From NCBI GenBank assembly GCA_022841375.1, contig JALHRQ010000013.1, positions 5,384 through 69,383 on the forward strand: 64,000 nucleotides of DNA, given 5' to 3'. Below, piece by piece: positions 1 to 64,000 of this stretch. The stretch's first letter is position 1; every line of letters starts with the position of its first letter. The stretch is from Burkholderiales bacterium (GTDB lineage Bacteria; Pseudomonadota; Gammaproteobacteria; Burkholderiales; SG8-41). The notes beneath the pieces are model-generated. The model worked only from the letters and a program-made list of their open reading frames with translations. It searched no databases and was not told where the DNA came from. Both the position numbers and the translations under genes were made by a program.

Positions 1-283
1 GGTGTTGTTAATCGATGGTTTCATCGTGACTAGTGCGTTGCTGATAGCGGCACGATTGCAGCCAGCCATCCTCGATTACTGCATTTTTTCGCATTGCTCG
101 GAGGAGCGCGGGCACCAGCGCATGCTCGCCTATCTGGGTGCGCGTCCGTTGTTGCAACTGGACTTGCGGCTGGGTGAGGGCACTGGCTGCGCACTGGCGT
201 TGCCGCTGCTGCAGGCTTCAGTGAATTTCATGAGCGAGATGGCGACCTTCGAGTCGGCTCAGGTCAGCGAGAAGATGGAATAG
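1..283 (+). CDS. cobT: Nicotinate-nucleotide--dimethylbenzimidazole phosphoribosyltransferase, 3' part (truncated by window edge)
   Basis: IDGFI..SA and [14 protein letters not shown] motifs, ending MATFESAQV; directly upstream of cobS. Confidence 0.93.
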
Positions 284-294
284 GGCTTTGTTAC

Positions 295-1107
295 ATGCTG
301 CCGACTACCGCACCACCTGCCAGTTTCATTAACCGATGCATACACCAGCTTCGTCTCTTTTTCATCGCGCTGCAATTTTTTACGCGCTTGCCGATTCCGC
401 GCTGGGTCGGGTTTGATCCGGATTGGTTGCGCCACGCAGTACGTTATTTTCCGGCAGTCGGGATAGTCGTAGGCTCTGTCACGGCGAGCGTCTATATACT
501 GTCAATCTGGATTTGGCCGCAGGCGATTGCGGTGCTGCTATCGACTATCGCCGGAATTTACCTGACAGGTGCTATCCATGAGGATGGATTCGCGGATACG
601 TGCGACGGGCTGGGAGGTGGTAACACTCCAGAGCGAATAATGGAGATCATGAAAGATTCGCGCATCGGCGTCTATGGCGTCATCGGTGTCAGCCTGATGC
701 TGGCGTTGAAATGCGTCGTGCTATCCAGCATGCCGACACCCGCGGTAGCAATCGCGTTGCTGATTGCGCATCCACTGTCGCGGCTGCCTTCGACTGTTCT
801 GATCTGGCGTTTGTCTTATGCGAAGGCGGAAGGCAAGGCCAAGCCGCTGGCACAACACATGTCCACGCTGGAATTCTGTATCGCTATGATCACGGCGTTG
901 TTGCCTGTAATAGCAGCGTGCCTCACTGGGTGGTTTTCCTGGCAGGCGATCGTCGCCGGCGGGATTGCGATTGCCGTTGCGGCGCTTTGGTTGGCTGGCA
1001 TTTTTGTGCGGCGAATCGGCGGCTACACCGGCGATTGTTTGGGCGCGTTGCAGCAGGTGGCGGAAGTCGTGTTCTATCTGGGTCTGTTGGCTGTTATTTT
1101 GCACTGA
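295..1107 (+). CDS. cobS: Adenosylcobinamide-GDP ribazoletransferase (cobalamin synthase)
   Basis: ALQFFTRLP, TGAIHEDGFADTCDG, MKDSRIG and GGYTGDCLGA motifs; membrane protein. Confidence 0.95.
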   Translation: MLPTTAPPASFINRCIHQLRLFFIALQFFTRLPIPRWVGFDPDWLRHAVRYFPAVGIVVGSVTASVYILSIWIWPQAIAVLLSTIAGIYLTGAIHEDGFADTCDGLGGGNTPERIMEIMKDSRIGVYGVIGVSLMLALKCVVLSSMPTPAVAIALLIAHPLSRLPSTVLIWRLSYAKAEGKAKPLAQHMSTLEFCIAMITALLPVIAACLTGWFSWQAIVAGGIAIAVAALWLAGIFVRRIGGYTGDCLGALQQVAEVVFYLGLLAVILH

Positions 1108-1121
1108 GTTACGCGCTTACC

Positions 1122-1676
1122 GTGCGTCTCTATCTTGTCCGTCATCCCAAGCCGCTCGTCGCGGCAGATACCTGTTACGGCTGCACCGATTTGACTGTAT
1201 CGGCAGAAGAACATGCGCGGGTGCTGGCGTCGTTGACGCCGAATTTGCCTGAACAGACATCGCTGTTTTGCAGTCCTTTGCAGCGATGTGCTGTGCTGGC
1301 CGATAGCTTGGCCGAGGCGCTTGACTGTGCACCGGCTATCCATGATGCGCGCCTGGCCGAAATGTATTTCGGCGATTGGGAAATGCGCGCCTGGAGTGAT
1401 ATTCCCCGTATTGAAATCGACGCCTGGGCCAACGACATTGCGCAGTTCAGGCCGGGGGGCGGTGAGAATGTTTTGCAGATGGCACAAAGGGTTAGCGCTT
1501 TTCATGATGATTTGCTACGGTGCGGGCAGGATCGCGCCATCGTGATTTGCCATGCTGGCACGATGCGGTTGTTGCTGGCTTGCCAGCGTGGTTTGCCGCT
1601 GGCTGAGATGGCACGGTACGCCGCACGCACTCCGCACAAGATCGCCTATGGGGAACTGATGATTCTGGACTGTTGA
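1122..1676 (+). CDS. cobC: Histidine phosphatase family protein (alpha-ribazole phosphatase-like); GTG start at 1122 inside ORF 711..1676
   Basis: LVRHP, SPLQRC, RLAEMYFGDWE, GGE and HAGTMR motifs; cob context. Confidence 0.85.
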   Translation: MRLYLVRHPKPLVAADTCYGCTDLTVSAEEHARVLASLTPNLPEQTSLFCSPLQRCAVLADSLAEALDCAPAIHDARLAEMYFGDWEMRAWSDIPRIEIDAWANDIAQFRPGGGENVLQMAQRVSAFHDDLLRCGQDRAIVICHAGTMRLLLACQRGLPLAEMARYAARTPHKIAYGELMILDC

Positions 1677-1757
1677 CTGAAATAACAGTCTGTTACAGAG
1701 CCCGTTTACTTAGCTTGCAAGTTTGTTCTTCGACGCATAAACTGATCGGGTAGCAGT

Positions 1758-1968
1758 GCTTCAGGTATTCTACGATCACTCGTATGTAGAATGAAATGGG
1801 AAGTCGGTGAGTTTTCTGAATAAGCGAACAAAACCGACGCTGCCCCCGCAACGGTAATCGAGTAAAAAGGTTTGCAGAACGCCACTGTGCAATGCATGGG
1901 AAGGCGCTGACCTAGGGAAACCCAAGCAAGGGGATCTCGACTCGTAAGCCCGGAGACCAGCCTGAAGC
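1758..1968 (+). ncRNA. Cobalamin riboswitch upstream of cbtBA and the main cob operon
   Basis: P1 GCTTCAGG/CCTGAAGC; AAATGGGAAGTCGGTG, CTGCCCCCGCAACGGT, GCCACTG...TGGGAAGGC and B12 box AAGCCCGGAGACC. Confidence 0.93.
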
Positions 1969-2150
1969 TATCGTAGCGTTTGTATCGCGAGGGGCGATTC
2001 AGATGGATTGCTCTGCTGCGCGTCCATCTTTAACTTCCTCCTTCACGTACAGGTTTTTTCACGCGCTTGGCGCGCGGATCTGCAATGGGGATGTCATTCC
2101 AGTCCCCGTTGTTTCGTGGCTTGAGTGCTCTCTTCAAGGAGAAAGATTAC

Positions 2151-2348
2151 ATGTCGTCAATACCTGGTTTACTTGATAACGTCGATTCGCAGTCCCATTC
2201 GGCTACCTGGAAAGGCAAAATACTGCCAGTGATGCTCGCCGGAAGCCTTGGTCTGGTGTTGCTTTATTGCGCGGCTTTCGCTGAGACTCCGGCGTTGCAT
2301 AATGTCGCGCATGACGCTCGTCATTCCGCCGGGTTTCCGTGCCACTGA
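2151..2348 (+). CDS. cbtB: Cobalt transporter small subunit CbtB (65 aa from ATG 2151)
   Basis: One TM segment then LHNVAHDARHSAGFPCH; SD AAGGAG upstream of 2151. Confidence 0.9.
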   Translation: MSSIPGLLDNVDSQSHSATWKGKILPVMLAGSLGLVLLYCAAFAETPALHNVAHDARHSAGFPCH

Positions 2349-3061
2349 CCCACATGGCCGGGATGTTTAACCTGGCGGCGTTCAAACGGATTGTTTCCGC
2401 AGCGGCAATGGCGGGTGTGCTGGCGGGCTTGTTATTCACCGTTGTTCAACAAATTCAGGTGAGCCGGATCATACTCAATGCCGAAGTGTATGAGGATGCG
2501 GCTGCTGCGCAATCTGCTCATGTACATTCTTCTGCCGAGAATGAGCATCACGAGCATGAGGCTTGGCAACCTACCAACGGTGTAGAGCGGACCTTGTTCA
2601 CGGCCTTGGCGAATATCAGTCTGGCCGTTGGCTTCGGGCTGTTGTTGGGATCCGGCATCTGTCTGCGTGGTGAAGCAAGCGATTGGCGTGCCGGGCTGTT
2701 GTGGGGCTTGGCAGGGTATGTGGTGTTTTTCGTGGCCCCTTCCTTGGGCTTGCCTCCGGAAGTTCCTGGCACCGAAGCGGCTCCGCTGGCTGATCGACAA
2801 CTATGGTGGCTAATAACGGTGGTCATGACAGCAACGGGACTATCGCTCCTGATTTTTGCTCGAACCTGGCAGGTCAAAATCCTGGGCGCAGCCTTGCTCG
2901 GCGTTCCACACCTGATCGGTGCGCCGCAGCCGCAAGTTCACGCTAGCGCAGCACCTATTGAATTAGCGCACGCTTTTATATATGCCACCGCTATTGCCAA
3001 TACCGTGTTCTGGCTCACGCTTGGCAGCTTGACGGGATTCTTTTACAAAAAGTTTGCCTAA
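2339..3061 (+). CDS. cbtA: Cobalt transporter subunit CbtA (start may be 2354 or 2363)
   Basis: AEVYE, His-rich loop, GLLWGLAG, APSLGLPPEVPG, RQLWW and PHLIGAP motifs. Confidence 0.92.
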   Translation: MPLTHMAGMFNLAAFKRIVSAAAMAGVLAGLLFTVVQQIQVSRIILNAEVYEDAAAAQSAHVHSSAENEHHEHEAWQPTNGVERTLFTALANISLAVGFGLLLGSGICLRGEASDWRAGLLWGLAGYVVFFVAPSLGLPPEVPGTEAAPLADRQLWWLITVVMTATGLSLLIFARTWQVKILGAALLGVPHLIGAPQPQVHASAAPIELAHAFIYATAIANTVFWLTLGSLTGFFYKKFA

Positions 3062-3166
3062 CCATCGTAATTGGCAGGATGTGTCGGGTTTGTGGGGGCG
3101 TTACGCGGGCAGTTTGCGCGCAGCCCCATTCGCTTAAGTCGATCGCTCCGGCGTGAAGAAAATGTT

Positions 3167-3505
3167 ATGAGAACCCACACCAGACACGTACTAATGTGCG
3201 TCGGCCCGCGTTGCACCGAAGATGGCATACAGGCGCAGGCGATGTTTGAATTAATGGGGAAGAAGATTGATGCCCGTCCGGAGTTGCGGGTCAAACGCAC
3301 CAGAACGCACTGCATGGTCGTGTGCCGGAACCAAGGGCCGATACTCGTGGTGTATCCCGAAGGCGTATGGTATCGCTGCGTTGACGAGGCAGCATTGGAA
3401 CGGATCGTCGTCGAACATCTGGTAGGCGGGCGTGAAGTGGATGAGTTGATCTTCCATCGTCTGGGTGAAGGCGACACCTGTCCATTGGAAAACGAAGATG
3501 TCTAA
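3167..3505 (+). CDS. Thioredoxin-like [2Fe-2S] ferredoxin
   Basis: [20 protein letters not shown] and VYPEGVWY...IVVEHL..G. Confidence 0.85.
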
Positions 3506-6500
3506 AATAAACGCGATGGGTGCGCACATCGCGCTATTGACCCACGCCCCGAACGACCTGACGGTGCTGCACAGCGCACTCGCCCAATTACCACAAGATT
3601 TCCCGCCGGTTACTGGTGTCGACCTGCAGGCACTCGAGAGCGAAGCGCAGATGGCGGCGCTACTGGCGCGCGAACTTGCCGCCACACAGATCATCGTGTT
3701 ACGTGTGTTGGGCCGGCTCGGCAGCGTACCGGGTTTTGCCGAGTTGGTAGGCCAAGCCCGGAGACGGGGGCGACATTTGATCGCGATCAGCGGTACCGGA
3801 GAACCCGACCCGGAATTGGCGACTGTATCCACCGTTTCATCAGATGTGTTGCAGCAGGCGCTGACCTATTTTCAGGCAGGCGGCAGCGTGAATCTGGCGC
3901 AACTGCTGCGCTACCTGTCCGATCATCTTTTGCTGACCGGTTTCGGCTTCGAGCCGGCGCTGGCCTTGCCCGAGCATGGGCTCTATCATCCCGACTTGTC
4001 CGAAGGTGCTGGCATTGATGACTGGCTGGCCCAGCGGGTGCCGCAACGGCCCAGTGTCGGTATCGTTTTCTACCGCGCCCACTGGATGAGCGGCAACACG
4101 CGCTTTGTCGATGCGCTGGTCGACGCGCTGGAGAAGCGCGGCATGAATGTGCTGCCGGTATTCACCTCGTCGTTGCGCGCCGGAGGCGATGGCGGCGCGA
4201 CGCTGCCGACGGCGCTGCGCCATTTCAGCGGAGAGCGCGGCGCGCACATCGACGTGCTGATCAACACTACCTCGTTCGCCATGGGCGAAATCACGCCCGG
4301 CGGGCCGACCCCGGCCGGTTGGTCGGTCGGCGTGCTGGAACGACTCAATGTGCCAGTGTTGCAAGCCATCACCAGCGGCATGATGCTGGGTCAGTGGCAG
4401 CAATCGACGCGCGGCCTCAACCCGCTCGATGCGGCGATGAACGTGGTGTTGCCGGAGTTCGACGGGCGCATTATCACGGTCCCTGTGTCTTTCAAGACAC
4501 GGGCCGCCGGCATGTCCAACGAGATGGTCGAATACGAACCGCTGTCCGATCGCGTGGCGCGCGTGGCCGGGCTTGCGGCGCGCTTCGCACGACTGAAACG
4601 GATGCGCAATGCGGACAAGCGCGTAGCCTTTATTTTTACTAATTCCAACAGCAAGGCATCGCAAATTGGCAATGCGGTTGGTCTCGATGCGCCGGCATCC
4701 CTGATACACATCCTGCGCGCCATGCACGACGCCGGTTATCACATAGAGCAGTTGCCCGAGAACGGCACCGCCCTGATCCACGCGTTGATCGACCGTTGTG
4801 CCTACGATAATACATATCTCAGTGCCGAGCAGCTGACGCACGCCGTCGGACGCGTGCCTGCGGCGCAATACGCGGCGTGGTTTGACGATTTGCCACTGGA
4901 GATGCGGGAGAAGATGGCGGCGCAATGGGGGCCACCGCCGGGCGAGGCCTATGTGCATGACGATCATCTGGCGCTGGCGGGCATCGAACTGGGCAATGCT
5001 TTCGTTGCGCTGCAACCGCCGCGCGGCTACGGCATGGACCCGGACGCGATCTATCACCAGCCCGATTTACCGCCGCCCCACCATTATTACGCGCTGTATC
5101 GCTGGTTACGGGACGAGTGGCGAGCCGATGCCATCGTCCACGTCGGCAAGCACGGCACGCTCGAATGGTTGCCGGGCAAGGGTGTGGGCCTATCGGAGAA
5201 GTGTTTTCCGGATGCGTTCCTGGCGGATATGCCTTTGTTTTATCCCTTCATCATCAACGATCCCGGAGAAGGTGCGCAGGCCAAACGCCGCGCCCATGCC
5301 GTCGTACTCGATCACCTGACGCCGCCGATGACCACGGCCGATACTTATGGCGCGCTGGCCCAGTTGACTCAATTGGTGGACGAGTATTATCAGGTGGAAG
5401 TGCTCGATCCTGCAAAGCTGCCGCTGTTGCAGCAGCAGATTTGGGAGTTGGTGAAAGAAACCAACCTGGATGTGGATCTGCAGGCCACGCTGCTGCACCA
5501 TGACCATGATCACCACGACCACGATCATGACCACGATGATCATGCCCATCTTCATGACCACGCTCACGATCACAAGCATGGTCATGACCACGACCATGAT
5601 CATGACGAAGAGCTTCCCGCAGCGCTGGCAAATATGGGCGGAGTCGATGTCGCTCATCTGATCGAGGATCTCGACGGCTATTTGTGTGAGTTAGGGGCGG
5701 CACAGATCCGCGACGGCTTGCACATTCTTGGTCAAGCGCCCGAAAGCGGGCAACTGGTGGATATGCTGGCGTCGCTTACTCGCCTGCCGAATCAGGATAT
5801 TCCCGGGCTACAGGCGGAAGTGGCGCGGTTGTTTGGTTTAAAAATTGAGATGCTGTTGGAGCACAAAGGGCGTCGTTTGAATGTTGTCACCGCGCTGGCG
5901 CGCTTGGCCGAGCGGCCTGTCGTTACACGAGCCGATGCGCTTGAAGCGATTGATGTGTTGTGTCGAAAGCTGTTCGTCGAACTGCATGCGCGCGACTATC
6001 TTGAATCGAGCATAAACGAGGTATTGGATCTGATTTTTAACGGGCTCCACGCCGACGGTAGTGCAGTAAACCAGCCGCTATTGCAACCTGCGGTCCGCGT
6101 GCGTAGCAGCGTGCTTTCACAATTGAATAAGCATCGTGTAAAAGAGGGCATGGTCCGCACGGTCCCGCTTAACGTCGGCCATAAGGATGCCCTGTCGGGC
6201 GCCGATGTAGGTTACGACGCGCTACGCCGCGTACTTGGGTTTGCCTGCCGCGAGCTAGTGCCGAACCTGGGGCGCGCTTCAGACGAGATCGCTAACCTGC
6301 TGAGCGGACTGGCCGGCGGTTACGTACCGGCGGGACCCAGCGGCTCGCCGACCCGTGGCATGGCGCACATCCTGCCGACCGGGCGTAATTTTTACTCGGT
6401 CGATCCGCGAAGCGTACCCTCGCAGTCGGCCTGGCGCGTCGGCTTGCAGCTCGCGCACGAAGTGCTGACACGACATGTGCGCGAAACCGGCGGTTATCCG

Positions 6501-7607
6501 GAAAGTGTCGCCATCAGCATCTGGGGCACCAGCGCGATGCGCACCCACGGCGATGATGTGGCGCAGATTTTGGCGCTGCTCGGCGTGCGTCCGGTGTGGC
6601 GGCCGGAGAACCGTCAACTGACTGGCGTCGAAGTGATTCCGCTGGCGGAATTGAAACATCCGCGCATCGATGTAACGATCCGCATCAGCGGTTTTTTTCG
6701 CGACGCGTTCCCGCAATTGATCGATCTGCTCGATGACGCTGTCAACGCCGTTATCAAGTTAGACGAGCCGCTGTCGCAGAACTTCGTGCGCAAGCATTAT
6801 CTCGCCGAATTGGGCGAATGGATCGGCAAGGGACTGCCGCAAGATGAGGCGTCGTGTCGCGCCGGGTATCGCATTTTCGGCGCCAAGCCCGGCAGTTATG
6901 GCGCGGGCATTCTGCCGCTGATCCAGGAAAAGAACTGGCAAGCCGATGCCGACTTCGCCGAGGCCTATGTAAACTGGGGCGGCTACGCCTATGCTCGGGG
7001 CACGCAAGGGAATGATGAGCGCGATGCGTTTCGGGTGCGGCTGTCGGGCGTCCAGGTGGCGTTGCACAACCAGGACAATCGTGAACACGACATTTTCGAT
7101 AGCGACGATTACCTGCAATTTCACGGCGGCATGATCGCCACCATCCGTGCCCTGACCGGGCAGCAGCCGCGGCACTATTTCGGCGACAGCCATGATCCGG
7201 CGCGCCCCCAGGTGCGCGATCTCAAGGAGGAGACGTTGCGGGTATTCCGCTCGCGCGTCGTCAATCCGAAGTGGCTGGCGAGCATTCAGCGTCATGGGTA
7301 CAAGGGCGGACTGGAACTGACAGCGACGGTCGATTACCTGTTCGGTTACGATGCTACCGCCCGTGTCATGGACGATTGGATGTACGAGCAAGTGGCAAGC
7401 GTCTACGCGTTCGATCCTGAGATGCAACGCTTCCTCCAAGAGGCCAATCCGTGGGCGCAGAACGCGATTGCCGAGCGCCTGCTCGAAGCGGCCAGCCGCG
7501 GCATGTGGGCCGAGCCGCCGCCGCAGACGCTGGAAGCGCTGCGCGAACTGTATCTACGTAGTGAAACCTTGCTGGAGGCGCGCGGTGAGACACCGCGCAG
7601 CGTATGA
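3498..7607 (+). CDS. cobN: Cobaltochelatase large subunit CobN with internal His/Asp-rich insert
   Basis: [46 protein letters not shown] and NPKW..HGYKG motifs. Confidence 0.95.
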
Positions 7608-7608
7608 G

Positions 7609-9522
7609 ATGACAAGCATGAATTTTCCATTTTCTGCCATCGTCGGACAGGAGCAATTGAAAACCGCACTACTGCTATGCGCGGTTGATCCGACGCTGGG
7701 CGGCGTACTGATCCGCGGAGACAAGGGGACGGCCAAAAGCACCGCGGCGCGGGCGCTGACGGATATCCTGCCGATGATTGAGCTTATCGCCGGCTGTGCG
7801 TTCAACTGTGCACCCGGCGTACCCTGTGGACACTGCGAGATATGTAGCGAGGCGAGTGCGACGGCGCAGACTGCTACGGTTCCTTTTGTCACGCTGCCGC
7901 TCGGTGCGACCGAAGACCGTGTGCTCGGCACTCTTGATCTGGAGCGCGCGCTGCAGGGCGTCAAGCGCGCCTTTCAACCCGGCTTGCTGGCGGCAGCGCA
8001 CCGCGGCATTCTCTACATCGATGAAGTGAACCTGCTGCCCGATCACCTGGTGGATGTCCTGCTGGACGCGGCGGCGATGGGTATCAACTCGGTGCAGCGG
8101 GAAGGCTTGTCGATCACGCATCCGGCGCGCTTCACGTTGATCGGCACGATGAATCTTGAGGAGGGTGACCTGCGCCCACAACTGCTTGACCGCTTCGGCT
8201 TGATGGTCGAAGTTGCGGCGCCGCGAGATAAAGCATTACGCGCCGAGGTGGTGCGCCGGCGTATCGCTTTCGATGCCGGTCCGGCCGGCTACGCCATCAC
8301 GTGGGAACAACAGCAGGATGCGTTACGCGATCAGCTTGCCACCGCTCAGCGCTTGTTGCCGGAGGTGTTGCTGGACGACGCGTTGCTCGATTTGATTAGT
8401 CATCTGTGTTGCGAATTCGACGTTGCAAGCCTGCGTGCCGACATCGTGATGCACAAGGCATCACGCGCACTGGCGGCACTGGAGAGGCGTGAGCAGGTGA
8501 CGCCCGAAGACGTGCGCTGTGCGGCGGAACTGGTACTGCCGCACCGGCGGCGGCGCAAACCGTTCGAGCAGCCCGGCCTGGATCGCGAGCGCCTCGACGA
8601 ATTGATGCGGGAAGCCGCTCAGCAGCCAGAACAGCATGATGAATCCGGTGCTGCCTCACAGGAAGAGGGCGCAGAGAGTGCAAAGGGCGACGCTGAACAG
8701 GACGATAAGCAGCAGGTGTTTGCCGCCGCATCCACTGGTACCGTACGCCGGATCGTGGTGGATAACATCCCAGCCCGCAACACTGTGGGTCGGCGCAGCG
8801 ACGTACCGGATACTTCGCGCGGTCGCGTGGTGCGTGCAGCACCGCATGACAATCCGAGCAGCCTTGCTGTTGGCGCGACGCTGCGTAGCGCTGCATTGCG
8901 CAATCCAGCGGAATTCCACGTAACCAGAAGCGATCTGCACCAGCAAATTCGCGCGGGCAAAAGCGCTAACCTGATTCTTTTCGTGGTGGATGCCTCTGGC
9001 TCGATGGCAGCGCAGCGCCGTATGGAGGCGGTCAAGGGCGCGGTACTGGCGCTGCTAACCGATGCCTACCAACGGCGCGACGAAGTGGCAGTCATTTCCT
9101 TTCGCGGCGAATCGGCAGCACTGTTATTGGCACCCACCCGCAGCGTTGATCGCGCTGAGCAGGGGCTGCGCGAACTGCCTACTGGTGGTCGTACGCCATT
9201 GCCGCACGCGTTGCAGTTAGCATTGAAAACTCTGGAACAGGCGGATGCGAGCGCGCCGCCGCTGTTGATATTGCTGAGCGACGGCAAGGCGAATGTTGCG
9301 CTGAGCGATGGCGCCGACCCATGGCGCGAGACGCTGGCCTTGGCCGAACGGCTGGCCGGGCGCGGTGTGCCGGCATTGGTGCTCGATACCGAAAGCGGTC
9401 ATCTTCGTCTGGGGCGGGCTGGCCAACTGGCGCAGGCGCTGGGAGCCGAATGCCTAACGCTGGAGCAGTTATCGGCAGAGAGTTTGACGCTCACGATACG
9501 TGGGCGGTTGAAAACAACATGA
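7609..9522 (+). CDS. ChlI/ChlD-like fused AAA+/vWA chelatase subunit (putative cobaltochelatase partner of CobN)
   Basis: FPFSAIVGQ, GDKGTAKST (Walker A), YIDEVNLL, acidic linker, vWA DASGSM and TGGRTPL. Confidence 0.9.
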   Translation: MTSMNFPFSAIVGQEQLKTALLLCAVDPTLGGVLIRGDKGTAKSTAARALTDILPMIELIAGCAFNCAPGVPCGHCEICSEASATAQTATVPFVTLPLGATEDRVLGTLDLERALQGVKRAFQPGLLAAAHRGILYIDEVNLLPDHLVDVLLDAAAMGINSVQREGLSITHPARFTLIGTMNLEEGDLRPQLLDRFGLMVEVAAPRDKALRAEVVRRRIAFDAGPAGYAITWEQQQDALRDQLATAQRLLPEVLLDDALLDLISHLCCEFDVASLRADIVMHKASRALAALERREQVTPEDVRCAAELVLPHRRRRKPFEQPGLDRERLDELMREAAQQPEQHDESGAASQEEGAESAKGDAEQDDKQQVFAAASTGTVRRIVVDNIPARNTVGRRSDVPDTSRGRVVRAAPHDNPSSLAVGATLRSAALRNPAEFHVTRSDLHQQIRAGKSANLILFVVDASGSMAAQRRMEAVKGAVLALLTDAYQRRDEVAVISFRGESAALLLAPTRSVDRAEQGLRELPTGGRTPLPHALQLALKTLEQADASAPPLLILLSDGKANVALSDGADPWRETLALAERLAGRGVPALVLDTESGHLRLGRAGQLAQALGAECLTLEQLSAESLTLTIRGRLKTT

Positions 9523-9529
9523 AAATCAG

Positions 9530-10288
9530 ATGAAACCCGGAAAAGTCTATTTGATCGGTTCTGGTCCCGGCGATGTTGAGCTCATGACGCTCAAAGCGGT
9601 GCGTTTGCTCGGCGAGGCTGACGTGGTGCTGCTGGACGATCTGGTCAATCGCGAAGTCCTGCGTTTCGTCGCGCCGGATGCGGAAATCGTTGATGTAGGC
9701 AAGCGCGGCGGCTGTAAGTCGACACCCCAGGTGTCCATTCACGAGCAAATGCTCAAACATGCACAGGCGGGCCGCATTGTGGCGCGACTCAAGGGCGGTG
9801 ATCCCTTTGTCTTTGGTCGCGGCGGTGAGGAAATGCAATGTCTTGTTGCGGCCGGAGTGGCTGTCGAGGTGGTGAGCGGGGTGACCGCCGGCGTGGCCGT
9901 GCCGGCGGTGTTGGGCATACCGCTAACGCACCGCGATTGCGCTCGCAGTGTCACATTTGTCACTGGGCACACTCGCAACGACGAGCCAACGGACTGGCGA
10001 GGGTTGGCTGGGACGGGCGGCACTCTGGTGATCTACATGGGAATCGCCAACCTGTCACGGATCGTTGCGGAACTATTGGCGGCGGGTTTGTCACCGATGC
10101 TGCCAGCCGCAGTGATCCAGCACGGCACCTTGCCACAGCAGCGCAGCGTGGTGACTACGTTGGGGGAGTTGCCGGCAGCACTGCCCGCGCATGGCATTGG
10201 CAGTCCGGCCATCGTGATTATCGGCGAAGTGGTTGGCATCGCAGGCTACGTATCGAAAAATCCAGCGATTTGTGAGGTGCAGTTATGA
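9530..10288 (+). CDS. cobA: Uroporphyrinogen-III C-methyltransferase
   Basis: [20 protein letters not shown] and [16 protein letters not shown]. Confidence 0.93.
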
Positions 10289-10989
10289 TCATCTGTGTTG
10301 GTGCGGGGCCGGGCGACATCGGTTACCTGACGCAGCGCGGCGCGGAATTAATCCGTAATGCCGACGTGGTGGCCGGGTTCGACGCGGTGCTCGATGTCGT
10401 GCGCAGCTTGATTCCGTCCGCAGCAGAGGTCGTCACCATGGGTTATCGCGATCAGGTTGATAAACTGGCGCACGTAGCGCTGGCGCACCATGCTGGCAAG
10501 CACTGCGTGGTGGTATTCATGGGCGATATCCACTTTAGCGGCTTCCAGTACCTGGAGCGTGTCGAGCGTGCATGCGGCCACGAGGTCGAGACGCTGCCGG
10601 GAATATCTTCTGCGCAAATTCTCGCTTCGCGTGCCAAAGTATGCTTCGACGAAACCAGTTTCATAACTTTTCACCGGCGGGGCGATCTTGAACCTTTCAA
10701 GCGTCATCTGGTGCATGTGCTCCAGGACGAGCGCAACGCCATCGTGATTCCTCGTCCGTGGGATGCGGCGCGCTCTTTCATGCCGCGTCACATTGCCGCT
10801 TACCTGGTGGCGAATGGCGTGTCGCCCGAGCATCCGACCGAGGTGTGGGAAAACCTGACGCGCGACGAGGCAGAATGGCACGGTACGCTCGCCGAATGTG
10901 TCGATCGCGAGTTTACGGACATGAGCATCATGCTGATTCGCGCGCGTCAGCCGATGTCCAGCCAGATTGAGCCGGCGGCGGGAAAATGA
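10285..10989 (+). CDS. cbiE: Cobalt-precorrin-7 C5-methyltransferase (stand-alone CbiE-like)
   Basis: Tetrapyrrole methylase GAGPGD, MGD..FSG, PGISSAQ, TFH.RG and WENLT. Confidence 0.75.
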
Positions 10990-12557
10990 CGCAGGCCGAC
11001 CCGTTCGGCATTGTGATCGCCGGTCACGGCAGCCGCGATCCCGACGCTGTTCGCGAGTTCGAGGGGTTGGTCGAGTTGGTCCGGGCGCGCGCTCCACAGC
11101 ACATAGTCAGCCATGGCTATCTGGAGTTCGCGAGCCCGACCATCGAGCAGGCGGTCGTAGAGAATCTCGCCGCCGGCACACGACAAGTGGTCGTGGTGCC
11201 GGGCGTGCTACTGGCTGCGCGTCACGCCAAGAACGATTTGCCGAGCGAGTTGCTGGTGCTGGCGCGTGAGCATCCCGCAATCGAATTTCATTTTGGTGCG
11301 CCGCTCAACCTGCATCCGCAGCTGTTGCAGCTCGCCCAGGAACGCATCGTCGCAGCCGAGTCGACGTCCCCGAACACCGTACGGCGCACGGACACCTGCT
11401 TGGTGCTGGTCGGTCGCGGCACCACCGATTCCGATGCCAATGGCGAAGTCGCCAAGTTTGCGCGCATGCTGGAGGAAGGCATGGGCTTCGGCGGGGCGTA
11501 TGTATGTTATTCGGGCACCGCCAAGCCGCTGGTCGCCGACGGCTTGCGCGCTGCGGCGCGACTGGGATTCGCGCGGCTCGTCGTGTTGCCATTCTTTTTG
11601 TTCGACGGCGTGCTTGTCAAGCGTATTTATGCGGCAGCCGACGCATTGCAGGAGCGTGAGCCGGAACTGGAAGTGGTTAAGGCCGGTTATTTTGGCGTGC
11701 ATCCGTACGTGGCCGACGTAATGATCGAGCGCGCACGGGAAGCGGTGGCCGGGCGCGCTGCGATGAACTGCTCTCTATGCAAGTATCGGGTACAAATTGT
11801 CGGCTTCGAAGAGCAAGTGGGTGAACCGCAGCGGGCTCATCACTTGCGCGTGCGAGGACTGCTGGGAAAAGAGCGGGCAGGCGAGTCATCGCCCACTGAA
11901 GTTAAACCGCAATTTACGCACTATCAACCCCATCCGATCGAAGCCGAGAGCTTTCGCATTATCGCCGCCGGACGTGATTGGTCGGGCTTTTCGCAGGCGC
12001 ACTTGACGGTGCTGCAACGGCTGGTGCACACCAGCGGCGACTACGATGCGGTCGACGATATTTACTTTTCGTCCGGAGCGGTAGAAACCGGTATCCGCGC
12101 GTTGCTGCGCTGCAAGCGCGTGGTGGCCGACGTCACTATGGTGCAGACTGGTTTGAAGCGCGCATTACTGGAACAGCTTGGCATTGAAACCTGGTGCGGG
12201 GTGCACGACCGCGAGACGCATCTGATGTCGCAGACGCATGGCATCACGCGCTCTGCTGCCGGGATACGTCGCGCTTGGGAAAAATTCGGTAATGACGTAG
12301 TGCTCGCGATTGGCGACGCGCCGACTGCAATTGTGGAGGCGACGCGTCTGATCCGCGAGCACGGCTGGCGGCCGCAACTGGTGATAGGCTTGCCGGTCGG
12401 TTTCGTCGGCACGCGCGAAAGCAAGGATGATTTGCGCCGCTGCCTGCAGGTGCCGCGCATTACCAATAGCGGCACGCGTGGCGGTTCGCCGTGGGCAGCG
12501 AGTGTGGTCAATGCGTTGATGATCGATGCGGTCAATCAGCTTGCCGGGTATGGATGA
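10986..12557 (+). CDS. cbiX-cbiC: Fusion of sirohydrochlorin cobaltochelatase CbiX and precorrin-8X methylmutase CbiC/CobH
   Basis: N-terminal [20 protein letters not shown] and MNCSLCKY; C-terminal [32 protein letters not shown] and [12 protein letters not shown]. Confidence 0.9.
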
Positions 12558-13698
12558 ACTTGAACGAGCAGAATTCGATCTGTTCGTGCTGGCGCCGAAC
12601 GGCTTGCGACGCGGGCGCACTACAGGTAGTTGTGCCACGGCGGCGGTCAAGGCCGCGCTTTACTGGCTATTGCGTGAAGAACGATATGAACGTGTAGAGG
12701 TGACGCTGCCGGACGGTGCGTATTATTTGGTGGTGCCGATTCAGGAGGTGCGTTGGCTCGATCAACAAACTGTGCATGCAGAAGTGCTGAAAGATGGTGG
12801 CGATGATCCGGACAAGACCCATGGTGCGACCATCTTCGCCGAAGTGCGCCGGAACGATACGGGACAGATTCGCTTCTTCGCCGGCAACGGCGTCGGTACT
12901 GCGACCCAGCCTGGCTTGCGCGTAGCAGTGGGGGAACCGGCGATCAATCCGGTACCGCGCCAGATGATGCGGCAGGCGGTCGCTGAAGTGCTGGCAGAAA
13001 GTGTGGAGGAAGGGGGGGGGCAAGGATTTGATCTGACCATCGGTTGTGAAAACGGTGCCGTGATCGCGAGGAAGACTTTCAACCCTCGGCTCGGCATCCT
13101 TGGCGGCATATCGATCCTCGGCACTTCGGGGATCGTCGAGCCGATGTCGCTGGCGTCCTGGATTGCCTCGATTGAAGTTTATGTGCGTGTAGCGCTTGGC
13201 GGTAGAGCGCAGAGTGTGGCGTACCTGCCGGGCAAGATCGGCCGTGCCTATGCCAGGGACGTACTGGGATTGCCCGAAAAGCGCACGGTCCAGATTGCGA
13301 ATTTTCTGGGCGATGCGCTCGATTTTACGCAGAAGGCACTGGACGAAGAGCGGCGCCGCCTCGAAGTGCTGTGGCTCGCGGGGCACCCTGGCAAGCTGGC
13401 TAAAGTGCTCGACGGCGTGTGGGACACACATTCGAGCAAGAGCAGCATGGCAATGGGCTGTGTGGCGCGCGTCGCGGCGGAACGCGGGTTCGCGCAGCAT
13501 CTGGTGCAAGAAATAAAGACTGCAAATACAGTGGAAGCAGCGATGGAACGATTAAAGAGTGAACCTGGCGCACAGGCGTTGTGGATCGAAATTGAACGGC
13601 GCATCGGCGTACTGGTGCATGCGCGCGTGCCGGCAGTGGAGAAGGTCGAAGTGCGCTTGTTCGATTTGCACGGCAATGCGCTGGGAGAGGATACGTAA
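12550..13698 (+). CDS. cbiD: Cobalt-precorrin-5B C1-methyltransferase
   Basis: [34 protein letters not shown] and [19 protein letters not shown]. Confidence 0.95.
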
Positions 13699-13700
13699 AC

Positions 13701-14429
13701 GTGACACAACTCGGCACCTTGTGGGGCATCGGCGTCGGTCCGGGACCGGCCGGCTACCTCCCGCTCGCGGCGCTCGATGCGCTACGACAGGCCGACGTCG
13801 TGTTCGCGCCACGGGCGCGTAGCGCGGAAACCTCGGTCGCCATGCAATGCCTGTCCGGTATCGACATCCCGCTGCAAAGGGTACGGGAAATCGAGTTCAA
13901 CATGGACTCGGACCGGTCGGTATTGCGCGAGCATTACGCGCACTTAGCCGACACGATTGCAGTCGATCTGTGCGCCGGGCGAAACGTGGCTTACCTGACG
14001 ATCGGCGATACGCTGACGTATTCCACCTACGGCTATGTGTTAGCCGCGCTGCGCGAGCGCTTTCCCAAATTACCTCACCGCACCTTTCCCGGCATCACCA
14101 GCTACGCCGCCGCTGCGTCGGCCCTGGGCTGGCCGCTGGGCGAGGGCAAGGAACGCACCCTGATCCTGCCGTGCCCGGACGATCCCTTCGCGCTGCGGCG
14201 CGACATCGAAACGCATGACATCGTGGTGTTGATGAAGATTGGCGCGCGCTTGGGCTGGGTGCTCGATCTGCTGCGCGAAATGGGCGTTGCCGAACATTGC
14301 GCATTTGCGCGTCGCATCGGCTTACAGGGCGAAATGCTGGCTGCCGATGTCGGTAATTTATCTGCTACCGAGGCAATGGGTTATCTTGCCACGCTGTTGA
14401 TCCGCAAGACCCTGAGAGAGAAAAGATAG
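13701..14429 (+). CDS. cbiL: Precorrin-2/cobalt-factor II C20-methyltransferase
   Basis: GIGVGPG, YLTIGD..TYSTY, PGITSY and VVLMKIG. Confidence 0.9.
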   Translation: MTQLGTLWGIGVGPGPAGYLPLAALDALRQADVVFAPRARSAETSVAMQCLSGIDIPLQRVREIEFNMDSDRSVLREHYAHLADTIAVDLCAGRNVAYLTIGDTLTYSTYGYVLAALRERFPKLPHRTFPGITSYAAAASALGWPLGEGKERTLILPCPDDPFALRRDIETHDIVVLMKIGARLGWVLDLLREMGVAEHCAFARRIGLQGEMLAADVGNLSATEAMGYLATLLIRKTLREKR

Positions 14430-14431
14430 CC

Positions 14432-15232
14432 ATGAAAGTTTATTTCATCGGCGCCGGTCCCGGCGCTTCCGACCTGATCACGCTGCGCGGTGCCAACATA
14501 CTGGGCCGCGTCGACATGGTGCTGTACGCCGGTTCGCTGGTGCCGACTGACATGCTGCAGCATTGTCGCCAGGATGCTGAGTTGATTGATACCGCCAAGC
14601 TCGACCTCGAACAACAGGAGGCGTGTTACCGGCGTGCCCAAGGGGCTGACTACGACGTCGCGCGCCTGCACTCGGGTGATCCGGCGATCTACGGCGCGAC
14701 CGCCGAGCAAATGCGGCGACTCGATGCGCTCGGTATTGAATACGAGGTGGTGCCGGGTGTTTCGTCGTTCAGCGCAGCCGCCGCGACGGTCAAGGCTGAG
14801 TTGACCAAGCCGGAAGTATCGCAGACCATCATCCTGACCCGCGTTTCCGGTCGTGCGTCGGCGGTGCCGGAGGCGGAAGCACTTGCCAAATTGGCCGGGC
14901 ATCGCGCAACCATGTGCATCTTCCTGTCGGGGCCGCATTTAAAAAAAATCGTTACCGTCCTGCGTCTGCATTATCCAGAGGACACGCCATTGACCCTGGT
15001 CTATCGGGCTAGCTGGCCCGAGCAGCGTATCTATCAGGGAACGTTGGGTACGGTGCTGAAAGAGACTAAGCGCGGTGCCTGGAATCTGACCACCATGCTG
15101 CTGGTCGGTGCCGCACTGGGTCACGGCGAGCAGGTGGAGTCAAGTTTGTACGCAAAGGATTTTAAACACCTGTTTCGCGCTGTGAAAAAGACCAAACATA
15201 AGGCCGAAAAGACCGCAAAGGCGATAGCGTGA
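14432..15232 (+). CDS. cbiF: Precorrin-4 C11-methyltransferase (CbiF/CobM)
   Basis: GAGPGASDLITLRG, YAGSLV, RLHSGDPAIYGA and ELT.PEVSQTIILTR. Confidence 0.94.
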   Translation: MKVYFIGAGPGASDLITLRGANILGRVDMVLYAGSLVPTDMLQHCRQDAELIDTAKLDLEQQEACYRRAQGADYDVARLHSGDPAIYGATAEQMRRLDALGIEYEVVPGVSSFSAAAATVKAELTKPEVSQTIILTRVSGRASAVPEAEALAKLAGHRATMCIFLSGPHLKKIVTVLRLHYPEDTPLTLVYRASWPEQRIYQGTLGTVLKETKRGAWNLTTMLLVGAALGHGEQVESSLYAKDFKHLFRAVKKTKHKAEKTAKAIA

Positions 15233-15984
15233 GTGAGTCACTCGGGATCTGGCTGGTGCGCGCAGAAAGCGAAGCACTCGCCGCTCTTCTGCAAGCGCAG
15301 CTCGGTGGCGCGCTGTACCGGCCCTGGCTGAATCCGGCTGTGGCGCAGAAGCAGCAGTTCAGCGCGGCTTATAGGCAGCATGCGCAGTGGGTGATGGTTG
15401 CAGCCAGTGGCATCGCGGTGCGCTTTCTCGATGGCTTGGCGCAGGACAAGCACAGCGATCCGGCACTGGTGGTGCTGGACGAAGCAGGTCGTTACGCGGT
15501 GTCGCTGCTGGCTGGTCACGAAGGCGGCGCCAACCGTCTGGCTTATCGTGTCGCCAATGTGGTCGGCGCGGTGCCGGTGATCACCACGGCGACCGAGACC
15601 TTGAAGCCACTCGTGGTCGGCATTGGCTGCCGCAAGGGCGTGTCTGTTGATCAGATTTCTGCGGCGGTGCGCAAGGCACTTGGCGCGCGTTGGGTGGACG
15701 AAGTGCGCGAGGTGGCGACGATCGACCTGAAGGAGGATGAGCCGGGATTGATCGAATTCTGCGCGCGGCATGGTTTGCCGCTGCGCGTCTTTGCGCACGC
15801 AACGGTAGCAGCGCGGGCGTGGGTGACGCAAGCATCGGAGTGGGTGAACCAGAGCGTGGGCGTTTATGGCGTATGCGAACCGTGCGCCTTGATTGCCTGT
15901 AGCCGTGGGAAATTGATAGTGCCGAAAATGGCGTTGGATGGTGTTGCCGTGGCCGTGGTGGAAGATAAGTGGATGGAAGCATGA
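15229..15984 (+). CDS. cbiG: Cobalt-precorrin-5A hydrolase CbiG (compact form)
   Basis: ASGIAVR, DPALVVLDE, GHEGGAN, VITTAT, GIGCRKG and GVCEPCAL. Confidence 0.9.
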   Translation: MSESLGIWLVRAESEALAALLQAQLGGALYRPWLNPAVAQKQQFSAAYRQHAQWVMVAASGIAVRFLDGLAQDKHSDPALVVLDEAGRYAVSLLAGHEGGANRLAYRVANVVGAVPVITTATETLKPLVVGIGCRKGVSVDQISAAVRKALGARWVDEVREVATIDLKEDEPGLIEFCARHGLPLRVFAHATVAARAWVTQASEWVNQSVGVYGVCEPCALIACSRGKLIVPKMALDGVAVAVVEDKWMEA

Positions 15985-17540
15985 GCGGTGTACTGCATCT
16001 GGTTTCGGTCGGGCCGGGATTTAACGACTTGATCATCCCGCGTGCCGAAGCGGCGCTGCGTGACAGCGACGTGATCGTGGCCTACGAGTTGTATTTGCGC
16101 TGGATCGAGCCGTGGCTGGCGGGAAAGGAAATTCATACGCCGCCACTGACGCAAGAGCGGGAGAGGGCTTTACTGGCGATCGACAAAGCCCGCAGCGGTG
16201 CCAAAGTCGCATTGATTTCCAGCGGCGACATCGGTATTTACGCGATGGCCGCGCTGGCATTCGAAGAAATGCGTGAAGACGATACCTACGAGGTCAATGT
16301 CGTGCCCGGCATTACCGCGGCCAATGCCTGCGCTTCGTTGCTGGGCTCGCCGCTATCGCACGACTTCGCGACTCTAAGCTTGTCCGATCTGCTGTGTCCC
16401 TGGGAGTGGATCGAAAACCGCGCACGGCACATCGCTGAAGCCGACCTGGCTTGCGTGTTGTATAACGTGCAGAGCGCTGGTCGGCAGCAAGGCGTCTACC
16501 GCATCTTGAACCTCATGCTTGAATCCAAGACGCCTAATACGTTGTGCGGCGTAGTGAAGAATGCCTATCGACCCGGTCAGCAGGTCAGCATCTACCGCTT
16601 GGAAGAATTACCGGCGTTGCAGTTCGATATGCTCACCACCATCGTGATCGGGAACCGGTTTACCCGGCGCAAGCGCGGGCACATTTTTACACCGCGCGGT
16701 TATAACGACTGGACTTCTCAGGAAGTTGCGCCAGCCATGCAGCCAGAAGAACATGCGTTACCCGATAATGCAGTCTGGGTTTTTTCCGGCACCAGCGACG
16801 GCAATGCGCTGGCGGCTCAGTTGGCAGCAGGACAGGGCTGCCCGGTAATCGTGTCGGCGGCAACCGAATATGGTGGCGAAGTGGCCATCAAAGACTGTGC
16901 TGGCGTGTCTGTATGGGCTGGCCGTCAAGGCGTTGAAGCACGCAGGCAGGCGCTGGTTCGCGGTCATGCGCGCGCGCTGGTCGATGCGACCCATCCCTAC
17001 GCCAATATCATTTCTGAACAGTTGATCGGTCTAACGCGTGAGCTTGGCATTCCTTATTTGCGCTACGAACGGCCCAGTGTGCTTGCGCCGGAGTGCCATG
17101 AGTTGTGCGAATCGATGGCACAAGCCGCCGAGCGCGCCATCACAATCGGCCAACGTATTTTTCTGGCGACCGGCTCCAAGGATCTGGCGACGTTTCTGCA
17201 AGCGCCCGGTGCAAAGGAGCGTGAGTGGTTTGTCCGCGTCACAGCGGAGCCGGATTTCATTCGGCGCGCGATCGATCTGGGGGTGCCGCGTAGCCACCTG
17301 TGTGCGATGCAAGGGCCATTCTCGCAAGCGTTCAATACGGCGCTATGGCGCGATTGGCAAATCGATTGCGTGGTAACCAAGGATTCCGGCGATGCCGGCG
17401 GCTATCGCGCCAAAGCAGCAGCGGCGCAGGCGCTGGATATTCCATTGCTGGTGATTCGGCGACCGAAGCTGGCCTACCCGCTGGTCACCTCGACGTTCGA
17501 TGCTGTATTACAGCAACTGGCAGCGTGGAAAATAGCATGA
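15981..17540 (+). CDS. cbiH-cbiJ: Fusion of precorrin-3B C17-methyltransferase (CbiH/CobJ) and precorrin-6A reductase (CbiJ/CobK)
   Basis: SSGDIGIYAMA, PLSHDFATLSLSDL and TPRGY, then GTSDG, DATHPYA, RYERP, AMQGPFS and VTKDSG. Confidence 0.92.
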   Translation: MSGVLHLVSVGPGFNDLIIPRAEAALRDSDVIVAYELYLRWIEPWLAGKEIHTPPLTQERERALLAIDKARSGAKVALISSGDIGIYAMAALAFEEMREDDTYEVNVVPGITAANACASLLGSPLSHDFATLSLSDLLCPWEWIENRARHIAEADLACVLYNVQSAGRQQGVYRILNLMLESKTPNTLCGVVKNAYRPGQQVSIYRLEELPALQFDMLTTIVIGNRFTRRKRGHIFTPRGYNDWTSQEVAPAMQPEEHALPDNAVWVFSGTSDGNALAAQLAAGQGCPVIVSAATEYGGEVAIKDCAGVSVWAGRQGVEARRQALVRGHARALVDATHPYANIISEQLIGLTRELGIPYLRYERPSVLAPECHELCESMAQAAERAITIGQRIFLATGSKDLATFLQAPGAKEREWFVRVTAEPDFIRRAIDLGVPRSHLCAMQGPFSQAFNTALWRDWQIDCVVTKDSGDAGGYRAKAAAAQALDIPLLVIRRPKLAYPLVTSTFDAVLQQLAAWKIA

Positions 17541-18652
17541 ATCAGTTGATCCCGGTCACCATCGTCACCGGTTTTCTGGGCTCGGGCAAAACCACTTTGC
17601 TTTGCGGTCTGATTAAACGCAGGCAAACCCGCCGTCTCGCGCTATTGATCAATGAGTTCGGCGAGGTCTCCATCGATGGCGCACTGATTCGGGGTGGCGT
17701 TGACGGCGATAACCAGATTCGGATTCACGATTTTCCGTACGGCCTGATTGCCTATGGTGATGACGAACTTTTTATTCCGACCATGCGCGCGATCGCCGAG
17801 CGCCGCGCCAATGTCGATCATGTGCTGATCGAGACCTCCGGCTTGGCGTTGCCGACGGCCGTAATGGAAATGCTGCAGGGACCCGAGCTGGCCGGAGATT
17901 TTATTCTGGATGCGACACTGGCAGTGGTGGATACGCCATTGTTATTGTCCAATCAATTCGAACGTGACAATGAGGCTCATGGCTCGCAAGCTGCGGTCGC
18001 CAGTTTGTTTGAACAGCAGATCGAATACGCAGATGTCGTGGTGTTAAACAAAGTCGACCTGCTTGATGAGAAGGCGCTGCTACTGGCCGAGACCCGCGTT
18101 CGACAATGTGCGCCGAACGTGCGCTTTCTTGAACTCGCCTACCACGCGCAACTCGATATCCGGCTCGCTCTGGGCCTGCGCTTGCACCAGCCGACGCTGG
18201 TTGCGCACGACCACCGTTACACGCCGCTGGTGCCGATGCCGGGTCCCGATGCTTCTTTGCTCGGCAATCAAGAGCGCCTGAACGGTCATGCCCATTCTGG
18301 CTTGAGTGCACATACCCATGGCCTTGCAACGCACAAGCATTTTCATGAGCAAGATCCGGGTTGGCTTTCGTTTGTGCTGCGCAGCCAGGAACCGCAACAA
18401 GCAGAACGACTGAAAGCGGCGCTGGTTGAAGTGGCCAGAGTGGAGCCGATCCTGCGGGCCAAAGGATTTATTCGCTCCACCGATCCGCAGCACACGGCAG
18501 TGGTGCAGGGTGTGCGCTCGCGTGTAACGATCAGTCCCGGTGCGGCAAACGAATTCTCCCAAAAATCGGAACTTGTTTTCATCGGTTACCACCCGAGCCG
18601 CACCAATGTGACGGCACTGTTATCCGACTTGACCGGAACCACCTGGGAATAA
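17537..18652 (+). CDS. cobW: CobW/COG0523 family GTPase lacking the CxCC motif
   Basis: TGFLGSGKTT, NEFG, IETSGLA, NKVD, His-rich segment and LRAKGF; GLIAY where GCxCC is expected. Confidence 0.85.
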   Translation: MNQLIPVTIVTGFLGSGKTTLLCGLIKRRQTRRLALLINEFGEVSIDGALIRGGVDGDNQIRIHDFPYGLIAYGDDELFIPTMRAIAERRANVDHVLIETSGLALPTAVMEMLQGPELAGDFILDATLAVVDTPLLLSNQFERDNEAHGSQAAVASLFEQQIEYADVVVLNKVDLLDEKALLLAETRVRQCAPNVRFLELAYHAQLDIRLALGLRLHQPTLVAHDHRYTPLVPMPGPDASLLGNQERLNGHAHSGLSAHTHGLATHKHFHEQDPGWLSFVLRSQEPQQAERLKAALVEVARVEPILRAKGFIRSTDPQHTAVVQGVRSRVTISPGAANEFSQKSELVFIGYHPSRTNVTALLSDLTGTTWE

Positions 18653-18657
18653 TTGCA

Positions 18658-19260
18658 ATGAAAACAGATCCTGAATCGCATAAGCGGATGGCCCAGCGTC
18701 ATAAAGAGGGCTTCGAAAAAAAGAAGGCCGCAGCGCAAAAAGAAAAAGGCTTGCTGATTGTGTACACCGGCACTGGCAAAGGCAAATCCACCGCCGCATT
18801 CGGCATGGGGTTGCGCATACTCGGCCATCAGATGAAATTGGGTGTGGTGCAGTTCATTAAGGGCGCATTGCACAGCGCAGAACGCGAGGTGCTTGGTAAT
18901 AACCCCAATTGCGATTTTCATGTGGTCGGCGCCGGCTATACCTGGGATACGCAGGATCGCGCAGCCGACATGAAAACCGCCGCCAACGGCTGGGCCGAAG
19001 CGGTCAGGATGATCAACGATCCTTCCTACGACATGGTGATTCTCGATGAACTCAATATCGTGCTCAAGTATCAATATCTCGATCTGGCCGAAGTCCTGGA
19101 GGTATTCAGCAATCGGCGCGAGATGCTGCACATTGTAGTTACCGGTCGCCATGCGCCGGAGAGATTAATCGCGCTGGCCGATCTCGTCAGCGATATTCGT
19201 CCGGTTAAGCATCCGTATCAGGAGCAGGGCATCAAGGCACAAAAAGGCGTGGAGTTTTAA
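18658..19260 (+). CDS. cobO: Cob(I)yrinic acid a,c-diamide adenosyltransferase
   Basis: TGTGKGKSTAAFG, QFIKG, ILDELN, TGRHAP and KHPY..GIKAQKGVEF. Confidence 0.95.
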   Translation: MKTDPESHKRMAQRHKEGFEKKKAAAQKEKGLLIVYTGTGKGKSTAAFGMGLRILGHQMKLGVVQFIKGALHSAEREVLGNNPNCDFHVVGAGYTWDTQDRAADMKTAANGWAEAVRMINDPSYDMVILDELNIVLKYQYLDLAEVLEVFSNRREMLHIVVTGRHAPERLIALADLVSDIRPVKHPYQEQGIKAQKGVEF

Positions 19261-19261
19261 C

Positions 19262-20554
19262 GTGCAAACGCGACGTTGCCCAGCGCTATTCATCAGCGCG
19301 CCCGGCTCCAATCACGGCAAAACGACCGTCACTGCCGCGCTCGCCCGCTTCCATGCCGAGCAAGGCCGCAAGGTCAGGGTGTTCAAGACCGGGCCGGATT
19401 TTCTCGACCCGATGATACTCGAGCGCGCGTGCGGCCAGCCGGTGTACCAGCTTGACCTTTGGTTGGTGGGGGAAGCAGAATGCCGGCGCCTTGTCTACGA
19501 AGCAGCACAAGAAGCCGATCTGATTCTGATCGAAGGGGTGATGGGCTTGTTCGATGGTTGTCCCTGTAGTGCCGATCTCGCTCAAAAATTGGGGGTGCCG
19601 GTACTCGCAGTGATCAACACGACCGGCGTGGCGCAAACGCTTGGGGCAATCGCTTATGGACTTGCCCACTATCGTGCTGAACTGCCGTTCGCCGGTGTCC
19701 TGGCCAACTCGGTTGCCAGCGCCCGTCATGCCGAAATGATCGTGCAGGGCATGCCGCCGGGGATGCGTTATTTTGGCGGGCTGCCGCGTGCATCGCAATT
19801 CACTTTGCCGGAGCGGCATCTGGGCCTAGTTCAGGCGGCAGAGATTGTCGACCTTGAATCGCGCCTGTCGGCGGCCGCGGCGTCGATTGCGTCGACCGAC
19901 TTGGCCGCATTGCCGGCAGCAGTGGAATTCACCTGCGCCGCAGCAGAAGCGCTGCCGCAACTGCTGGCCGGGGCACGCGTCGGCATTGCACGTGATCCGG
20001 CGTTTTCGTTTATCTATCCGGCCAACCTGGATTTGTTGCGGGCGCTGGGCGCCGAGCTGGTTTTCTTTTCACCGCTGGCCGACCAAGCGCTGCCGGAGAT
20101 CGACAGTCTTTACCTGCCGGGCGGTTATCCGGAACTCCATCTCCAGCAATTGCAGGATAACGTGGCGCTGAAAGCCGCGCTGCAAAACCACTTTCGACAG
20201 GGAAAACCGATTTACGCGGAGTGCGGCGGCATGCTGTATCTGCTCGAATCGCTCACCGACAAAGCCGGAAAACGCGGCATGATGACGGGCATTTTCCCGG
20301 GACATGCCGTCATGCAGGCGCGCTTGCAAGGCCTCGGTTATCAATCGGCACCAATGCCGGGCGGTGTGTTGCACAGTCATGCCTTTCACCATTCGGTGAT
20401 CGACACGCCACTGATTCCGATCGCATCCGGCGAGCGTTTGTACAATACCTCGAAAGGAGAAAAAATTTTTCAATTGGAGCGACTGACAGCAAGTTACCTT
20501 CACTGTTATTTTCCTTCCAATCCAGGCGCGGCTGCCCGGCTGTTTCTGCCATGA
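19262..20554 (+). CDS. cobB: Cobyrinate a,c-diamide synthase (CobB/CbiA)
   Basis: GKTTVT, FKTGPDFLDP, EGVMGLFDG, LPERHLGL, GGYPEL and AECGGMLYL. Confidence 0.94.
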   Translation: MQTRRCPALFISAPGSNHGKTTVTAALARFHAEQGRKVRVFKTGPDFLDPMILERACGQPVYQLDLWLVGEAECRRLVYEAAQEADLILIEGVMGLFDGCPCSADLAQKLGVPVLAVINTTGVAQTLGAIAYGLAHYRAELPFAGVLANSVASARHAEMIVQGMPPGMRYFGGLPRASQFTLPERHLGLVQAAEIVDLESRLSAAAASIASTDLAALPAAVEFTCAAAEALPQLLAGARVGIARDPAFSFIYPANLDLLRALGAELVFFSPLADQALPEIDSLYLPGGYPELHLQQLQDNVALKAALQNHFRQGKPIYAECGGMLYLLESLTDKAGKRGMMTGIFPGHAVMQARLQGLGYQSAPMPGGVLHSHAFHHSVIDTPLIPIASGERLYNTSKGEKIFQLERLTASYLHCYFPSNPGAAARLFLP

Positions 20555-21216
20555 ACCGATTCAGCAACGAAGAGATCGCCGTGGTTTACAAGGTGATTGC
20601 CGAACGGCGGGACATCCGTCATTTTCTGCCGGATCTGATCGAGCCGGAGTTGCTGGTCCGGCTGTTGAACGCCGCGCATCTGGCCCCCAGCGTCGGCTTC
20701 ATGCAGCCGTGGCGGTTCATCCGGATTTCCGCCCCCAGCCTGCGTACAACAATTCACCAGATGGTCGAACAAGAGCGCATCAACACCGCTCATGCTTTGG
20801 GGGAGCGGGAAGACGAGTTCATGCGGCTGAAAGTGGAGGGTGTGCGCGAGTGCGGCGAATTATTGGTGGTGGCGTTGATGGATCGGCGCGAGGAGCATAT
20901 TTTCGGACGCCGCACGCTGCCGGAAATGGATCTCGCCTCGGTCGCTTGCGCGATTCAAAATATCTGGTTGGCGGCCCGCGCCGAAGGCATCGGCATGGGC
21001 TGGGTTTCGCTGTTCGATCCGGAGCAGCTGCGCCTGTTACTGGACATGCCCGCCGGCGCCAAGCCGATTGCGATACTGTGTCTTGGTCATGTGGAAGCCT
21101 TTTATCCGAAGCCGATGCTTGAACTGGAAGGCTGGGCTGCGCGCCAGAAGCTGCAAGACATGGTGTATGAGAATGCGTGGTGCAATCATGTCGAGATTAA
21201 TAGAGAACCTGAGTAA
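20551..21216 (+). CDS. bluB: 5,6-dimethylbenzimidazole synthase
   Basis: RRDIRHF, APSVGFMQPWRF, LKVEG, GRRTLPEMD and GMGWVS. Confidence 0.94.
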   Translation: MNRFSNEEIAVVYKVIAERRDIRHFLPDLIEPELLVRLLNAAHLAPSVGFMQPWRFIRISAPSLRTTIHQMVEQERINTAHALGEREDEFMRLKVEGVRECGELLVVALMDRREEHIFGRRTLPEMDLASVACAIQNIWLAARAEGIGMGWVSLFDPEQLRLLLDMPAGAKPIAILCLGHVEAFYPKPMLELEGWAARQKLQDMVYENAWCNHVEINREPE

Positions 21217-21258
21217 ACTTGAGCCATCAACCGTACTGTTTATTTTAAGGAGAATCGT

Positions 21259-21834
21259 ATGCGCAACAATTTCACCCGCTGGTGTATCACTCTCACCGCG
21301 ATCACTTTCTGCAGTATTGCCGATGCACATCCGGGACATGGGAGTGGCGTCATAGCGGGTATGGCCCATCCCTTACTTGGTCCTGACCATTTACTCGCGA
21401 TGCTTGCGGTCGGTGTATGGGCGGCTCAGTTGGGAGGCCGTGCAAGGTGGCTGGTGCCTGCCAGTTTTGTAGCGATCATGGTGCTGGCCGGCAGCATCGC
21501 TACGACTGGTATCGTGCTGCCCGTGGTCGAAAGCGGTATTGCGACTTCCGTTCTGCTGCTCGGTTTGCTGATCGCTTTTTCGGTGACGGTGACGCCCGCT
21601 CTTGGTGCGGGTATCGTCGGTTTATTTGCGGTTTTCCATGGCTATGCCCACGGTACTGAAATGTCGCTATATGGCACGCCATGGCAGTATGGATTCGGCT
21701 TTGTTGTATCTACCGCCGTATTGCATGGCGTCGGTCTGTTGCTCGGCCGGAGCTTGCATCAACAGGGCTTGTGGCTGCGTGCGGCGGGCGCCTTGGTCGC
21801 TGGCAGCGGCGTCTGGATGATGATCGCAATTTAG
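21259..21834 (+). CDS. HupE/UreJ family Ni/Co transporter or chaperone
   Basis: Signal peptide ending ADAHPGH; HPLLGPDHLLAMLAVG, FHGYAHG.E and TAVLH. Confidence 0.9.
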   Translation: MRNNFTRWCITLTAITFCSIADAHPGHGSGVIAGMAHPLLGPDHLLAMLAVGVWAAQLGGRARWLVPASFVAIMVLAGSIATTGIVLPVVESGIATSVLLLGLLIAFSVTVTPALGAGIVGLFAVFHGYAHGTEMSLYGTPWQYGFGFVVSTAVLHGVGLLLGRSLHQQGLWLRAAGALVAGSGVWMMIAI

Positions 21835-21922
21835 AGCGATATAGCGCCGTCTCGCGAACCACAATTTCGCTCTTGTACCCACCTATGAGCTCGAAGAAGC
21901 ATAATTTTTGAGTTGAACAGAC

Positions 21923-22471
21923 ATGACCCGTACGCTGGTTTTGGGTGGAGCACGCTCAGGTAAGAGTGCTTATGCAGAAAAGCTCGCTGCGGCTTGCGGC
22001 AAGGCGGTTATCTATGTAGCGACCGCGCAAGCGGGGGATGCGGAAATGGCGGCGCGCATTGATCGTCATCGGCAGCAGCGCGACCACGCCTGGATGACTG
22101 TTGAAGAACCTCGGGCCCTAGGCGCTGCAATCGCAAAATGGAGCGCACCGGAACGATTGATCCTGGTCGATTGCCTGACGATTTGGCTTTCCAACTTGCT
22201 GTTCGCACAGGCGCAAACTTTTCCTGATGTGGGCGAGATTATTCCGCCCGCGTGCTTTCGCGAGGAACGCGAGCGCTTCCTGCAATCGCTAGAGCAAGCC
22301 GCCGGCGATGTAATCCTCGTATCGAATGAAGTCGGCATGGGTGTAATTCCGCAGGGCGCGATATCACGCTGGTTTGTCGATGAAGCGGGCTGTTTGCATC
22401 AAGCGATTGCGGCAGGTTGCGCGCGTGTGGTGTGGGTCGCCGCCGGGTTGCCGGTGATGCTGAAAGGCTGA
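21923..22471 (+). CDS. cobU: Bifunctional adenosylcobinamide kinase / cobinamide-phosphate guanylyltransferase
   Basis: GGARSGKS, EM..RI..H, VDCLTIWLSN and VSNEVG.G. Confidence 0.94.
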   Translation: MTRTLVLGGARSGKSAYAEKLAAACGKAVIYVATAQAGDAEMAARIDRHRQQRDHAWMTVEEPRALGAAIAKWSAPERLILVDCLTIWLSNLLFAQAQTFPDVGEIIPPACFREERERFLQSLEQAAGDVILVSNEVGMGVIPQGAISRWFVDEAGCLHQAIAAGCARVVWVAAGLPVMLKG

Positions 22472-22473
22472 GC

Positions 22474-23427
22474 GTGCTGACCGATTTGAGCTTAACGATG
22501 ATTGCGCTGCTGGTCATTGTCGGCGTGCTGCTCGATTTGATGCTGGGCGAGGCGCGGCGCTGGCACCCGCTGGTAGGATTTGGCCTGCTGGCCAATACAT
22601 TGGAGCGGGAGCTTAATCAAGGTGGTCAAAAATACTTGAAGGGTGCGTTGGCGTGGCTATTGGCGATATTGCCGTTGGTGCTACTCGCGTATTGGACCAT
22701 CCGCTGGAGTGCAATCCTGGGAATATGGGCGAGCGCCGGCATACACGCCGTGCTGCTTTATTTCAGCCTTGGATTGCGCAGTTTGCGCGACCATACGTTG
22801 CCGATCGAACGTGCGATGGCACAAAACGATCTGGTCCAAGCGCGCCAGCTAACCGGGCGCATCGTAAGTCGCGACACAGCGCAGGCCGATGCCTCCGATC
22901 TGGCCAAAGCCGGTGTCGAGTCTTTGCTGGAAAACGGCAACGATGCAGTGTTCGGCGCGCTGTTCTGGTTCATCGTCGGGGGTGGGCCTGGTGCACTATT
23001 GTTCAGGCTGGCAAACACGCTGGATGCAATGTGGGGATACCGTAATCCACGCTATCACGCCTTCGGGTGCGTCGCGGCTCGCATCGACGACGCTTTGAAC
23101 TGGATTCCGGCAAGGTTCACTGCGCTGTCATACGCTCTGCTCGGCGACATGCGGCAAGCGTTGCATTGCTGGCATACGCAGGCGCCAAACTGGTCTAGTC
23201 CCAATGCCGGTCCAGTCATGGCGGCTGGTGCGGGCGCTTTGGGTCTCATACTCGGTGGCGCAGCCTCTTACGAGGGGGTGACTGAGAACAGGCCGCCACT
23301 GGGAGTAGGGTGCGCCGCGAGCGCAACAGATATCGGACGCGCATGGCGATTGGTAGCGGGTGCCACCGCGCTATGGATAGCCGTCCTGAGCATTGTTGCG
23401 GCGTGCATATTTTTCTTGAAAGGGTGA
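22474..23427 (+). CDS. cbiB: Adenosylcobinamide-phosphate synthase (start uncertain, 22474 or 22498)
   Basis: HPLVG.G, IVSRDT, ESLLEN.ND, NTLDAMWGY, DDALNWIPAR and SPNAG. Confidence 0.93.
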   Translation: MLTDLSLTMIALLVIVGVLLDLMLGEARRWHPLVGFGLLANTLERELNQGGQKYLKGALAWLLAILPLVLLAYWTIRWSAILGIWASAGIHAVLLYFSLGLRSLRDHTLPIERAMAQNDLVQARQLTGRIVSRDTAQADASDLAKAGVESLLENGNDAVFGALFWFIVGGGPGALLFRLANTLDAMWGYRNPRYHAFGCVAARIDDALNWIPARFTALSYALLGDMRQALHCWHTQAPNWSSPNAGPVMAAGAGALGLILGGAASYEGVTENRPPLGVGCAASATDIGRAWRLVAGATALWIAVLSIVAACIFFLKG

Positions 23428-23430
23428 TGC

Positions 23431-24483
23431 GTGCTTGAGCATGGCGGCAACCTGCACGACGCGATCGCCCGTTTTGGCCGACCGCGCGAAGACTGGGTCG
23501 ATCTTTCTACCGGCATCAATCCGCAGCCGTATCCTGCGCCTCCGCTGGCTGCGAATGCCTGGCATCGCTTGCCGGAGGTTTGCCCTGCATTGACCGCTGC
23601 CGCCGAGGCCTATTACGGCGCGCCGCAGGTATTGCCGGTGGCGGGCACGCAAGCCGCGATTCAAGCGCTGCCACGCTTGCGTATTGCGCCTTCACGAGTG
23701 GTGGTGGCTGCGCCCGCTTATGCCGAACACGCCCATCGGTGGGCGCAGGCAGGCCATGCTATGCGTGAAGTTCCTTACGAGGAACTGGAGTCCGCCGTGG
23801 CGGATTGCGATGTGATGGTGATCTGCAATCCGAATAATCCGACCGGCGCCACAGTTGCGCCCGAAGTTCTGCTGGCTTGGGCCAACCAGTTGGCATTGCG
23901 CAACGGCTGGCTGGTGGTCGATGAGGCATTTGGTGATACCACTCCGCAGTTGAGCGTGGCGGCTTGGTCCGATCGTCCGGGGCTGATTGTGCTGCGCTCG
24001 GTAGGTAAATTTTTCGGCCTGGCGGGTTTGCGGCTGGGTTTCGTAGCGGCACATCCTGCGCTATTAGCAGCGTTATCTGAGGTTCTCGGCCCGTGGTCGG
24101 TGAGTGGCCCGGCGCAAGAAATCGGATGCGCGGCGCTGGCTGATCGTCCTTGGCAGCAGGCTACGCGTACACATTTGTTGAACGCCGGCGCGCGTTTGCA
24201 CATGCTGCTGGCCCGTCATGGGATCAGCGCGAGCGGCAGCGCGTTATATCAATGGTGGCCCGAGTGGGAAGCCGAAGCATTTTGGCTACACATGGCGAAG
24301 CGCGGCGTATGGGTGCGTTTGTTCACACGTGGCGCGCGCGGCATACGGCTTGGGTTGCCGCTGGACGAGGCGGCCTGGCAACGTTTGACGAACGTGCTTG
24401 ATTCACTCGACGTCGATCTGACGAATCGTCCTGGTTCTGGAATAAGTGCCGGCGTAGTTGCTGTGTGCGAGAAAAACGCGTAG
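23431..24483 (+). CDS. cobD: L-threonine-O-3-phosphate decarboxylase (PLP)
   Basis: [23 protein letters not shown] and [15 protein letters not shown]. Confidence 0.92.
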
Positions 24484-24500
24484 ACACGAAGCGACTACTT

Positions 24501-25946
24501 ATGAGCTTTCCCTATCGTACATTGATGGTGCAAGGCACTACTTCCGATGCCGGCAAAAGCACCGTGGTGGCGGCGCTATGCCGTCTACTCGCGCGACAAG
24601 GTGTCAAGGTGGTGCCGTTCAAACCGCAGAATATGGCGCTCAATAGCGCCGTCACTTCGGATGGCGGTGAAATCGGGCGCGCGCAGGCATTGCAGGCGCA
24701 GGCGGCCGGACTGGTGCCGCATACCGACATGAATCCAGTCTTGCTCAAGCCATCCAGCGATACCGGCGCGCAAGTCATTATCCACGGCAAAGTGCGGGCC
24801 GACATGAATGCACGCGATTACCACCAGTACAAGACGGTCGCGATGCAAGCAGTGCTGGAATCGTACCGGCGGCTGACGGAGCAATATGAAGTCGTGATCG
24901 TGGAAGGTGCAGGCAGTCCGGCCGAGATCAATCTGCGTGAGCGCGACATTGCCAACATGGGTTTTGCCGAAGCGGTCGATTGCCCGGTGATCTTGGTGGC
25001 CGACATCCACCGCGGTGGAGTGTTTGCCCATATCGTCGGCACCTTGATCTGCCTTTCTGCCACCGAGCGCGAGCGGATCATCGGCTTTGTCATCAATTGT
25101 TTTCGCGGCGATATCGAACTATTGAAACCGGGCCTGCAATGGCTGGAGGGACAAACCGGAAAACCGGTACTTGCGGTGCTGCCTTATGTGCAGGGCTTGT
25201 TCTTGGATGCTGAAGATGCGATCCAGCCTGCACAAACCGCCGGTGGGAAATTTCGCGTGCTGATTCCGGTTTTGCCCAGAATTAGCAACCATACCGACTT
25301 CGATGCACTACGCGCGCATCCTGATGTTGATTTGCAATTCATCGGTTCGGGGCAGGCGATTCCCCCCGCCGATTTGATCATCTTACCAGGCAGTAAAAGC
25401 ACCCGCGCAGATCTTGCGTGGTTGGTCGAACATGGTTGGAAAGAAGCGATGAGCAAGCATGTTCGCTATGGAGGCAAGGTGATCGGCGTGTGCGGCGGCT
25501 TTCAGATGCTGGGGCACGCCATATCCGATCCGCATGGCGTCGAAGGCCTGCCCGGCGTATCACAAGGACTGGGCTTGCTCGATATTGATACCGAGTTGAC
25601 TCAGAAAAAACGCTTGGCGCAAGTCAGTGGTCGCTGTGCTTTCGTCGAAGCTGCCGTGAGCGGATACGAAATTCACATGGGAATTTCGCTAGGTGCTGCA
25701 CTAAAAAAACCAGCCTTCGTCATCAATGATCGCCCAGAAGGTGCGCGCTCTCCGGACGATCAAATTATGGGCACCTATCTGCACGGGGTGTTCGATACTC
25801 CCGCAGCCTTTGCAGCATTGTTACAATGGGCTGGGCTCTCCGGTGCGGCGCCGATTGACTTGGCGCAATTGCGTGAGAAAAGTCTAGACCGTATCGCCGA
25901 TGCCACCGTGCCATTATTGGATGCCCTGCAAGTAGTTTCAACTTGA
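24501..25946 (+). CDS. cobQ: Cobyric acid synthase
   Basis: [52 protein letters not shown] and GTYLHG. Confidence 0.96.
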
Positions 25947-26270
25947 AGTGGCTAGAATTTTCTTGAGGTTTGATTGAGTATTGCCAGATGGTCAGGTGAT
26001 GTGTGATGCACAACGGGTTCCAAAGAAAATAGACTACTCGGATTCGGATGCTCGCACGGTCTTTTTGATAATTGAGTTGAAGTTCTGTCTTCTTATTGGC
26101 CCAGATACTAAGGGGACGCGTCACAAACATTTGATTTAGCCAGGTTGTGGAGACAACCAGCGATAGATAACTTGCGCAGGCCCGGACACTGGGTTAGTCG
26201 AGCACACCACCGTTAACACGGTAATCCAGCTTGACCCGTTCCTAGTTCTCGGGGAGAATCATTCAATCGT

Positions 26271-26434
26271 TCGGTTCGACGAAACGGAACACGGTGTGAA
26301 TCCGTGGCGGGCCCGCCGCTGTATCCGGGGACGGACGCTGCAAGATCGCAAGATCGGCCACTGACGGGGATCCACCCCGGCGGGAAGGCGCAGCGCTCCG
26401 GCTGATCCGGTAGCCAGAAGACGTGTCGAACCGA
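26271..26434 (+). ncRNA. Second cobalamin riboswitch, upstream of the peptide/radical SAM pair
   Basis: P1 TCGGTTCGAC/GTCGAACCGA; AAACGGAACACGGTGTGAATCCGTG, CCCGCCGCTGT, GCCACTG...GGGAAGGC and B12 box TAGCCAGAAGAC. Confidence 0.88.
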
Positions 26435-26448
26435 TTCGGAGTCTAGGT

Positions 26449-26507
26449 AAGGGCTCCGGCTGACTGCGTGCGCAAGCGTGCAGTCAGCCGGAGCCCTTTT
26501 TGTTTTT
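26449..26507 (+). terminator. Intrinsic terminator (attenuator) of the riboswitch expression platform
   Basis: AAGGGCTCCGGCTGACTGC...GCAGTCAGCCGGAGCCCTT long stem followed by a T tract, between the aptamer and the first gene. Confidence 0.88.
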
Positions 26508-26527
26508 CTAGTCCAGAGGAGTAGATC

Positions 26528-26677
26528 ATGACGCAGACAGTGCAAACGCAACAACCGCCCCAAACCGCCGCCAACGCACAACCGGTCGCCCCGACCATCG
26601 CCGTGCGCAAGAGCTGCAACCCCGATGGCATTGGCCTCTCGCACTACGTGCTGATGGACAGGAAATCCGCCAAATGA
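26528..26677 (+). CDS. cbpA: 49-aa precursor peptide (CbpA-like), not in the ORF track: MTQTVQTQQPPQTAANAQPVAPTIAVRKSCNPDGIGLSHYVLMDRKSAK
   Basis: SD AGAGGAG before ATG 26528; TGA overlaps the radical SAM ATG (ATGA at 26674-26677); core IAVRKSC..DG.GLSHY.LMD resembles the CbpA family as I recall it. Confidence 0.82.
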   Translation: MTQTVQTQQPPQTAANAQPVAPTIAVRKSCNPDGIGLSHYVLMDRKSAK

Positions 26678-28098
26678 CGGCAGCAGTCCTGAAGCGGTCC
26701 GACGCCGGTCCAGCGCTTTTCCGCGTGGACATCGGCCACGATGTCTACGCGGCGGTCACCGACCCGAACACCGCCTTCTGGGCGCTGGTCGACAAGACGC
26801 GCATCGCGGAGGAACTGGCTGGCGGTCCGTTACTCGACGCCTACCGCGCCAAGGCCGACAGCTTCGCTCGCGAGTTGCACGCACTGCGGTTCGAGCTAAA
26901 GCCGTCCGGTGTCTACCTTAACCCGACGGAGCGCTGCAACCTCAACTGTACTTACTGTTACCTGCCGGATACCCAGCGCAGCGGCGGCAGCCACATGCCG
27001 CAAAAGATGCTCTTGGATTCGCTCCGGCGCCTGCGCAGCTACTTTCGGTCGGTCATGCCCGATGGGCGCAAGCCGCGCGCCATCTTCCACGGGGCCGAGC
27101 CGCTGATGAACAAGGCGGCGGTGTTCGTTGCTATTGACGAATTCGCCAACGATTTCGCCTTTGGCCTGCAGACAAACGGCACACTGCTCGACGACGCTGC
27201 GGTCGAATTCCTCACTGCGCGCAACGTCAGTATCGGCCTCTCGCTCGACGGCCCGGTGGCCGGCATCACCAACGCCACGCGCCGCACCTGGGGTGGCAAG
27301 AGCGTGCACAACAAGGTGCTGGCCGCGATGGACAGGCTCAAGGGCTACGGCTCGTGGAGTGTCATCACCACCTGCACTACGGAGAACCTGCCTTACCTGA
27401 CGAATATAGTCGAACTCTTCCACGAACGCGAAGTGCCGACCTGCATGCTCAATACGGTGCGCTGCACGCTGCCCGGCGCGCGTAGCGTCAAGCCGGCCGA
27501 CGGTGACATGGCCAAGGCTTTCTTCGCCGCCATAGACCGCACCCACTCGCTCTACCGCGAGACCGGGCGCAAGCTAATAGTCGCCAACTTCGCCAACATC
27601 CTGCTCGCCATTCTTGCCCCGACAGCGCGGCGGCTGATGTGCGACATCTCGCCCTGCGGCGGCGGCCGCGCCTTCTTCGCGCTGGCGGCGGACGGTAGTC
27701 TCTACCCGTGCAGCGAGTTCATCGGGTTGCCGCGCTTCAATGGCGGCAAGCTATTCGACGATAGCGTCGAGTGTGGAGTGGAAGCGGCGCTGGCCTCATC
27801 CGCCTTCCGCGCCGTCACTGAGCGCGACGCCGACCGCTTCTCACCCTGTGGTGAATGCGCCATCCGCCACTTCTGCGGCTCGCCATGCCCGGCCGAGGCG
27901 CACGAGATGAACGGCGGCATGGAGAAAGTCGGCGCCTTCTGCGATTTCTACAAGGAACAGGTGAGCTACGCCCTGCGCCTGATCGCTGACCGCAATGCCG
28001 ACAACTACCTGTGGGACGGCTGGGACGAGGCAACGGAAACGGTGTTCGATGTGGCCGCCTACCCGCCTGCTCACAGGCCAGAATCTCTTTGCCTTTGA
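26674..28098 (+). CDS. cbpB: Peptide-modifying radical SAM/SPASM enzyme (CbpB-like)
   Basis: CNLNCTYC; HGAEP, QTNGT and SLDGP; SPASM cysteines CDISPCGGG...YPCSEF...CGEC...CGSPCP...C; coupled to the upstream peptide. Confidence 0.85.
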   Translation: MTAAVLKRSDAGPALFRVDIGHDVYAAVTDPNTAFWALVDKTRIAEELAGGPLLDAYRAKADSFARELHALRFELKPSGVYLNPTERCNLNCTYCYLPDTQRSGGSHMPQKMLLDSLRRLRSYFRSVMPDGRKPRAIFHGAEPLMNKAAVFVAIDEFANDFAFGLQTNGTLLDDAAVEFLTARNVSIGLSLDGPVAGITNATRRTWGGKSVHNKVLAAMDRLKGYGSWSVITTCTTENLPYLTNIVELFHEREVPTCMLNTVRCTLPGARSVKPADGDMAKAFFAAIDRTHSLYRETGRKLIVANFANILLAILAPTARRLMCDISPCGGGRAFFALAADGSLYPCSEFIGLPRFNGGKLFDDSVECGVEAALASSAFRAVTERDADRFSPCGECAIRHFCGSPCPAEAHEMNGGMEKVGAFCDFYKEQVSYALRLIADRNADNYLWDGWDEATETVFDVAAYPPAHRPESLCL

Positions 28099-28151
28099 AG
28101 TAACCCCGGTCTGCAACCACGGTGAGATCTTTCTCTCCCATGGCAAGGCGC
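28061..28151 (-). mobile_element. Transposase fragment, IS1182-like
   Basis: Minus-strand AMGEKDLTVVADRGYFKGKEILACEQAG matches the DDE segment (ADRGY) typical of IS1182-family transposases; no full ORF. Confidence 0.6.
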
Positions 28152-28311
28152 AGGTTGAATGCGACATAGACGCGGTTGCGCATGAACTTTCTGTAACCCC
28201 CGATGTTGCCCATTTCGCCTGATTGGTCAAGTCGGCCGGGGGAATTTCACCCTCGGCCGACTCGACCAGTCGTATCGTTGGTTTGATCGTATGGAGTAGC
28301 ACGATACGGAA

Positions 28312-28440
28312 ATGACAAATGCATCTGACGATTCCAAAGCATTTTATAAATGGTTTCGTGATTCGGTCGTGTCGGAGCACACAGATCAACTTCGGCGCAT
28401 GGTTCGCTATTTAAAGGCGTGGGCAGCTATTGTATTTAAA
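28312..28440 (+). pseudogene. Fragment resembling a CD-NTase/SMODS (CBASS cyclase) internal segment
   Basis: SDDSKAFYKWF...QLRRMVRYLKAWAA resembles the SDPK..W / LR..VRYLKAW helices of cGAS/DncV-like enzymes; AT-rich; no catalytic N-terminus. Confidence 0.45.
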
Positions 28441-28553
28441 CTCGTTGAGTCAAATATTCTAGACTACACTTGCCAAAAATGTAGTGTGGGGGCATTTTTA
28501 GGGGCATCTAAGAAATTCTAATTCCTGAAAATATAGTTTTCACAAGTGGTTAT

Positions 28554-28582
28554 GAGGGAGATTCGAATCCCTCTCTCCGCCA
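28554..28582 (+). other. tRNA 3'-end copy (Ser-like), probable att site of an integrated element
   Basis: ...TTCGAATCCCTCTCTCCGCCA gives the T-loop and acceptor end with CCA; no 5' half upstream; preceded by two GGGGCAT direct repeats (28489-28495, 28501-28507). Confidence 0.7.
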
Positions 28583-28620
28583 AATACAAAACGGGGCCTT
28601 GTGCCCCGTTTTTGTATTTG
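28581..28620 (+). terminator. Bidirectional hairpin terminator after the tRNA fragment and after the MBL gene
   Basis: CAAATACAAAACGGGGC-CTTGT-GCCCCGTTTTTGTATTTG. Confidence 0.8.
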
Positions 28621-28676
28621 TGGTGAAGGGAGTAGAGAGAAGCCTCCGGTTCGACCAACGGCGTTAGCGTTTCTAC

Positions 28677-29738
28677 TTATTTCGCCGGCAGGCGGACGCT
28701 CACCAGATCCGTTCCAACGATGATGTTGCCGGCAAATCCCCCTTCCTGCGCTGACTTGCGGTAATCGGCTTCCGTCAGCGCGCCGCCCGGCAGCTTGTAA
28801 GGCCCTTGCTGCTTCGCGCCTAGCGGCGGGATCAGGTGGGTGAGCATCAGATGCTTTGCGCCGGCGCGTTTTGCCATGGCACCCAAATCGGCGGACGTGC
28901 TCTGGCGAAAATAAAAAGGCGGAGGCATGCCGCTGCCCTTGTCCGGTGCCATGACCGGATGAATCGCAGAATGCACAATCACATCGGCGCCCTTGGCGAG
29001 TTTTTCGACTTGATCCGAAGTCGAGGAAGTGCGTGGCGGTGCAAACACGTCGTTGCCGGCGTCACCGCCGATGACGACACTGCCCGCGGGAGTATCCACG
29101 CGATAGGAGGCATGACCCGGTATGTGCGTTGAGCGGATCGCGCTGACCTTGACGTCGCCGGACGACCAGACCTGCTGCGGCTCGTCTTTGGGTTCGAAGG
29201 CAATGGTATTGATTAACGCTGCCGGGCCACCTTCGGGACGTGTTTTGTCTTCCGAGTAGCGCTGGGCAATTTCGCCAGACTTGAGGTAGGCGTCGGCGAT
29301 ATGCGCCGCGAATTTCGAGCAACTGACGCCATAACCCTGCGGTGACGGCTGATCGGCGCTGCAGACCATGTCGAGCTTCGGGGCCTTGGCGCTGAAGTGC
29401 CAGCGTACCTGCACGAGGTCGGCAAAACCATCGGCGTGATCCGAATGCATGTGGGTAAAGAACACCGCATTGATCTGCGCCGGCGTCACACCGAGCTGCG
29501 ACAGTCGCATGCTGGTGCCGCGCCCCGCGTCGAACTGCAGCCTTACTGCGCCGCAATCATTGCTGTCGTCGCCGTAGCGCACCAGCGTTCCGGAACCGGC
29601 GAGTCCGTTAAAGACGGAAGGTCCGCCCTGGGTGCCTGTCAAAGTCACAATCAGGCAGGGTGCTGCCGCAACCGTCGATGCCGGTCCTGCCAGCCAGAAA
29701 ATCCCCACGAGCGACAGCGAAATCAATATTTTTTTCAT
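28677..29738 (-). CDS. Exported MBL-fold metallohydrolase (RNase Z/arylsulfatase-like)
   Basis: Signal peptide MKKILISLSLVG...AAAP with SD GGAGGAG; THMHSDH, DAGRG, GGDAG and LTHL. Confidence 0.85.
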   Translation of the reverse strand: MKKILISLSLVGIFWLAGPASTVAAAPCLIVTLTGTQGGPSVFNGLAGSGTLVRYGDDSNDCGAVRLQFDAGRGTSMRLSQLGVTPAQINAVFFTHMHSDHADGFADLVQVRWHFSAKAPKLDMVCSADQPSPQGYGVSCSKFAAHIADAYLKSGEIAQRYSEDKTRPEGGPAALINTIAFEPKDEPQQVWSSGDVKVSAIRSTHIPGHASYRVDTPAGSVVIGGDAGNDVFAPPRTSSTSDQVEKLAKGADVIVHSAIHPVMAPDKGSGMPPPFYFRQSTSADLGAMAKRAGAKHLMLTHLIPPLGAKQQGPYKLPGGALTEADYRKSAQEGGFAGNIIVGTDLVSVRLPAK

Positions 29739-29836
29739 TTTGATGACTCCTCCTTTGTTGAAAACAGATTGCAGCGCCAGGCGATATCCGGACTCGAGCA
29801 ATAAATGGTTTTCAGTGGATGTCTGTCATGGAAGTT

Positions 29837-30403
29837 TCATGCGGATGCGCGTTTTTGCTTGAGAAAGGCATCGAACTCCCCCTGCTTGGCCGACAAGGTC
29901 TTCAGCCAGCGCTGGCCGCCGAAGGTAAAGCCGATCCAGTAACCGATTTCAACAATCTCGGCTTCATTGAACTCGCCTTTCAGCTGCGCCCACAACGCAT
30001 CGTCAGCCTGGTTGGGGTCGTACATGATGGCGTCGGCATAACGCAGCGCGATTTTTTCGCGAGCCGTAAACTTTTCGGATTTTTCGTATTGCATCAACTC
30101 GAACATCCGGTCATTCGCATCCCGCGCGGACCGCGCGGTTCCCTGATTGCTTCAGTAGCCGCATTCGATGGTGTGTGCGACGTACGCTCTCAGTAGTTCC
30201 TTGAGGTCGTGTTCGACAATGCCGGCGCCGTTGTCAAAAAGCATCTCGCGGGTGAGCGTGAATGAGCGCATGACATCCGGCTGGTGCGCACGGATCGCCT
30301 GGTTTTCGGGGCCCGGTCGCCCCGCGGCGACTGCGCTGTCCAGCCAGCCGCGGATCTGCGGGTCGGCAATGGTCTCGGGATCAACGTAACTCAAACGCGC
30401 CAT
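29837..30403 (-). CDS. AhpD/carboxymuconolactone decarboxylase-family protein, 188 aa with in-frame TGA at codon 84 (putative selenocysteine, CGYU)
   Basis: ORFs 30152..30667 and 29837..30106 are in one frame, separated only by TGA at 30152-30154; HTIECGY-U-SNQG forms CxxU; downstream REKIALRYADA..D..L...F.EAEIVEI is CMD-like; hairpin after the TGA. Confidence 0.78.
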
Positions 30404-30459
30404 CAGGGGCCTCCATGCTTTTGTTTGATCAATAGTGGGTTGGTATTGGAATGGGTGTT

Positions 30460-31176
30460 TTACCGCCGGGCTGAAACGTTCTCCGGGGTTTGTGCCAGCA
30501 GTCGCATCAGTTCGGCGGCGCCGCGACGGGCTTCGTCCCGGGTGGCGGCTTCTGCCGCTGCCGCATCGCGGTTGCGAATCGCCGACCAGATGGTCTTGAG
30601 CCCATCGATGGCTTCCTGCGGGCGGGTCGATGAGCGCTGCGGGTGGGTCATGCCGATGGCGCGCCATTGCCGGATGCGTGACTGCAATGTGGCGAGCATG
30701 GCGGGCAGCGAAGGGCTGCGCGAGCCGCTGACCAGAAGGTCATAAAATCGGTTCTTGCCTTCGAGGGCTCCCACGGCATCGCCGATTTCATAAGCTTTGA
30801 TGGCCTCGGTTGCGGCCTGATCCAGCAGGTGCAGGTTTTTGGCATCGGCTTTTTCGGCGAACGACCTTGCCGCAAGACCTTCAAGAACAGCGCGAATGGC
30901 ATACAGATCTTCAATTTCGTCTGTGCTGAGTTCGCGCACGATGGGCCCGCGGTTGGGGATCACCGTAATCAGGCCTTCGGATTCCAGTTGCCGCAGCGCT
31001 TCTCGGACAAGTGTTCGTGATACGCCCAGGCTGAGCGTCAGTTCCCGTTCCGTCAGCCGTTGGCCGGGACGGAACTGGCCCTTGATGATGGCCTCTCTTA
31101 TGGCGTGTTCAACCTGTTGGCGCAGCGGGGCTGCGTGTTTTGCGATTTCGAGCAGTGGCGTAGCGGGCATGGCCAT
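30460..31176 (-). CDS. GntR family transcriptional regulator (FCD domain)
   Basis: G.F.PGQRLTEREL..LGVSRT.VREALRQLE.EGL...PNRG; DLYAIRAVLEG. Confidence 0.93.
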   Translation of the reverse strand: MAMPATPLLEIAKHAAPLRQQVEHAIREAIIKGQFRPGQRLTERELTLSLGVSRTLVREALRQLESEGLITVIPNRGPIVRELSTDEIEDLYAIRAVLEGLAARSFAEKADAKNLHLLDQAATEAIKAYEIGDAVGALEGKNRFYDLLVSGSRSPSLPAMLATLQSRIRQWRAIGMTHPQRSSTRPQEAIDGLKTIWSAIRNRDAAAAEAATRDEARRGAAELMRLLAQTPENVSARR

Positions 31177-31189
31177 CGTCCATGGTTAT

Positions 31190-31210
31190 ATTGTCAGACA
31201 ATAAGACAAT
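31190..31210. promoter_or_regulatory. Putative GntR autoregulatory operator
   Basis: Palindrome ATTGTC-A-GACAAT plus an extra AGACAAT half-site, just upstream of the GntR start. Confidence 0.6.
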
Positions 31211-31353
31211 CTGTTGAGGATGGCAATAACCTGGTATCGGGAGTGATCGCAGAGATTCATTAAAACCACAGTAATTCATTGTTTATAAATGAAAAACGGA
31301 GCTTAAGGCACCATTTCAATATCCCCGGCCAGTGAACTAGCGCATGGCAGAGC

Positions 31354-31580
31354 TTAGACGTAACCAAGGAATTTCCACCAGGTCAGGGCAAACACGAGCA
31401 GAAGCGCATAACCGATGCCCGTCAGCCACAGACCAATCCGCGTGAACTGTTTGCTGGTGAAAGTCTCGGTGCCCAGACAGACCATGTTTTGCGGCGCGTT
31501 GATCGGCAGCGGTGCTGCAGTCAGCGAAGTGGCGCTGGCAACGCCGATATGAATCAGGATCAGGAACAGCGTCAGTCCAG
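31354..31580 (-). pseudogene. DASS/SLC13-type anion transporter, C-terminal remnant
   Basis: FLILIHIG.ASATSLTA joined directly to LPINAPQNMVCLGTETF...WWKFLGYV; N-terminal part missing and an internal deletion is apparent. Confidence 0.65.
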
Positions 31581-31632
31581 CAAGGCAGCGGGAGCGCAGT
31601 CCCCTTGAGGCCAAATCCGAAATCTCAGTGAT

Positions 31633-32139
31633 TTATTTTTGCGAACGATCACCGGAAGAATTCTGCAGCGCCATTCGCAGCCGTCGCAGCTTCGCGACGT
31701 CGAGTTTGTCCGAATCGCGTGTGGTTTCCTTGCTCTTGATCAGCCCGTCCAGGCTCAGCGTTGAAACCTTGCCGCCATTGAAGTCATGGTGTTCGAGGAA
31801 TTTCCGGAACGCATTGAATTTCAGGTCGTTTGCGACAAACAGGATGTCGATCGCAATATCGCCTTCGACCGCTGTCGAATAGCCCTTGTCCAGGCTTTCG
31901 ATCGCCAATCCCTGAAGCGCTTCCTGATTAAATGGAAGTTCCATGAGCGCCGCCCGGAGTTTCCTGTTGTTGCCGCGGCTCAACGGCAGCAGCAGATCGA
32001 TGTCCTTGGTGGCTCTCGGGAAACCATGAAACATCATGGCGGTTCCGCCAATGACGGCGTATTTGACGCCGTGATCGTTCAGCGCTTTCGCGAGCGCGCC
32101 AAGATCATCCGGTGTCGGTAACCGCCGCTCCGTCGTCAA
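31633..32139 (-). CDS. Nucleotidyltransferase (polbeta-like, DUF6036/AbiEii-like)
   Basis: YAVIGGTAM..HGFPRATKDIDLL, IDIL and LIKSK..R..DKLD. Confidence 0.8.
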   Translation of the reverse strand: MTTERRLPTPDDLGALAKALNDHGVKYAVIGGTAMMFHGFPRATKDIDLLLPLSRGNNRKLRAALMELPFNQEALQGLAIESLDKGYSTAVEGDIAIDILFVANDLKFNAFRKFLEHHDFNGGKVSTLSLDGLIKSKETTRDSDKLDVAKLRRLRMALQNSSGDRSQK

Positions 32140-32720
32140 GCGTTTGCCCGCGCGTGTCGAAGCGCGCGCTCCAGTTCAAGGTCTTCGTCGCGCTGGTTTT
32201 TTTCGGCCATCGATTTGAAATACAAAATACCGGGGCGAGCCGATTCCGGTGACAGGATGCTGTTGGCGCGCGCCTGCAGCCGCCCAAAGCGGGCGGCGAG
32301 GGCGCGACCACGCCGCTTCGCCGGCATCTGCAGCAGCGCCAGCGCTGCGTTGAGTTCGCGCTGATCCTGGTCGCCGTAACGGAGGCGGGCTTCGGGCAAT
32401 TCTTTGTTGCTGGCCGTCGATGCGCCCGCCCCGATAAACAAGGCGGAGAGCGGGCCGAGCAGCGGGTTGCCGCGGGGCGCACGGAACGTCGGATGTGAAT
32501 CCCCCTCGACGCGCTCGCATAAACCGACCAGAGCCAGTCGCTTCAGCAACTTGGATGCATTGCCGGGATCCACCTGAGCGGTGCTCGCCAGACGGCGCAG
32601 CGGTAGTGCGCGGTCTGGCTGCTCGTACAGGGTTCGAAGGATGCGATAGCGCTCGTCGCTTCCGAAAACTTCCCGCAGGATGGCGTCGGCGTTTATTTTC
32701 ATGATGTTGATTATAGGCAT
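32136..32720 (-). CDS. Winged-helix DNA-binding protein with a short C-terminal helical domain (antitoxin-like)
   Basis: VFGS..RYRIL..LY..P...LRRLA....VDPGNASKLLKRL..VGL; 4-bp overlap with the nucleotidyltransferase. Confidence 0.65.
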   Translation of the reverse strand: MPIINIMKINADAILREVFGSDERYRILRTLYEQPDRALPLRRLASTAQVDPGNASKLLKRLALVGLCERVEGDSHPTFRAPRGNPLLGPLSALFIGAGASTASNKELPEARLRYGDQDQRELNAALALLQMPAKRRGRALAARFGRLQARANSILSPESARPGILYFKSMAEKNQRDEDLELERALRHARANA

Positions 32721-32858
32721 TTATTGTTAAATTAACAACATAAAATCATAGTTGCTCCATTTCACCTTCTCGGTGAACGCCCGGCAGCCCGCTGTCGGCT
32801 TTTCCTGCCCATTTGTTATAGTTTCCGAAAATTCAATAACAAGACTCATCGTTAAAAG

Positions 32859-34988
32859 ATGAATCATCAAAACGCAGGGGAGGCGGCAGATCAGCCGTGG
32901 GCAGCGGCTGATCTGGTGTGGATACTGGGCAGTCTGTGCCAGATCCATCGTATTCCGTTTGATGCCGCGCTGGTGGCGCGGCAATATCCGCCGCCGCACT
33001 CGACGGCCACGTTTATTGATGCCGCGTCCGCGTTTGGCTTCAAGGTCGGCGCTTGTGATTCCTCGATGCATGGCGTTGCGGCACTGACGTTTCCACTGGT
33101 TGCGCAGATGCTCGAGCCGGCGGCTGGTGCCGGCGCGAGTCGTGATTCTGCAACTGCGGATCAATCCCGCAGGCTGGCGTTGATTCTCAGGGCCGATGAC
33201 CAGCGGCTGTTGTATTTTGCCGCCGGGAGCCATACGCCCGAGACCCTGCCGTCCACCGAATTTGCGCAGCGTTTTGAACCCTTGGTATGGCTGGTGACAC
33301 GCGAGCATGGGAATGGCGTGACGGATGATGAATCCGACGTGCGTGAGCCGGGAAACTTCGGTTTCCGATGGTTCATCCCCGAGTTGCTCAAGCACAAGAG
33401 CGTATGGCGTGACGTGCTGGCGGCTTCACTGGTGCTGCAACTGGTGGGACTGACCACGCCGCTGTTCACTCAGGTCATCATCGACAAAGTGGTGGTGCAC
33501 CAGACTGAAAGCACGCTGATCGCGATTGCCGGCGGGCTGGTCATGTTCCTGCTCTTCAATGCCTTTCTGACGTGGCTGCGGCAGTACTTCATTTTGCACA
33601 CCGGCAACCGTATCGACGCCGTGCTGGGCAGTTCGGTGTTCCGTCACATGATCCGTCTACATTTGCGCTATTTCGAACAACGGCCCACGGGCACGCTGAT
33701 CGCGCGGCTGCATGGCGTGGAAACCATCCGCCAGTTCATCAGCGGCGCTGCGGTCACGCTGTTTCTCGATCTGCCATTCCTGCTGGTATTTCTTGCGGTG
33801 ATGTTCTGGTACAGCTGGCAGTTGTCGCTGATTGCCGTTGCGACGGTGGCGCTGCTGTCCATCCTCAGCATCGTCGTCACGCCGCTGCTGCGCGAGCGTG
33901 TCAACGACCAGTTCCTCAAGGGCGCGCGCAACCAGGCTTTCCTGACCGAGTATGTGGCGGGCATGGAAACCGTCAAATCGCTGCAGATGGAACCGTACCT
34001 CGAAAAACGCTACGACGACCTGCTGGCCGATTACATGACCGCCGGTTTTCGCGCCCGGCAGCTGTCGAACACCACCAACACGCTCGCCAACGCCATTGAG
34101 CAGGCACAGACCCTGGCCATACTCTGCGTGGGTGCGCTGATTGTCATGCAGAACGACGGATTCACCATCGGCATGCTGGTGGCGTTCCAGATGTTCGCCA
34201 GCCGCATGGCACAGCCGATGCTGCGGCTGGCATCGCTGTGGCAGGAATTCCAGCAGGCGGATATCGCTGTTCGCCGCCTCGGTGATTTGATGGATGCGCC
34301 GGCGGAACCGTACGCTTTGCTGCCGTCACGCGCCGCGGGCGGTGCAGGGCGTATTGAAATCAAGAGCTTGTCGTTTCGCTACAGCGATAAACATCCTTAC
34401 CTGTACCGCAAGCTGAACCTGGCGCTGCAGCCCGGCCGGCTCACGGTGATTACCGGCCCCTCGGGCTGCGGTAAAAGCACGCTGGCCAAGCTGTTGCAGG
34501 GGTTTTATCCGCCGGAAGACGGCAGCATCGAAATTGACGGCCGCGACATCCGTCATCTTTCGGCCAATGAGTTGCGCCAGTGTTATGGCGTGGTGCCGCA
34601 GGAAACCATGCTGTTCGCCAACACGGTTTACGAAAATCTGGTGATGGCCAGCCCGCATGCCGGATTTGATGAGGTCATCCAGGCCTGCCGCATGGCGGAA
34701 ATCCATGACGTCATCGAAAAAATGCCGCAGGGGTATCAAACAGGACTGGGCGAACACGGGGTCGGGCTGTCGGGCGGGCAGAAACAGCGTCTGGCCATCG
34801 CCCGCGCGCTGCTCAAGCGCCCGAAGGTGCTGATTTTCGATGAGGCCACCAGCGGTCTGGATCAAGCCACCGCGGAGCAGTTTGCACAGACCATCAATCA
34901 GCTGAAGGGCAAGGTGACGATGCTGTTCATCGCGCACAACCTGCCGCATAACCTGCAAGTGGATGACGTTTTTACCCTGACTGGTTGA
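32859..34988 (+). CDS. Type I secretion / peptidase-domain-containing ABC transporter (HlyB-like)
   Basis: FGFRWF.PEL, TPLFTQVIIDKV, GPSGCGKSTL, LSGGQKQR and IFDEATS; degenerate N-terminal C39-like domain. Confidence 0.9.
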   Translation: MNHQNAGEAADQPWAAADLVWILGSLCQIHRIPFDAALVARQYPPPHSTATFIDAASAFGFKVGACDSSMHGVAALTFPLVAQMLEPAAGAGASRDSATADQSRRLALILRADDQRLLYFAAGSHTPETLPSTEFAQRFEPLVWLVTREHGNGVTDDESDVREPGNFGFRWFIPELLKHKSVWRDVLAASLVLQLVGLTTPLFTQVIIDKVVVHQTESTLIAIAGGLVMFLLFNAFLTWLRQYFILHTGNRIDAVLGSSVFRHMIRLHLRYFEQRPTGTLIARLHGVETIRQFISGAAVTLFLDLPFLLVFLAVMFWYSWQLSLIAVATVALLSILSIVVTPLLRERVNDQFLKGARNQAFLTEYVAGMETVKSLQMEPYLEKRYDDLLADYMTAGFRARQLSNTTNTLANAIEQAQTLAILCVGALIVMQNDGFTIGMLVAFQMFASRMAQPMLRLASLWQEFQQADIAVRRLGDLMDAPAEPYALLPSRAAGGAGRIEIKSLSFRYSDKHPYLYRKLNLALQPGRLTVITGPSGCGKSTLAKLLQGFYPPEDGSIEIDGRDIRHLSANELRQCYGVVPQETMLFANTVYENLVMASPHAGFDEVIQACRMAEIHDVIEKMPQGYQTGLGEHGVGLSGGQKQRLAIARALLKRPKVLIFDEATSGLDQATAEQFAQTINQLKGKVTMLFIAHNLPHNLQVDDVFTLTG

Positions 34989-35094
34989 AGTTGGTGTGCA
35001 GGCAGACAGACCGAAGATAAAGGGGCAGGAATGACGGGATTTACCGACTATGGAAATCACGTTTTGTTAAAATCGACCCTTTCGCCTGCGTCCA

Positions 35095-37119
35095 ATGGAA
35101 ATCGTCACCTTCCCCAACAGTCCGTTTCGCCTGCACCAGACGTTTGCGCCTGCCGGGGACCAGCCGGAGGCCATTAACAAGCTGACCGAGGGGCTGCGCG
35201 ACGGGCTGGTGCACCAGACGCTGCTCGGCGTCACCGGCTCCGGCAAGACCTACACCATGGCGCATGTCATCGGACGCATGGGTCGCCCGGCGCTGATCAT
35301 GGCGCCGAACAAGACGCTGGCGGCTCAGCTGTATGCGGAGATGCGCGAGTTCTATCCCGAGAATGCGGTGGAGTATTTCGTGTCTTATTACGATTACTAC
35401 CAGCCGGAGGCGTATGTGCCGTCGAAAGACCTGTTCATCGAAAAAGATTCAAACATCAACGAGCATATCGAACAGATGCGCCTGTCAGCGACAAAAGCGA
35501 TGCTGGAGCGGCCGGACGTCATCATCGTTGCCACGGTGTCGGCGATTTACGGTATCGGGGACCCGTCGGATTACCACGGCATGATCCTGCACCTCCGGGA
35601 GAACGAAAAGCTGCCGCAGCGCGATGCCATCAAGCGGCTGACCGAAATGCAGTACGACCGCAATGAGTTCGAATTCAAGCGTGGCGTGTTCCGCGTCCGC
35701 GGCGACGTGCTGGACATCTTTCCGGCGGAGAACTCGGAGACGGCGGTGCGGGTATCGCTGTTTGATGATGAAGTCGAAAGCATCCAGATCTTCGATCCGC
35801 TGACCGGTCACATCCTGCAGCGGGTGTCGCGCTTCACGGTCTATCCGTCCAGCCATTACGTGACGCCGCGCGCGACCACACTGCGCGCGATCGAGGCAAT
35901 CAAGATCGAGCTGCGCGAACGTATCGAGACCTTCACCAAAGAACACAAGCTGGTCGAAGCGCAGCGGATTGAGCAGCGTACCCGTTTCGATCTGGAAATG
36001 CTCAATGAAATGGGTTTCTGCAAGGGCATCGAGAACTATTCCCGCCACCTGTCCGGCCGCCAGCCGGGCGCGCCGCCGCCTACCCTGATCGATTACCTGC
36101 CGCCGGACGCATTGATGTTCATCGACGAGAGTCACGTGACCATTCCGCAAGTCGGTGGCATGTATAAAGGCGACCGCGCGCGCAAGGAAAATCTGGTCGG
36201 GTATGGATTTCGTCTGCCTTCGGCACTGGACAACCGGCCATTGCGTTTTGATGAATTCGAGAAATTCATGCGCCGGGTGGTGTTTGTGTCGGCAACCCCG
36301 TCGGAATACGAACGCACGCACCAGGGACAGGTGGTCGAGCAGGTGGTGCGGCCCACAGGGCTGGTTGACCCGCAGCTGGAGGTGCGGCCGGCGACGACGC
36401 AGGTCGATGACCTGCTGTCTGAAATCAATCTGCGGGTTGCTGCCGGCGAACGGGTGCTGGTAACAACGCTGACCAAACGCATGTCCGAGGATCTGACGGA
36501 CTATCTCGCCGAACACGGCATCAAGGTGCGTTACCTGCACTCCGACATTGACACCGTGGAGCGGGTTGAAATCATCCGCGACCTGCGGCTGGGTGAGTTT
36601 GATGTGCTGGTGGGCATCAATCTGCTGCGCGAGGGCCTGGATCTGCCGGAAGTGTCGTTGGTCGCCATTCTCGATGCCGACAAGGAAGGTTTCCTGCGTT
36701 CGGAGCGCTCACTGATCCAGACCATCGGCCGCGCGGCGCGGCATATCAACGGCAAGGCCATTCTTTATGCCGATCGCATCACCGAGTCGATGCGCAAGGC
36801 GATGGATGAAACCGACCGCCGCCGCACCAAACAGGTGGCGCATAACCTGGCGCATGGCATCACGCCGATCGGCGTCACCAAACGCATCAAGGACATCATC
36901 GACGGCGTTTACAACCAGGAAGGTGCACGCCTGGAGCTGAAGGCGGCGCAGAACCAGGCTCGTTACGATGCGATGGGCACCAAGGAAATGACCCGCGAAA
37001 TCAAGCGTGTTGAAAAAGACATGCTCGATGCCGCGCGTAACCTTGAGTTCGAGAAGGCTGCGCAATTGCGCGATGAGCTGCATGTGGTGAAACAGCGCTT
37101 GTTTATCGACGCGGCTTAG
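35095..37119 (+). CDS. uvrB: Excinuclease ABC subunit B
   Basis: [45 protein letters not shown] and C-terminal UVR domain. Confidence 0.98.
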
Positions 37120-37598
37120 TGGCGATGGCGACCCGGGTGTTGTTTGTTTGCATGGGCAACATCTGCCGTTCGCCCACGGCGGAGGGCGTGTTCAAGCGTT
37201 TTGTTGCCGATGACGGATTGAGCAAACAGATCGAGTCCGATTCGGCTGGCACGAATGATTACCATATTGGTGAGCCGCCGGATTCGCGGTCACAGGCTGC
37301 CGCCAAACGTCGGGGTTACGATCTGAGTGCACTTCGGGCGCGCCAGGTCGCACTGGATGACTTCGCCGATTTTGATTACGTACTGGCGATGGACGAAGTG
37401 AACCACGCGGCCTTGCGCAGGCTATGCCCGGCGCAATATCGCGAGCGCGTGAAACTGTTTCTGGAGTTCTCGCCGGAAGCCGGCCGTCGTGATGTACCCG
37501 ATCCCTACTATGGCGGGGCGCAGGGCTTTGAAGAGGTGCTGGATCTAGTTGAGTTGGCCGCGCAGGGGCTGCTCAGACATATCGCCGGGCCGCGTTGA
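37119..37598 (+). CDS. Low-molecular-weight protein-tyrosine phosphatase
   Basis: VCMGNICRSP, DSAGT and VPDPYYG. Confidence 0.93.
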   Translation: MAMATRVLFVCMGNICRSPTAEGVFKRFVADDGLSKQIESDSAGTNDYHIGEPPDSRSQAAAKRRGYDLSALRARQVALDDFADFDYVLAMDEVNHAALRRLCPAQYRERVKLFLEFSPEAGRRDVPDPYYGGAQGFEEVLDLVELAAQGLLRHIAGPR

Positions 37599-37624
37599 GC
37601 GCCGCCGCGGCGATACGTTGTTAA

Positions 37625-38599
37625 TCATTCCAGCTTGATGTTCGCGGTCTTGATGACTTTCACCCAGTTGTCATACTCCTCGCGCATGAATTTGCCCAGT
37701 GCCTCAGGAGTGCCGGGGGCTGGTTCTGCGCCCTGGCTCGACAGCCGCTTGGCCATCTCGGGTTCGGACAGCGCTTTGACGGATTCGGCGTTGATCTTGG
37801 CGATGATGTCCCTGGGCAGTGCAGCCTGACCCATCAGCGCGTACCAGGTGGTGTACTGAAAGCCATTCACGCCGGACTCGGCAACGGTCGGAATATCCGG
37901 TATCGCGGGTGAACGCTTGGCGCTGCCGACGGCGATGCCGCGCATGCGTCCGGCCTGCATCTGCGCGAGAACGGTGGGGATGCTGTTGAACATGACGGTA
38001 ATCTGACCGGATATCAAATCGGTCATTGCAGGCGCTGTGCCTTTGTATGGCACATGCAGCATGTTGGTGCCAGTCATCGACTTCAGCAATTCCATGCCCA
38101 TGTGTTGGGGACTGCCGGGACCGACCGAACCGTAGTTGATCTGGCCCGGCTTGCTCTTCGCGAGTTTTATCAAGTCCTGAATGGATCGAACCGGGAGTGA
38201 AGGGTGGACGACGAGCACCTGAGGATTGATCACGGTAAGCACAATGGGCGCCAGATCCGTGAATACGTTGTAGGGCAGTTTCTGCAGTGCAGGTGCTAGT
38301 GCCAGCGAGCCTGAGGTGCCGAACAGCAGGGTGTAGCCGTCGGCGGGTGCGCGCAGCACGGTTTCAACGCCGATGACGCCACCGGCGCCGGGGCGGTTTT
38401 CGACGATGATCTGCTGTTTCCAGGCTTCGGTCAGTTTTTGTCCCAAGGCGCGGCCGACAAAATCAGTCGGTCCGCCCGGCGGGAAATGAATGACCATGCG
38501 TATGGAACGGGAAGGATAGTTCTGCGCGGTTTGTGCGCCGGCGAGCGTCGCGCAGGCCATCAGTGCCCCGGCGATGCCGCATTGAATGATTTTCCTCAC
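37625..38599 (-). CDS. Bug/TctC tripartite tricarboxylate transporter substrate-binding protein
   Basis: YP.R.I...F.PGG.TD, ENRPGAGG, DGYTLL and HVPYKG. Confidence 0.93.
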   Translation of the reverse strand: MRKIIQCGIAGALMACATLAGAQTAQNYPSRSIRMVIHFPPGGPTDFVGRALGQKLTEAWKQQIIVENRPGAGGVIGVETVLRAPADGYTLLFGTSGSLALAPALQKLPYNVFTDLAPIVLTVINPQVLVVHPSLPVRSIQDLIKLAKSKPGQINYGSVGPGSPQHMGMELLKSMTGTNMLHVPYKGTAPAMTDLISGQITVMFNSIPTVLAQMQAGRMRGIAVGSAKRSPAIPDIPTVAESGVNGFQYTTWYALMGQAALPRDIIAKINAESVKALSEPEMAKRLSSQGAEPAPGTPEALGKFMREEYDNWVKVIKTANIKLE

Positions 38600-38718
38600 G
38601 ATTTCTCCTCTCGTTTTGTGCAGTCCGTATTGTCGAATCTATCACGAGACCGGTTTGACCCGGACAGATGCAGCGGCTATCTTCGCTCGACCTTATTTTA
38701 TTCAACAGAGTCCATTAA

Positions 38719-40809
38719 ATGAACGACGCCATCCGGGCGCTGCTGCACCCGCAATCGATCGCCGTCATTGGCGCATCCAGCGATTTCAACAAGATCAACG
38801 GCCGCACGTTCAAGGCGCTGGTCGACAAGGGTTACGCCGGGCGGATTATTCCGGTGAATCCGAAATACCAGATGCTGCTGGATCGGCCGTGTTATCCGGA
38901 CATTGCTTCAATTCCGGGCACTGTTGATCTCGCCGTTGTAGCAGTACCGGCGCGTCATGTGCCCGACACCCTGCGTGAACTCGGACGCAAAGGCGTCAAG
39001 GCTGCAGTGGTGTTCAGTTCCGGATTCAGCGAGGTCGGCGGTGACGGTATTCGTCTTGAAGCCGAACTGAAACAGGCGATCCGCGACAGCGGTGTGCGTA
39101 TCCTCGGCCCGAACTGCCTGGGACTGGTCAACGTGTTCGAGAACGTGATGGCGACCTTTAGCCAATTTTCGCTGGGGCCGACGCCGGAAGGTCCGGCAGC
39201 CTTTGTCACGCAGTCCGGTGCATTGGGTACGGCAACGGCCGGCGTGGCGCGCAAGCGCGGCCTCAATTTCGGATTTTTCGTCAACACCGGCAATGAAACC
39301 GACATCCAGTTTGTCGACGTGATGGGCGCGATCATTGCCGAACCGCAGATCAAGGTCGGCGCGGGTTATATCGAAGGCCTGAAGAACGGCGCCGGGCTGC
39401 TGCAGGTGGCGGAAGACGCGATGCAGCGCTGCAAGCCGCTGGTGCTGACCAAGGTCGGACGCACGCGCGCCGGCGCGAAAGCGATTGCCTCGCACACCGG
39501 TTCGCTCGCGGGTGAGGATGCGGTGTTCGACGGCGTGATCCGTCAGCGTGGCATCATCCGCGCCCGCAGTGATGAACAACTACTTGATTTTGTTGAGATA
39601 TTTTCAAACTGCGCATTGCCGGGCGGCAACGGCATCGGCATCATCACGCGCTCCGGTGGCGCCGGTGCGCTGATGGCAGACCGGGCCGAAGAAATCGGCC
39701 TCAACGTCGCCACACTCAGTGAGGCGACCACAACGGCGTTGCGCAAGGTGGTGCCGGCCTTCGGTTCCACCGGCAATCCGGTGGACATCACCGCACAGGG
39801 ATTGGTGAACCCGAACCTGATGCGCGAGAGCATCAATATCCTGCTGTCCGATCCCAAGGTGGATGTGGCCATTGCCTGGCTGTCGTTCTCGGAAAAACAG
39901 GCTGACATGAACGTGCAGAATTTTGTTGAAGCGAAGGCGCAAACGACGAAGCCGTTCATCGTGTGCTGGATGGGCATGCCGGATGCTGCCGGCGAAAAGA
40001 TGCGCGCTGCCGGGATTCCGGTACTGCGCAGCGCCGAAGCCGCGGTGGATGCGGTGGGCGCCATCGTGCGTTACGCCGAAGCGCGACGGAACTGGCAGGC
40101 CGATGCCCCGGCGCGCGCTGCACTGCAGTTTCCGCAACTGAAGTTGCCGGTGCAGCCGGGTCCGGTTACAAGTCTTGAGGGGCAGGCTTTATTGCAGACC
40201 TGCGGGGTGCAGACCGCTGTCGCAAAGCTGGCAACAACCGTTGATCAGGCGGTGGCTGCGGCCCAATCAATGGGTTATCCGGTGGCGTTGAAAATCGAAT
40301 CCCCGGACATCCTGCATAAAACGGAAGCCAAAGGTGTTGCGCTGAACCTGAAGGACGCGGATGCGGTACGTGCGGCGTTCGGTCAGTTGGTCGTCAATGC
40401 CAAAAACTACAAGGCGGATGCGCAGATCAGCGGTGTCCTGGTGCAGGCGATGGCGCAGGGCGATGTCGAACTGGTGATCGGCCTGAAGCGTGACGCCACG
40501 TTCGGTCCGGTGGTGATGGTGGGTTTGGGCGGGGTGCTGATCGAAGTGTTCAAGGATGTGGTGTTCCGCGTCGCGCCGGTGACCGAAGGTGAAGCGCTGC
40601 GCATGCTCGATGAATTAAAAAGCAGAGTGGTGCTTGATGGCGTGCGCGGCAAACCGCCGGTCAACAAACAGGCGCTGGCGCGGATGGTCAGCGCGGTGTC
40701 GCGGTTTGGCGCCGCAGCGGGTCCGCGGCTTGCCGAACTCGATTTGAATCCGGTACTGGCCGGTCCGCAGGGTGTTACGGCGGTGGACTGGCTGATGGTG
40801 CTGGATTGA
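38719..40809 (+). CDS. Acyl-CoA synthetase (NDP-forming, acetate--CoA ligase family, fused alpha-beta)
   Basis: IAVIGAS, GPNCLG, QSGA, SHTGSLAG, NPVD, HKTEAKGV and DLNPV. Confidence 0.9.
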   Translation: MNDAIRALLHPQSIAVIGASSDFNKINGRTFKALVDKGYAGRIIPVNPKYQMLLDRPCYPDIASIPGTVDLAVVAVPARHVPDTLRELGRKGVKAAVVFSSGFSEVGGDGIRLEAELKQAIRDSGVRILGPNCLGLVNVFENVMATFSQFSLGPTPEGPAAFVTQSGALGTATAGVARKRGLNFGFFVNTGNETDIQFVDVMGAIIAEPQIKVGAGYIEGLKNGAGLLQVAEDAMQRCKPLVLTKVGRTRAGAKAIASHTGSLAGEDAVFDGVIRQRGIIRARSDEQLLDFVEIFSNCALPGGNGIGIITRSGGAGALMADRAEEIGLNVATLSEATTTALRKVVPAFGSTGNPVDITAQGLVNPNLMRESINILLSDPKVDVAIAWLSFSEKQADMNVQNFVEAKAQTTKPFIVCWMGMPDAAGEKMRAAGIPVLRSAEAAVDAVGAIVRYAEARRNWQADAPARAALQFPQLKLPVQPGPVTSLEGQALLQTCGVQTAVAKLATTVDQAVAAAQSMGYPVALKIESPDILHKTEAKGVALNLKDADAVRAAFGQLVVNAKNYKADAQISGVLVQAMAQGDVELVIGLKRDATFGPVVMVGLGGVLIEVFKDVVFRVAPVTEGEALRMLDELKSRVVLDGVRGKPPVNKQALARMVSAVSRFGAAAGPRLAELDLNPVLAGPQGVTAVDWLMVLD

Positions 40810-40825
40810 CGCGATGAAAGTATCC

Positions 40826-40970
40826 GTAGCCCGGATGGAGCATCGCGGAATCCGGGGCAATGTACGCCTTGACGATAGGGTGAATGCATCCGTTGTCGCA
40901 AAGGTGTTCCCGGATTGCGGCCTGCGGCCTTCCACCCAAGGTGACTTCCTTCGGGGCGCATCCGGGCTAC
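40826..40970. repeat. Inverted pair of GTAG-type REP-like elements
   Basis: GTAGCCCGGATG...AATCCGGG at 40826-40856; CCCGGATTGC at 40909; CATCCGGGCTAC at 40959-40970. Confidence 0.65.
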
Positions 40971-40986
40971 TGACGGGATTAACGCC

Positions 40987-42246
40987 ATGAGCGCACCCGG
41001 CGGCGCTGTCCGCAGCCCGGCGCTGGCGCCGTTCCGCGTTCGCGCCTTCCGTTTTCAGTGGCCGGCCGATCTCGCGGCATCCTGGGCCATGGAAATGGAA
41101 ATGCTCATTCTCGGCTGGTATGTGCTGGTCGAGACGCGGTCGGTGCTGATGCTGACGATCTTTGCTTCGCTGCAGTATGTCGGCACCCTGCTGTCGCCGA
41201 TGTTTGGCGTCATGGGTGATCGCATCGGCCACCGCATCGTGCTCTGTGCGATGAGGGGCTTGTACGCAACCTTGGCGTCGGTGCTGATGGTGGCTGCATT
41301 CATGGATGCGGTGACACCAACGCTGGTGCTGATCACCACAGCAATCCTCGGCCTGGTCAAACCTTCGGATATCGGCATGCGCACCGCACTGGTGGGTGAA
41401 ACCGTTCCTTCCGCGCACCTGATGCCGGCGATGAGCATCCAGCGCACGACACAGGATTCGGCGCGCATCGCGGGTGCGCTGACCGGCGCGGGGCTCGTTG
41501 CGGTGCTGGGCATGTCCTGGGCCTATGTAGCGGTGGTCATCTTTTACGGCATCAGCCTGATTTTGAGCACCCGTGTGATCGAAACGCGCAGCGCCGATCA
41601 TGCAGTCGCTGCGCAACAGGCAACGCCGTGGCGCGACCTGAAAGAAGGCGTGAGCTATGTCTGGCGCGCGCCGCATCTGCGCGCGACCATGATCTTCGCG
41701 TTCCTGCTCAATCTCACTGCATTTCCGCTGTTTACGGGGCTGATGCCCTATGTCGCCAAGGAAGTTTACGGCGCCAGCCAGACGACGCTGGGCACCATGG
41801 TGGCATCGGCGGCGGGCGGGGCGCTGATCGGATCGATCATCATGAGCCGCTTCGGCGGTGTTTTTGCGCCGGCGCGTGCGATGCTGGTCTTCGGCGCGGC
41901 ATGGCTGGGTATGTTGCTGCTTTTTGCGCACACGCGCAGCCCGGCGGAAGGCATTCCGCTGTTGTTTATTGCCGGCGTCATGCAGACCATGAGTCTGATC
42001 CCCATCAGCACGCTGCTGCTGCGTACTTCCGATGAGCGTTATCGCGGACGCATCATGGGCATCCGCATGTTGGCGATCTACGGCAATCTGCCGGGCCTGC
42101 TGCTGGCGGGTCCGTCGATCGCCCATTTTGGCTACAGCTTCATGGCAAGCTCTTATTGCATTTTTGGTTTGTTGTTCACGGCTGCCATCGCCTTGTACTG
42201 GCGGGCCGATCTTTGGCGGGGCAGCGCACCGGCCAACCGGCGCTGA
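40987..42246 (+). CDS. MFS transporter
   Basis: About 12 hydrophobic segments; GVMGDRIGHR (motif A) and RGRIMG. Confidence 0.88.
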   Translation: MSAPGGAVRSPALAPFRVRAFRFQWPADLAASWAMEMEMLILGWYVLVETRSVLMLTIFASLQYVGTLLSPMFGVMGDRIGHRIVLCAMRGLYATLASVLMVAAFMDAVTPTLVLITTAILGLVKPSDIGMRTALVGETVPSAHLMPAMSIQRTTQDSARIAGALTGAGLVAVLGMSWAYVAVVIFYGISLILSTRVIETRSADHAVAAQQATPWRDLKEGVSYVWRAPHLRATMIFAFLLNLTAFPLFTGLMPYVAKEVYGASQTTLGTMVASAAGGALIGSIIMSRFGGVFAPARAMLVFGAAWLGMLLLFAHTRSPAEGIPLLFIAGVMQTMSLIPISTLLLRTSDERYRGRIMGIRMLAIYGNLPGLLLAGPSIAHFGYSFMASSYCIFGLLFTAAIALYWRADLWRGSAPANRR

Positions 42247-42260
42247 AAATTCGGGCAGGG

Positions 42261-43532
42261 TCAGCCGGCCCGGGGCAGTTCATTCCACGATGTTGTGTAG
42301 CTCGGTGATTTTTGCGCGGTTTGCATGCGCCAGGGCTGGTTGACCCCTGCGCCGGCAAATGTGGCGGTGTTCATTCCATAAATTCTGTTGATGCGATCCA
42401 TTGCGGTCATCAGGCGCGTGGCCCGAGGTCGCTCCAAGGCGCAGAAAAAGTCTTCCTGAACGGCATGCGCAGGCTGCAGTCCGGTCAGCATGACGCCAAT
42501 CTTCTTGTAGCGGTATCCCGGGCGGTAAATCCCCTCCAGGCCGGACACCGCAGCGGCAATCAGCCGTCGCGTGTCATCGGTGGCCGTCGTCAGCGGCACC
42601 AGTGCGGCGGGGTTGTATTGAGGGTCATCGTTGCGGAATTTGTTGGTATGCATGAATACCGTGACCTGCGAGCAGGAGGACTGTTGTGCCCGCAACCGTT
42701 CGGCGGCGCGGATGATGTGGCTGCATGCGGCTTCGCGCAATTCATGCAGTGCGGTCACCGGCCTGCCGAAACTCCGGCTCGCGAGTATCTGGGACTTTCG
42801 CCCGGCGATGTCTTCCAGGCCCATGCAGGACTCTCCATTGAGTTCGGCAACGGTGCGCTGCAGAACCACACTGAAACGTTTGCGCAGTTGCGTGGCATTC
42901 GCGTGTTTCATGTCCAGCACGGTGCGGATGCCCATGGCCTGCAGTTGCGGGGAGAGTCTGCGGCCGATGCCCCAGATTTCACCGACATCCAGCGTAGCCA
43001 TCAGGGTGTTCTGTTCTGTTGCGGATAATTCTTCCCAGTCGAAGACACCCTGATGCTGCGGATGCGTTTTGGCAACGTGATTGGCAAGTTTTGCCAGTGT
43101 TTTGGAAGCGCCGACGCCGGTGCAGGTGGTGATTCCGAGGTACTGGCGGACGCGGCTGCGTATGCTGCGGCCATAGTCGCTGGTTTTTTCCGGCATTCCG
43201 GTGAAATCGAGAAAACATTCGTCGATGGAGTAGATTTCCTGGCGCGGCGCGAACTCGCCGAGCAGCGCCATCATGCGCGAGCTCATGTCGCCGTAGAGCG
43301 CGTAGTTGGAACTGAGCCAGCGCAGGCCATGGCTTTTGACGAAACTGCGGATTTCAAAAAACGGCACGCCCATCTTGATGCCCAGCGCCTTGGCCTCGTT
43401 GCTGCGCGACACCACGCAGCCGTCGTTGTTCGACAGCACCACGACCGGGCGGCGATGCAACGCAGGATTGAATACCCGCTCGCACGACACGTAGAAATTG
43501 TTGCCGTCGACCAGTGCGATAGTCGACTTCAT
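42261..43532 (-). CDS. umuC: Y-family DNA polymerase V catalytic subunit
   Basis: [35 protein letters not shown] and SPSYTT.W.EL. Confidence 0.95.
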
Positions 43533-44005
43533 GGCGTGTGCACGACGTGCGCGACGACCCCCCAGATCTGGAACTCATGTTCGTCGTTCACGGCAATGTC
43601 GGGGTAAGCCGGGTTTTCCGCTTTCAGCGTGAGTTTGCCGCGGCTGCGCTGCAGGCGTTTGACGGTCAGTTCACCGTTCAGCGCGGCGACGACAACACGA
43701 CCGGAGGCGGGGGACAGTGAGCGGTCAACGATCAGCAGGTCACCATGGTGAATGCCGGCGCCGGTCATCGAATCGCCTTTGACGCGCAGGAAAAAAGTCG
43801 CTTCCGGATGCAGCACCAGGTATTCGCTCAGATCCAGGCGCTGCTCGATATGATCCGTTGCCGGCGAAGGAAAACCCGCGGTGACCCGGCACGCGCCCAG
43901 CGGCAGCGCCTGTCTGTCCGGGTTCAATGCGGGTGACAGCGGTACGCCGATGGGGATGCGGCGTGAGGGGGAAGACTTTCGGGAGGGGGTATTGGCAGGG
44001 TTCAT
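43529..44005 (-). CDS. umuD: DNA polymerase V accessory subunit (S24 autoprotease)
   Basis: AGFPSPA, VKGDSM and TVKRL; overlaps umuC. Confidence 0.93.
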
Positions 44006-44007
44006 AT

Positions 44008-44027
44008 TACTGTAATTATATACAGTA
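44008..44027. promoter_or_regulatory. LexA (SOS) box
   Basis: TACTGTAATTATATACAGTA fits CTG-N10-CAG, directly upstream of the umuD ATG. Confidence 0.92.
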
Positions 44028-44050
44028 TTTATCAACGCCAAGGCAGTCGC

Positions 44051-44079
44051 AAAAAACGGGCGCCACCGCAGTGCGCCCG
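44051..44079 (-). terminator. Intrinsic terminator after the Bug gene
   Basis: Minus strand CGGGCGC-ACTGCGGTG-GCGCCCG-TTTTTT. Confidence 0.7.
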
Positions 44080-44101
44080 CCGATGCCGGAAAGCAGTCTT
44101 T

Positions 44102-45127
44102 TCAGTCGCGTTTCAGTCCGGCGCTCTGGATCATTTTCGCGTTCTTGTCGAGTTCCAGTTTGAGGAATGCGGAAAACTGTTCCGGCGTGTTGGGGGTGAG
44201 GGTGCCGCCTTCGATGCTGACGCGTTTTTTGACTTCGGCATCGTCCATTGCTTTGAGCAGCGTGCCATGCAGCGTGGACAGGATGTCGGCCGGCGTTTTA
44301 GCTGGCGCGAGCAATGCGTACCACTGCGTGAATTCATAACCGGGCACGCCGGCTTCATTCAGTGTCGGAATATCCGGCACCAGAGGAGAACGCACGGTGC
44401 TGGTAATGGCGATGCCGCGCATGCGGCCGGCTTGCAGGTGCGGGAGCGTGGTGGTCGGGCCGGCAAACGCCATGTCCACCTGACCGGCGATGAGTTCGGT
44501 GGCAAAGATGGAGGTGCCTTTGTAGGGCACGTGCAACAGGTCGACCCTGGCCATGGACTTGAATAATTCTCCCGCGAGATGCGAGGTGCCGCCGATACCC
44601 GAGGACGCATAGGTCAGTTTGCCGGGGCGCGCCTTGACCACCGCGAGCAGCTGTTTCAGGTTGGTAGCGGGCACCGAAGGATGTACGACCAGGATGAAGG
44701 GAATTTTTGCGAACAGGCTCACCGGCGCGAAATCGCGCAGCGTGTCGAACGGCGACTTGCCTTCACCCCACACCGGGCTGATCACCAGCGGCCCCGAACT
44801 GCCCCACAGCAGGGTGTAGCCGTCGGCGGCCGCACGCGCGACATGGTCGGTGCCGATACGGCCTGATGCGCCGGAGCGATTATCGATGATGAACTGTTGA
44901 CCGAGCAGTTGCCCCATGCGGTTGCCTGCGGCGCGCGCGAACGAGTCGGTGGCGGCACCCGGCGGGAACGGCACCACGATGGTGACCGGACGGCGCGGAT
45001 AGGCCTGCGCGTGGGCGCTGATCGTGTGCAGCAATGCGGCCGCAACCAATACGGTGATCGCGACCGGCAATAGCCGCCGGCGTAGGGATACTTTATAAGT
45101 ATTTGATTTAATTATCATATTTATCAA
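44102..45127 (-). CDS. Bug/TctC substrate-binding protein (start uncertain)
   Basis: YPRRPVTIVVPFPPG, DGYTLL and HVPYKG. Confidence 0.9.
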   Translation of the reverse strand: MINMIIKSNTYKVSLRRRLLPVAITVLVAAALLHTISAHAQAYPRRPVTIVVPFPPGAATDSFARAAGNRMGQLLGQQFIIDNRSGASGRIGTDHVARAAADGYTLLWGSSGPLVISPVWGEGKSPFDTLRDFAPVSLFAKIPFILVVHPSVPATNLKQLLAVVKARPGKLTYASSGIGGTSHLAGELFKSMARVDLLHVPYKGTSIFATELIAGQVDMAFAGPTTTLPHLQAGRMRGIAITSTVRSPLVPDIPTLNEAGVPGYEFTQWYALLAPAKTPADILSTLHGTLLKAMDDAEVKKRVSIEGGTLTPNTPEQFSAFLKLELDKNAKMIQSAGLKRD

Positions 45128-47148
45128 TTCCCATGGCGCTTGATGCGCTCGGCAAAGTCACGTTCGAATACACGACGTTCACCCTCGTACGCTTCGAGTC
45201 GCGCAGTGACGATGAAATCACGTTTGTCGCAAGCAACTTTCGTACGCATTTCGGTACGCACATTCCAGTCACCGCGTTCGAACAGCCAGGTCCAGGTCAC
45301 TTCAACTTCACAGGACAGCGGATCGCCCTCGACGATGCGATAACGTTCGGTGGACCGCGCTTCTGCAATCAGATTGTCGATGTCGTCGTAACGGCCGCGG
45401 CCACTGGAGTCCGTGATCTCGACCACGGTTTCGTTTTTGCCCATGTCGGTGCGCACCACGCGGTTGCGTCCGCCGGCTGCGAGCGCGGTGCGCTTGAATG
45501 GCGGCGCGGCTTCCACCGGCTTGAATTTTATTTTTGCGTCTTCCTTGCGCGGCGGACGCACCGGCAGTTCCAGCGCGCTGTTGCCGGTATGCAGCGTCAG
45601 CGTCACCGGTTCCGGCGACGGCCAGATCAGCGGCCAGTAGGTCGTCGACACCGCGACGCGCATGCGGTGGCCTTTGACAAACGAATACGCCGTATCGGAG
45701 AGCGGCACACGCACCGTATAGCGGCGGCCGGGAACCAGTTTGACGGGTTTGTCCGCGCCGTTGATGTGGGTCAGGTTGAAAATGCCGTAGGTAACCCGCG
45801 TTGATGCGCCATCCGGGGCGACATCACACAGCCGCACACAAATGAATGCGGTCGGCCTGTCCACGGAAATCGTCAGCGTGGCGACCGGCGTGCCGAGGAT
45901 TTCCACGGTTTTGGTCAATGCCGCACCGTCAAAACAGACCGATTTGCCGTCGTCGGCGCGCTGGTCACCGGGCATTTCCGGGCTGGGGCCATGCTGGAAC
46001 CAGGGCATCAATTCGCCACAGTCGAGTCCCAGTGCCTGCGGAGACCGGGCAACGATTTTTGCTGCTTTACCGGCGCGTTCCGCCAATTGGCCCCCGTCGT
46101 TGAGGAACCATTTTTTTGTCTTGATGCGTGTCGACGGCCATGCCGGTTCCGCGACCCAGCGTCCCGGCGATTCGGGGTAATAGTTTTTTGCCGGCACCGC
46201 CTGCGGCATCCAGGCGGTGAGCATCGGCTCTTCCATGATTCCCTTGTCTTTGCCGCGCATCCAGTGGTCGAACCAGCGCAGCGTTTCCTGCAGGAAACCG
46301 ATCGCCGGGCCCGGTACGCCGAGGTGCGCGAAGCGATGCCCCCAGGGGCCGATCAGTCCCTTGCGCGGCACCTGGAGTTTTTTCATCGCCTCGCCGACCG
46401 CGCCGACATACGAACTGTCGGCCCAGCCGCTGACTGCATAAAACGGGCATTTGATGCGGTCGAAGTCGATGGCGCGGCTGCGCCAGTAGTCGCCGTAGTT
46501 CTGGTGCTGCAGGGCCGAGATGATCTGCGGCGCATTGTGTTCCAGCCGTTCCAGCCACAGCGCCCGCCATTTGGTTCCGACCAGTTGCGGATCGGGTGGA
46601 CGTGATTTGTAGCCGAACATCTGCGTCGACCAGCGGATCGAACGCAGCAGCACCGAGCCGCCGCGAAATACCTGGCTGTAGGTATAGCGATCTGGCGCGA
46701 ACGAACAGGGAACGATGGCCTTGAGTTCCTTCGGCGCACGATAAGCGGTCTGGATGGCCTGGAAGCCGCCCCACGAAATGCCGAACATGCCGACCTGACC
46801 ATCGCTCCATGGCTGTGCGGCTATCCATTTGAGCACTTCGAGGGTGTCGTCCTGTTCCTGCTTCATCGCGAACACGCCCTGATGACCGTCAGAATCGCCC
46901 GAGCCGCGGATGTCGACGCGCATGCAGGCATAACCATGACCGGCAAAGTAGCGGTGATGCATCGCGTCGCGCGGCGCGTAGATGTCACGTTTGCGGTAGG
47001 GCAGCACTTCAATGATCGTCGGTACCGGTTTGGACATTGCGCTGTCGGGCAGCCACAGTTTTGCAGCGAGCCGCACGCCATCGGGCATGGGTATCCAGCA
47101 GTCTTCGGTTTCGGTCCAGCGGTGCGGAAAATCGGTGATGGTTTTCAT
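45124..47148 (-). CDS. CocE/NonD family serine hydrolase (X-Pro dipeptidyl-peptidase-like)
   Basis: PYRKRD, DIRGSGDS.G, GISWGG nucleophile elbow, GWAD and GPWGH. Confidence 0.9.
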   Translation of the reverse strand: MKTITDFPHRWTETEDCWIPMPDGVRLAAKLWLPDSAMSKPVPTIIEVLPYRKRDIYAPRDAMHHRYFAGHGYACMRVDIRGSGDSDGHQGVFAMKQEQDDTLEVLKWIAAQPWSDGQVGMFGISWGGFQAIQTAYRAPKELKAIVPCSFAPDRYTYSQVFRGGSVLLRSIRWSTQMFGYKSRPPDPQLVGTKWRALWLERLEHNAPQIISALQHQNYGDYWRSRAIDFDRIKCPFYAVSGWADSSYVGAVGEAMKKLQVPRKGLIGPWGHRFAHLGVPGPAIGFLQETLRWFDHWMRGKDKGIMEEPMLTAWMPQAVPAKNYYPESPGRWVAEPAWPSTRIKTKKWFLNDGGQLAERAGKAAKIVARSPQALGLDCGELMPWFQHGPSPEMPGDQRADDGKSVCFDGAALTKTVEILGTPVATLTISVDRPTAFICVRLCDVAPDGASTRVTYGIFNLTHINGADKPVKLVPGRRYTVRVPLSDTAYSFVKGHRMRVAVSTTYWPLIWPSPEPVTLTLHTGNSALELPVRPPRKEDAKIKFKPVEAAPPFKRTALAAGGRNRVVRTDMGKNETVVEITDSSGRGRYDDIDNLIAEARSTERYRIVEGDPLSCEVEVTWTWLFERGDWNVRTEMRTKVACDKRDFIVTARLEAYEGERRVFERDFAERIKRHGN

Positions 47149-47349
47149 GGGGTGTATCGCTTGATGAGAAAACAGACGGTGGAAAGTGCAAGTCAGTGTA
47201 ACCCCCGCGATACGTCATCATCAAACACGTGCACTTTTTCGTCCAGCCGATGGACCGCGCTGCTGTTGAACTCTGATCGGCCTGGATCTTGCGGATAATC
47301 GTGCTCTTTAGCAGCCGCCGCTGCTGCACCGCGTGTTAATATTTTTTGC

Positions 47350-48195
47350 ATGAAACGACACATCGCCTGCATCACCTTCGATTTTGATGCGATCTCGGGC
47401 TGGATCTCACGAGGCATGACCTCGCCGTCGCCGATTTCCCGCGGAGAATTCGGACCGAATGTCGCGCTGCCACGCATTCTCGAGTTGCTCGACAAATTCG
47501 GCATACCGACATCCTGGTATGTGCCGGGGCATACGCTGGAAACCTATCCCGAGCAGTGCCGGCGGGTGTTTGCGGCGGGCCATGAGATTGGTCATCACGG
47601 CTGGACACACCGTTCGCCGGCAGCGCTGACTCCTGAGGAGGAGGAGGCGGAACTGGTGCGCGCGAATGACCGCATCCGTGAACTGACCGGACAGGGCGCG
47701 CGTGGCTATCGTTCGCCGTCCTGGGATCTGTCGGCGCATTCCGTCGATCTGCTGCTGAAACACGGCTTTCTCTACGACAGCAGCATGATGGGGGACGACT
47801 ACACGCCGTACCGCGTGCGCCGCGGTGATGTTATCGAACTGGAGAAACCTGCGGTGTTCGGCCCGGAGACGCCGCTGATCGAGATGCCGGTGAGCTGGAC
47901 GCTGGACGACTATCCGCACTTCGAATTCATCCGCACGCCGACCTGGATCCTGCCGGGCAACATGAACGCCAACCGCGTGCTGGACAACTGGGTAAACGAT
48001 TTCGTTTACCTGCGCGATCACCTCGACTGGGGTGTCATCACTTACACCTTCCATCCCTTCGTCATCGGCCGCGGCCATCGCATGCTGGTGCTGGAAAAAC
48101 TGATTCAAACGCTGAAGGACGGCGGTGCGGTGTTCATGAAGCTCGAGGACGCCGCGGCCGAATATGCGCAGCGGGCGCCATTCCAGCCGCGCTGA
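47350..48195 (+). CDS. Polysaccharide deacetylase family (CE4, PuuE/HpPgdA-like), copy 1
   Basis: TFDFDA, HEIGHHGWTH, GYRSPSW, YDSSMMGDD and HPFVIGR. Confidence 0.88.
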   Translation: MKRHIACITFDFDAISGWISRGMTSPSPISRGEFGPNVALPRILELLDKFGIPTSWYVPGHTLETYPEQCRRVFAAGHEIGHHGWTHRSPAALTPEEEEAELVRANDRIRELTGQGARGYRSPSWDLSAHSVDLLLKHGFLYDSSMMGDDYTPYRVRRGDVIELEKPAVFGPETPLIEMPVSWTLDDYPHFEFIRTPTWILPGNMNANRVLDNWVNDFVYLRDHLDWGVITYTFHPFVIGRGHRMLVLEKLIQTLKDGGAVFMKLEDAAAEYAQRAPFQPR

Positions 48196-48236
48196 GCGCG
48201 GCGCCGCAGCTGGAATTTATAACTAATTGTTTTAAT

Positions 48237-49355
48237 TTACTTTTTCTTCTTCGCTGGGGCGCGTTTCCTGGCAACAGGCTTGCGTTTGGCTGCGGCTGCC
48301 GCGGGTTTGCGCGTTTTTTTCTCAGGACCTGCGGCAGCTTTGCGTGCGCCGATTTTTACCGGCTTGCCGCTGCGAACCGATTCGAGGATTGACTCCAGCA
48401 CGGTGACGCCATGAATTTCGTCGCCGCCGGCTACGGCCAGCGCCTTTCGCGCAGAGACGGCTTTGGCGAAATATTCCAGTTCGGCGCGCTCGGTGCTGGT
48501 TTCGGGGAAGGTCATCACTTGCGGGGGCTTGCGTTCACGCAAATTGTCCGGATTGAGCAGGCAGACCTTCATCTGCCAGGTACTGAGGTGCTCCAGGTCG
48601 CCGACTTCGACCCAGCCCTTGGAGCCGAAGACCTGCATGCGCCAGGTTTCGGCGGTGGCAATGAAGGTGCCGAGGTAACCGCTGGCGCCATCCTTGAAAC
48701 GGAACAGCATCGAGGTGGTGTCGTCAATGCCGTAATCGAGCGCGCGGCGGAAACTCTGTGAATACACGGTATCAACGTGGCCTGCGAGGTACAGCATGGC
48801 ATCGACCACATGTACGCCGCGGCCGGTCATGCCGCCGCCGGGGCCTTCATCCTTTTTTTGGCGCCAGTGGTCTTTGGGATACCAGTAGACGCTGGGACCG
48901 CAGAAATTGCCCTCGATGTGCAACAGTTTGCCGAGGCGGCCGTCATCCAACATGCGGCGGATTTCCTGAAGTGCAGGCTGGAAGCGCCAGTTATAGCCGA
49001 CGGCCAGCGTGACGCCGGCTTTCGCGCAGGCACGCACGGCTTCCTTCGCCGATTCGGTGGTCAGCGTGAAGGGCTTTTCGGTGAATACGTGCTTGCCGGC
49101 CTTCGCTGCGGCGACGATCAATTCGGCATGAATGCTGTGGGGCGTAGCCAGGACGATGGCGTCAATGCCGGGGTCGGCCAGCAGCTTGCGGTAATCGTCA
49201 TAGAGTCGCAGGCCGCGGCTGTCGGCGTATTCCTGCACCCGAGCCGGTGTGCGCACAGCACCCGCGACAAAGCGGATGAGACTGCTTTTGCCCTGCACGC
49301 TGTTGACGAGGTTCTGGCCCCAGCGTCCCAGTCCGATGATTGCGGCGTTGATCAT
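48237..49355 (-). CDS. Gfo/Idh/MocA oxidoreductase with Lys/Ala-rich tail
   Basis: GLGRWG, GKHVFTEKP and GVH.VD. Confidence 0.88.
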   Translation of the reverse strand: MINAAIIGLGRWGQNLVNSVQGKSSLIRFVAGAVRTPARVQEYADSRGLRLYDDYRKLLADPGIDAIVLATPHSIHAELIVAAAKAGKHVFTEKPFTLTTESAKEAVRACAKAGVTLAVGYNWRFQPALQEIRRMLDDGRLGKLLHIEGNFCGPSVYWYPKDHWRQKKDEGPGGGMTGRGVHVVDAMLYLAGHVDTVYSQSFRRALDYGIDDTTSMLFRFKDGASGYLGTFIATAETWRMQVFGSKGWVEVGDLEHLSTWQMKVCLLNPDNLRERKPPQVMTFPETSTERAELEYFAKAVSARKALAVAGGDEIHGVTVLESILESVRSGKPVKIGARKAAAGPEKKTRKPAAAAAKRKPVARKRAPAKKKK

Positions 49356-49606
49356 GAAGCTCCTCTGTGATCGTCAATGTTTCATTGAAGTGCAGGCATG
49401 CACCAAACGGTGACATGGCACCGCAGTGCAGACGGATTGCAGCGGCTGCGGACGGTATCAAGCAAGGTCCAGGCACATGTTGCAGAGCGCGGACGGACTC
49501 CGGCTCGGCCACGATTTGGAATTGCTGAAACACCGCATCCCCATTGCACAAGGCTCTCAGTATACTGGCTGAGCGCAGCAAATTTCATCCACTCCAGGAC
49601 AAACTG

Positions 49607-51676
49607 ATGAGCGTGACAGCAACCCCAGCGCCACGGTATGAAGTCGGCGTCGATATCGGCGGAACGTTCACCGACGTGGTCTGCCGCAGTGACCGCGGTG
49701 TGATGCGTCTTGTCAAGATTCCGACGACCCGTGCGAATCCGAGCGCAGGCGTGCTGCATGCGGTGCAATACATGGCGAAAACCTGGAATGTGCCGCCGGA
49801 ACAGATCAGCCGTTTCGTGCATGGCACCACGGTGGCCACCAATGCCGTGCTTGAGCGCAAAGGTGCAATCATCGGTCTGATCACCACCCAGGGTTTCCGC
49901 GACACGCTGGAGATCGGCCGGCAGAACCGTCATTCTGTCTACAGTGTGATGCTGAAGCCGGAAACGCCGGTATTCCTGGTGCCCGGCGCGCTGCGGCGTG
50001 AGGTGCCCGAACGGATGACGGCGGCGGGAGAGATGCTGGTGCCGCTGGATGAAGCTGCGGTGCGGCGCGAAGTCGACGATCTCGTTGCGCAGGGCGTCAA
50101 GGCGATTGCCGTGTCATTTCTGTTCTCCTACCTCAACCCGGTGCACGAGCGCCGTGTCGCGGACATCATCCGTGAAATGTATCCGCAACTGATGGTGTCG
50201 CTGTCCTGCGAAGTCGATCCGGCCTTCCGTGAGTATGAGCGCACCTGCATCACCGCCTTTGATGCCTATCTCAAGCCGGTGATTGACCGTTACCTCGAAA
50301 ACATGGAAACCGACCTGGAATCCAATCAGGTCGGTTCGTCGCTGCAGATCATGCAGTCGAGAGGGGGCGTTGCATCTTCGAGCATCGCGCGGCGCCGGCC
50401 GGTCAGGCTGTTCCTGTCGGGTCCCGCGGCCGGTGTCATCGGCGGCAGCATGGCCGGCAACAGCGCGGGTTGCGAGGACATCATTACCATCGACATCGGC
50501 GGCACCAGCGCCGACATCGCGCTGGTCAGCCGCGGCAAGCCCCTGATCGCGGCCGAGGGCATGCTCGACGGCTATGCCGTGCGCGTGCCGATGGTTGACG
50601 TCAACGCCATCGGCGCCGGCGGCGGAAGCATCGCCTGGCTGGATGGCGCGAAGTCGCTGCGCGTCGGGCCGGCTTCGGCCGGTTCCGAGCCGGGCCCGGC
50701 CTGCTACGGGCGGGGCGGCGAGCAGCCCACGGTGACCGATGCGTCGATTGTGCTGGGTTATGTCGATCCAGCCTATTTTGCCGGCGGATCGTTGCAGCTG
50801 CAGCCCGAACTGTCGCGGCACGCGATCGCGGACAGGGTCGCAAGTCCGTTGGGCCTGACCGTCGAGCAGGCGGCTCTTGGCATTCATCGCGTGGTCAACG
50901 CCAACATGGCTGAGGGCATCCGCTTCGTCTCGGTGAAACGCGGCATTGATCCGCGCCGTTTCAGTCTGGTGCCGCTGGGCGGCGGCGGGCCTGTCCATGC
51001 CACCGCGCTGGCGCGGGAGCTGGGCATGCGGCGGGTGATCGTACCTTTGTATCCCGGCGTGCTGTCAGCCTCGGGGCTGCTCGCTGCGCCGGTCGAGCAT
51101 GAGGCCGCGACGGCTTTTCACGACCCCTTGGACCAGGCCTCTGCAACAGACCTGGTGCGTGAGTTCGCTGCACTGGATCGCCAATGCGGCGAACTGATGC
51201 AAATCGAGGGTATCGCGCCGGCGGATGTTGAAGTCCAGTATTTCGCCGATGTCTGCTATGTCGGCCAGTCCTTTCATCTGGAAATCCCGTTGCAACTGGA
51301 CGACGACGTGATCGCGCGGGTGCGCAAGGATTTTTACGCCGCCCACGATCGTATTTATGGCCACAGTGCCGAGGGTCCGGTGCAGTTCGTCAATCTGCGC
51401 AGCGTTCATCAAGCGCAAGCCTCTGTGGTGGCGGACAGCGCCTATGAACCTGAAGCCGGCGATCCGCGCAAAGGCGCGAGGCCCATCTTGACCGAAAAAT
51501 CCGGCGGTTTTGTCGAGGCCCAGGTCTACGAGCGGCGGCGCATCAAGCCCGGCGTCACTTTTTACGGCCCGGCGATCGTCGAGCAGGCTGACACTACCAC
51601 CGTGATCGAACCCGGCTGGCGGGCCGAGGTCGATGGACGGGGCAACCTGGTACTGACGGTGGGGGAACTGAAATGA
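49607..51676 (+). CDS. Hydantoinase/oxoprolinase subunit A
   Basis: DIGGTFTD, HGTTVATNA, SGPAAGV, DIGGTSAD and GAGGGSIA. Confidence 0.92.
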   Translation: MSVTATPAPRYEVGVDIGGTFTDVVCRSDRGVMRLVKIPTTRANPSAGVLHAVQYMAKTWNVPPEQISRFVHGTTVATNAVLERKGAIIGLITTQGFRDTLEIGRQNRHSVYSVMLKPETPVFLVPGALRREVPERMTAAGEMLVPLDEAAVRREVDDLVAQGVKAIAVSFLFSYLNPVHERRVADIIREMYPQLMVSLSCEVDPAFREYERTCITAFDAYLKPVIDRYLENMETDLESNQVGSSLQIMQSRGGVASSSIARRRPVRLFLSGPAAGVIGGSMAGNSAGCEDIITIDIGGTSADIALVSRGKPLIAAEGMLDGYAVRVPMVDVNAIGAGGGSIAWLDGAKSLRVGPASAGSEPGPACYGRGGEQPTVTDASIVLGYVDPAYFAGGSLQLQPELSRHAIADRVASPLGLTVEQAALGIHRVVNANMAEGIRFVSVKRGIDPRRFSLVPLGGGGPVHATALARELGMRRVIVPLYPGVLSASGLLAAPVEHEAATAFHDPLDQASATDLVREFAALDRQCGELMQIEGIAPADVEVQYFADVCYVGQSFHLEIPLQLDDDVIARVRKDFYAAHDRIYGHSAEGPVQFVNLRSVHQAQASVVADSAYEPEAGDPRKGARPILTEKSGGFVEAQVYERRRIKPGVTFYGPAIVEQADTTTVIEPGWRAEVDGRGNLVLTVGELK

Positions 51677-53355
51677 ATCGCGGGGATCGTGCAGAAGTTG
51701 TCGATCCGATTACCACCGAGGTGATCCGCAACAAGCTTGAAGGGATTGCCAACGAGATGGAGCTGACGCTGCTGAAAAGTTCCTTCTCGCCGATCGTCAA
51801 GGAAGGCCTCGACACCTCGGCCAGCCTGTTCACGGTGCGCGCCGAAACGCTGGCACAGGCCTGCGCGATACCGGTGCATCTGGCGACACTGATTCCGACC
51901 ATCCGCAGCATGCTGGCGAAATATCCGATCGAGACCATGCACGAGGGGGATGCCTATATCCTCAACGATCCTTACTGTGGCGGCACGCACCTGCCGGATA
52001 TCGCGATCATGACGCCGGTGTTTTATCGTGACCGCGTCATCGCGATGTCCGCCACCATGACCCACCATGGCGATGTCGGTGGTTATTCGCCGGGCTCGCT
52101 GCCGCCGAATTCGACCGAGATTTTCCAGGAAGGCCTGCGCATTCCACCGCTGAAATTCCGCGAAGCCGGCGCCTACAACGAAACCCTGGTTGCGTTGCTG
52201 CGCCAGAATTCGCGCCTGCCAGACACGCTGATGGGTGATCTCAATGCGCAGCTGGCGGCCTGCAATGTCGGTGCCCGCCGACTGCAGGAGCTGGCTGATG
52301 GCTACGGTGCCGACCTGCTGATGGCGATCTTCGATGAATTGCTGGACCGGTCGGAGATCATGACCCGGGAGGCGCTGCGGCGGATTCCGGAGGGCACTTA
52401 TCGCTACGTCGATGCGATGGACAACGACGGCATCGAACTCGACAAGCGCATCCGCGTCGAGGTGGCGGTGACGGTCAGGGACGGCACCATTGAATTCGAT
52501 CTTGCCGGCACCAGTCCGCAGGTCAAGGGGCCGATGAATTGCGTGCCCTCGGGTTCTCAGGCCGCTGCGTATTACGCGGTGCGCGTGCTGACCGATCCGA
52601 CAATCCCGACCAACGGCGGTTGTTTCCGTCCGGTGAGCCTGAAACTGCCCACGGGGTCACTGGTCAATCCGGTTGAGCCGGCGCCGGTCAACGCGCGGAC
52701 TTCGACGATCAAACGCATCGCCACCTCGATGGTCAGTGCACTCGCGGAAGTGTTGCCTGAGCGCGTGGGTGCGCCGGCCGCGGGCACGCTGCTGGTGGTC
52801 GCTTTCGGCGGCAATGACGCCCAAGGCAAGCGTTATATCGTTGGTGAACTGATCGCCGGCGGCAGTGGTGCTGCCAAAGGTCTTGATGGCGTGGATGTCG
52901 TTGATACCGATGCCAGCAATTGCATGAACCTGCCGGCGGAGGCGCTGGAAATGGAGGCGCCGATCCGTCTGCGACGTGTCGAATTGCGGCGTGATTCCGG
53001 TGGCGCCGGTGAATTCCGCGGCGGGCTGGGTGTGGTACGCGAATATGAAATCCTCTCCGACGGGGTGACCTTCACGCACCGTGGCGAGCGCCATTACAGC
53101 GCCGCGCCCGGACTCAACGGGGGCATGCCAGGCGCCCAAGCGCACTCGGTGATCCTTCGTGCTGATGGCACGCACGAAGAAATTCCTTCCAAAGCATTGA
53201 CCATGCTTAACAAGGGCGATCGCGTCATCGTCGAGACGCCTGGTGGTGGCGGGCATGGTGATCCCCGCAGGCGCAAGACTGTTGCCGAGGATGTGGCCAA
53301 CGGCAAGGTCAGCGCAGAGGCCGCCGGCAAGTTTTACGGCTGGAGCGAAGCTTGA
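51673..53355 (+). CDS. Hydantoinase B/oxoprolinase subunit
   Basis: NDPYCGGTHLPD, HHGDVGG, EIFQEGL, DSGGAG..RGG and TPGGGG.G. Confidence 0.92.
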   Translation: MNRGDRAEVVDPITTEVIRNKLEGIANEMELTLLKSSFSPIVKEGLDTSASLFTVRAETLAQACAIPVHLATLIPTIRSMLAKYPIETMHEGDAYILNDPYCGGTHLPDIAIMTPVFYRDRVIAMSATMTHHGDVGGYSPGSLPPNSTEIFQEGLRIPPLKFREAGAYNETLVALLRQNSRLPDTLMGDLNAQLAACNVGARRLQELADGYGADLLMAIFDELLDRSEIMTREALRRIPEGTYRYVDAMDNDGIELDKRIRVEVAVTVRDGTIEFDLAGTSPQVKGPMNCVPSGSQAAAYYAVRVLTDPTIPTNGGCFRPVSLKLPTGSLVNPVEPAPVNARTSTIKRIATSMVSALAEVLPERVGAPAAGTLLVVAFGGNDAQGKRYIVGELIAGGSGAAKGLDGVDVVDTDASNCMNLPAEALEMEAPIRLRRVELRRDSGGAGEFRGGLGVVREYEILSDGVTFTHRGERHYSAAPGLNGGMPGAQAHSVILRADGTHEEIPSKALTMLNKGDRVIVETPGGGGHGDPRRRKTVAEDVANGKVSAEAAGKFYGWSEA

Positions 53356-53401
53356 GGAGAATTTGCGTGCTGCGAATTTACGTGCGGGATTTTCCTGCGG
53401 C

Positions 53402-54697
53402 ATGAACATTTCCACATCCCATCCACCGTCGATCTGGTTGAGCAGCGCCAATTCCGCGAGGACTTATCCCCGGTTGAAGGCGAACCTCAACACCGAAGTG
53501 ATCATCATTGGTGGGGGTTTCACCGGCCTCTCGACTGCCTGGCATTTGGCCAAAGCCGGCGTGGCCTGTGTGCTGCTCGAGGCGCAGGATATCGGCTGGG
53601 GCGCCAGCGGACGCAACGGCGGGATGGCCGTGCTGCGCTACAAGAAACCCTGGGCCATGCTGGCCCGCCAGTACGGCGAAGACACAACGCGGCACCTGCA
53701 CAGCCTGCTGCTGGGCGCGCTGGATACCATCGAAGTCATGGTCGCGGAGGCGGGCATTGCCTGCGATTTTTCACGCCATGGCCATATCACCGCGGCCAAC
53801 GGCAAATCGGCCGTCGCGATGCTGGAGGCGGACATTGCGTGGCTGCGCAGCGCCGGCGATCACGCACCGCGCATGCTGAGTCGTGCCGAGACGGCTGACC
53901 TGACCGGAACGCATTGTTATCTTGAGGGCTATCTCGATCCGCGCTCGGCGGGCATACACCCGCTCAACTATGCCCGCGGACTGGCTGCGGCCCTGGCTGA
54001 CCGCGGTGTGCCATTACATTGCGCCACGCCGGTTACTGCGATTGGCGAGGATGGGCAGGGCGTCAGTGTCACTACGTCCGGCGGTACGGTGCGCGCAAAG
54101 CAGTTGCTTATCGCCACCAATGCATACACCGAGCTGTTTGGTTTTGGCACTGATCTGGATCGCCGGGTCGTGCCGGTGTCGACATCGGTCATTACCACGG
54201 CGCCGCTCCCGCAGGAGCAGCTGCGCAGCTTGCTGCCGCAGGGACATCTGGTTTCGGATACACGCCACCTGCTCAACTACTACCGCGTGGCACCGGGAGG
54301 GCGCCTGCTGTTCGGCGGGCGCGGCTCGCTGACCGGACACGAGTCGCTGGAAGTGTATGCCGGACTCGAGCGCAAGATGGTCGAGACTTTTCCGTCGTTG
54401 GCCGGTGTTGCGATCGATCACCGCTGGTCGGGCAAGGTGGCGGTGACGCTGGATGATTTTCCGCATCTCGGGCGACTGGGCGACCGGGTGGCTTATGCCA
54501 TGGGTTACGGCGGTCGCGGCGTCATTCTTACCGGCCTGCTGGGCAAAATGCTGGCCGGGCTCGCTACCGGAAACGAGGTCGATGCCGGTCCGATGGGCGG
54601 CAAAACTTTCACACCGATACCGTTCCACGGCCTGCGCATTCCGGCGATGAAGGCGGTCGCCGGGTATTACCGCCTTCTCGACGCACTCCGGGTCTGA
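53402..54697 (+). CDS. FAD-dependent oxidoreductase (DadA/PuuB-like)
   Basis: GGGFTG, GASGRNGG, HPLNYARGLA, ATNAY and GYGGRG. Confidence 0.88.
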   Translation: MNISTSHPPSIWLSSANSARTYPRLKANLNTEVIIIGGGFTGLSTAWHLAKAGVACVLLEAQDIGWGASGRNGGMAVLRYKKPWAMLARQYGEDTTRHLHSLLLGALDTIEVMVAEAGIACDFSRHGHITAANGKSAVAMLEADIAWLRSAGDHAPRMLSRAETADLTGTHCYLEGYLDPRSAGIHPLNYARGLAAALADRGVPLHCATPVTAIGEDGQGVSVTTSGGTVRAKQLLIATNAYTELFGFGTDLDRRVVPVSTSVITTAPLPQEQLRSLLPQGHLVSDTRHLLNYYRVAPGGRLLFGGRGSLTGHESLEVYAGLERKMVETFPSLAGVAIDHRWSGKVAVTLDDFPHLGRLGDRVAYAMGYGGRGVILTGLLGKMLAGLATGNEVDAGPMGGKTFTPIPFHGLRIPAMKAVAGYYRLLDALRV

Positions 54698-54713
54698 AGC
54701 TTTTCCGGCGCTT

Positions 54714-55697
54714 TTACTGCACCTTGATACCCGCTTCCTTGATGACCTTGGTCCAGAGCTTTTTCTCGGCCTGAACTACGGCGAGCAGTTGCGCAGGGGT
54801 GCTGCCGCCGGGCTCGACGCCATCGCGCATCAGGCGTTCCTTGACGTCAGGCAGAGACAGCGCGCGCACGAGTTCCTTGTTTAGACGGGCGACGATGGGC
54901 GCCGGCGTAGCAGAAGGCACGAACACGCCATACCAGGAGTTCACCTCGAAGCCCGGCAGACCCTGTTCGGCAATGGTCGGAATATCGGGTGCGCCCGATG
55001 AGCGTTTCAATCCGCTGACGCCGAGGGCCTTCAGGCGCCCGGCTTTGACATGGGGGATTGCGGGCAGCAAGGGGCCGAATCCGAGTTTGACTTCGCCGCC
55101 GATCAACGCCGGCAGTGCAGCACCGCTACCTCGAAACGGCACATGGGTGAGCCGGATGCCGGCCATCGAGCTCAGCAGTTCAGCGGCAAGATGATTCGCC
55201 GTTCCGATGCCTGAGGAGGCATAGTTGATTTCACTTGGTTTGGCCTTGGCCAGCGCGATGAGGTCACGGACGTTGTTCGCTGCAAGCCCCGGATTTGCCG
55301 ACAGTATGCTCATCGAATCGCCGAGCTTGGAGACTGCAGCGAAATCACGGTCCGGATCAAATCCCACTTTCTGGCCGATCACCGGCGCAATGACCAGCGG
55401 ACCTCCGGTCCCCAGCAGAATTGAATGCCCGTCAGGCTGTGCCGCAGCGACGATTTCGGCGCTGACGTTGCCGCCGGCACCGGCGCGGTTATCGACAACA
55501 ACCTGCTGTCCCAGGCCCTCGGAGAGCTTGCTGCCGACGACACGGGCAATGGTGTCACTGGGACCGCCCGGAAGAAAACCCACCACAAAACGCACCGGGC
55601 GCGTTGGGTAGGCGTTGGCCTGCAGGTAGGGCAGGATGCCCGCCAGCGCTATCGCTGCGGCAAGCAGGCGGGGTACCGATTTGGATTTAATTGCCAT
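54714..55697 (-). CDS. Bug/TctC substrate-binding protein
   Basis: YPTRPVRFVVGF.PGG, DNRAGAGG and HVPFRG. Confidence 0.92.
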   Translation of the reverse strand: MAIKSKSVPRLLAAAIALAGILPYLQANAYPTRPVRFVVGFLPGGPSDTIARVVGSKLSEGLGQQVVVDNRAGAGGNVSAEIVAAAQPDGHSILLGTGGPLVIAPVIGQKVGFDPDRDFAAVSKLGDSMSILSANPGLAANNVRDLIALAKAKPSEINYASSGIGTANHLAAELLSSMAGIRLTHVPFRGSGAALPALIGGEVKLGFGPLLPAIPHVKAGRLKALGVSGLKRSSGAPDIPTIAEQGLPGFEVNSWYGVFVPSATPAPIVARLNKELVRALSLPDVKERLMRDGVEPGGSTPAQLLAVVQAEKKLWTKVIKEAGIKVQ

Positions 55698-55724
55698 GGG
55701 GTTCTCCAGTAGTTATTAGAGGGA

Positions 55725-56717
55725 TCAGTCGAGCACGATGCCGGATTGTTTGACCAGTTTCGTCCATCTTGCGGCGTCTTCCTGGATCAATTTCTCGAAT
55801 TGCGCGACAGTCGTGTATTCGGTTTCGATGCCCTGGTTTTCAAGACGCTCGACCACCACCGGCAGCTCGAGGGCTTTCTTGATTTCAAGGTTGAGTTTGG
55901 TGACGATGGCTTTCGGTGTGGCAGCGGGGGCCATCAGGCCGTACCACACGGGCACCTCGTAGCCGGGCAAGGTCTCCGCGATCGTGGGCACTTGCGGCGC
56001 AGCCTTGGAACGCTTGGCGCCGGTGACGCCGATCGCGCGCAGCTTACCGACCTTGATCTGCGGCAGTGCGGCCAATACCGGAAGAAAGCTCAACTGCACT
56101 TCGCCCTGGATGGTAGCGAGGATGTTGAGCGACGCGCCCTTGTAGGCGACCGCCGTAAGCTGCACGCCGCTCATCACCGAAAACAGCTCGCCGGCGAGAT
56201 GATTGGTCGAGCCCTGGCCGGAATGGCCGAAATGCAGACGGCCTGGCGGCTGGCTCTTGCCATAGGCAATCAGCTCCTTGACGTTGGTTGCGGGCACTGA
56301 CGGATTGATCATCATCATCGTTGCGCCGAACCCGATCACCGACAGTGGCGCGAAAGCCTTGATCGGATCGTAGGACGGCTTGACCTTGAAATTCGGGCTG
56401 ATCGTGATCACAGGCTGTCCCATGAACAGGGTGTGGCCGTCGGGGTTGGCCTTGGCGGCGATTTCCATGGCCAATGTACCGCCTGCACCGGGGCGTCCAT
56501 CGATAATGATGCGCTGGTTGAGTTGCTCACCAAGCTGGGCAGCCATGGTGCGAGCGACGGTGTCACTGACGCCTCCCGGCAGGTAGCCGGTGATGATGCG
56601 CATCGGACGATTGGGGAAATCCGTAGCCTGCTGCGCAAGGGCATGACCTGCAGAAGCGATTGCCAGAAAACCGATCAGCGAAGCCAGGTTACGCAAAAAG
56701 TTCATGGTCATTTCCAT
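55725..56717 (-). CDS. Bug/TctC substrate-binding protein
   Basis: FPNRPMRII.GY.PGG, DGHTL and YKG. Confidence 0.92.
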   Translation of the reverse strand: MEMTMNFLRNLASLIGFLAIASAGHALAQQATDFPNRPMRIITGYLPGGVSDTVARTMAAQLGEQLNQRIIIDGRPGAGGTLAMEIAAKANPDGHTLFMGQPVITISPNFKVKPSYDPIKAFAPLSVIGFGATMMMINPSVPATNVKELIAYGKSQPPGRLHFGHSGQGSTNHLAGELFSVMSGVQLTAVAYKGASLNILATIQGEVQLSFLPVLAALPQIKVGKLRAIGVTGAKRSKAAPQVPTIAETLPGYEVPVWYGLMAPAATPKAIVTKLNLEIKKALELPVVVERLENQGIETEYTTVAQFEKLIQEDAARWTKLVKQSGIVLD

Positions 56718-56778
56718 TTCCTCGTGTCAGTTTGCTGCATTCGAGTTTACGACTTTGACGCGATGCCTGCAGGTTCTC

Positions 56779-57759
56779 TCAGGAAGTAGCAGGTTTGATG
56801 ACTTCCATCAGTTTCTTCCACTTCGCCAGCTCAGTGCGGATATGCCGGGAAAATCCGTCGGGGGTGCTGGTAACAGGGTCCGCGCCTTCGCGGGTCAGGC
56901 GCTCGTTGACTTCAGGTAGTGCCACAACAGCGACGATTTCCCGATGCAGCCGTTCAACAATGGCTGCCGGTGAGCCTGCCGGCAGCAAGGTGCCATACCA
57001 GGAATCGATCTGGTATCCCGGCACGCCGGATTCAGCGATTGTTGGAATTTCGGGTGCACCAGGGGAGCGCCGCGAGCCGGTAACGCCCAGTGCCCGAAGT
57101 TTTCCGCTGCGGACCATTGGCAGTGCGGGCACGATCGGACCAAAAGTGAGTTGTACTTCTCCTGACATCAGGGCAGGCAGGTTTTGTCCGGCTCCTTTGT
57201 AGGGCACATGAACCATACGTACGCCGGCCATGGTGTTGAAGAGTTCGGCAGCAAGATGGTTCGAAGTGCCCTGACCGGAAGAGGCGTAGTTCAACTGCCC
57301 GGGCCGAGCCTTTGCAATCGCGACGAGTTCGCGCACCGTCGTTGCAACCTGAGGATGAACGAGCAGCACCGCCATGGTCGAGGCGACAAGGGATATCGGA
57401 CGAAAATCCCGTTCAGGATCGAAGGCCATCTTTTTGCCGAGATTGGGTGTGATGGTCAGCGGTCCGGGAGTGCCCAGCAGCAGCGTGTAGCCGTCCGGTG
57501 CAGAACGCGCCACGATTTCGGTCGCGATGTTGCCACCGGCACCACCGCGGTTGTCGATGACGATCTGTTGACTCAGCCGCTCGCCGAGTCTCTGGCTCAC
57601 TACCCGTGCCACCGTGTCACTGGCACCTCCTGGCGTGAAGCCGACGACAAAACGCAGGGGGCGCGATGGATACGGGATTTCAGCCGGCGCGGACTGCGCC
57701 TCGATCGGCAGTAACAGAACAAGCAGGATCAGGGCTGTGGGATAAATTCTACGAAGCAT
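56779..57759 (-). CDS. Bug/TctC substrate-binding protein
   Basis: YPSRPLRFVVGF.PGG, DGYTLL and HVPYKG. Confidence 0.92.
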   Translation of the reverse strand: MLRRIYPTALILLVLLLPIEAQSAPAEIPYPSRPLRFVVGFTPGGASDTVARVVSQRLGERLSQQIVIDNRGGAGGNIATEIVARSAPDGYTLLLGTPGPLTITPNLGKKMAFDPERDFRPISLVASTMAVLLVHPQVATTVRELVAIAKARPGQLNYASSGQGTSNHLAAELFNTMAGVRMVHVPYKGAGQNLPALMSGEVQLTFGPIVPALPMVRSGKLRALGVTGSRRSPGAPEIPTIAESGVPGYQIDSWYGTLLPAGSPAAIVERLHREIVAVVALPEVNERLTREGADPVTSTPDGFSRHIRTELAKWKKLMEVIKPATS

Positions 57760-57810
57760 GATGTTTTCCCGGGTTCGCAGAAGGGATTGCAAGTTTCGTG
57801 CCGTCTTCGT

Positions 57811-59379
57811 TCAATGTCCTGCTACGGCGCCGGACCATGGCGACATGACATCGGAGATGCCCTGGTGTTCGCCCGTTTTCGGGTCATGAAGCACCGCGCT
57901 GGGGCATGCAAAATTTGTCGGGTACACCACCAGCTCGGTCATGCTGAGCGGAAATTTTCCGGCAAGCGCCTGTTTGGTGGCTTCGCTGTGGCGGGGGTCG
58001 ACGCCCACCGTATCCCCGCCGCTGGCGTCGATGCGCGGCTGGTGGAAGGCATTGTCGAGTGTCATGCCGTGATCAATCAGGAAAGAGCTGATCTGGTAGA
58101 CCGCCGGCAGGATCTTGCGTCCGCCGGAAGCGCCGATCGCAAACCAGGGTTTGCCTTCACGGGTAGCGATGACCGGGCACATGTTGGACAGCGCACGTTT
58201 ACCCGGTGCCAGGCAGTTGGGTGATTCCGGGCGGGGATCGAACCACATGATGCCGTTGTTCATCAGCACACCACTCGATGGCAGCACCACTTTGGAACCG
58301 AATACCGACAGCAGGGTTTGTGTCAGCGCCACCATGTTGCCGTCGCGGTCGATGACATTGAGGTGAGTGGTGGTCGATGGGTCGCGGCGGTCGCTGTTGT
58401 CGCCCATGCTGGTGAGGCGCTCGGCATAAGCGTCACGCAATGCGGCGGCGTAGGCGACGAAGGCATCGCTTCCAGGCTGTCCGCCTGCGAATTTCAGGCT
58501 TCGCAGCGGCTCCAGCGCGCGCAGCATCGTCGGTCCTGCCGTCAGTTGCGGTGGCAGCGCCAGTTTGGCGCCGTGATATTCGGTTTCAATCGGGTCCACG
58601 ATGCGCGCGTGGAAATTGGCCAAATCCTGTGAGGACAGGTTGCCACCCATGGCGCGGATGTCGCGGGCAATGCCGTCGGCAATCTCGCCTTCGTAGAAAT
58701 CGCGCGGTCCGGCCTCCGCAAGCCGGCGCAGTGTTTCGGCCAGCCCTTTCAACTTCAGACTGCCCAGCGCGGCGCCAGCAGCAGTGACCGGCGGGAAACC
58801 GCCGGGCAGCCAGATGTCACGGGTCACCGGGTAGCGCGACAGTTCTTTGGCCATCGTGGCTACCTTGAGCGTCAGATACCAGTCAATGGCCATGCCTTCG
58901 TCGGCCAGTGCGATGGCCGGTTGCACCACGTCACGGAACGGCAGGGTACCGAATTCTTCCAATGCGGTGGCCAGTCCATCGACGTGTCCTGGAATCGCGA
59001 TCGACATTGGACCATGCACATTGCGGTCGTCCTTGACGCTGGGCCAAGTGAACAGGTCACTGGTGTAGCCGCCGGTGAGCGGATAGTCCGCGGGGTCGAG
59101 ACCGGCCGGCGAGATCGGACCGAAGTCGACCACCTGCACCCGGTTTTCCCGGGCAAGGTAGACCATCATGAAACCCACGCCGCCAAGGCCGCTGTTCCAG
59201 GGCTCTACCGCGGCCAGCGCAAGGCCGGTCGCGACGGCAGCGTCGACGGCGTTACCTCCCGCTGCCAGAATGCGCGCGCCGGCTTCACTGGCGATGTGAT
59301 TCTGCGATGTGACAATGCCGCCACTGGAGGTGGCGAGAGGTTTACTGACTTTCCAATTCTGTACGAGATGTGAGTCCAT
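57811..59379 (-). CDS. Gamma-glutamyltransferase family Ntn hydrolase
   Basis: GGNAVDAAVA, EPWNSGLGG, TTHL.VID..GN.V.LT, NNG..WF and GASGGR.I. Confidence 0.9.
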   Translation of the reverse strand: MDSHLVQNWKVSKPLATSSGGIVTSQNHIASEAGARILAAGGNAVDAAVATGLALAAVEPWNSGLGGVGFMMVYLARENRVQVVDFGPISPAGLDPADYPLTGGYTSDLFTWPSVKDDRNVHGPMSIAIPGHVDGLATALEEFGTLPFRDVVQPAIALADEGMAIDWYLTLKVATMAKELSRYPVTRDIWLPGGFPPVTAAGAALGSLKLKGLAETLRRLAEAGPRDFYEGEIADGIARDIRAMGGNLSSQDLANFHARIVDPIETEYHGAKLALPPQLTAGPTMLRALEPLRSLKFAGGQPGSDAFVAYAAALRDAYAERLTSMGDNSDRRDPSTTTHLNVIDRDGNMVALTQTLLSVFGSKVVLPSSGVLMNNGIMWFDPRPESPNCLAPGKRALSNMCPVIATREGKPWFAIGASGGRKILPAVYQISSFLIDHGMTLDNAFHQPRIDASGGDTVGVDPRHSEATKQALAGKFPLSMTELVVYPTNFACPSAVLHDPKTGEHQGISDVMSPWSGAVAGH

Positions 59380-59495
59380 GCGGGCGTCTTTGAATTCAGG
59401 ATCCGAAGTCTGTGGCGGTTATAATCGGATCGATGCTAATCGAAAGCATTGCTCGCGCCTAGACCCGATTCCAGCCGACGAACTTCTTTCCGACC

Positions 59496-60332
59496 ATGAG
59501 CAAACATATTGTTTGTCTGACCTTCGATTTTGATGCCATATCGGGTTTCATTGCCCGCGGGCAGACGACAGCGAGTTGGAGGTCGCGCGGTGAATTCGGC
59601 CCCCGCGTCGGGGCGCCACGGCTTCTGGAGTTGTTCCGCAAGTACGGTATCCGGACTTCCTGGTATGTCCCTGGCCACACCATCGAGACCTTCCCTGCAG
59701 CGGTGACTTCTGTAGTGGAGGCCGGACACGAAATCGGGCATCACGGCTGGACTCACCGCCCCCCGGCAAGCCTGACCCGGGATCAGGAAGAAGCGGAGCT
59801 GATACGCGGCAACGAGGCAATACGATGCATTTCGGGCAAAGCGGCTCGCGGCTACCGATCGCCGTCTTGGGACTTGTCTCCGCACTCGGTCGAACTGATG
59901 CTCAAGCACGGTTTTGATTACGATAGCAGCATGATGGGTGACGATTACACGCCTTATTACGCCCGTCAGGGTGATCGTATCGTGCTCGAGGAGAAGGCCA
60001 CTTTCGGACCGTCCAGCCCGTTGGTGGAAATGCCGATCCACTGGTCGACCGATGATTCGCCGCATTTCGAGTTCGTGCGCACCGAAAACAGTTTGCGTCA
60101 GGGTCTGCAAAACGCCGGCGATGTGCTCGACAACTGGATCAGCGATTTTCTTTACATGAAGCGCACGGTCGATTGGGGTGTGCTGACCTACACCTGCCAC
60201 CCTTTCATCATCGGCCGCGGTCACCGCATGCTGATGCTTGAAAGCCTTATCCGTCGGGTATTGGACGAAGGCGGGGTGTTTCAGCGTGTCGATGAGACCG
60301 TGGACGAATTCAAGGCCAAGACGGCCGCTTGA
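59496..60332 (+). CDS. Polysaccharide deacetylase family (CE4), copy 2, close paralog of 47350..48195
   Basis: Same motifs: TFDFDAISG, HEIGHHGWTH, GYRSPSWDLS and YDSSMMGDDYTPY. Confidence 0.88.
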   Translation: MSKHIVCLTFDFDAISGFIARGQTTASWRSRGEFGPRVGAPRLLELFRKYGIRTSWYVPGHTIETFPAAVTSVVEAGHEIGHHGWTHRPPASLTRDQEEAELIRGNEAIRCISGKAARGYRSPSWDLSPHSVELMLKHGFDYDSSMMGDDYTPYYARQGDRIVLEEKATFGPSSPLVEMPIHWSTDDSPHFEFVRTENSLRQGLQNAGDVLDNWISDFLYMKRTVDWGVLTYTCHPFIIGRGHRMLMLESLIRRVLDEGGVFQRVDETVDEFKAKTAA

Positions 60333-60538
60333 TCAGACGTCTGCTGTCTCCTGCATCCGCTTTGCGGAAATGGAGGATGCGAACGATGACACGCTGCGTC
60401 TGCAATGCTGATTGACTGTTCATTCAATGGACCGGTATGTCATGTCGCGAACCGGCTTCGGGCCGGCTGACGGGGGCGGGTGCTATAGTCTTCGGCGTTC
60501 AGGCGACGCATAAAAACAACTGGGGAGGGGTTCGTAAT

Positions 60539-61513
60539 ATGTTCCGTTTCGCAAATGTGATGGGGTGCATTCTGTTCTACGGGTTCGCCGGCATTTTTTC
60601 AGCAAAGGCGCAATCCTATCCGGTCAAGGCATTGCGTCTGGTGGTGGCGTCATCGCCGGGGAGCGGCGTGGATATCGTGGCTCGTCTGGTTAGTCCGAAG
60701 CTCGCGGAAGCGCTCAGCCAGCAGGTCATCGTTGACAATCGCGCCGGTGCCGGAGGCAATCTCGGTGCTGCATTTGCCGCGCGCTCCGCGCCTGACGGCT
60801 ACACCCTGTTTTTGGCGACACCCGCCCATGCCATCAGCGGCAGTGTACCCGGCGCCAAGTCCGGTTATGACATGGTTCGAGATTTTGTTCCGATCAGCCT
60901 GCTGACCACGGGGCATTACATGCTGGTAGTGCATCCATCGGTTCCGGCGAAATCGGCAAAGGAACTGATTGCACTGGCGAAAGCGCGCCCGGACAGGCTG
61001 AATTATGCTTCAGCCGGAAATGGCAATGCCACGCACCTGGCCGGTGAACTGTTCAACATGATGGCTGCTGTGAAGACCGTGCATGTGCCGTACAAGGGCG
61101 GCGGCCATGCACGCACCGAACTGCTGGGTGGTCAGGTCGATTTCATGTTTCACAACATCACTGCCGTTCTTGGCGACGTCAAAGACGGGCGTTTGCGGGC
61201 GCTGGCCGTTACGGGATTGAAGCGGGCTCTGGCGGCACCGGAAATTCCGACAATGAATGAGTCTGCGCTGCGTGGCTATGAAATCACTTCATGGTTCGGT
61301 GTCGTCGCTCCCACGGGTACGCCGCAGGCGGCGGTTACCCGCCTGCATGGTGAATTAACCAAGGTCATGCAGAGTGGCGATATTCGCGAAAAACTGGCGG
61401 TGCTCGGGTCGGAGGCGATTGGCGGCGGATCGGCAGACTTTGCCACGCATCTCCGCGCAGAACAGGAAAAATGGGGACGGCTGATCAAACAGGCGGGAAT
61501 CCGGCTGGAATGA
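60539..61513 (+). CDS. Bug/TctC substrate-binding protein
   Basis: YP.K..RLVV..PGS, DNRAGAGG, DGYTL and HVPYKG. Confidence 0.92.
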   Translation: MFRFANVMGCILFYGFAGIFSAKAQSYPVKALRLVVASSPGSGVDIVARLVSPKLAEALSQQVIVDNRAGAGGNLGAAFAARSAPDGYTLFLATPAHAISGSVPGAKSGYDMVRDFVPISLLTTGHYMLVVHPSVPAKSAKELIALAKARPDRLNYASAGNGNATHLAGELFNMMAAVKTVHVPYKGGGHARTELLGGQVDFMFHNITAVLGDVKDGRLRALAVTGLKRALAAPEIPTMNESALRGYEITSWFGVVAPTGTPQAAVTRLHGELTKVMQSGDIREKLAVLGSEAIGGGSADFATHLRAEQEKWGRLIKQAGIRLE

Positions 61514-61583
61514 AACTGTGCAGGCGAGCACAGGCACGCCTGCGCAGTCTAAAATAGCGTCCATCGGAAATCAGGAGGCAGGC

Positions 61584-63143
61584 ATGGACGACGGCGTCAT
61601 ACAGATCAACAAGGACAAACCGGCTTCGGGGCCGGTGATCCGGCTTCACGACAGCGATAACGTGCTGATCGCCCGCGGCGACATCGCCATCGGCACCAAA
61701 CTGGATGGCGGGCTGACCGCGAAAAGCCAGGTGCCGGCAGGGCACAAGATTGCGGCGCGCGCCATCAGCAAAGGCGAACCCATACTCAAATACGCGGTGA
61801 CCATCGGCTTCGCATCAGCCGATATTCCAGCCGGCACTTACGTGCATTCGCACAATCTTGAATTCCGTGAATTTGACCGTGATTATGCATACGCACGCGA
61901 TTACCAGCCGGAGCAGATGTTTGCGGATGCCGAACGTGCGAGTTTCATGGGGATTGTCCGCGCCAACGGCCAGGTGGCCACGCGCAATTACCTAGGCGTG
62001 CTGGCGACGGTGAACTGTTCGGCGACGGTGGCCCACAAGATTGCTGAATACTTTACGCCGGAGCGTCTGGCGGAATATCCGAACATCGACGGCGTCTGTG
62101 CATTTGCACACGGCACCGGTTGCGGCATGGAAATGACCGGTGAACCGATGGATCTGCTGCGGCGGACCATGGCCGGCTACGCGCGCCATGCCAATCTCGC
62201 CGGTGCGCTGATCATTGGCCTCGGCTGCGAGCGCAACCAGATCAAGGGGCTGATGAAGGAAGAGGGTCTCGACGTCAGCGATCGCCTGAAGACGTTTGTG
62301 ATGCAGGAATCCGGCGGCACCCGCAAGACCATCGAGGCGGGTATCGCTGCGGTCAAGGAAATGTTGCCGGTTGCAAACAAGGTGGTGCGGCAGAAAGTTT
62401 CGGCCAGCCATCTGATGATTGGCCTGCAGTGCGGCGGCTCAGACGGATTTTCGTCGATTACCGCGAACCCCGCGCTGGGCGCGGCGATGGATCTGCTGGC
62501 ACGCCACGGCGGCACACACATCCTGTCGGAAACGCCCGAGATCTACGGCGTCGAACACACGCTGACGCGCCGTGCAAAAACCCGCGAGGTCGGCGAGAAG
62601 CTGATCGAACGCATTCGCTGGTGGAAGGATGTTTACACCGTCGGTCGAGACACGCAGATCAACGGTGTGGTCAGCCCCGGCAATCAGCACGGTGGTCTTG
62701 CCAACATTTTCGAGAAATCGCTGGGTTCGTCGATGAAGGGCGGCACCGGTCCGCTGAATGCGGTCTACCGCTACGCCGAACCGGTGACAGAACGCGGTTT
62801 CGTATTCATGGACACCCCAGGATTTGATCCCACGTCCGCGACCGGCCAGATTGCCGGCGGCGCCAACATGATCATGTTCACCACTGGCCGCGGTTCGATG
62901 TTCGGCGCCAAGCCGGTGCCCTCGATCAAGCTGGCGACCAATACGCCGATGTTCAACAAGCTTGAAGAAGACATGGATATCAACTGCGGTGAAATTCTCG
63001 ACGGCACGATTTCGCTTTCCGGAAAAGCGCAGCAGATTTTTGATCTGATGCTGCGGATTGCTTCCGGCGAAAAAACCAAGAGCGAACAGCTGGGCCTGGG
63101 CGACCACGAGTACGTGCCCTGGAATATCGGCGTCACCGGCTGA
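61584..63143 (+). CDS. UxaA/GarD family dehydratase (SAF domain plus catalytic domain)
   Basis: DNV.IA, GHKIA, HSHNL, TVNCS, QCGGSDGFS..TANPA.G and FTTGRG. Confidence 0.9.
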   Translation: MDDGVIQINKDKPASGPVIRLHDSDNVLIARGDIAIGTKLDGGLTAKSQVPAGHKIAARAISKGEPILKYAVTIGFASADIPAGTYVHSHNLEFREFDRDYAYARDYQPEQMFADAERASFMGIVRANGQVATRNYLGVLATVNCSATVAHKIAEYFTPERLAEYPNIDGVCAFAHGTGCGMEMTGEPMDLLRRTMAGYARHANLAGALIIGLGCERNQIKGLMKEEGLDVSDRLKTFVMQESGGTRKTIEAGIAAVKEMLPVANKVVRQKVSASHLMIGLQCGGSDGFSSITANPALGAAMDLLARHGGTHILSETPEIYGVEHTLTRRAKTREVGEKLIERIRWWKDVYTVGRDTQINGVVSPGNQHGGLANIFEKSLGSSMKGGTGPLNAVYRYAEPVTERGFVFMDTPGFDPTSATGQIAGGANMIMFTTGRGSMFGAKPVPSIKLATNTPMFNKLEEDMDINCGEILDGTISLSGKAQQIFDLMLRIASGEKTKSEQLGLGDHEYVPWNIGVTG

Positions 63144-63153
63144 GGCCCGCGTC

Positions 63154-63537
63154 ATGAATGCGGCAGGGTTTATTGCCGTTGGCATCGGCGCGATGCTCGG
63201 CGCCTGGTTACGGTGGGGGTTGTCGGTGGCGATGAATCATCTGCTGCCGGCACTGCCGCTGGGCACGCTTACCGCTAATCTGGCGGGTGGTTTTCTGATC
63301 GGTGCGGCGCTGGAGTTTTTTATGCAGCATACGGCGCTGCCGCCGGAATGGCGGCTGTTTTTTGTCACCGGCTTTCTCGGCAGCCTCACCACTTTTTCGG
63401 CGTTTTCGCTGGAAGCGGTGACCTTGCTGCAGGAAGCGCGTTACGGCTGGGCGATAACATTGATCTGCAGCCACCTGGTCGGTTCGCTGGCGATGACGCT
63501 GCTGGGTATTTTTGTGGTGCGTGCGCTGACTGCGTAG
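63154..63537 (+). CDS. crcB: Fluoride efflux channel Fluc/CrcB
   Basis: GA.LGA.LRW, GTL.ANL.G and TGFLGSLTTFSAF. Confidence 0.93.
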   Translation: MNAAGFIAVGIGAMLGAWLRWGLSVAMNHLLPALPLGTLTANLAGGFLIGAALEFFMQHTALPPEWRLFFVTGFLGSLTTFSAFSLEAVTLLQEARYGWAITLICSHLVGSLAMTLLGIFVVRALTA

Positions 63538-63538
63538 T

Positions 63539-64000
63539 TCAGGTGGGGTTAAGCAGCCTGCGTGCTGCATTGATCACTTCGCCGGCGGTCAGCCCGATCG
63601 GACCGTTGCCTTCAGTGATGCTGCGATCAGCGGCAGCGCCGTGCAGATAGACCGCTCCCGTCAACGCATGCCGCTCATCAACACCTTGTGCCAGCAGCGC
63701 AACGATAAAACCAGTTAGCACATCACCCATGCCGGCACTGGCCATGCCTGGATTACCCGAAGTATTGATTGCCCAATGACCATCGGGCCAGGCGCAGACA
63801 CTGCCGCAACCTTTCAACACAATACCCGCATTGCACTCGCGCGCCAGTCGCTGGGCGGCGGCGATACGATCACTTTGCACATCGGCCGTCGTGCAGCCGA
63901 GAAGGCGGGCTGCTTCAGCCGGATGCGGTGTCAGGATTGTTGATGTAACTCTTTGTTTTAATTTTGTTTTTAATGCTTCGAATGTTGCCAGTAGATTCAG
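63539..64000 (-). CDS. nnr: NAD(P)H-hydrate dehydratase (Nnr), 3' part; runs off the window edge
   Basis: Frame open to 64000: LNLLA...LTPHPAEAARLL, VLKG, GNPGMASAGMGDVLTG and VYLHG.AAD. Confidence 0.9.
   Translation of the reverse strand: MNLLATFEALKTKLKQRVTSTILTPHPAEAARLLGCTTADVQSDRIAAAQRLARECNAGIVLKGCGSVCAWPDGHWAINTSGNPGMASAGMGDVLTGFIVALLAQGVDERHALTGAVYLHGAAADRSITEGNGPIGLTAGEVINAARRLLNPT

Follow-up and report, generated by a model that had tools for sequence, protein, structure and literature searches.

A cobalamin-riboswitch-preceded CbpA/CbpB peptide and maturase cassette conserved across phyla, with a possible role in corrinoid handling

Several described systems pair a short precursor with a SPASM-type radical SAM enzyme. 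In the PqqA/PqqE and MftA/MftC systems, PqqA is the precursor of PQQ and MftA that of mycofactocin, the modified region is invariant across distant phyla, and the clusters carry several conserved peptidases or tailoring enzymes; we know of no riboswitch control in either system. PapB-type ranthipeptide maturases form Cys-Asp/Glu thioethers, and the PapB motif is a short C-x3-D. CteB (PDB 5WGG and 5WHY) is thioether forming, and its substrate family, SCIFF, has six cysteines. The enzymes represented by anSME (PDB 4K36-4K39) perform Cys oxidation chemistry, and the sulfatase motif is C-x-P/A-x-R. On the regulatory side, the cobalamin-riboswitch regulons (cob/cbi, btuB, cbtAB, metE and nrd) are built on the RF00174 aptamer with a terminator platform and encode enzymes or transporters of known role. 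The CbpA/CbpB family stands on the same platform, but encodes a ribosomal peptide and its maturase. It has been named for years and is defined by two sequence models only. In a full-text literature search, to which the supplementary tables of radical SAM RiPP surveys (which may list the family) did not belong, no paper on the product, chemistry or function of CbpA/CbpB and none describing a RiPP pair controlled by a cobalamin riboswitch was found, in agreement with the sequence-only reading of this DNA, whose author knew of no characterization. The pair is likewise absent from the available passages of PMC10288494, PMC9062424, PMC3531188 and PMC9600662.

The stretch analysed here, 64,000 nucleotides long and called the window below, contains one such pair on the forward strand. 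The first gene, cbpA (26528-26677), encodes a 49-residue modified-peptide precursor that scores 56 bits against NCBIfam TIGR04164 (cobo_pep; cut-off 35, E 2e-15), with residues 23-46, the only part that the model covers, aligned to model positions 1-24 of 25. The second, cbpB (26674-28098), encodes a 474-residue radical SAM/SPASM peptide maturase that scores 711.1 bits against TIGR04163 (rSAM_cobopep; cut-off 375, E 4e-214), with residues 17-446 aligned to positions 3-428 of 428. Since both open reading frames exceed the curated cut-offs, the pair belongs to the CbpA/CbpB family, and the assignment made in the sequence-only reading is right. The window cassette is thus an ordinary member of a named family that is uncharacterised within the literature searched: the gene order is the same, the core and the cysteines are shared with 48 and 66 homologues, respectively, and nothing essential differs, the window copy standing apart in the 14 or so unique residues at its C-terminus and in the IS1182 remnant at its right edge. 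No second CbpA or CbpB was found in the genome of the window.

Upstream of the pair, Rfam places a cobalamin riboswitch aptamer at 26255-26444 on the forward strand, matching RF00174 over the full model (1-189) with 80.8 bits (gathering score 31.5; E 2.7e-18); the start given in the sequence-only reading, 26271, lies 16 nt inside it. Immediately 5' of the riboswitch is a weak promoter-like site on the same strand (TTGACC, 17-nt spacer, GAGAAT; 26231-26259; 9 of 12 matches in a consensus scan). The aptamer is accompanied by a predicted expression platform that could switch the downstream gene (26451-26506, forward strand), in which the terminator scan and the fold place a very stable intrinsic terminator hairpin with 20 counted pairs (26451-26496) followed by the T-run TTTTTGTTTT. 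The terminator begins 6 nt 3' of the aptamer and ends 22 nt 5' of the cbpA start codon. Folding of 26255-26540 gives -137.8 kcal/mol (z = -5.77; matched by none of 200 shuffles) and shows both the aptamer and the terminator hairpin. A Shine-Dalgarno sequence read from the sequence, GAGGAG at 26516-26521 on the forward strand, stands 6 nt ahead of the cbpA ATG at 26528, and CGAGGAG-like motifs occupy the equivalent position in most betaproteobacterial cbpAB loci. Finally, the cbpA stop codon TGA (26675-26677) overlaps the cbpB ATG (26674-26676) as ATGA. The riboswitch, the attenuator, the Shine-Dalgarno sequence and the stop-start overlap had all been read from the letters beforehand, and each is confirmed here. 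As a side observation, a candidate antiterminator can be drawn by eye, in which the terminator's 5' arm would pair over 8 bp, with a single bulge, with the first part of the B12 box (CCGGUAGCC). A second RF00174 riboswitch heads the cob operon in the same window at 1746-1979.

The 49-residue peptide is exactly the one reported earlier, with the same leader and core, and it consists of a variable N-terminal part (residues 1-22) and a conserved unit (residues 23-46; TIAVRKSCNPDGIGLSHYVLMDRK). Across the family, this unit of 22-24 residues reads xIAxR(K)xCxxxGxGLSHYxLxD. Residues R27, C30, G34, G36, L37, S38, H39, Y40 and L42 are invariant in 48 aligned sequences, all of which match TIGR04164. 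Among 81 units, position 44 is occupied by Asp in 77, Glu in 3 and Asn in 1, and Pro or Ala stands two positions past the Cys in 78. The conserved region is kept from Betaproteobacteria to Planctomycetota while the remaining peptide drifts, and in some precursors only about 10 residues precede the unit. Two-unit precursors (L062, L072 and L076) repeat the whole xIA...LxD unit. In 81 distinct core DNA sequences, third codon positions vary at all 21 of 21 sites and second positions at only 8, and the invariant residues are spelled by several synonymous codons, which together indicate a translated peptide under selection. Three proteins of 88-108 residues that appeared to be fused or longer forms of CbpA were rejected as over-extended gene calls through the terminator region.

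CbpB carries the radical SAM motif C88-x3-C92-x2-C95 and seven SPASM cysteines in the arrangement C328-x12-G-x4-C346 ... C392-x2-C395-x5-C401-x3-C405 ... C423. All of them are invariant in 66 homologues, so the earlier description of an enzyme with CxxxCxxC and SPASM cysteines stands. In Pfam, Radical_SAM is matched above its cut-off (57.6 bits) and SPASM below it (17.4 bits; cut-off 21.5). The structure model (pLDDT 86.1) places an RRE-like N-terminal domain of three strands followed by helices at about residues 16-73, ahead of the CxxxCxxC motif (88-95) and the SPASM cysteines (328-423).

The conservation of this arrangement was followed through 80 homologous cbpAB loci from several phyla, among which related loci are kin and not independent samples. 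In all 78 loci with upstream DNA, cbpB is directly preceded by the peptide (L018 and L041 were not assessable), and the expectation that it would be conserved beside homologous enzymes, one of those on which the sequence-only reading had staked its case, is thereby confirmed. An nhmmer profile detects a cobalamin riboswitch immediately ahead of cbpA in 69 of the 75 loci that could be assessed; as the window and 15 of these 69 loci had served to build that profile, 54 of the detections are independent, and one match (L067) is partial, at a contig end. The Rfam riboswitch was found in 16 of 17 assessable loci (20 tested). Of the six exceptions, three (L043-L045) belong to a cob operon that is itself headed by a riboswitch 3-6 kb upstream. 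A hairpin with dG of -12 or lower and a T-run separates the riboswitch from cbpA in 60 of the 69 loci. Between different betaproteobacterial genera, contiguous DNA homology of 80-84% extends from window position 26248 to about 28055, that is, from the riboswitch to the end of cbpB. Cobalamin riboswitch, terminator, cbpA and cbpB therefore form a self-contained cassette of about 1.8 kb that is conserved as a unit across phyla. Since switch, terminator, peptide and enzyme are inherited together, in at least 562 species genomes, B12 status is the one constant input of the system.

No third gene belongs to this unit. All-against-all clustering of open reading frames of at least 90 residues within 6 kb of the 80 loci returned no further conserved gene, clustering of those of at least 35 residues within 1.5 kb downstream returned no conserved downstream gene, and no protease, exporter, tailoring enzyme, signal peptide or immunity gene is conserved with cbpAB in these loci. 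In 39 of the 75 loci where this could be assessed, the gene that follows is encoded on the other strand. Based on these results, the two-gene layout is the normal state of the family. The commonest neighbours are cob genes, each in at most 15 loci; cob genes occur within 6 kb in 32 of the 80 loci and are absent from that distance in 48. Within the same 6 kb, lower-ligand and nucleotide-loop genes (BluB, CobT, CobU, CobS) are found in 22 loci and ring genes in 13, and a BluB-like gene follows directly downstream in 10. Among relatives of the host, the distribution is sparse: CbpB was found in none of 24 congeners and none of 16 other genomes of the order, and in a sample of 400 genomes of the class it occurs only in the window's own (399 others scored, one genome unscored). 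Judged by record titles, cultured and tractable carriers of the cassette are available in Aromatoleum, Dechloromonas agitata, Azospira oryzae and Propionivibrio.

By modelling CbpA together with CbpB, the mode of peptide recognition may be approached. The complex prediction gives an ipSAE of 0.91 (0.91-0.92 in three runs) against 0.00 for the best of three controls. In calibration, the mark was reached by 58 of 80 solved complexes and by 2 of 110 mismatched pairs; the score is the model's own confidence, it was obtained with custom alignments and with small molecules, unlike the calibration, and likeness to the solved RiPP maturase-leader complexes may explain part of it. The runs share at least 54% of their contacts, with a partner pLDDT of at least 61. 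In the model, the interface comprises CbpA residues 18 and 20-44: residues 23-25 lie on the CbpB strand 35-40, and R27 and K28 contact CbpB residues 314-318 and 454-458. With good confidence, the prediction places the recognition element and the presumed modified region inside one invariant CbpA unit of about 24 residues, which would define a minimal substrate for in vitro work. The prediction does not report which residue lies beside SAM, so the choice of Cys30 as the reactive site rests on its conservation and on the relatives of the enzyme.

The relatives of CbpB bear on the chemistry in different ways. Its best solved relative, both by sequence (E 3.8e-17) and by fold (E 6.8e-20, TM 0.64-0.74), is CteB, which shares the domain order (RRE-like domain, radical SAM barrel, SPASM), and whose substrate also contains Cys. 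However, the identity is only 17-18%, CbpA has one cysteine where SCIFF has six, recognition of CbpA appears in the model to fall within the conserved unit with no separate leader, and CbpB is not a member of the SCIFF maturase family (TIGR03974, 84.4 bits; cut-off 425). The best HMM other than its own is that of the PapB ranthipeptide maturase (NF047865, 111.1 bits; cut-off 340), of which it is not a member either. Like PapB substrates, CbpA combines an invariant Cys with a nearly invariant downstream Asp/Glu, but the spacing is C-x13-D, and the Asp three residues after the Cys in the window peptide is not conserved in the family; CbpB may nevertheless work in the manner of a PapB-type maturase. 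The second-best solved relative is anSME (E 6e-16; TM to target 0.80-0.83, rmsd 3.4-3.6), which has a full set of SPASM cysteines. The CbpA Cys with Pro/Ala two residues on resembles the sulfatase motif, whereas the sulfatase Arg is replaced by an invariant Gly, anSME lacks an RRE domain, the substrate of CbpB is a peptide of 35-60 residues rather than a sulfatase, and the TIGR03942 score (101.9 bits; cut-off 349) lies below membership. The HMM scores of CbpB to PapB, DynA, anSME, YhhB, HxsB and QhpD are all similar, so homology gives thioether formation no preference over C-C, C-N or ether linkage to His39/Tyr40, or over Cys oxidation, all of which are equally open. The glycyl-radical-type, His-Xaa-Ser and sulfatase families were rejected by eye, as their motifs match only C-x-P/A and the enzyme is built of RRE and SPASM parts.

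A working sequence of events can be proposed from these data, each step with its own weight. Very likely, plentiful adenosylcobalamin would bind the aptamer, the 23-bp terminator would form and transcription would end before cbpA; once corrinoid is scarce, read-through would yield a bicistronic mRNA with cbpB translationally coupled through the ATGA overlap. In a step considered highly likely, CbpB would then bind CbpA through xIAxRK, not through an N-terminal 'leader', the peptide adding a strand to the RRE-like sheet, and CbpA residues 30-44 would thread into the radical SAM barrel beside the auxiliary clusters. It is probable that one radical-mediated modification follows, centred on the single invariant Cys30. 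The most likely single outcome, put at somewhat less than an even chance, would be an intramolecular thioether with a loss of 2 Da; the acceptor might be the nearly invariant acidic residue 44/45, as in ranthipeptides, or a carbon in the GLSHY segment, and the product would be a macrocycle displaying Ser-His-Tyr. The lack of a conserved protease or exporter and the short regions ahead of the unit suggest that the working product, active inside the cell, may be the peptide in full or, in two-unit precursors, the single unit; the role tentatively ascribed to it, together with this intracellular location, is the handling of scarce corrinoid (salvage, assembly of the lower ligand and nucleotide loop, or trafficking) rather than ring synthesis or cobalt insertion.

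The circumstantial argument for a corrinoid-handling role comes from the host genomes. CobS is present in 37 of 40 hosts and, being common in bacteria generally, in 9 of 14 control genomes. CbiF is above its cut-off in 22 of the 40 hosts and CbiC in only 2 of the 18 others, which leaves 16 of 40 that carry neither and appear not to insert cobalt into the ring, although the host genomes are largely drafts or MAGs whose completeness is not stated, in which a missing CbiF or CbiC could be an assembly gap. Two of these 16 are isolates, Thauera aromatica (L055) and Sedimenticola hydrogenitrophicus (L072), and 13 of the 16 keep CobS. With CobS in almost every host but ring synthesis in about 60% only, the profile favours late or salvage steps over cobalt insertion. 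As a whole, the data are best explained by a self-contained, B12-gated CbpA/CbpB cassette that makes a modified peptide, and this explanation is considered likely, a role in corrinoid handling being its more tentative part. One specific form of it, proposed with considerable doubt, is a macrocycle induced by B12 starvation that would bind or escort corrinoids with the invariant His as axial ligand, a 'corrinoid chaperone' or 'corrinophore'. If so, it would assist salvage and nucleotide-loop assembly both in producers and in non-producers, and would be the first riboswitch-controlled RiPP and, within the B12 economy, the first peptide factor of ribosomal origin, carried by a 1.8-kb mobile module spread over at least five phyla. 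Any product acting on corrinoids would be a new type of player in vitamin B12 metabolism and in community B12 exchange, and the present analysis makes CbpA/CbpB a sharply testable system.

Other roles have to be weighed against this one. The sequence-only reading considered that the modified peptide might chelate or chaperone cobalt through Cys and His, or might give rise to part of a cobamide; as a cobalt chaperone it would feed the chelatase. The invariant Cys, His and Tyr and the nearly invariant Asp of CbpA would suit metal binding, the window cassette follows a cob operon with CbtA, CobN, CobW and HupE/UreJ, and B12-riboswitch regulons often include cobalt uptake. The host profile weakens this proposal, since hosts that lack CbiF and CbiC, most of them with CobS, have no apparent need for cobalt insertion; moreover, Cys30 would no longer be a thiolate ligand if consumed in a thioether, and no cobalt transporter or chelatase is among the conserved neighbours, so that the proposal now appears quite improbable. 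CbpA might instead be the sacrificial precursor of a small-molecule cofactor for a B12-independent route used when B12 is short. Extreme conservation of the modified region in a peptide that otherwise drifts is what cofactor precursors show, in contrast to antibiotics, and CbpB is a SPASM enzyme like PqqE (rank 49 in the fold list) and MftC. Against this, no conserved peptidase, oxidase or tailoring gene accompanies cbpAB as such genes accompany the PQQ and mycofactocin precursors, the conserved unit spans 22-24 residues instead of a two-residue motif, and the predicted interface buries all of it; we give this possibility little credence. Very unlikely, too, is a secreted RiPP that works outside the cell as an antimicrobial, as a B12-hunger signal or as a 'corrinophore' that scavenges corrinoids and returns through an outer-membrane receptor. 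In its favour, the natural products of RRE-containing radical SAM maturases are typically secreted, the cassette has a patchy distribution and is apparently horizontally mobile, as its sparse occurrence in genus, order and class indicates, the peptide termini are Lys-rich, and some loci have ABC-transporter genes upstream. However, neither a signal peptide nor a gene for a leader protease, exporter or immunity function is conserved, the ABC genes, found in at most 14 related loci, precede the riboswitch, and the core is invariant across phyla, unlike the diversifying cores of antimicrobial RiPPs.

A further question is whether the window copy is functional at all, and it is raised by the right edge of the cassette. 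A remnant of an IS1182-family transposase gene lies at 28061-28131 (71 nt, 80.3% identical to a Paraburkholderia plasmid gene that is annotated as IS1182 family transposase); it marks the cassette boundary and is not part of the system. Similarity to all other cassettes is lost near 28055, from where cbpB continues into the DNA beside this remnant for some 14 codons that no homologue shares. Homologous open reading frames stop near window residue 460, and residues 461-474 have a pLDDT below 50. The scar postulated in the sequence-only reading thus has a counterpart in this short remnant just downstream, but gene loss there is unsupported: protease and exporter genes are missing family-wide, not from this locus in particular. 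The cassette could be a recently acquired, possibly impaired passenger in which an IS-associated junction replaced the native end of cbpB and which perhaps yields no product here, and its absence from the 24 congeners searched would fit. Since the tail is unique and residues 453-461 touch the peptide in the model, the altered C-terminus could affect the activity of the window CbpB. On the other hand, both open reading frames are intact, the window copy necessarily has each residue that is invariant in the 66-sequence alignment, the riboswitch, terminator, Shine-Dalgarno sequence and ATGA overlap are all intact, and the altered tail starts after the last conserved and predicted-contact residues (453-461); an impaired passenger has therefore only a slim chance of being the right description. 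Beyond the junction, a 39-residue reading on the reverse strand (28099-28215), which overlaps the IS1182 remnant, has no second copy in the genome and no Pfam match, and a small open reading frame at 28312-28521 has no Pfam match. Across 28000-28750, the GC content drops to 0.47-0.51.

The cassette opens with a cobalamin riboswitch (26255-26444, + strand), a full-model Rfam match that scores 80.8 bits where the gathering score is 31.5. Six bases past the riboswitch begins a terminator hairpin of at least 20 pairs followed by TTTTTGTTTT (26451-26496, +). Both the aptamer and the hairpin are recovered in the folding of 26255-26540 (z = -5.77), and none of 200 shuffles is equally stable. The ribosome-binding site GAGGAG (26516-26521, +) precedes the ATG at 26528 of the 49-aa ORF, whose TGA overlaps the ATG (26674) of the 474-aa ORF. 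The encoded peptide matches NCBIfam TIGR04164 ("modified peptide precursor CbpA") at 56 bits with a cut-off of 35, and the enzyme matches TIGR04163 ("peptide-modifying radical SAM enzyme CbpB") at 711 bits with a cut-off of 375. Rfam, folding and ORF reading thus agree with the sequence-only reading in its description of a riboswitch, attenuator, Shine-Dalgarno sequence, peptide, ATG overlap and SPASM enzyme, and the two profile searches confirm its CbpA/CbpB assignment; on these profiles, the pair is assigned to a known, named family. Its view that a cobalamin riboswitch controls the pair is likewise upheld by the full-model match and the terminator. A riboswitch with a terminator implies that the cassette would be expressed at low corrinoid, going by the general behaviour of this riboswitch class. 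Since it has a predicted promoter-like site and a riboswitch of its own, the cassette is considered a unit separate from the upstream cob operon.

TIGR04164 is matched by all 48 aligned CbpA peptides, in which R27, C30, G34, G36, L37, S38, H39, Y40 and L42 are invariant and I24, A25, M43, D44 and K46 nearly so. The stretch ahead of residue 23 (the "leader") shows no conservation; it is Q/T/P/A-rich in Betaproteobacteria and consists of only about 10 residues, Lys-rich, in Planctomycetota and Syntrophia. Among 81 distinct core DNA sequences, 15 of 21 first, 8 of 21 second and 21 of 21 third codon positions vary, and invariant residues are encoded by up to six synonymous codons; CbpA is therefore under selection at the protein level. 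In three cases the precursor ORF carries two complete units (L062, ~2234-2461; L072, ~7711-7950; L076, ~7771-7953), the hosts being labelled as a Sedimenticola MAG, a Sedimenticola isolate and a Rickettsiales MAG. No fused or domain-bearing CbpA was found among longer proteins.

In CbpB, Pfam detects the radical SAM domain, with SPASM slightly under the cut-off, and identity among 66 homologues is 58-85%. In the AlphaFold model (pLDDT 86.1), residues 16-73, three strands plus helices, appear to have the build of an RRE and are followed by the barrel and then the SPASM region. Among solved structures, the closest are CteB (thioether-forming), anSME, ChlB, TigE and SuiB. The HMMs for PapB, DynA, anSME, YhhB, HxsB and QhpD each give 90-111 bits, well short of their cut-offs. 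CbpB is a family of its own, and homology does not fix its chemistry; a single cross-link centred on Cys30 is the most likely modification.

When CbpB was modelled with CbpA, three 4Fe-4S clusters and SAM, the complex scored 0.91 (0.91-0.92 in three runs), and none of three controls scored above 0.00; the score is a confidence of the model rather than a measurement, and resemblance to solved maturase-leader complexes may have added to it. At least 54% of contacts recur between the runs, and partner pLDDT is no lower than 61. Of 80 solved complexes used in calibration, 58 reached the mark, as did 2 of 110 mismatched pairs; these counts are a rough guide here because our own alignments were used and ligands were included. 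In the model, CbpA residues 18 and 20-44 contact the enzyme: T23-A25 pairs with strand 35-40 of the N-terminal domain, R27/K28 lies against 314-318 and the C-terminal 454-458, and the remaining contacts run along the barrel and loop 328-330. The predicted binding element thus lies inside the conserved unit, which would account for the variability of the leader, for the duplication of entire units and for the restriction of TIGR04164 to residues 23-46.

With one genome scanned per species, at least 562 relatives of CbpB were found, and the best 80 loci were studied. By label, they belong to many betaproteobacterial genera, Planctomycetota, Syntrophia-type Deltaproteobacteria, Anaeromyxobacteraceae, Verrucomicrobia, Alphaproteobacteria and an Armatimonadia MAG. 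A CbpA-type peptide is directly upstream of cbpB in all 78 of these best-scoring loci with upstream DNA, in line with the pairing proposed earlier. Rfam places a cobalamin riboswitch directly upstream of cbpA in 16 of 17 assessable loci (20 tested), and a profile built from those riboswitches is positive in 69 of 75, including 54 outside profile building. As for the exceptions, L043-L045 lie within a cob operon whose heading riboswitch is 3-6 kb upstream, L073 lies within a cob operon in which no riboswitch was found, and none was found at L082. At L016 (Methylotenera MAG), AT-rich, foreign-looking DNA (1300-1835) replaces the riboswitch and terminator up to the cbpA ribosome-binding site, with cbpA and cbpB intact, apparently a naturally occurring variant that lacks the riboswitch. 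In 60 of 69 loci, the interval from riboswitch to start codon contains a strong hairpin with a T-run, and several of the nine failures reflect a start codon chosen too far upstream. From 26248 to ~28055, the window forms a single continuous alignment, 80-84% identical, with loci labelled as different betaproteobacterial genera. Searches for CbpB in 24 congeners, in 16 further genomes of the order and in 399 more scored genomes of the class gave no match. The cassette thus behaves like a rare module that spreads by horizontal transfer.

Two cassettes, on different contigs, occur in each of three MAGs (L037/L038, L045/L049 and L047/L057); in the last two pairs the copies differ in core subtype (C-N-P-D-G versus C-E/D-A-D-G), a difference that points to paralogues with separate roles or to mixed bins. 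At five Planctomycetota-type loci (L063, L065, L066, L068 and L071), an opposite-facing cobalamin riboswitch (minus strand) lies ~100-200 nt upstream of that of cbpA, and CobT, CobU and CobS genes occur within 6 kb; these are probably divergent pairs of B12-controlled units, with those genes presumably downstream of the second riboswitch. A group II intron domain (RF02003, 94 bits) is located at 3095-3233 of L045, just upstream of the riboswitch heading its cbpAB-containing cob operon.

No third conserved gene emerged from clustering: apart from cbpB and its antisense shadows, no ORF family occurs within 6 kb in more than 15 of the 80 loci, and small ORFs downstream of cbpB showed no conservation. 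The gene that follows cbpB is oppositely oriented in 39 of 75 assessable loci. For the missing protease and exporter, the sequence-only reading had offered an intracellular role or genes lost at an IS scar. An IS1182-family transposase remnant is indeed present (28061-28131, 80% identity to an annotated transposase gene of that family), but because no accessory gene is conserved across the 80 loci, the absence of a protease or exporter is a family property rather than a local loss. DNA homology to every other cassette stops at ~28055, and the window cbpB extends about 14 codons (28057-28098) beyond the end of all homologues, into DNA adjoining the remnant.

The recurrent neighbours within 6 kb are cob genes (CbiA 15, CobT 13, BluB 11, CobO 10, CobU 8 and CobS 8), present at 32 of 80 loci, and the gene type seen most often directly downstream of cbpB is BluB-like (10 loci). 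Forty host genomes, behind 40 of the 80 loci, were searched: those of the 12 loci with isolate-naming titles and of loci lacking a cob gene within 6 kb, a choice that may tilt the sample to non-producers. CbiF exceeds its cut-off in 22 of the 40 genomes, which are of unreported completeness and in many cases MAGs, and CbiC occurs in 2 of the other 18. Neither ring marker was therefore found in 16 of 40, including two labelled isolates, Thauera aromatica LG356 and Sedimenticola hydrogenitrophicus. For such hosts, a function linked to ring synthesis or the insertion of cobalt is a poor fit, and the cobalt function suggested earlier is weakened accordingly. CobS is present in 37 of 40 hosts and in 13 of the 16, but it is widespread in general, occurring in 9 of 14 control genomes. 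Based on this marker profile, a role in handling scarce corrinoids fits better; the neighbour counts lean likewise, with lower-ligand or nucleotide-loop genes near 22 loci versus ring genes near 13. We propose such a role tentatively, as a possibility somewhat short of even.

The CbpA/CbpB family appears uncharacterised, nothing on it having been found in searches of open full text. Those searches likewise gave no description of a riboswitch and terminator in nearly all loci, of a predicted recognition element inside the conserved unit, of precursors with two units, of the lack of accessory genes, of the host profile or of the 1.8-kb module boundaries. As an example of this intriguing, tractable and unexplained system, the window cassette is ordinary.

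Upstream, a 24-kb cob operon (1746-25946) ends 300 nt before the cassette and is headed by a second, stronger cobalamin riboswitch (1746-1979, 113.4 bits). Its genes encode CbtA, CobN, a ChlI/D-type chelatase subunit, CobA, CbiE, CbiX-CbiC, CbiD, CbiL, CbiF and CbiG, and later CbiH/J, CobW, CobO, CbiA, a BluB-like nitroreductase-family protein (20221-21216), a HupE/UreJ-family transporter (21259-21834), CobU, CbiB, an aminotransferase and CobQ. Downstream of the cassette, GC drops to ~0.47-0.51, and the next genes, on the other strand, encode a metallo-beta-lactamase-fold protein and a GntR regulator. Farther on, in a lower-GC stretch (31633-32720, minus strand), two small genes encode an AbiEii-type nucleotidyltransferase domain (E 2e-5) and a MarR-type HTH, and look like a type IV toxin-antitoxin pair.

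Follow-up and report, generated by a model that had tools for sequence, protein, structure and literature searches.

The closest described system for the gene reported here is the AhpD-like selenoprotein family, which was first reported in 2005, from Sargasso Sea data, with a CxxU motif (COG2128), 27 sequences, SECIS elements and Cys homologs (PMC1088965). In the GOS survey, 'AhpD-like 1' ranks fourth among the families by number, with 299 Sec forms and 902 Cys forms (PMC2398784). Moreover two reviews, of 2022 and 2026, include the family (PMC9312934 and PMC13188914, respectively), the latter under TIGR01926, and it appears as the worked example in the account of BSepDB (PMC13326102). As for the active site, the hairpin of AhpD-like proteins is described as carrying a five-residue proton relay of Glu, Cys, His/Tyr, Cys and His, of which both Cys and the final His are invariant in AhpD-like structures, this His being reported as essential; the spacing from Glu to Cys is seen, for example, in Glu36 and Cys48 of PA0269 and in Glu118 and Cys130 of M. 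tuberculosis AhpD (PMC3141380). The decoding signal is defined, in the legend to Fig. 2 of the 2026 review, by a bacterial SECIS (bSECIS) model with an apical loop of 3-9 nt that has a G among its first two nucleotides (the usual pattern being N1-G-[G/U]-N-N2), a stem of 4-16 bp, 16-37 nt between UGA and loop, and an MFE <= -7.5 kcal/mol (PMC13188914). For the Betaproteobacteria, the tally of a 2006 survey gives one selenoprotein family only, namely FdhA (PMC1794560).

Herein we describe a gene in a window of 64,000 nucleotides, the whole stretch of DNA analysed, from a Burkholderiales bacterium. It resembles the AhpD-like selenoprotein family in its CxxU motif, where Sec takes the second Cys position, in a SECIS-like element of bacterial type right after the UGA and in its many Cys homologs. 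Judging from the sequences compared below, we consider it very probable that the gene is intact and encodes a single selenoprotein of 188 residues with the AhpD/CMD fold, the TGA at codon 84 being read as selenocysteine.

The gene and its in-frame TGA

The gene is on the minus strand, where one frame of 188 codons can be read directly from the sequence at 30403..29840, with the stop at 29837-29839, and the sole break in this frame is the TGA at 30152-30154 (minus strand), which is codon 84; the plus-strand translation of the same coordinates gives no gene. The read-through product has 188 residues with the local sequence H-T-I-E-C-G-Y-U-S-N-Q-G. In the table-11 ORF list the same region is represented by two fragments, 30152..30667 (minus), ending in ECGY, and 29837..30106 (minus). 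A preliminary description of the locus had taken these two fragments as one frame broken only by the TGA, had placed this TGA at the second Cys of the AhpD CxxC motif (IECGY-U-SNQG), and had located a hairpin 13 nt after it with the loop 19 nt after the UGA; all of these positions were verified, on the minus strand, and codon 84 does align with Cys in the homologs considered below. The features are as follows.

29837..30403, minus strand: whole gene, AhpD-like (COG2128/YciW-type), with the C81-G-Y-U84 motif; 188 codons and the terminal TGA
30410..30414, minus strand: Shine-Dalgarno-like GGAGG, 6 nt 5' of the ATG (30403-30401), from the sequence
30197..30199, minus strand: codon 69, Glu, 12 residues ahead of C81, which is the relay-Glu spacing of AhpD-like proteins; invariant in the alignment (n=46)
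30161..30163, minus strand: codon 81, TGC, first Cys of the CxxU redox motif; Cys in 120/120 homologs and 25/25 Sec forms
30152..30154, minus strand: codon 84, TGA, putative selenocysteine codon, from the conservation of the TGA and the Cys in homologs
30122..30138, minus strand: SECIS-like hairpin, from pairing, covariation, MFE and synonymous constraint
29837..29839, minus strand: terminal TGA, read as stop, with no stable structure 3' of it

The two UGA codons of the gene differ in what follows them, as the MFE over the next 60 nt is -4.7 kcal/mol for the terminal UGA versus -17.4 kcal/mol after codon 84.

In a six-frame search over 61 genomes, 37 of them from the same genus, ortholog-level matches (78-96% identity, E <= 1e-98) were obtained in 23 of these 37, counting the genome of the window itself, and every one of the matches was flagged with an internal TGA. 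In one further genome of the genus the match is truncated by the end of its contig, and in the other 13 of the 37, several of which are only 69-84% complete, the same query found no ortholog. Codon-by-codon reading covered 20 of the 23 orthologs, the other three being flagged '1 TGA'. All 20 start with ATG, have TGA at codon 84, and reach a second stop at codon 186-193, which is TGA in 16 and TAA in 4; moreover the stretch E-C-G-Y-U-S-N-Q-G-T-A-R-S-A is unchanged in every one of them. Outside the genus, the equivalent codon is again TGA in all five further Sec forms, which come from two other families of the order. Since TGA is the usual terminator of this very gene in the orthologs, the codon has not been reassigned in the lineage.

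The database homologs give the other half of the pairing. Among the best 120 full-length ones (51-63% identity), the codon-84 column holds Cys in 120/120, so that the preliminary description, which had proposed to look for either Cys or TGA at this codon in homologs, is answered by both. Cys81, Tyr83 and Gly88 are likewise common to all 120, and the residues after the TGA match those of the Cys homologs, for instance S85 in 88/120, N86 in 90/120, Q87 in 111/120 and G88 in 120/120. Because the Cys homologs share the residues that are encoded just after the TGA, translation is taken to continue in frame. Five of the 120 homologs carry an NCBI taxon name, four of them Acidimicrobiia and one Actinomycetota.

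Selection on the two parts of the gene points in the same direction. The mean pN/pS among the 20 orthologs is 0.139 for codons 1-83 versus 0.166 for codons 85-175, and these orthologs are without indels up to about codon 177. As the two values are similar, the downstream part is under the same protein-level selection as the upstream part.

The hairpin and the Sec machinery

The hairpin after codon 84, CCGCGC-GGUCC-GCGCGG (30138-30122), has a 6-bp stem and the loop GGUCC, or else 7 bp and the loop GUC; 13 nt separate it from the UGA, and its loop is reached 19 nt after that codon (20 nt for the form with the 3-nt loop). The preliminary description had called it SECIS-like, and this is borne out both by the bSECIS model, as the loop of 5 nt (GGUCN), the stem of 6 bp and the spacing of 19 nt fall within every published limit, and by covariation across 25 sequences. 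These 25 sequences, which make up the hairpin alignment, are the 20 same-genus orthologs and the five Sec forms from two other families. The core MFE ranges from -9.2 to -11.9 kcal/mol in 20/20 orthologs. All 150 stem cells are paired (100%) across the alignment, and when the 3' arm is slid by 1-3 columns as a control the pairing falls to 17-62%. At pair 33-47 there are 21 CG, 2 AU and 2 UA, at pair 36-44 there are 24 GC and 1 AU (n=25), and the covariation score was reached by none of 500 shuffles. In fact the compensatory changes consist of an A-U pair in the sisters L025 and L026, a U-A pair in the sisters L038 and L041, which stand elsewhere in the genus on the protein tree, and an A-U at another pair in L077, and are therefore counted as three independent events. 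Two stem pairs out of six, with three events between them, carry the covariation, the other four pairs being invariant and for this purpose uninformative. Moreover synonymous divergence is halved over codons 85-100, with pS 0.29 versus 0.60 in codons 101-175, as expected where selection acts on an RNA structure as well as on the protein. In the Cys-form paralogs, which have a TGC codon, a qualifying hairpin at <= -7.5 kcal/mol was found at the equivalent place in 0/5; three have none, and two have only hairpins of -3.9 and -4.7 kcal/mol.

Taken by itself, a hairpin of this kind is weak evidence, and the comparative data carry the weight. In the G+C-rich window, 74 of 1970 TGA trinucleotides (3.8%) precede a comparable hairpin, as defined by an ungapped stem of >= 6 bp, a G early in the loop, a distance of 16-37 nt and -9.2 kcal/mol or better, and the 63-nt fold is no more stable than its shuffles (z = -0.63). 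Among five hairpin-positive TGA sites that were checked for their frame, only the codon-84 site is open on both sides, with 195 codons upstream and 104 downstream. The sites at 14433 (plus), 35902 (minus), 36366 (plus) and 8166 (plus) have no open frame across the TGA and were set aside as chance hairpins. Conservation, covariation and the Cys/TGA pairing together put the codon-84 site far beyond chance.

Compared with the bSECIS of the E. coli fdhF type, as it is characterised in the 2026 review, the element here is alike in lying directly 3' of the UGA within the coding region, in its small apical loop that fits N1-G-[G/U]-N-N2, in its spacing of 19 nt and in its MFE below -7.5 kcal/mol (PMC13188914). 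It differs in being a short perfect G+C stem of 6-7 bp without a conserved lower stem or bulge, and the binding of SelB to it is predicted. A lower stem CUGA/UCAG around the UGA, as drawn in the MFE fold, was considered and rejected: it is not conserved, column 24 being T or C, and RNAalifold gives a different, invariant mini-stem.

The genome encodes the whole machinery for decoding UGA as selenocysteine, as listed here by contig.

Contig C3: tRNA-Sec (selC), called by ARAGORN as SeC with anticodon tca; 75.9 bits versus a cut-off of 47
Contig C3, adjoining selC: selB; 421 bits versus a cut-off of 242
Contig C3, adjoining selC: selA; 577 bits versus a cut-off of 268
Contig C15: selD, itself with one in-frame TGA; 419 bits versus a cut-off of 125

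The preliminary description had suggested looking for selA, selB, selC and selD, and had named as evidence against its proposal a genome without Sec machinery and homologs having a non-Cys residue or never TGA at this position. What was found is the opposite on each count, as all four genes are present, each over its curated cut-off, and the homologs have Cys or TGA at codon 84. Moreover two more AhpD-like paralogs are present on contigs C8 and C12, which are 27-41% identical over the aligned parts and read C-H-Y-TGA at the motif, and each has a hairpin with GGUC in the loop 19-21 nt after the UGA. By sequence comparison, the genome appears to hold at least three AhpD-like Sec genes and a Sec-containing SelD.

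From the anatomy of the gene and the known bacterial pathway, we infer how the decoding would proceed. SelB, loaded with Sec-tRNA(Sec), would bind to the apical GGUC loop of the 17-nt hairpin that begins 13 nt after the codon-84 UGA, and would then deliver selenocysteine to the ribosome instead of termination, while the last UGA of the gene, which is without a hairpin, would terminate normally.

Protein family, active site and distribution

All three curated models that bear on the family recognise the protein below their own cut-offs, yet its kinship with the family is significant. The Pfam CMD model (PF02627) gives 17.2 bits versus a gathering threshold of 23, and 25 of 46 subfamily members match it at E <= 1e-3, the best at 2e-8; TIGR01926, the model under which the known AhpD-like selenoproteins are listed, gives 28.6 bits versus a cut-off of 81.8 (E 1.1e-6), with 34 of 46 members matching at E <= 1e-3. 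The best-scoring curated model is NF053654, 'YciW-related (seleno)protein', with E 1.1e-14 and an alignment that spans residues 1-159, and it is matched by 46/46 members at E <= 1e-3. It describes a YciW-type protein that is marked by NCBI as occurring in Sec form, which is a point of likeness; the score of 54.6 bits is far under its equivalog cut-off of 310, and argues for a different clade of the same superfamily.

The fold was approached from both sequence and model. A profile of the subfamily searched against the PDB matched only chains of the AhpD/CMD type, namely Bmp8 (9.9e-8), Atu0492, PA0269, peroxidase-related proteins and AhpD. The AlphaFold model has a pLDDT of 90.3 and a pTM of 0.88; its fold is the all-helical one of AhpD/CMD proteins, and the motif is placed within their conserved two-helix hairpin. 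In Foldseek the best rows are all AhpD/CMD proteins, the best having E 2.5e-3, and there is no match at E <= 1e-3, for which reason the assignment of the fold relies on VIA-align together with the sequence profile. The motif is that of the known family, C81-G-Y-U84, with Sec at the position of the second Cys.

At the active site, Glu69, Cys81, Tyr83 and Sec84 match the spacing of the proton relay, E69 being invariant (n=46) and Y83 being found in 120/120. The last member of the relay is different. The position of the relay His, residue 88, is Gly in 120/120 homologs and in 24/25 Sec forms, the preceding position 87 is Gln in 111/120, and no His is found within 7 residues; the Sec forms read U-S-N-Q-G-T-A. 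Elsewhere in the sequence one His, His40, is almost invariant. In M. tuberculosis AhpD and P. aeruginosa PA0269, by contrast, His137 and His55, respectively, stand four residues after the second Cys, where the present protein has Gly88 (PMC3141380). The protein further differs from these two enzymes in having Sec in place of the second Cys, and no AhpC or peroxiredoxin gene lies nearby among the ORFs scanned. With respect to the known AhpD-like selenoproteins, the differences are that the TIGR01926 cut-off is missed and that Gln87-Gly88 occupy the usual His site of that family. The assignment to the AhpD/CMD family in the preliminary description hence holds as regards the fold and the CxxC/U motif, but not as regards the relay His of a true AhpD, which is absent. 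From its profile matches and its motif, the protein is best placed in the AhpD-like/YciW superfamily and not with canonical AhpD, and, as an invariant Gly takes the place of the relay His, it is unlikely to be an AhpC-recycling AhpD of the classical kind. The same replacement makes a peroxidase-type function uncertain.

Sec84 would take the place of Cys at the last position of a C-x-Y-C redox motif, within the two-helix hairpin that also holds Glu69, and this setting makes a selenol/thiol oxidoreductase, cycling via a Cys81-Sec84 selenenylsulfide, the most likely kind of enzyme.

The genomic neighbourhood was compared among related loci. Directly upstream of the gene is a GntR/FCD regulator (30460-31176, minus strand), and the same arrangement is seen in 9 of 31 related loci; downstream is a secreted MBL-fold hydrolase (28677-29738, minus strand), which is full length in 2 of 31. 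TctC receptors, Zn-dependent dehydrogenases or an MFS transporter flank the gene at other loci. A conserved operon was considered and dismissed on these counts, and the context gives no functional support. Among 23 neighbouring ORFs (6 in the window, and 17 that flank 9 related loci) none has a peroxiredoxin domain; an AhpD need not be encoded next to AhpC.

As to the distribution, 301 genomes of the order were sampled, and ortholog-level Sec forms were found in 7 of them, belonging to three genera in three families; a second Sec group, 44-48% identical, accounts for 4 hits, and the overall tally of 15/301 includes one genome, G238, that has a Cys paralog only. A quick maximum-likelihood tree was calculated from 69 rows, comprising the 25 Sec forms, 4 Cys paralogs and 40 of the 120 Cys homologs (every third one), with the Sec column masked, the Cys paralogs L078-L081 as outgroup and SH-aLRT as the only support measure. 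In this tree the 25 Sec forms make up a single clade, with an SH-aLRT of 99, that lies within the Cys forms, and long branches meet at its base. As Sec forms of other phyla would be invisible in the protein database, the one clade need not mean a single origin.

The closest solved relative by sequence is Bmp8 (PDB 6ohi, 6ohj), which bears the name debrominase in its PDB titles and is taken to be thiol-dependent. It is 15-18% identical, and its E-value is barely better than those of uncharacterised AhpD-like proteins; moreover Bmp8 retains a His after the motif in the profile alignment, where the present protein has Gly. It is because of this relative that a dehalogenase comes into view. The scenario, as a whole, would be that the Sec clade originated a single time inside the Cys family (Acidimicrobiia, where members are named) and later reached three Burkholderiales families, and that the protein, having lost the relay His on which all characterised AhpD-like peroxidases depend, is not a peroxide or AhpC reductase but a selenium-dependent small-molecule reductase, for example a Sec-based reductive dehalogenase; we give only a slim chance to the two parts being true together.

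Alternative readings, annotation and implications

The public gene calls treat the locus quite differently from the reading given here. Among shorter database proteins, 1149 match the gene, and the best 120 of these consist of 43 N-terminal pieces ending in C-x-Y and 77 C-terminal pieces that begin at downstream Met codons. In 35 of the 43 N-terminal pieces the length is exactly 83 residues and the end is E-C-G-Y. The short pieces are named 'hypothetical protein' or 'alkylhydroperoxidase family enzyme', the latter being the JGI name for the Cys homologs and for C-terminal pieces, and presumably the name of COG2128. The preliminary description had foreseen that annotation would split the gene, and the public calls do give pieces of about 83 and about 89 residues.

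Contigs from four freshwater RNA libraries, from four studies, bridge the TGA, with 30152-30154 unchanged; they are 89-96% alike and therefore come from relatives. The RNA runs contain only 5-9% of the sampled words, and parts of the gene left uncovered are uninformative. As contigs from RNA libraries may derive from contaminating DNA, they give a weak hint of transcription across the TGA.

If the gene callers were right, the UGA would terminate, and the locus would be either a pseudogene or a split gene giving an 83-residue N-terminal piece and perhaps an 89-residue piece from Met101. Such a reading draws on the 43 N-terminal and 77 C-terminal pieces among the best 120 short hits, and on the presence of Met101 in 20/20 orthologs; it is nevertheless very improbable in view of the comparative data, as the TGA is kept at one codon across 25 genomes of three families, selection downstream (pN/pS 0.166) is as strong as upstream (0.139), and codons 85-88, which termination would leave untranslated, encode the S-N-Q-G that is conserved in the Cys homologs. 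Moreover no Shine-Dalgarno-like sequence is found ahead of Met101, and the stop would have to fall exactly on the catalytic Cys and then be followed by a covarying hairpin. An in-frame TGA might also arise from an error of sequencing or assembly, which is worth considering for a metagenome-derived genome assembled in 66 contigs. The same TGA is, however, present in 24 other independently assembled genomes and in the contigs of the four RNA libraries, and hundreds of independently called database fragments end at C-x-Y; the chance of such an error is vanishingly small, and we count this reading as refuted.

A subtler possibility accepts read-through of the UGA but without selenocysteine: the codon would be decoded by a near-cognate standard tRNA (for Trp, Cys or Arg), or the genetic code would be altered. 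In fact, the continuity of the frame and its conservation do not by themselves identify the inserted residue. What speaks against it is that TGA is the ordinary terminator of this gene in 16/20 orthologs, with the code not reassigned, that the complete selA-selB-selC-selD set is present, that the site is a redox Cys position typical of Sec/Cys pairs, as in the description of the family (PMC1088965), and that the spacing of the hairpin and its G-containing loop are those of SelB-binding elements. We regard a standard-tRNA reading as highly unlikely, and insertion of selenocysteine at codon 84 remains by far the preferred interpretation.

The kind of selenoprotein, the motif and the decoding mechanism are all known already, so that this gene mainly corrects annotation; slightly new are the clade without the relay His and the extent of the mis-annotation. 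Relative to the 2006 survey, it is new that one betaproteobacterial genome would have three paralogous Sec genes with GGUC-loop hairpins. Such a trio of paralogous hairpins sharing the GGUC loop may serve as a compact natural substrate set for SelB recognition. If the dehalogenase proposal were true, a Sec-based dehalogenase would be a bacterial counterpart to the strategy of the deiodinases, built on another fold. More generally, the selenoproteome of uncultured freshwater Burkholderiales would be under-counted, as public calls cut this gene in two.

Further predicted selenoprotein genes of the genome

In the genome from which the window derives (GCA_022841375.1), AhpD-like paralogs of the selenoprotein gene and a selD gene are found on other contigs, all of them outside the window:

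C8, 167374-167886, minus strand: AhpD-like paralog in the Sec form, with C-H-Y-TGA at the redox motif
C12, 42983-43348, minus strand: AhpD-like paralog in the Sec form, with C-H-Y-TGA at the redox motif
C20, 16158-16661: AhpD-like paralog in the Cys form
C15, 11228-12157, minus strand: selD, interrupted in frame by one TGA (context G-G-G-U-G-C)

In both Sec-form paralogs a GGUC-loop hairpin lies 19-21 nt past the UGA. As to selD, a hairpin with a GUU loop lies downstream of its in-frame TGA, and from these two sequence features together SelD of this genome is itself predicted to be a selenoprotein.

Other genes and repeats in the window

Several other features of the window are recorded here:

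26674-28098, plus strand: radical SAM protein of 474 residues with Cys-rich C-terminal motifs
31633-32720, minus strand: adjacent gene pair, made up of the following two genes
31633-32139, minus strand: AbiEii/DUF6036-type nucleotidyltransferase
32136-32720, minus strand: MarR-like winged-helix protein
about 5540-5610, minus strand: run of GUGGUCAUGAUC-like repeat units

The radical SAM gene and the selenoprotein gene are two genes apart and lie on opposite strands. The ends of the MarR-like and nucleotidyltransferase genes overlap by 4 nt, and the two together resemble an AbiE-like toxin-antitoxin system of type IV. The repeat units, known only from matches in the TGA/hairpin control scan, form very stable hairpins of 14-18 bp (to -21.6 kcal/mol).

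Conservation and spread of the Sec gene

Within the subfamily of P0001, the 188-residue product of the selenoprotein gene, His40 (30284-30286, minus strand) is nearly invariant (90% or more), and this residue might be a three-dimensional substitute for the missing canonical relay His.

Some public records with orthologs 77-85% identical (L053, L058 and L069) bear titles that name Bordetella parapertussis, uncultured Bordetella or Streptomycetaceae, although the records are environmental MAGs. The names seem to have been given by automatic taxonomic assignment and seem not to denote real pathogens or actinomycetes.

Two further families of the order also have Sec-form orthologs (L073-L076, in genomes G201, G285, G109 and G153), with an identity of 73-80%. 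This is comparable to that of some same-genus orthologs (78%), a hint that the Sec gene has moved horizontally among Burkholderiales families.
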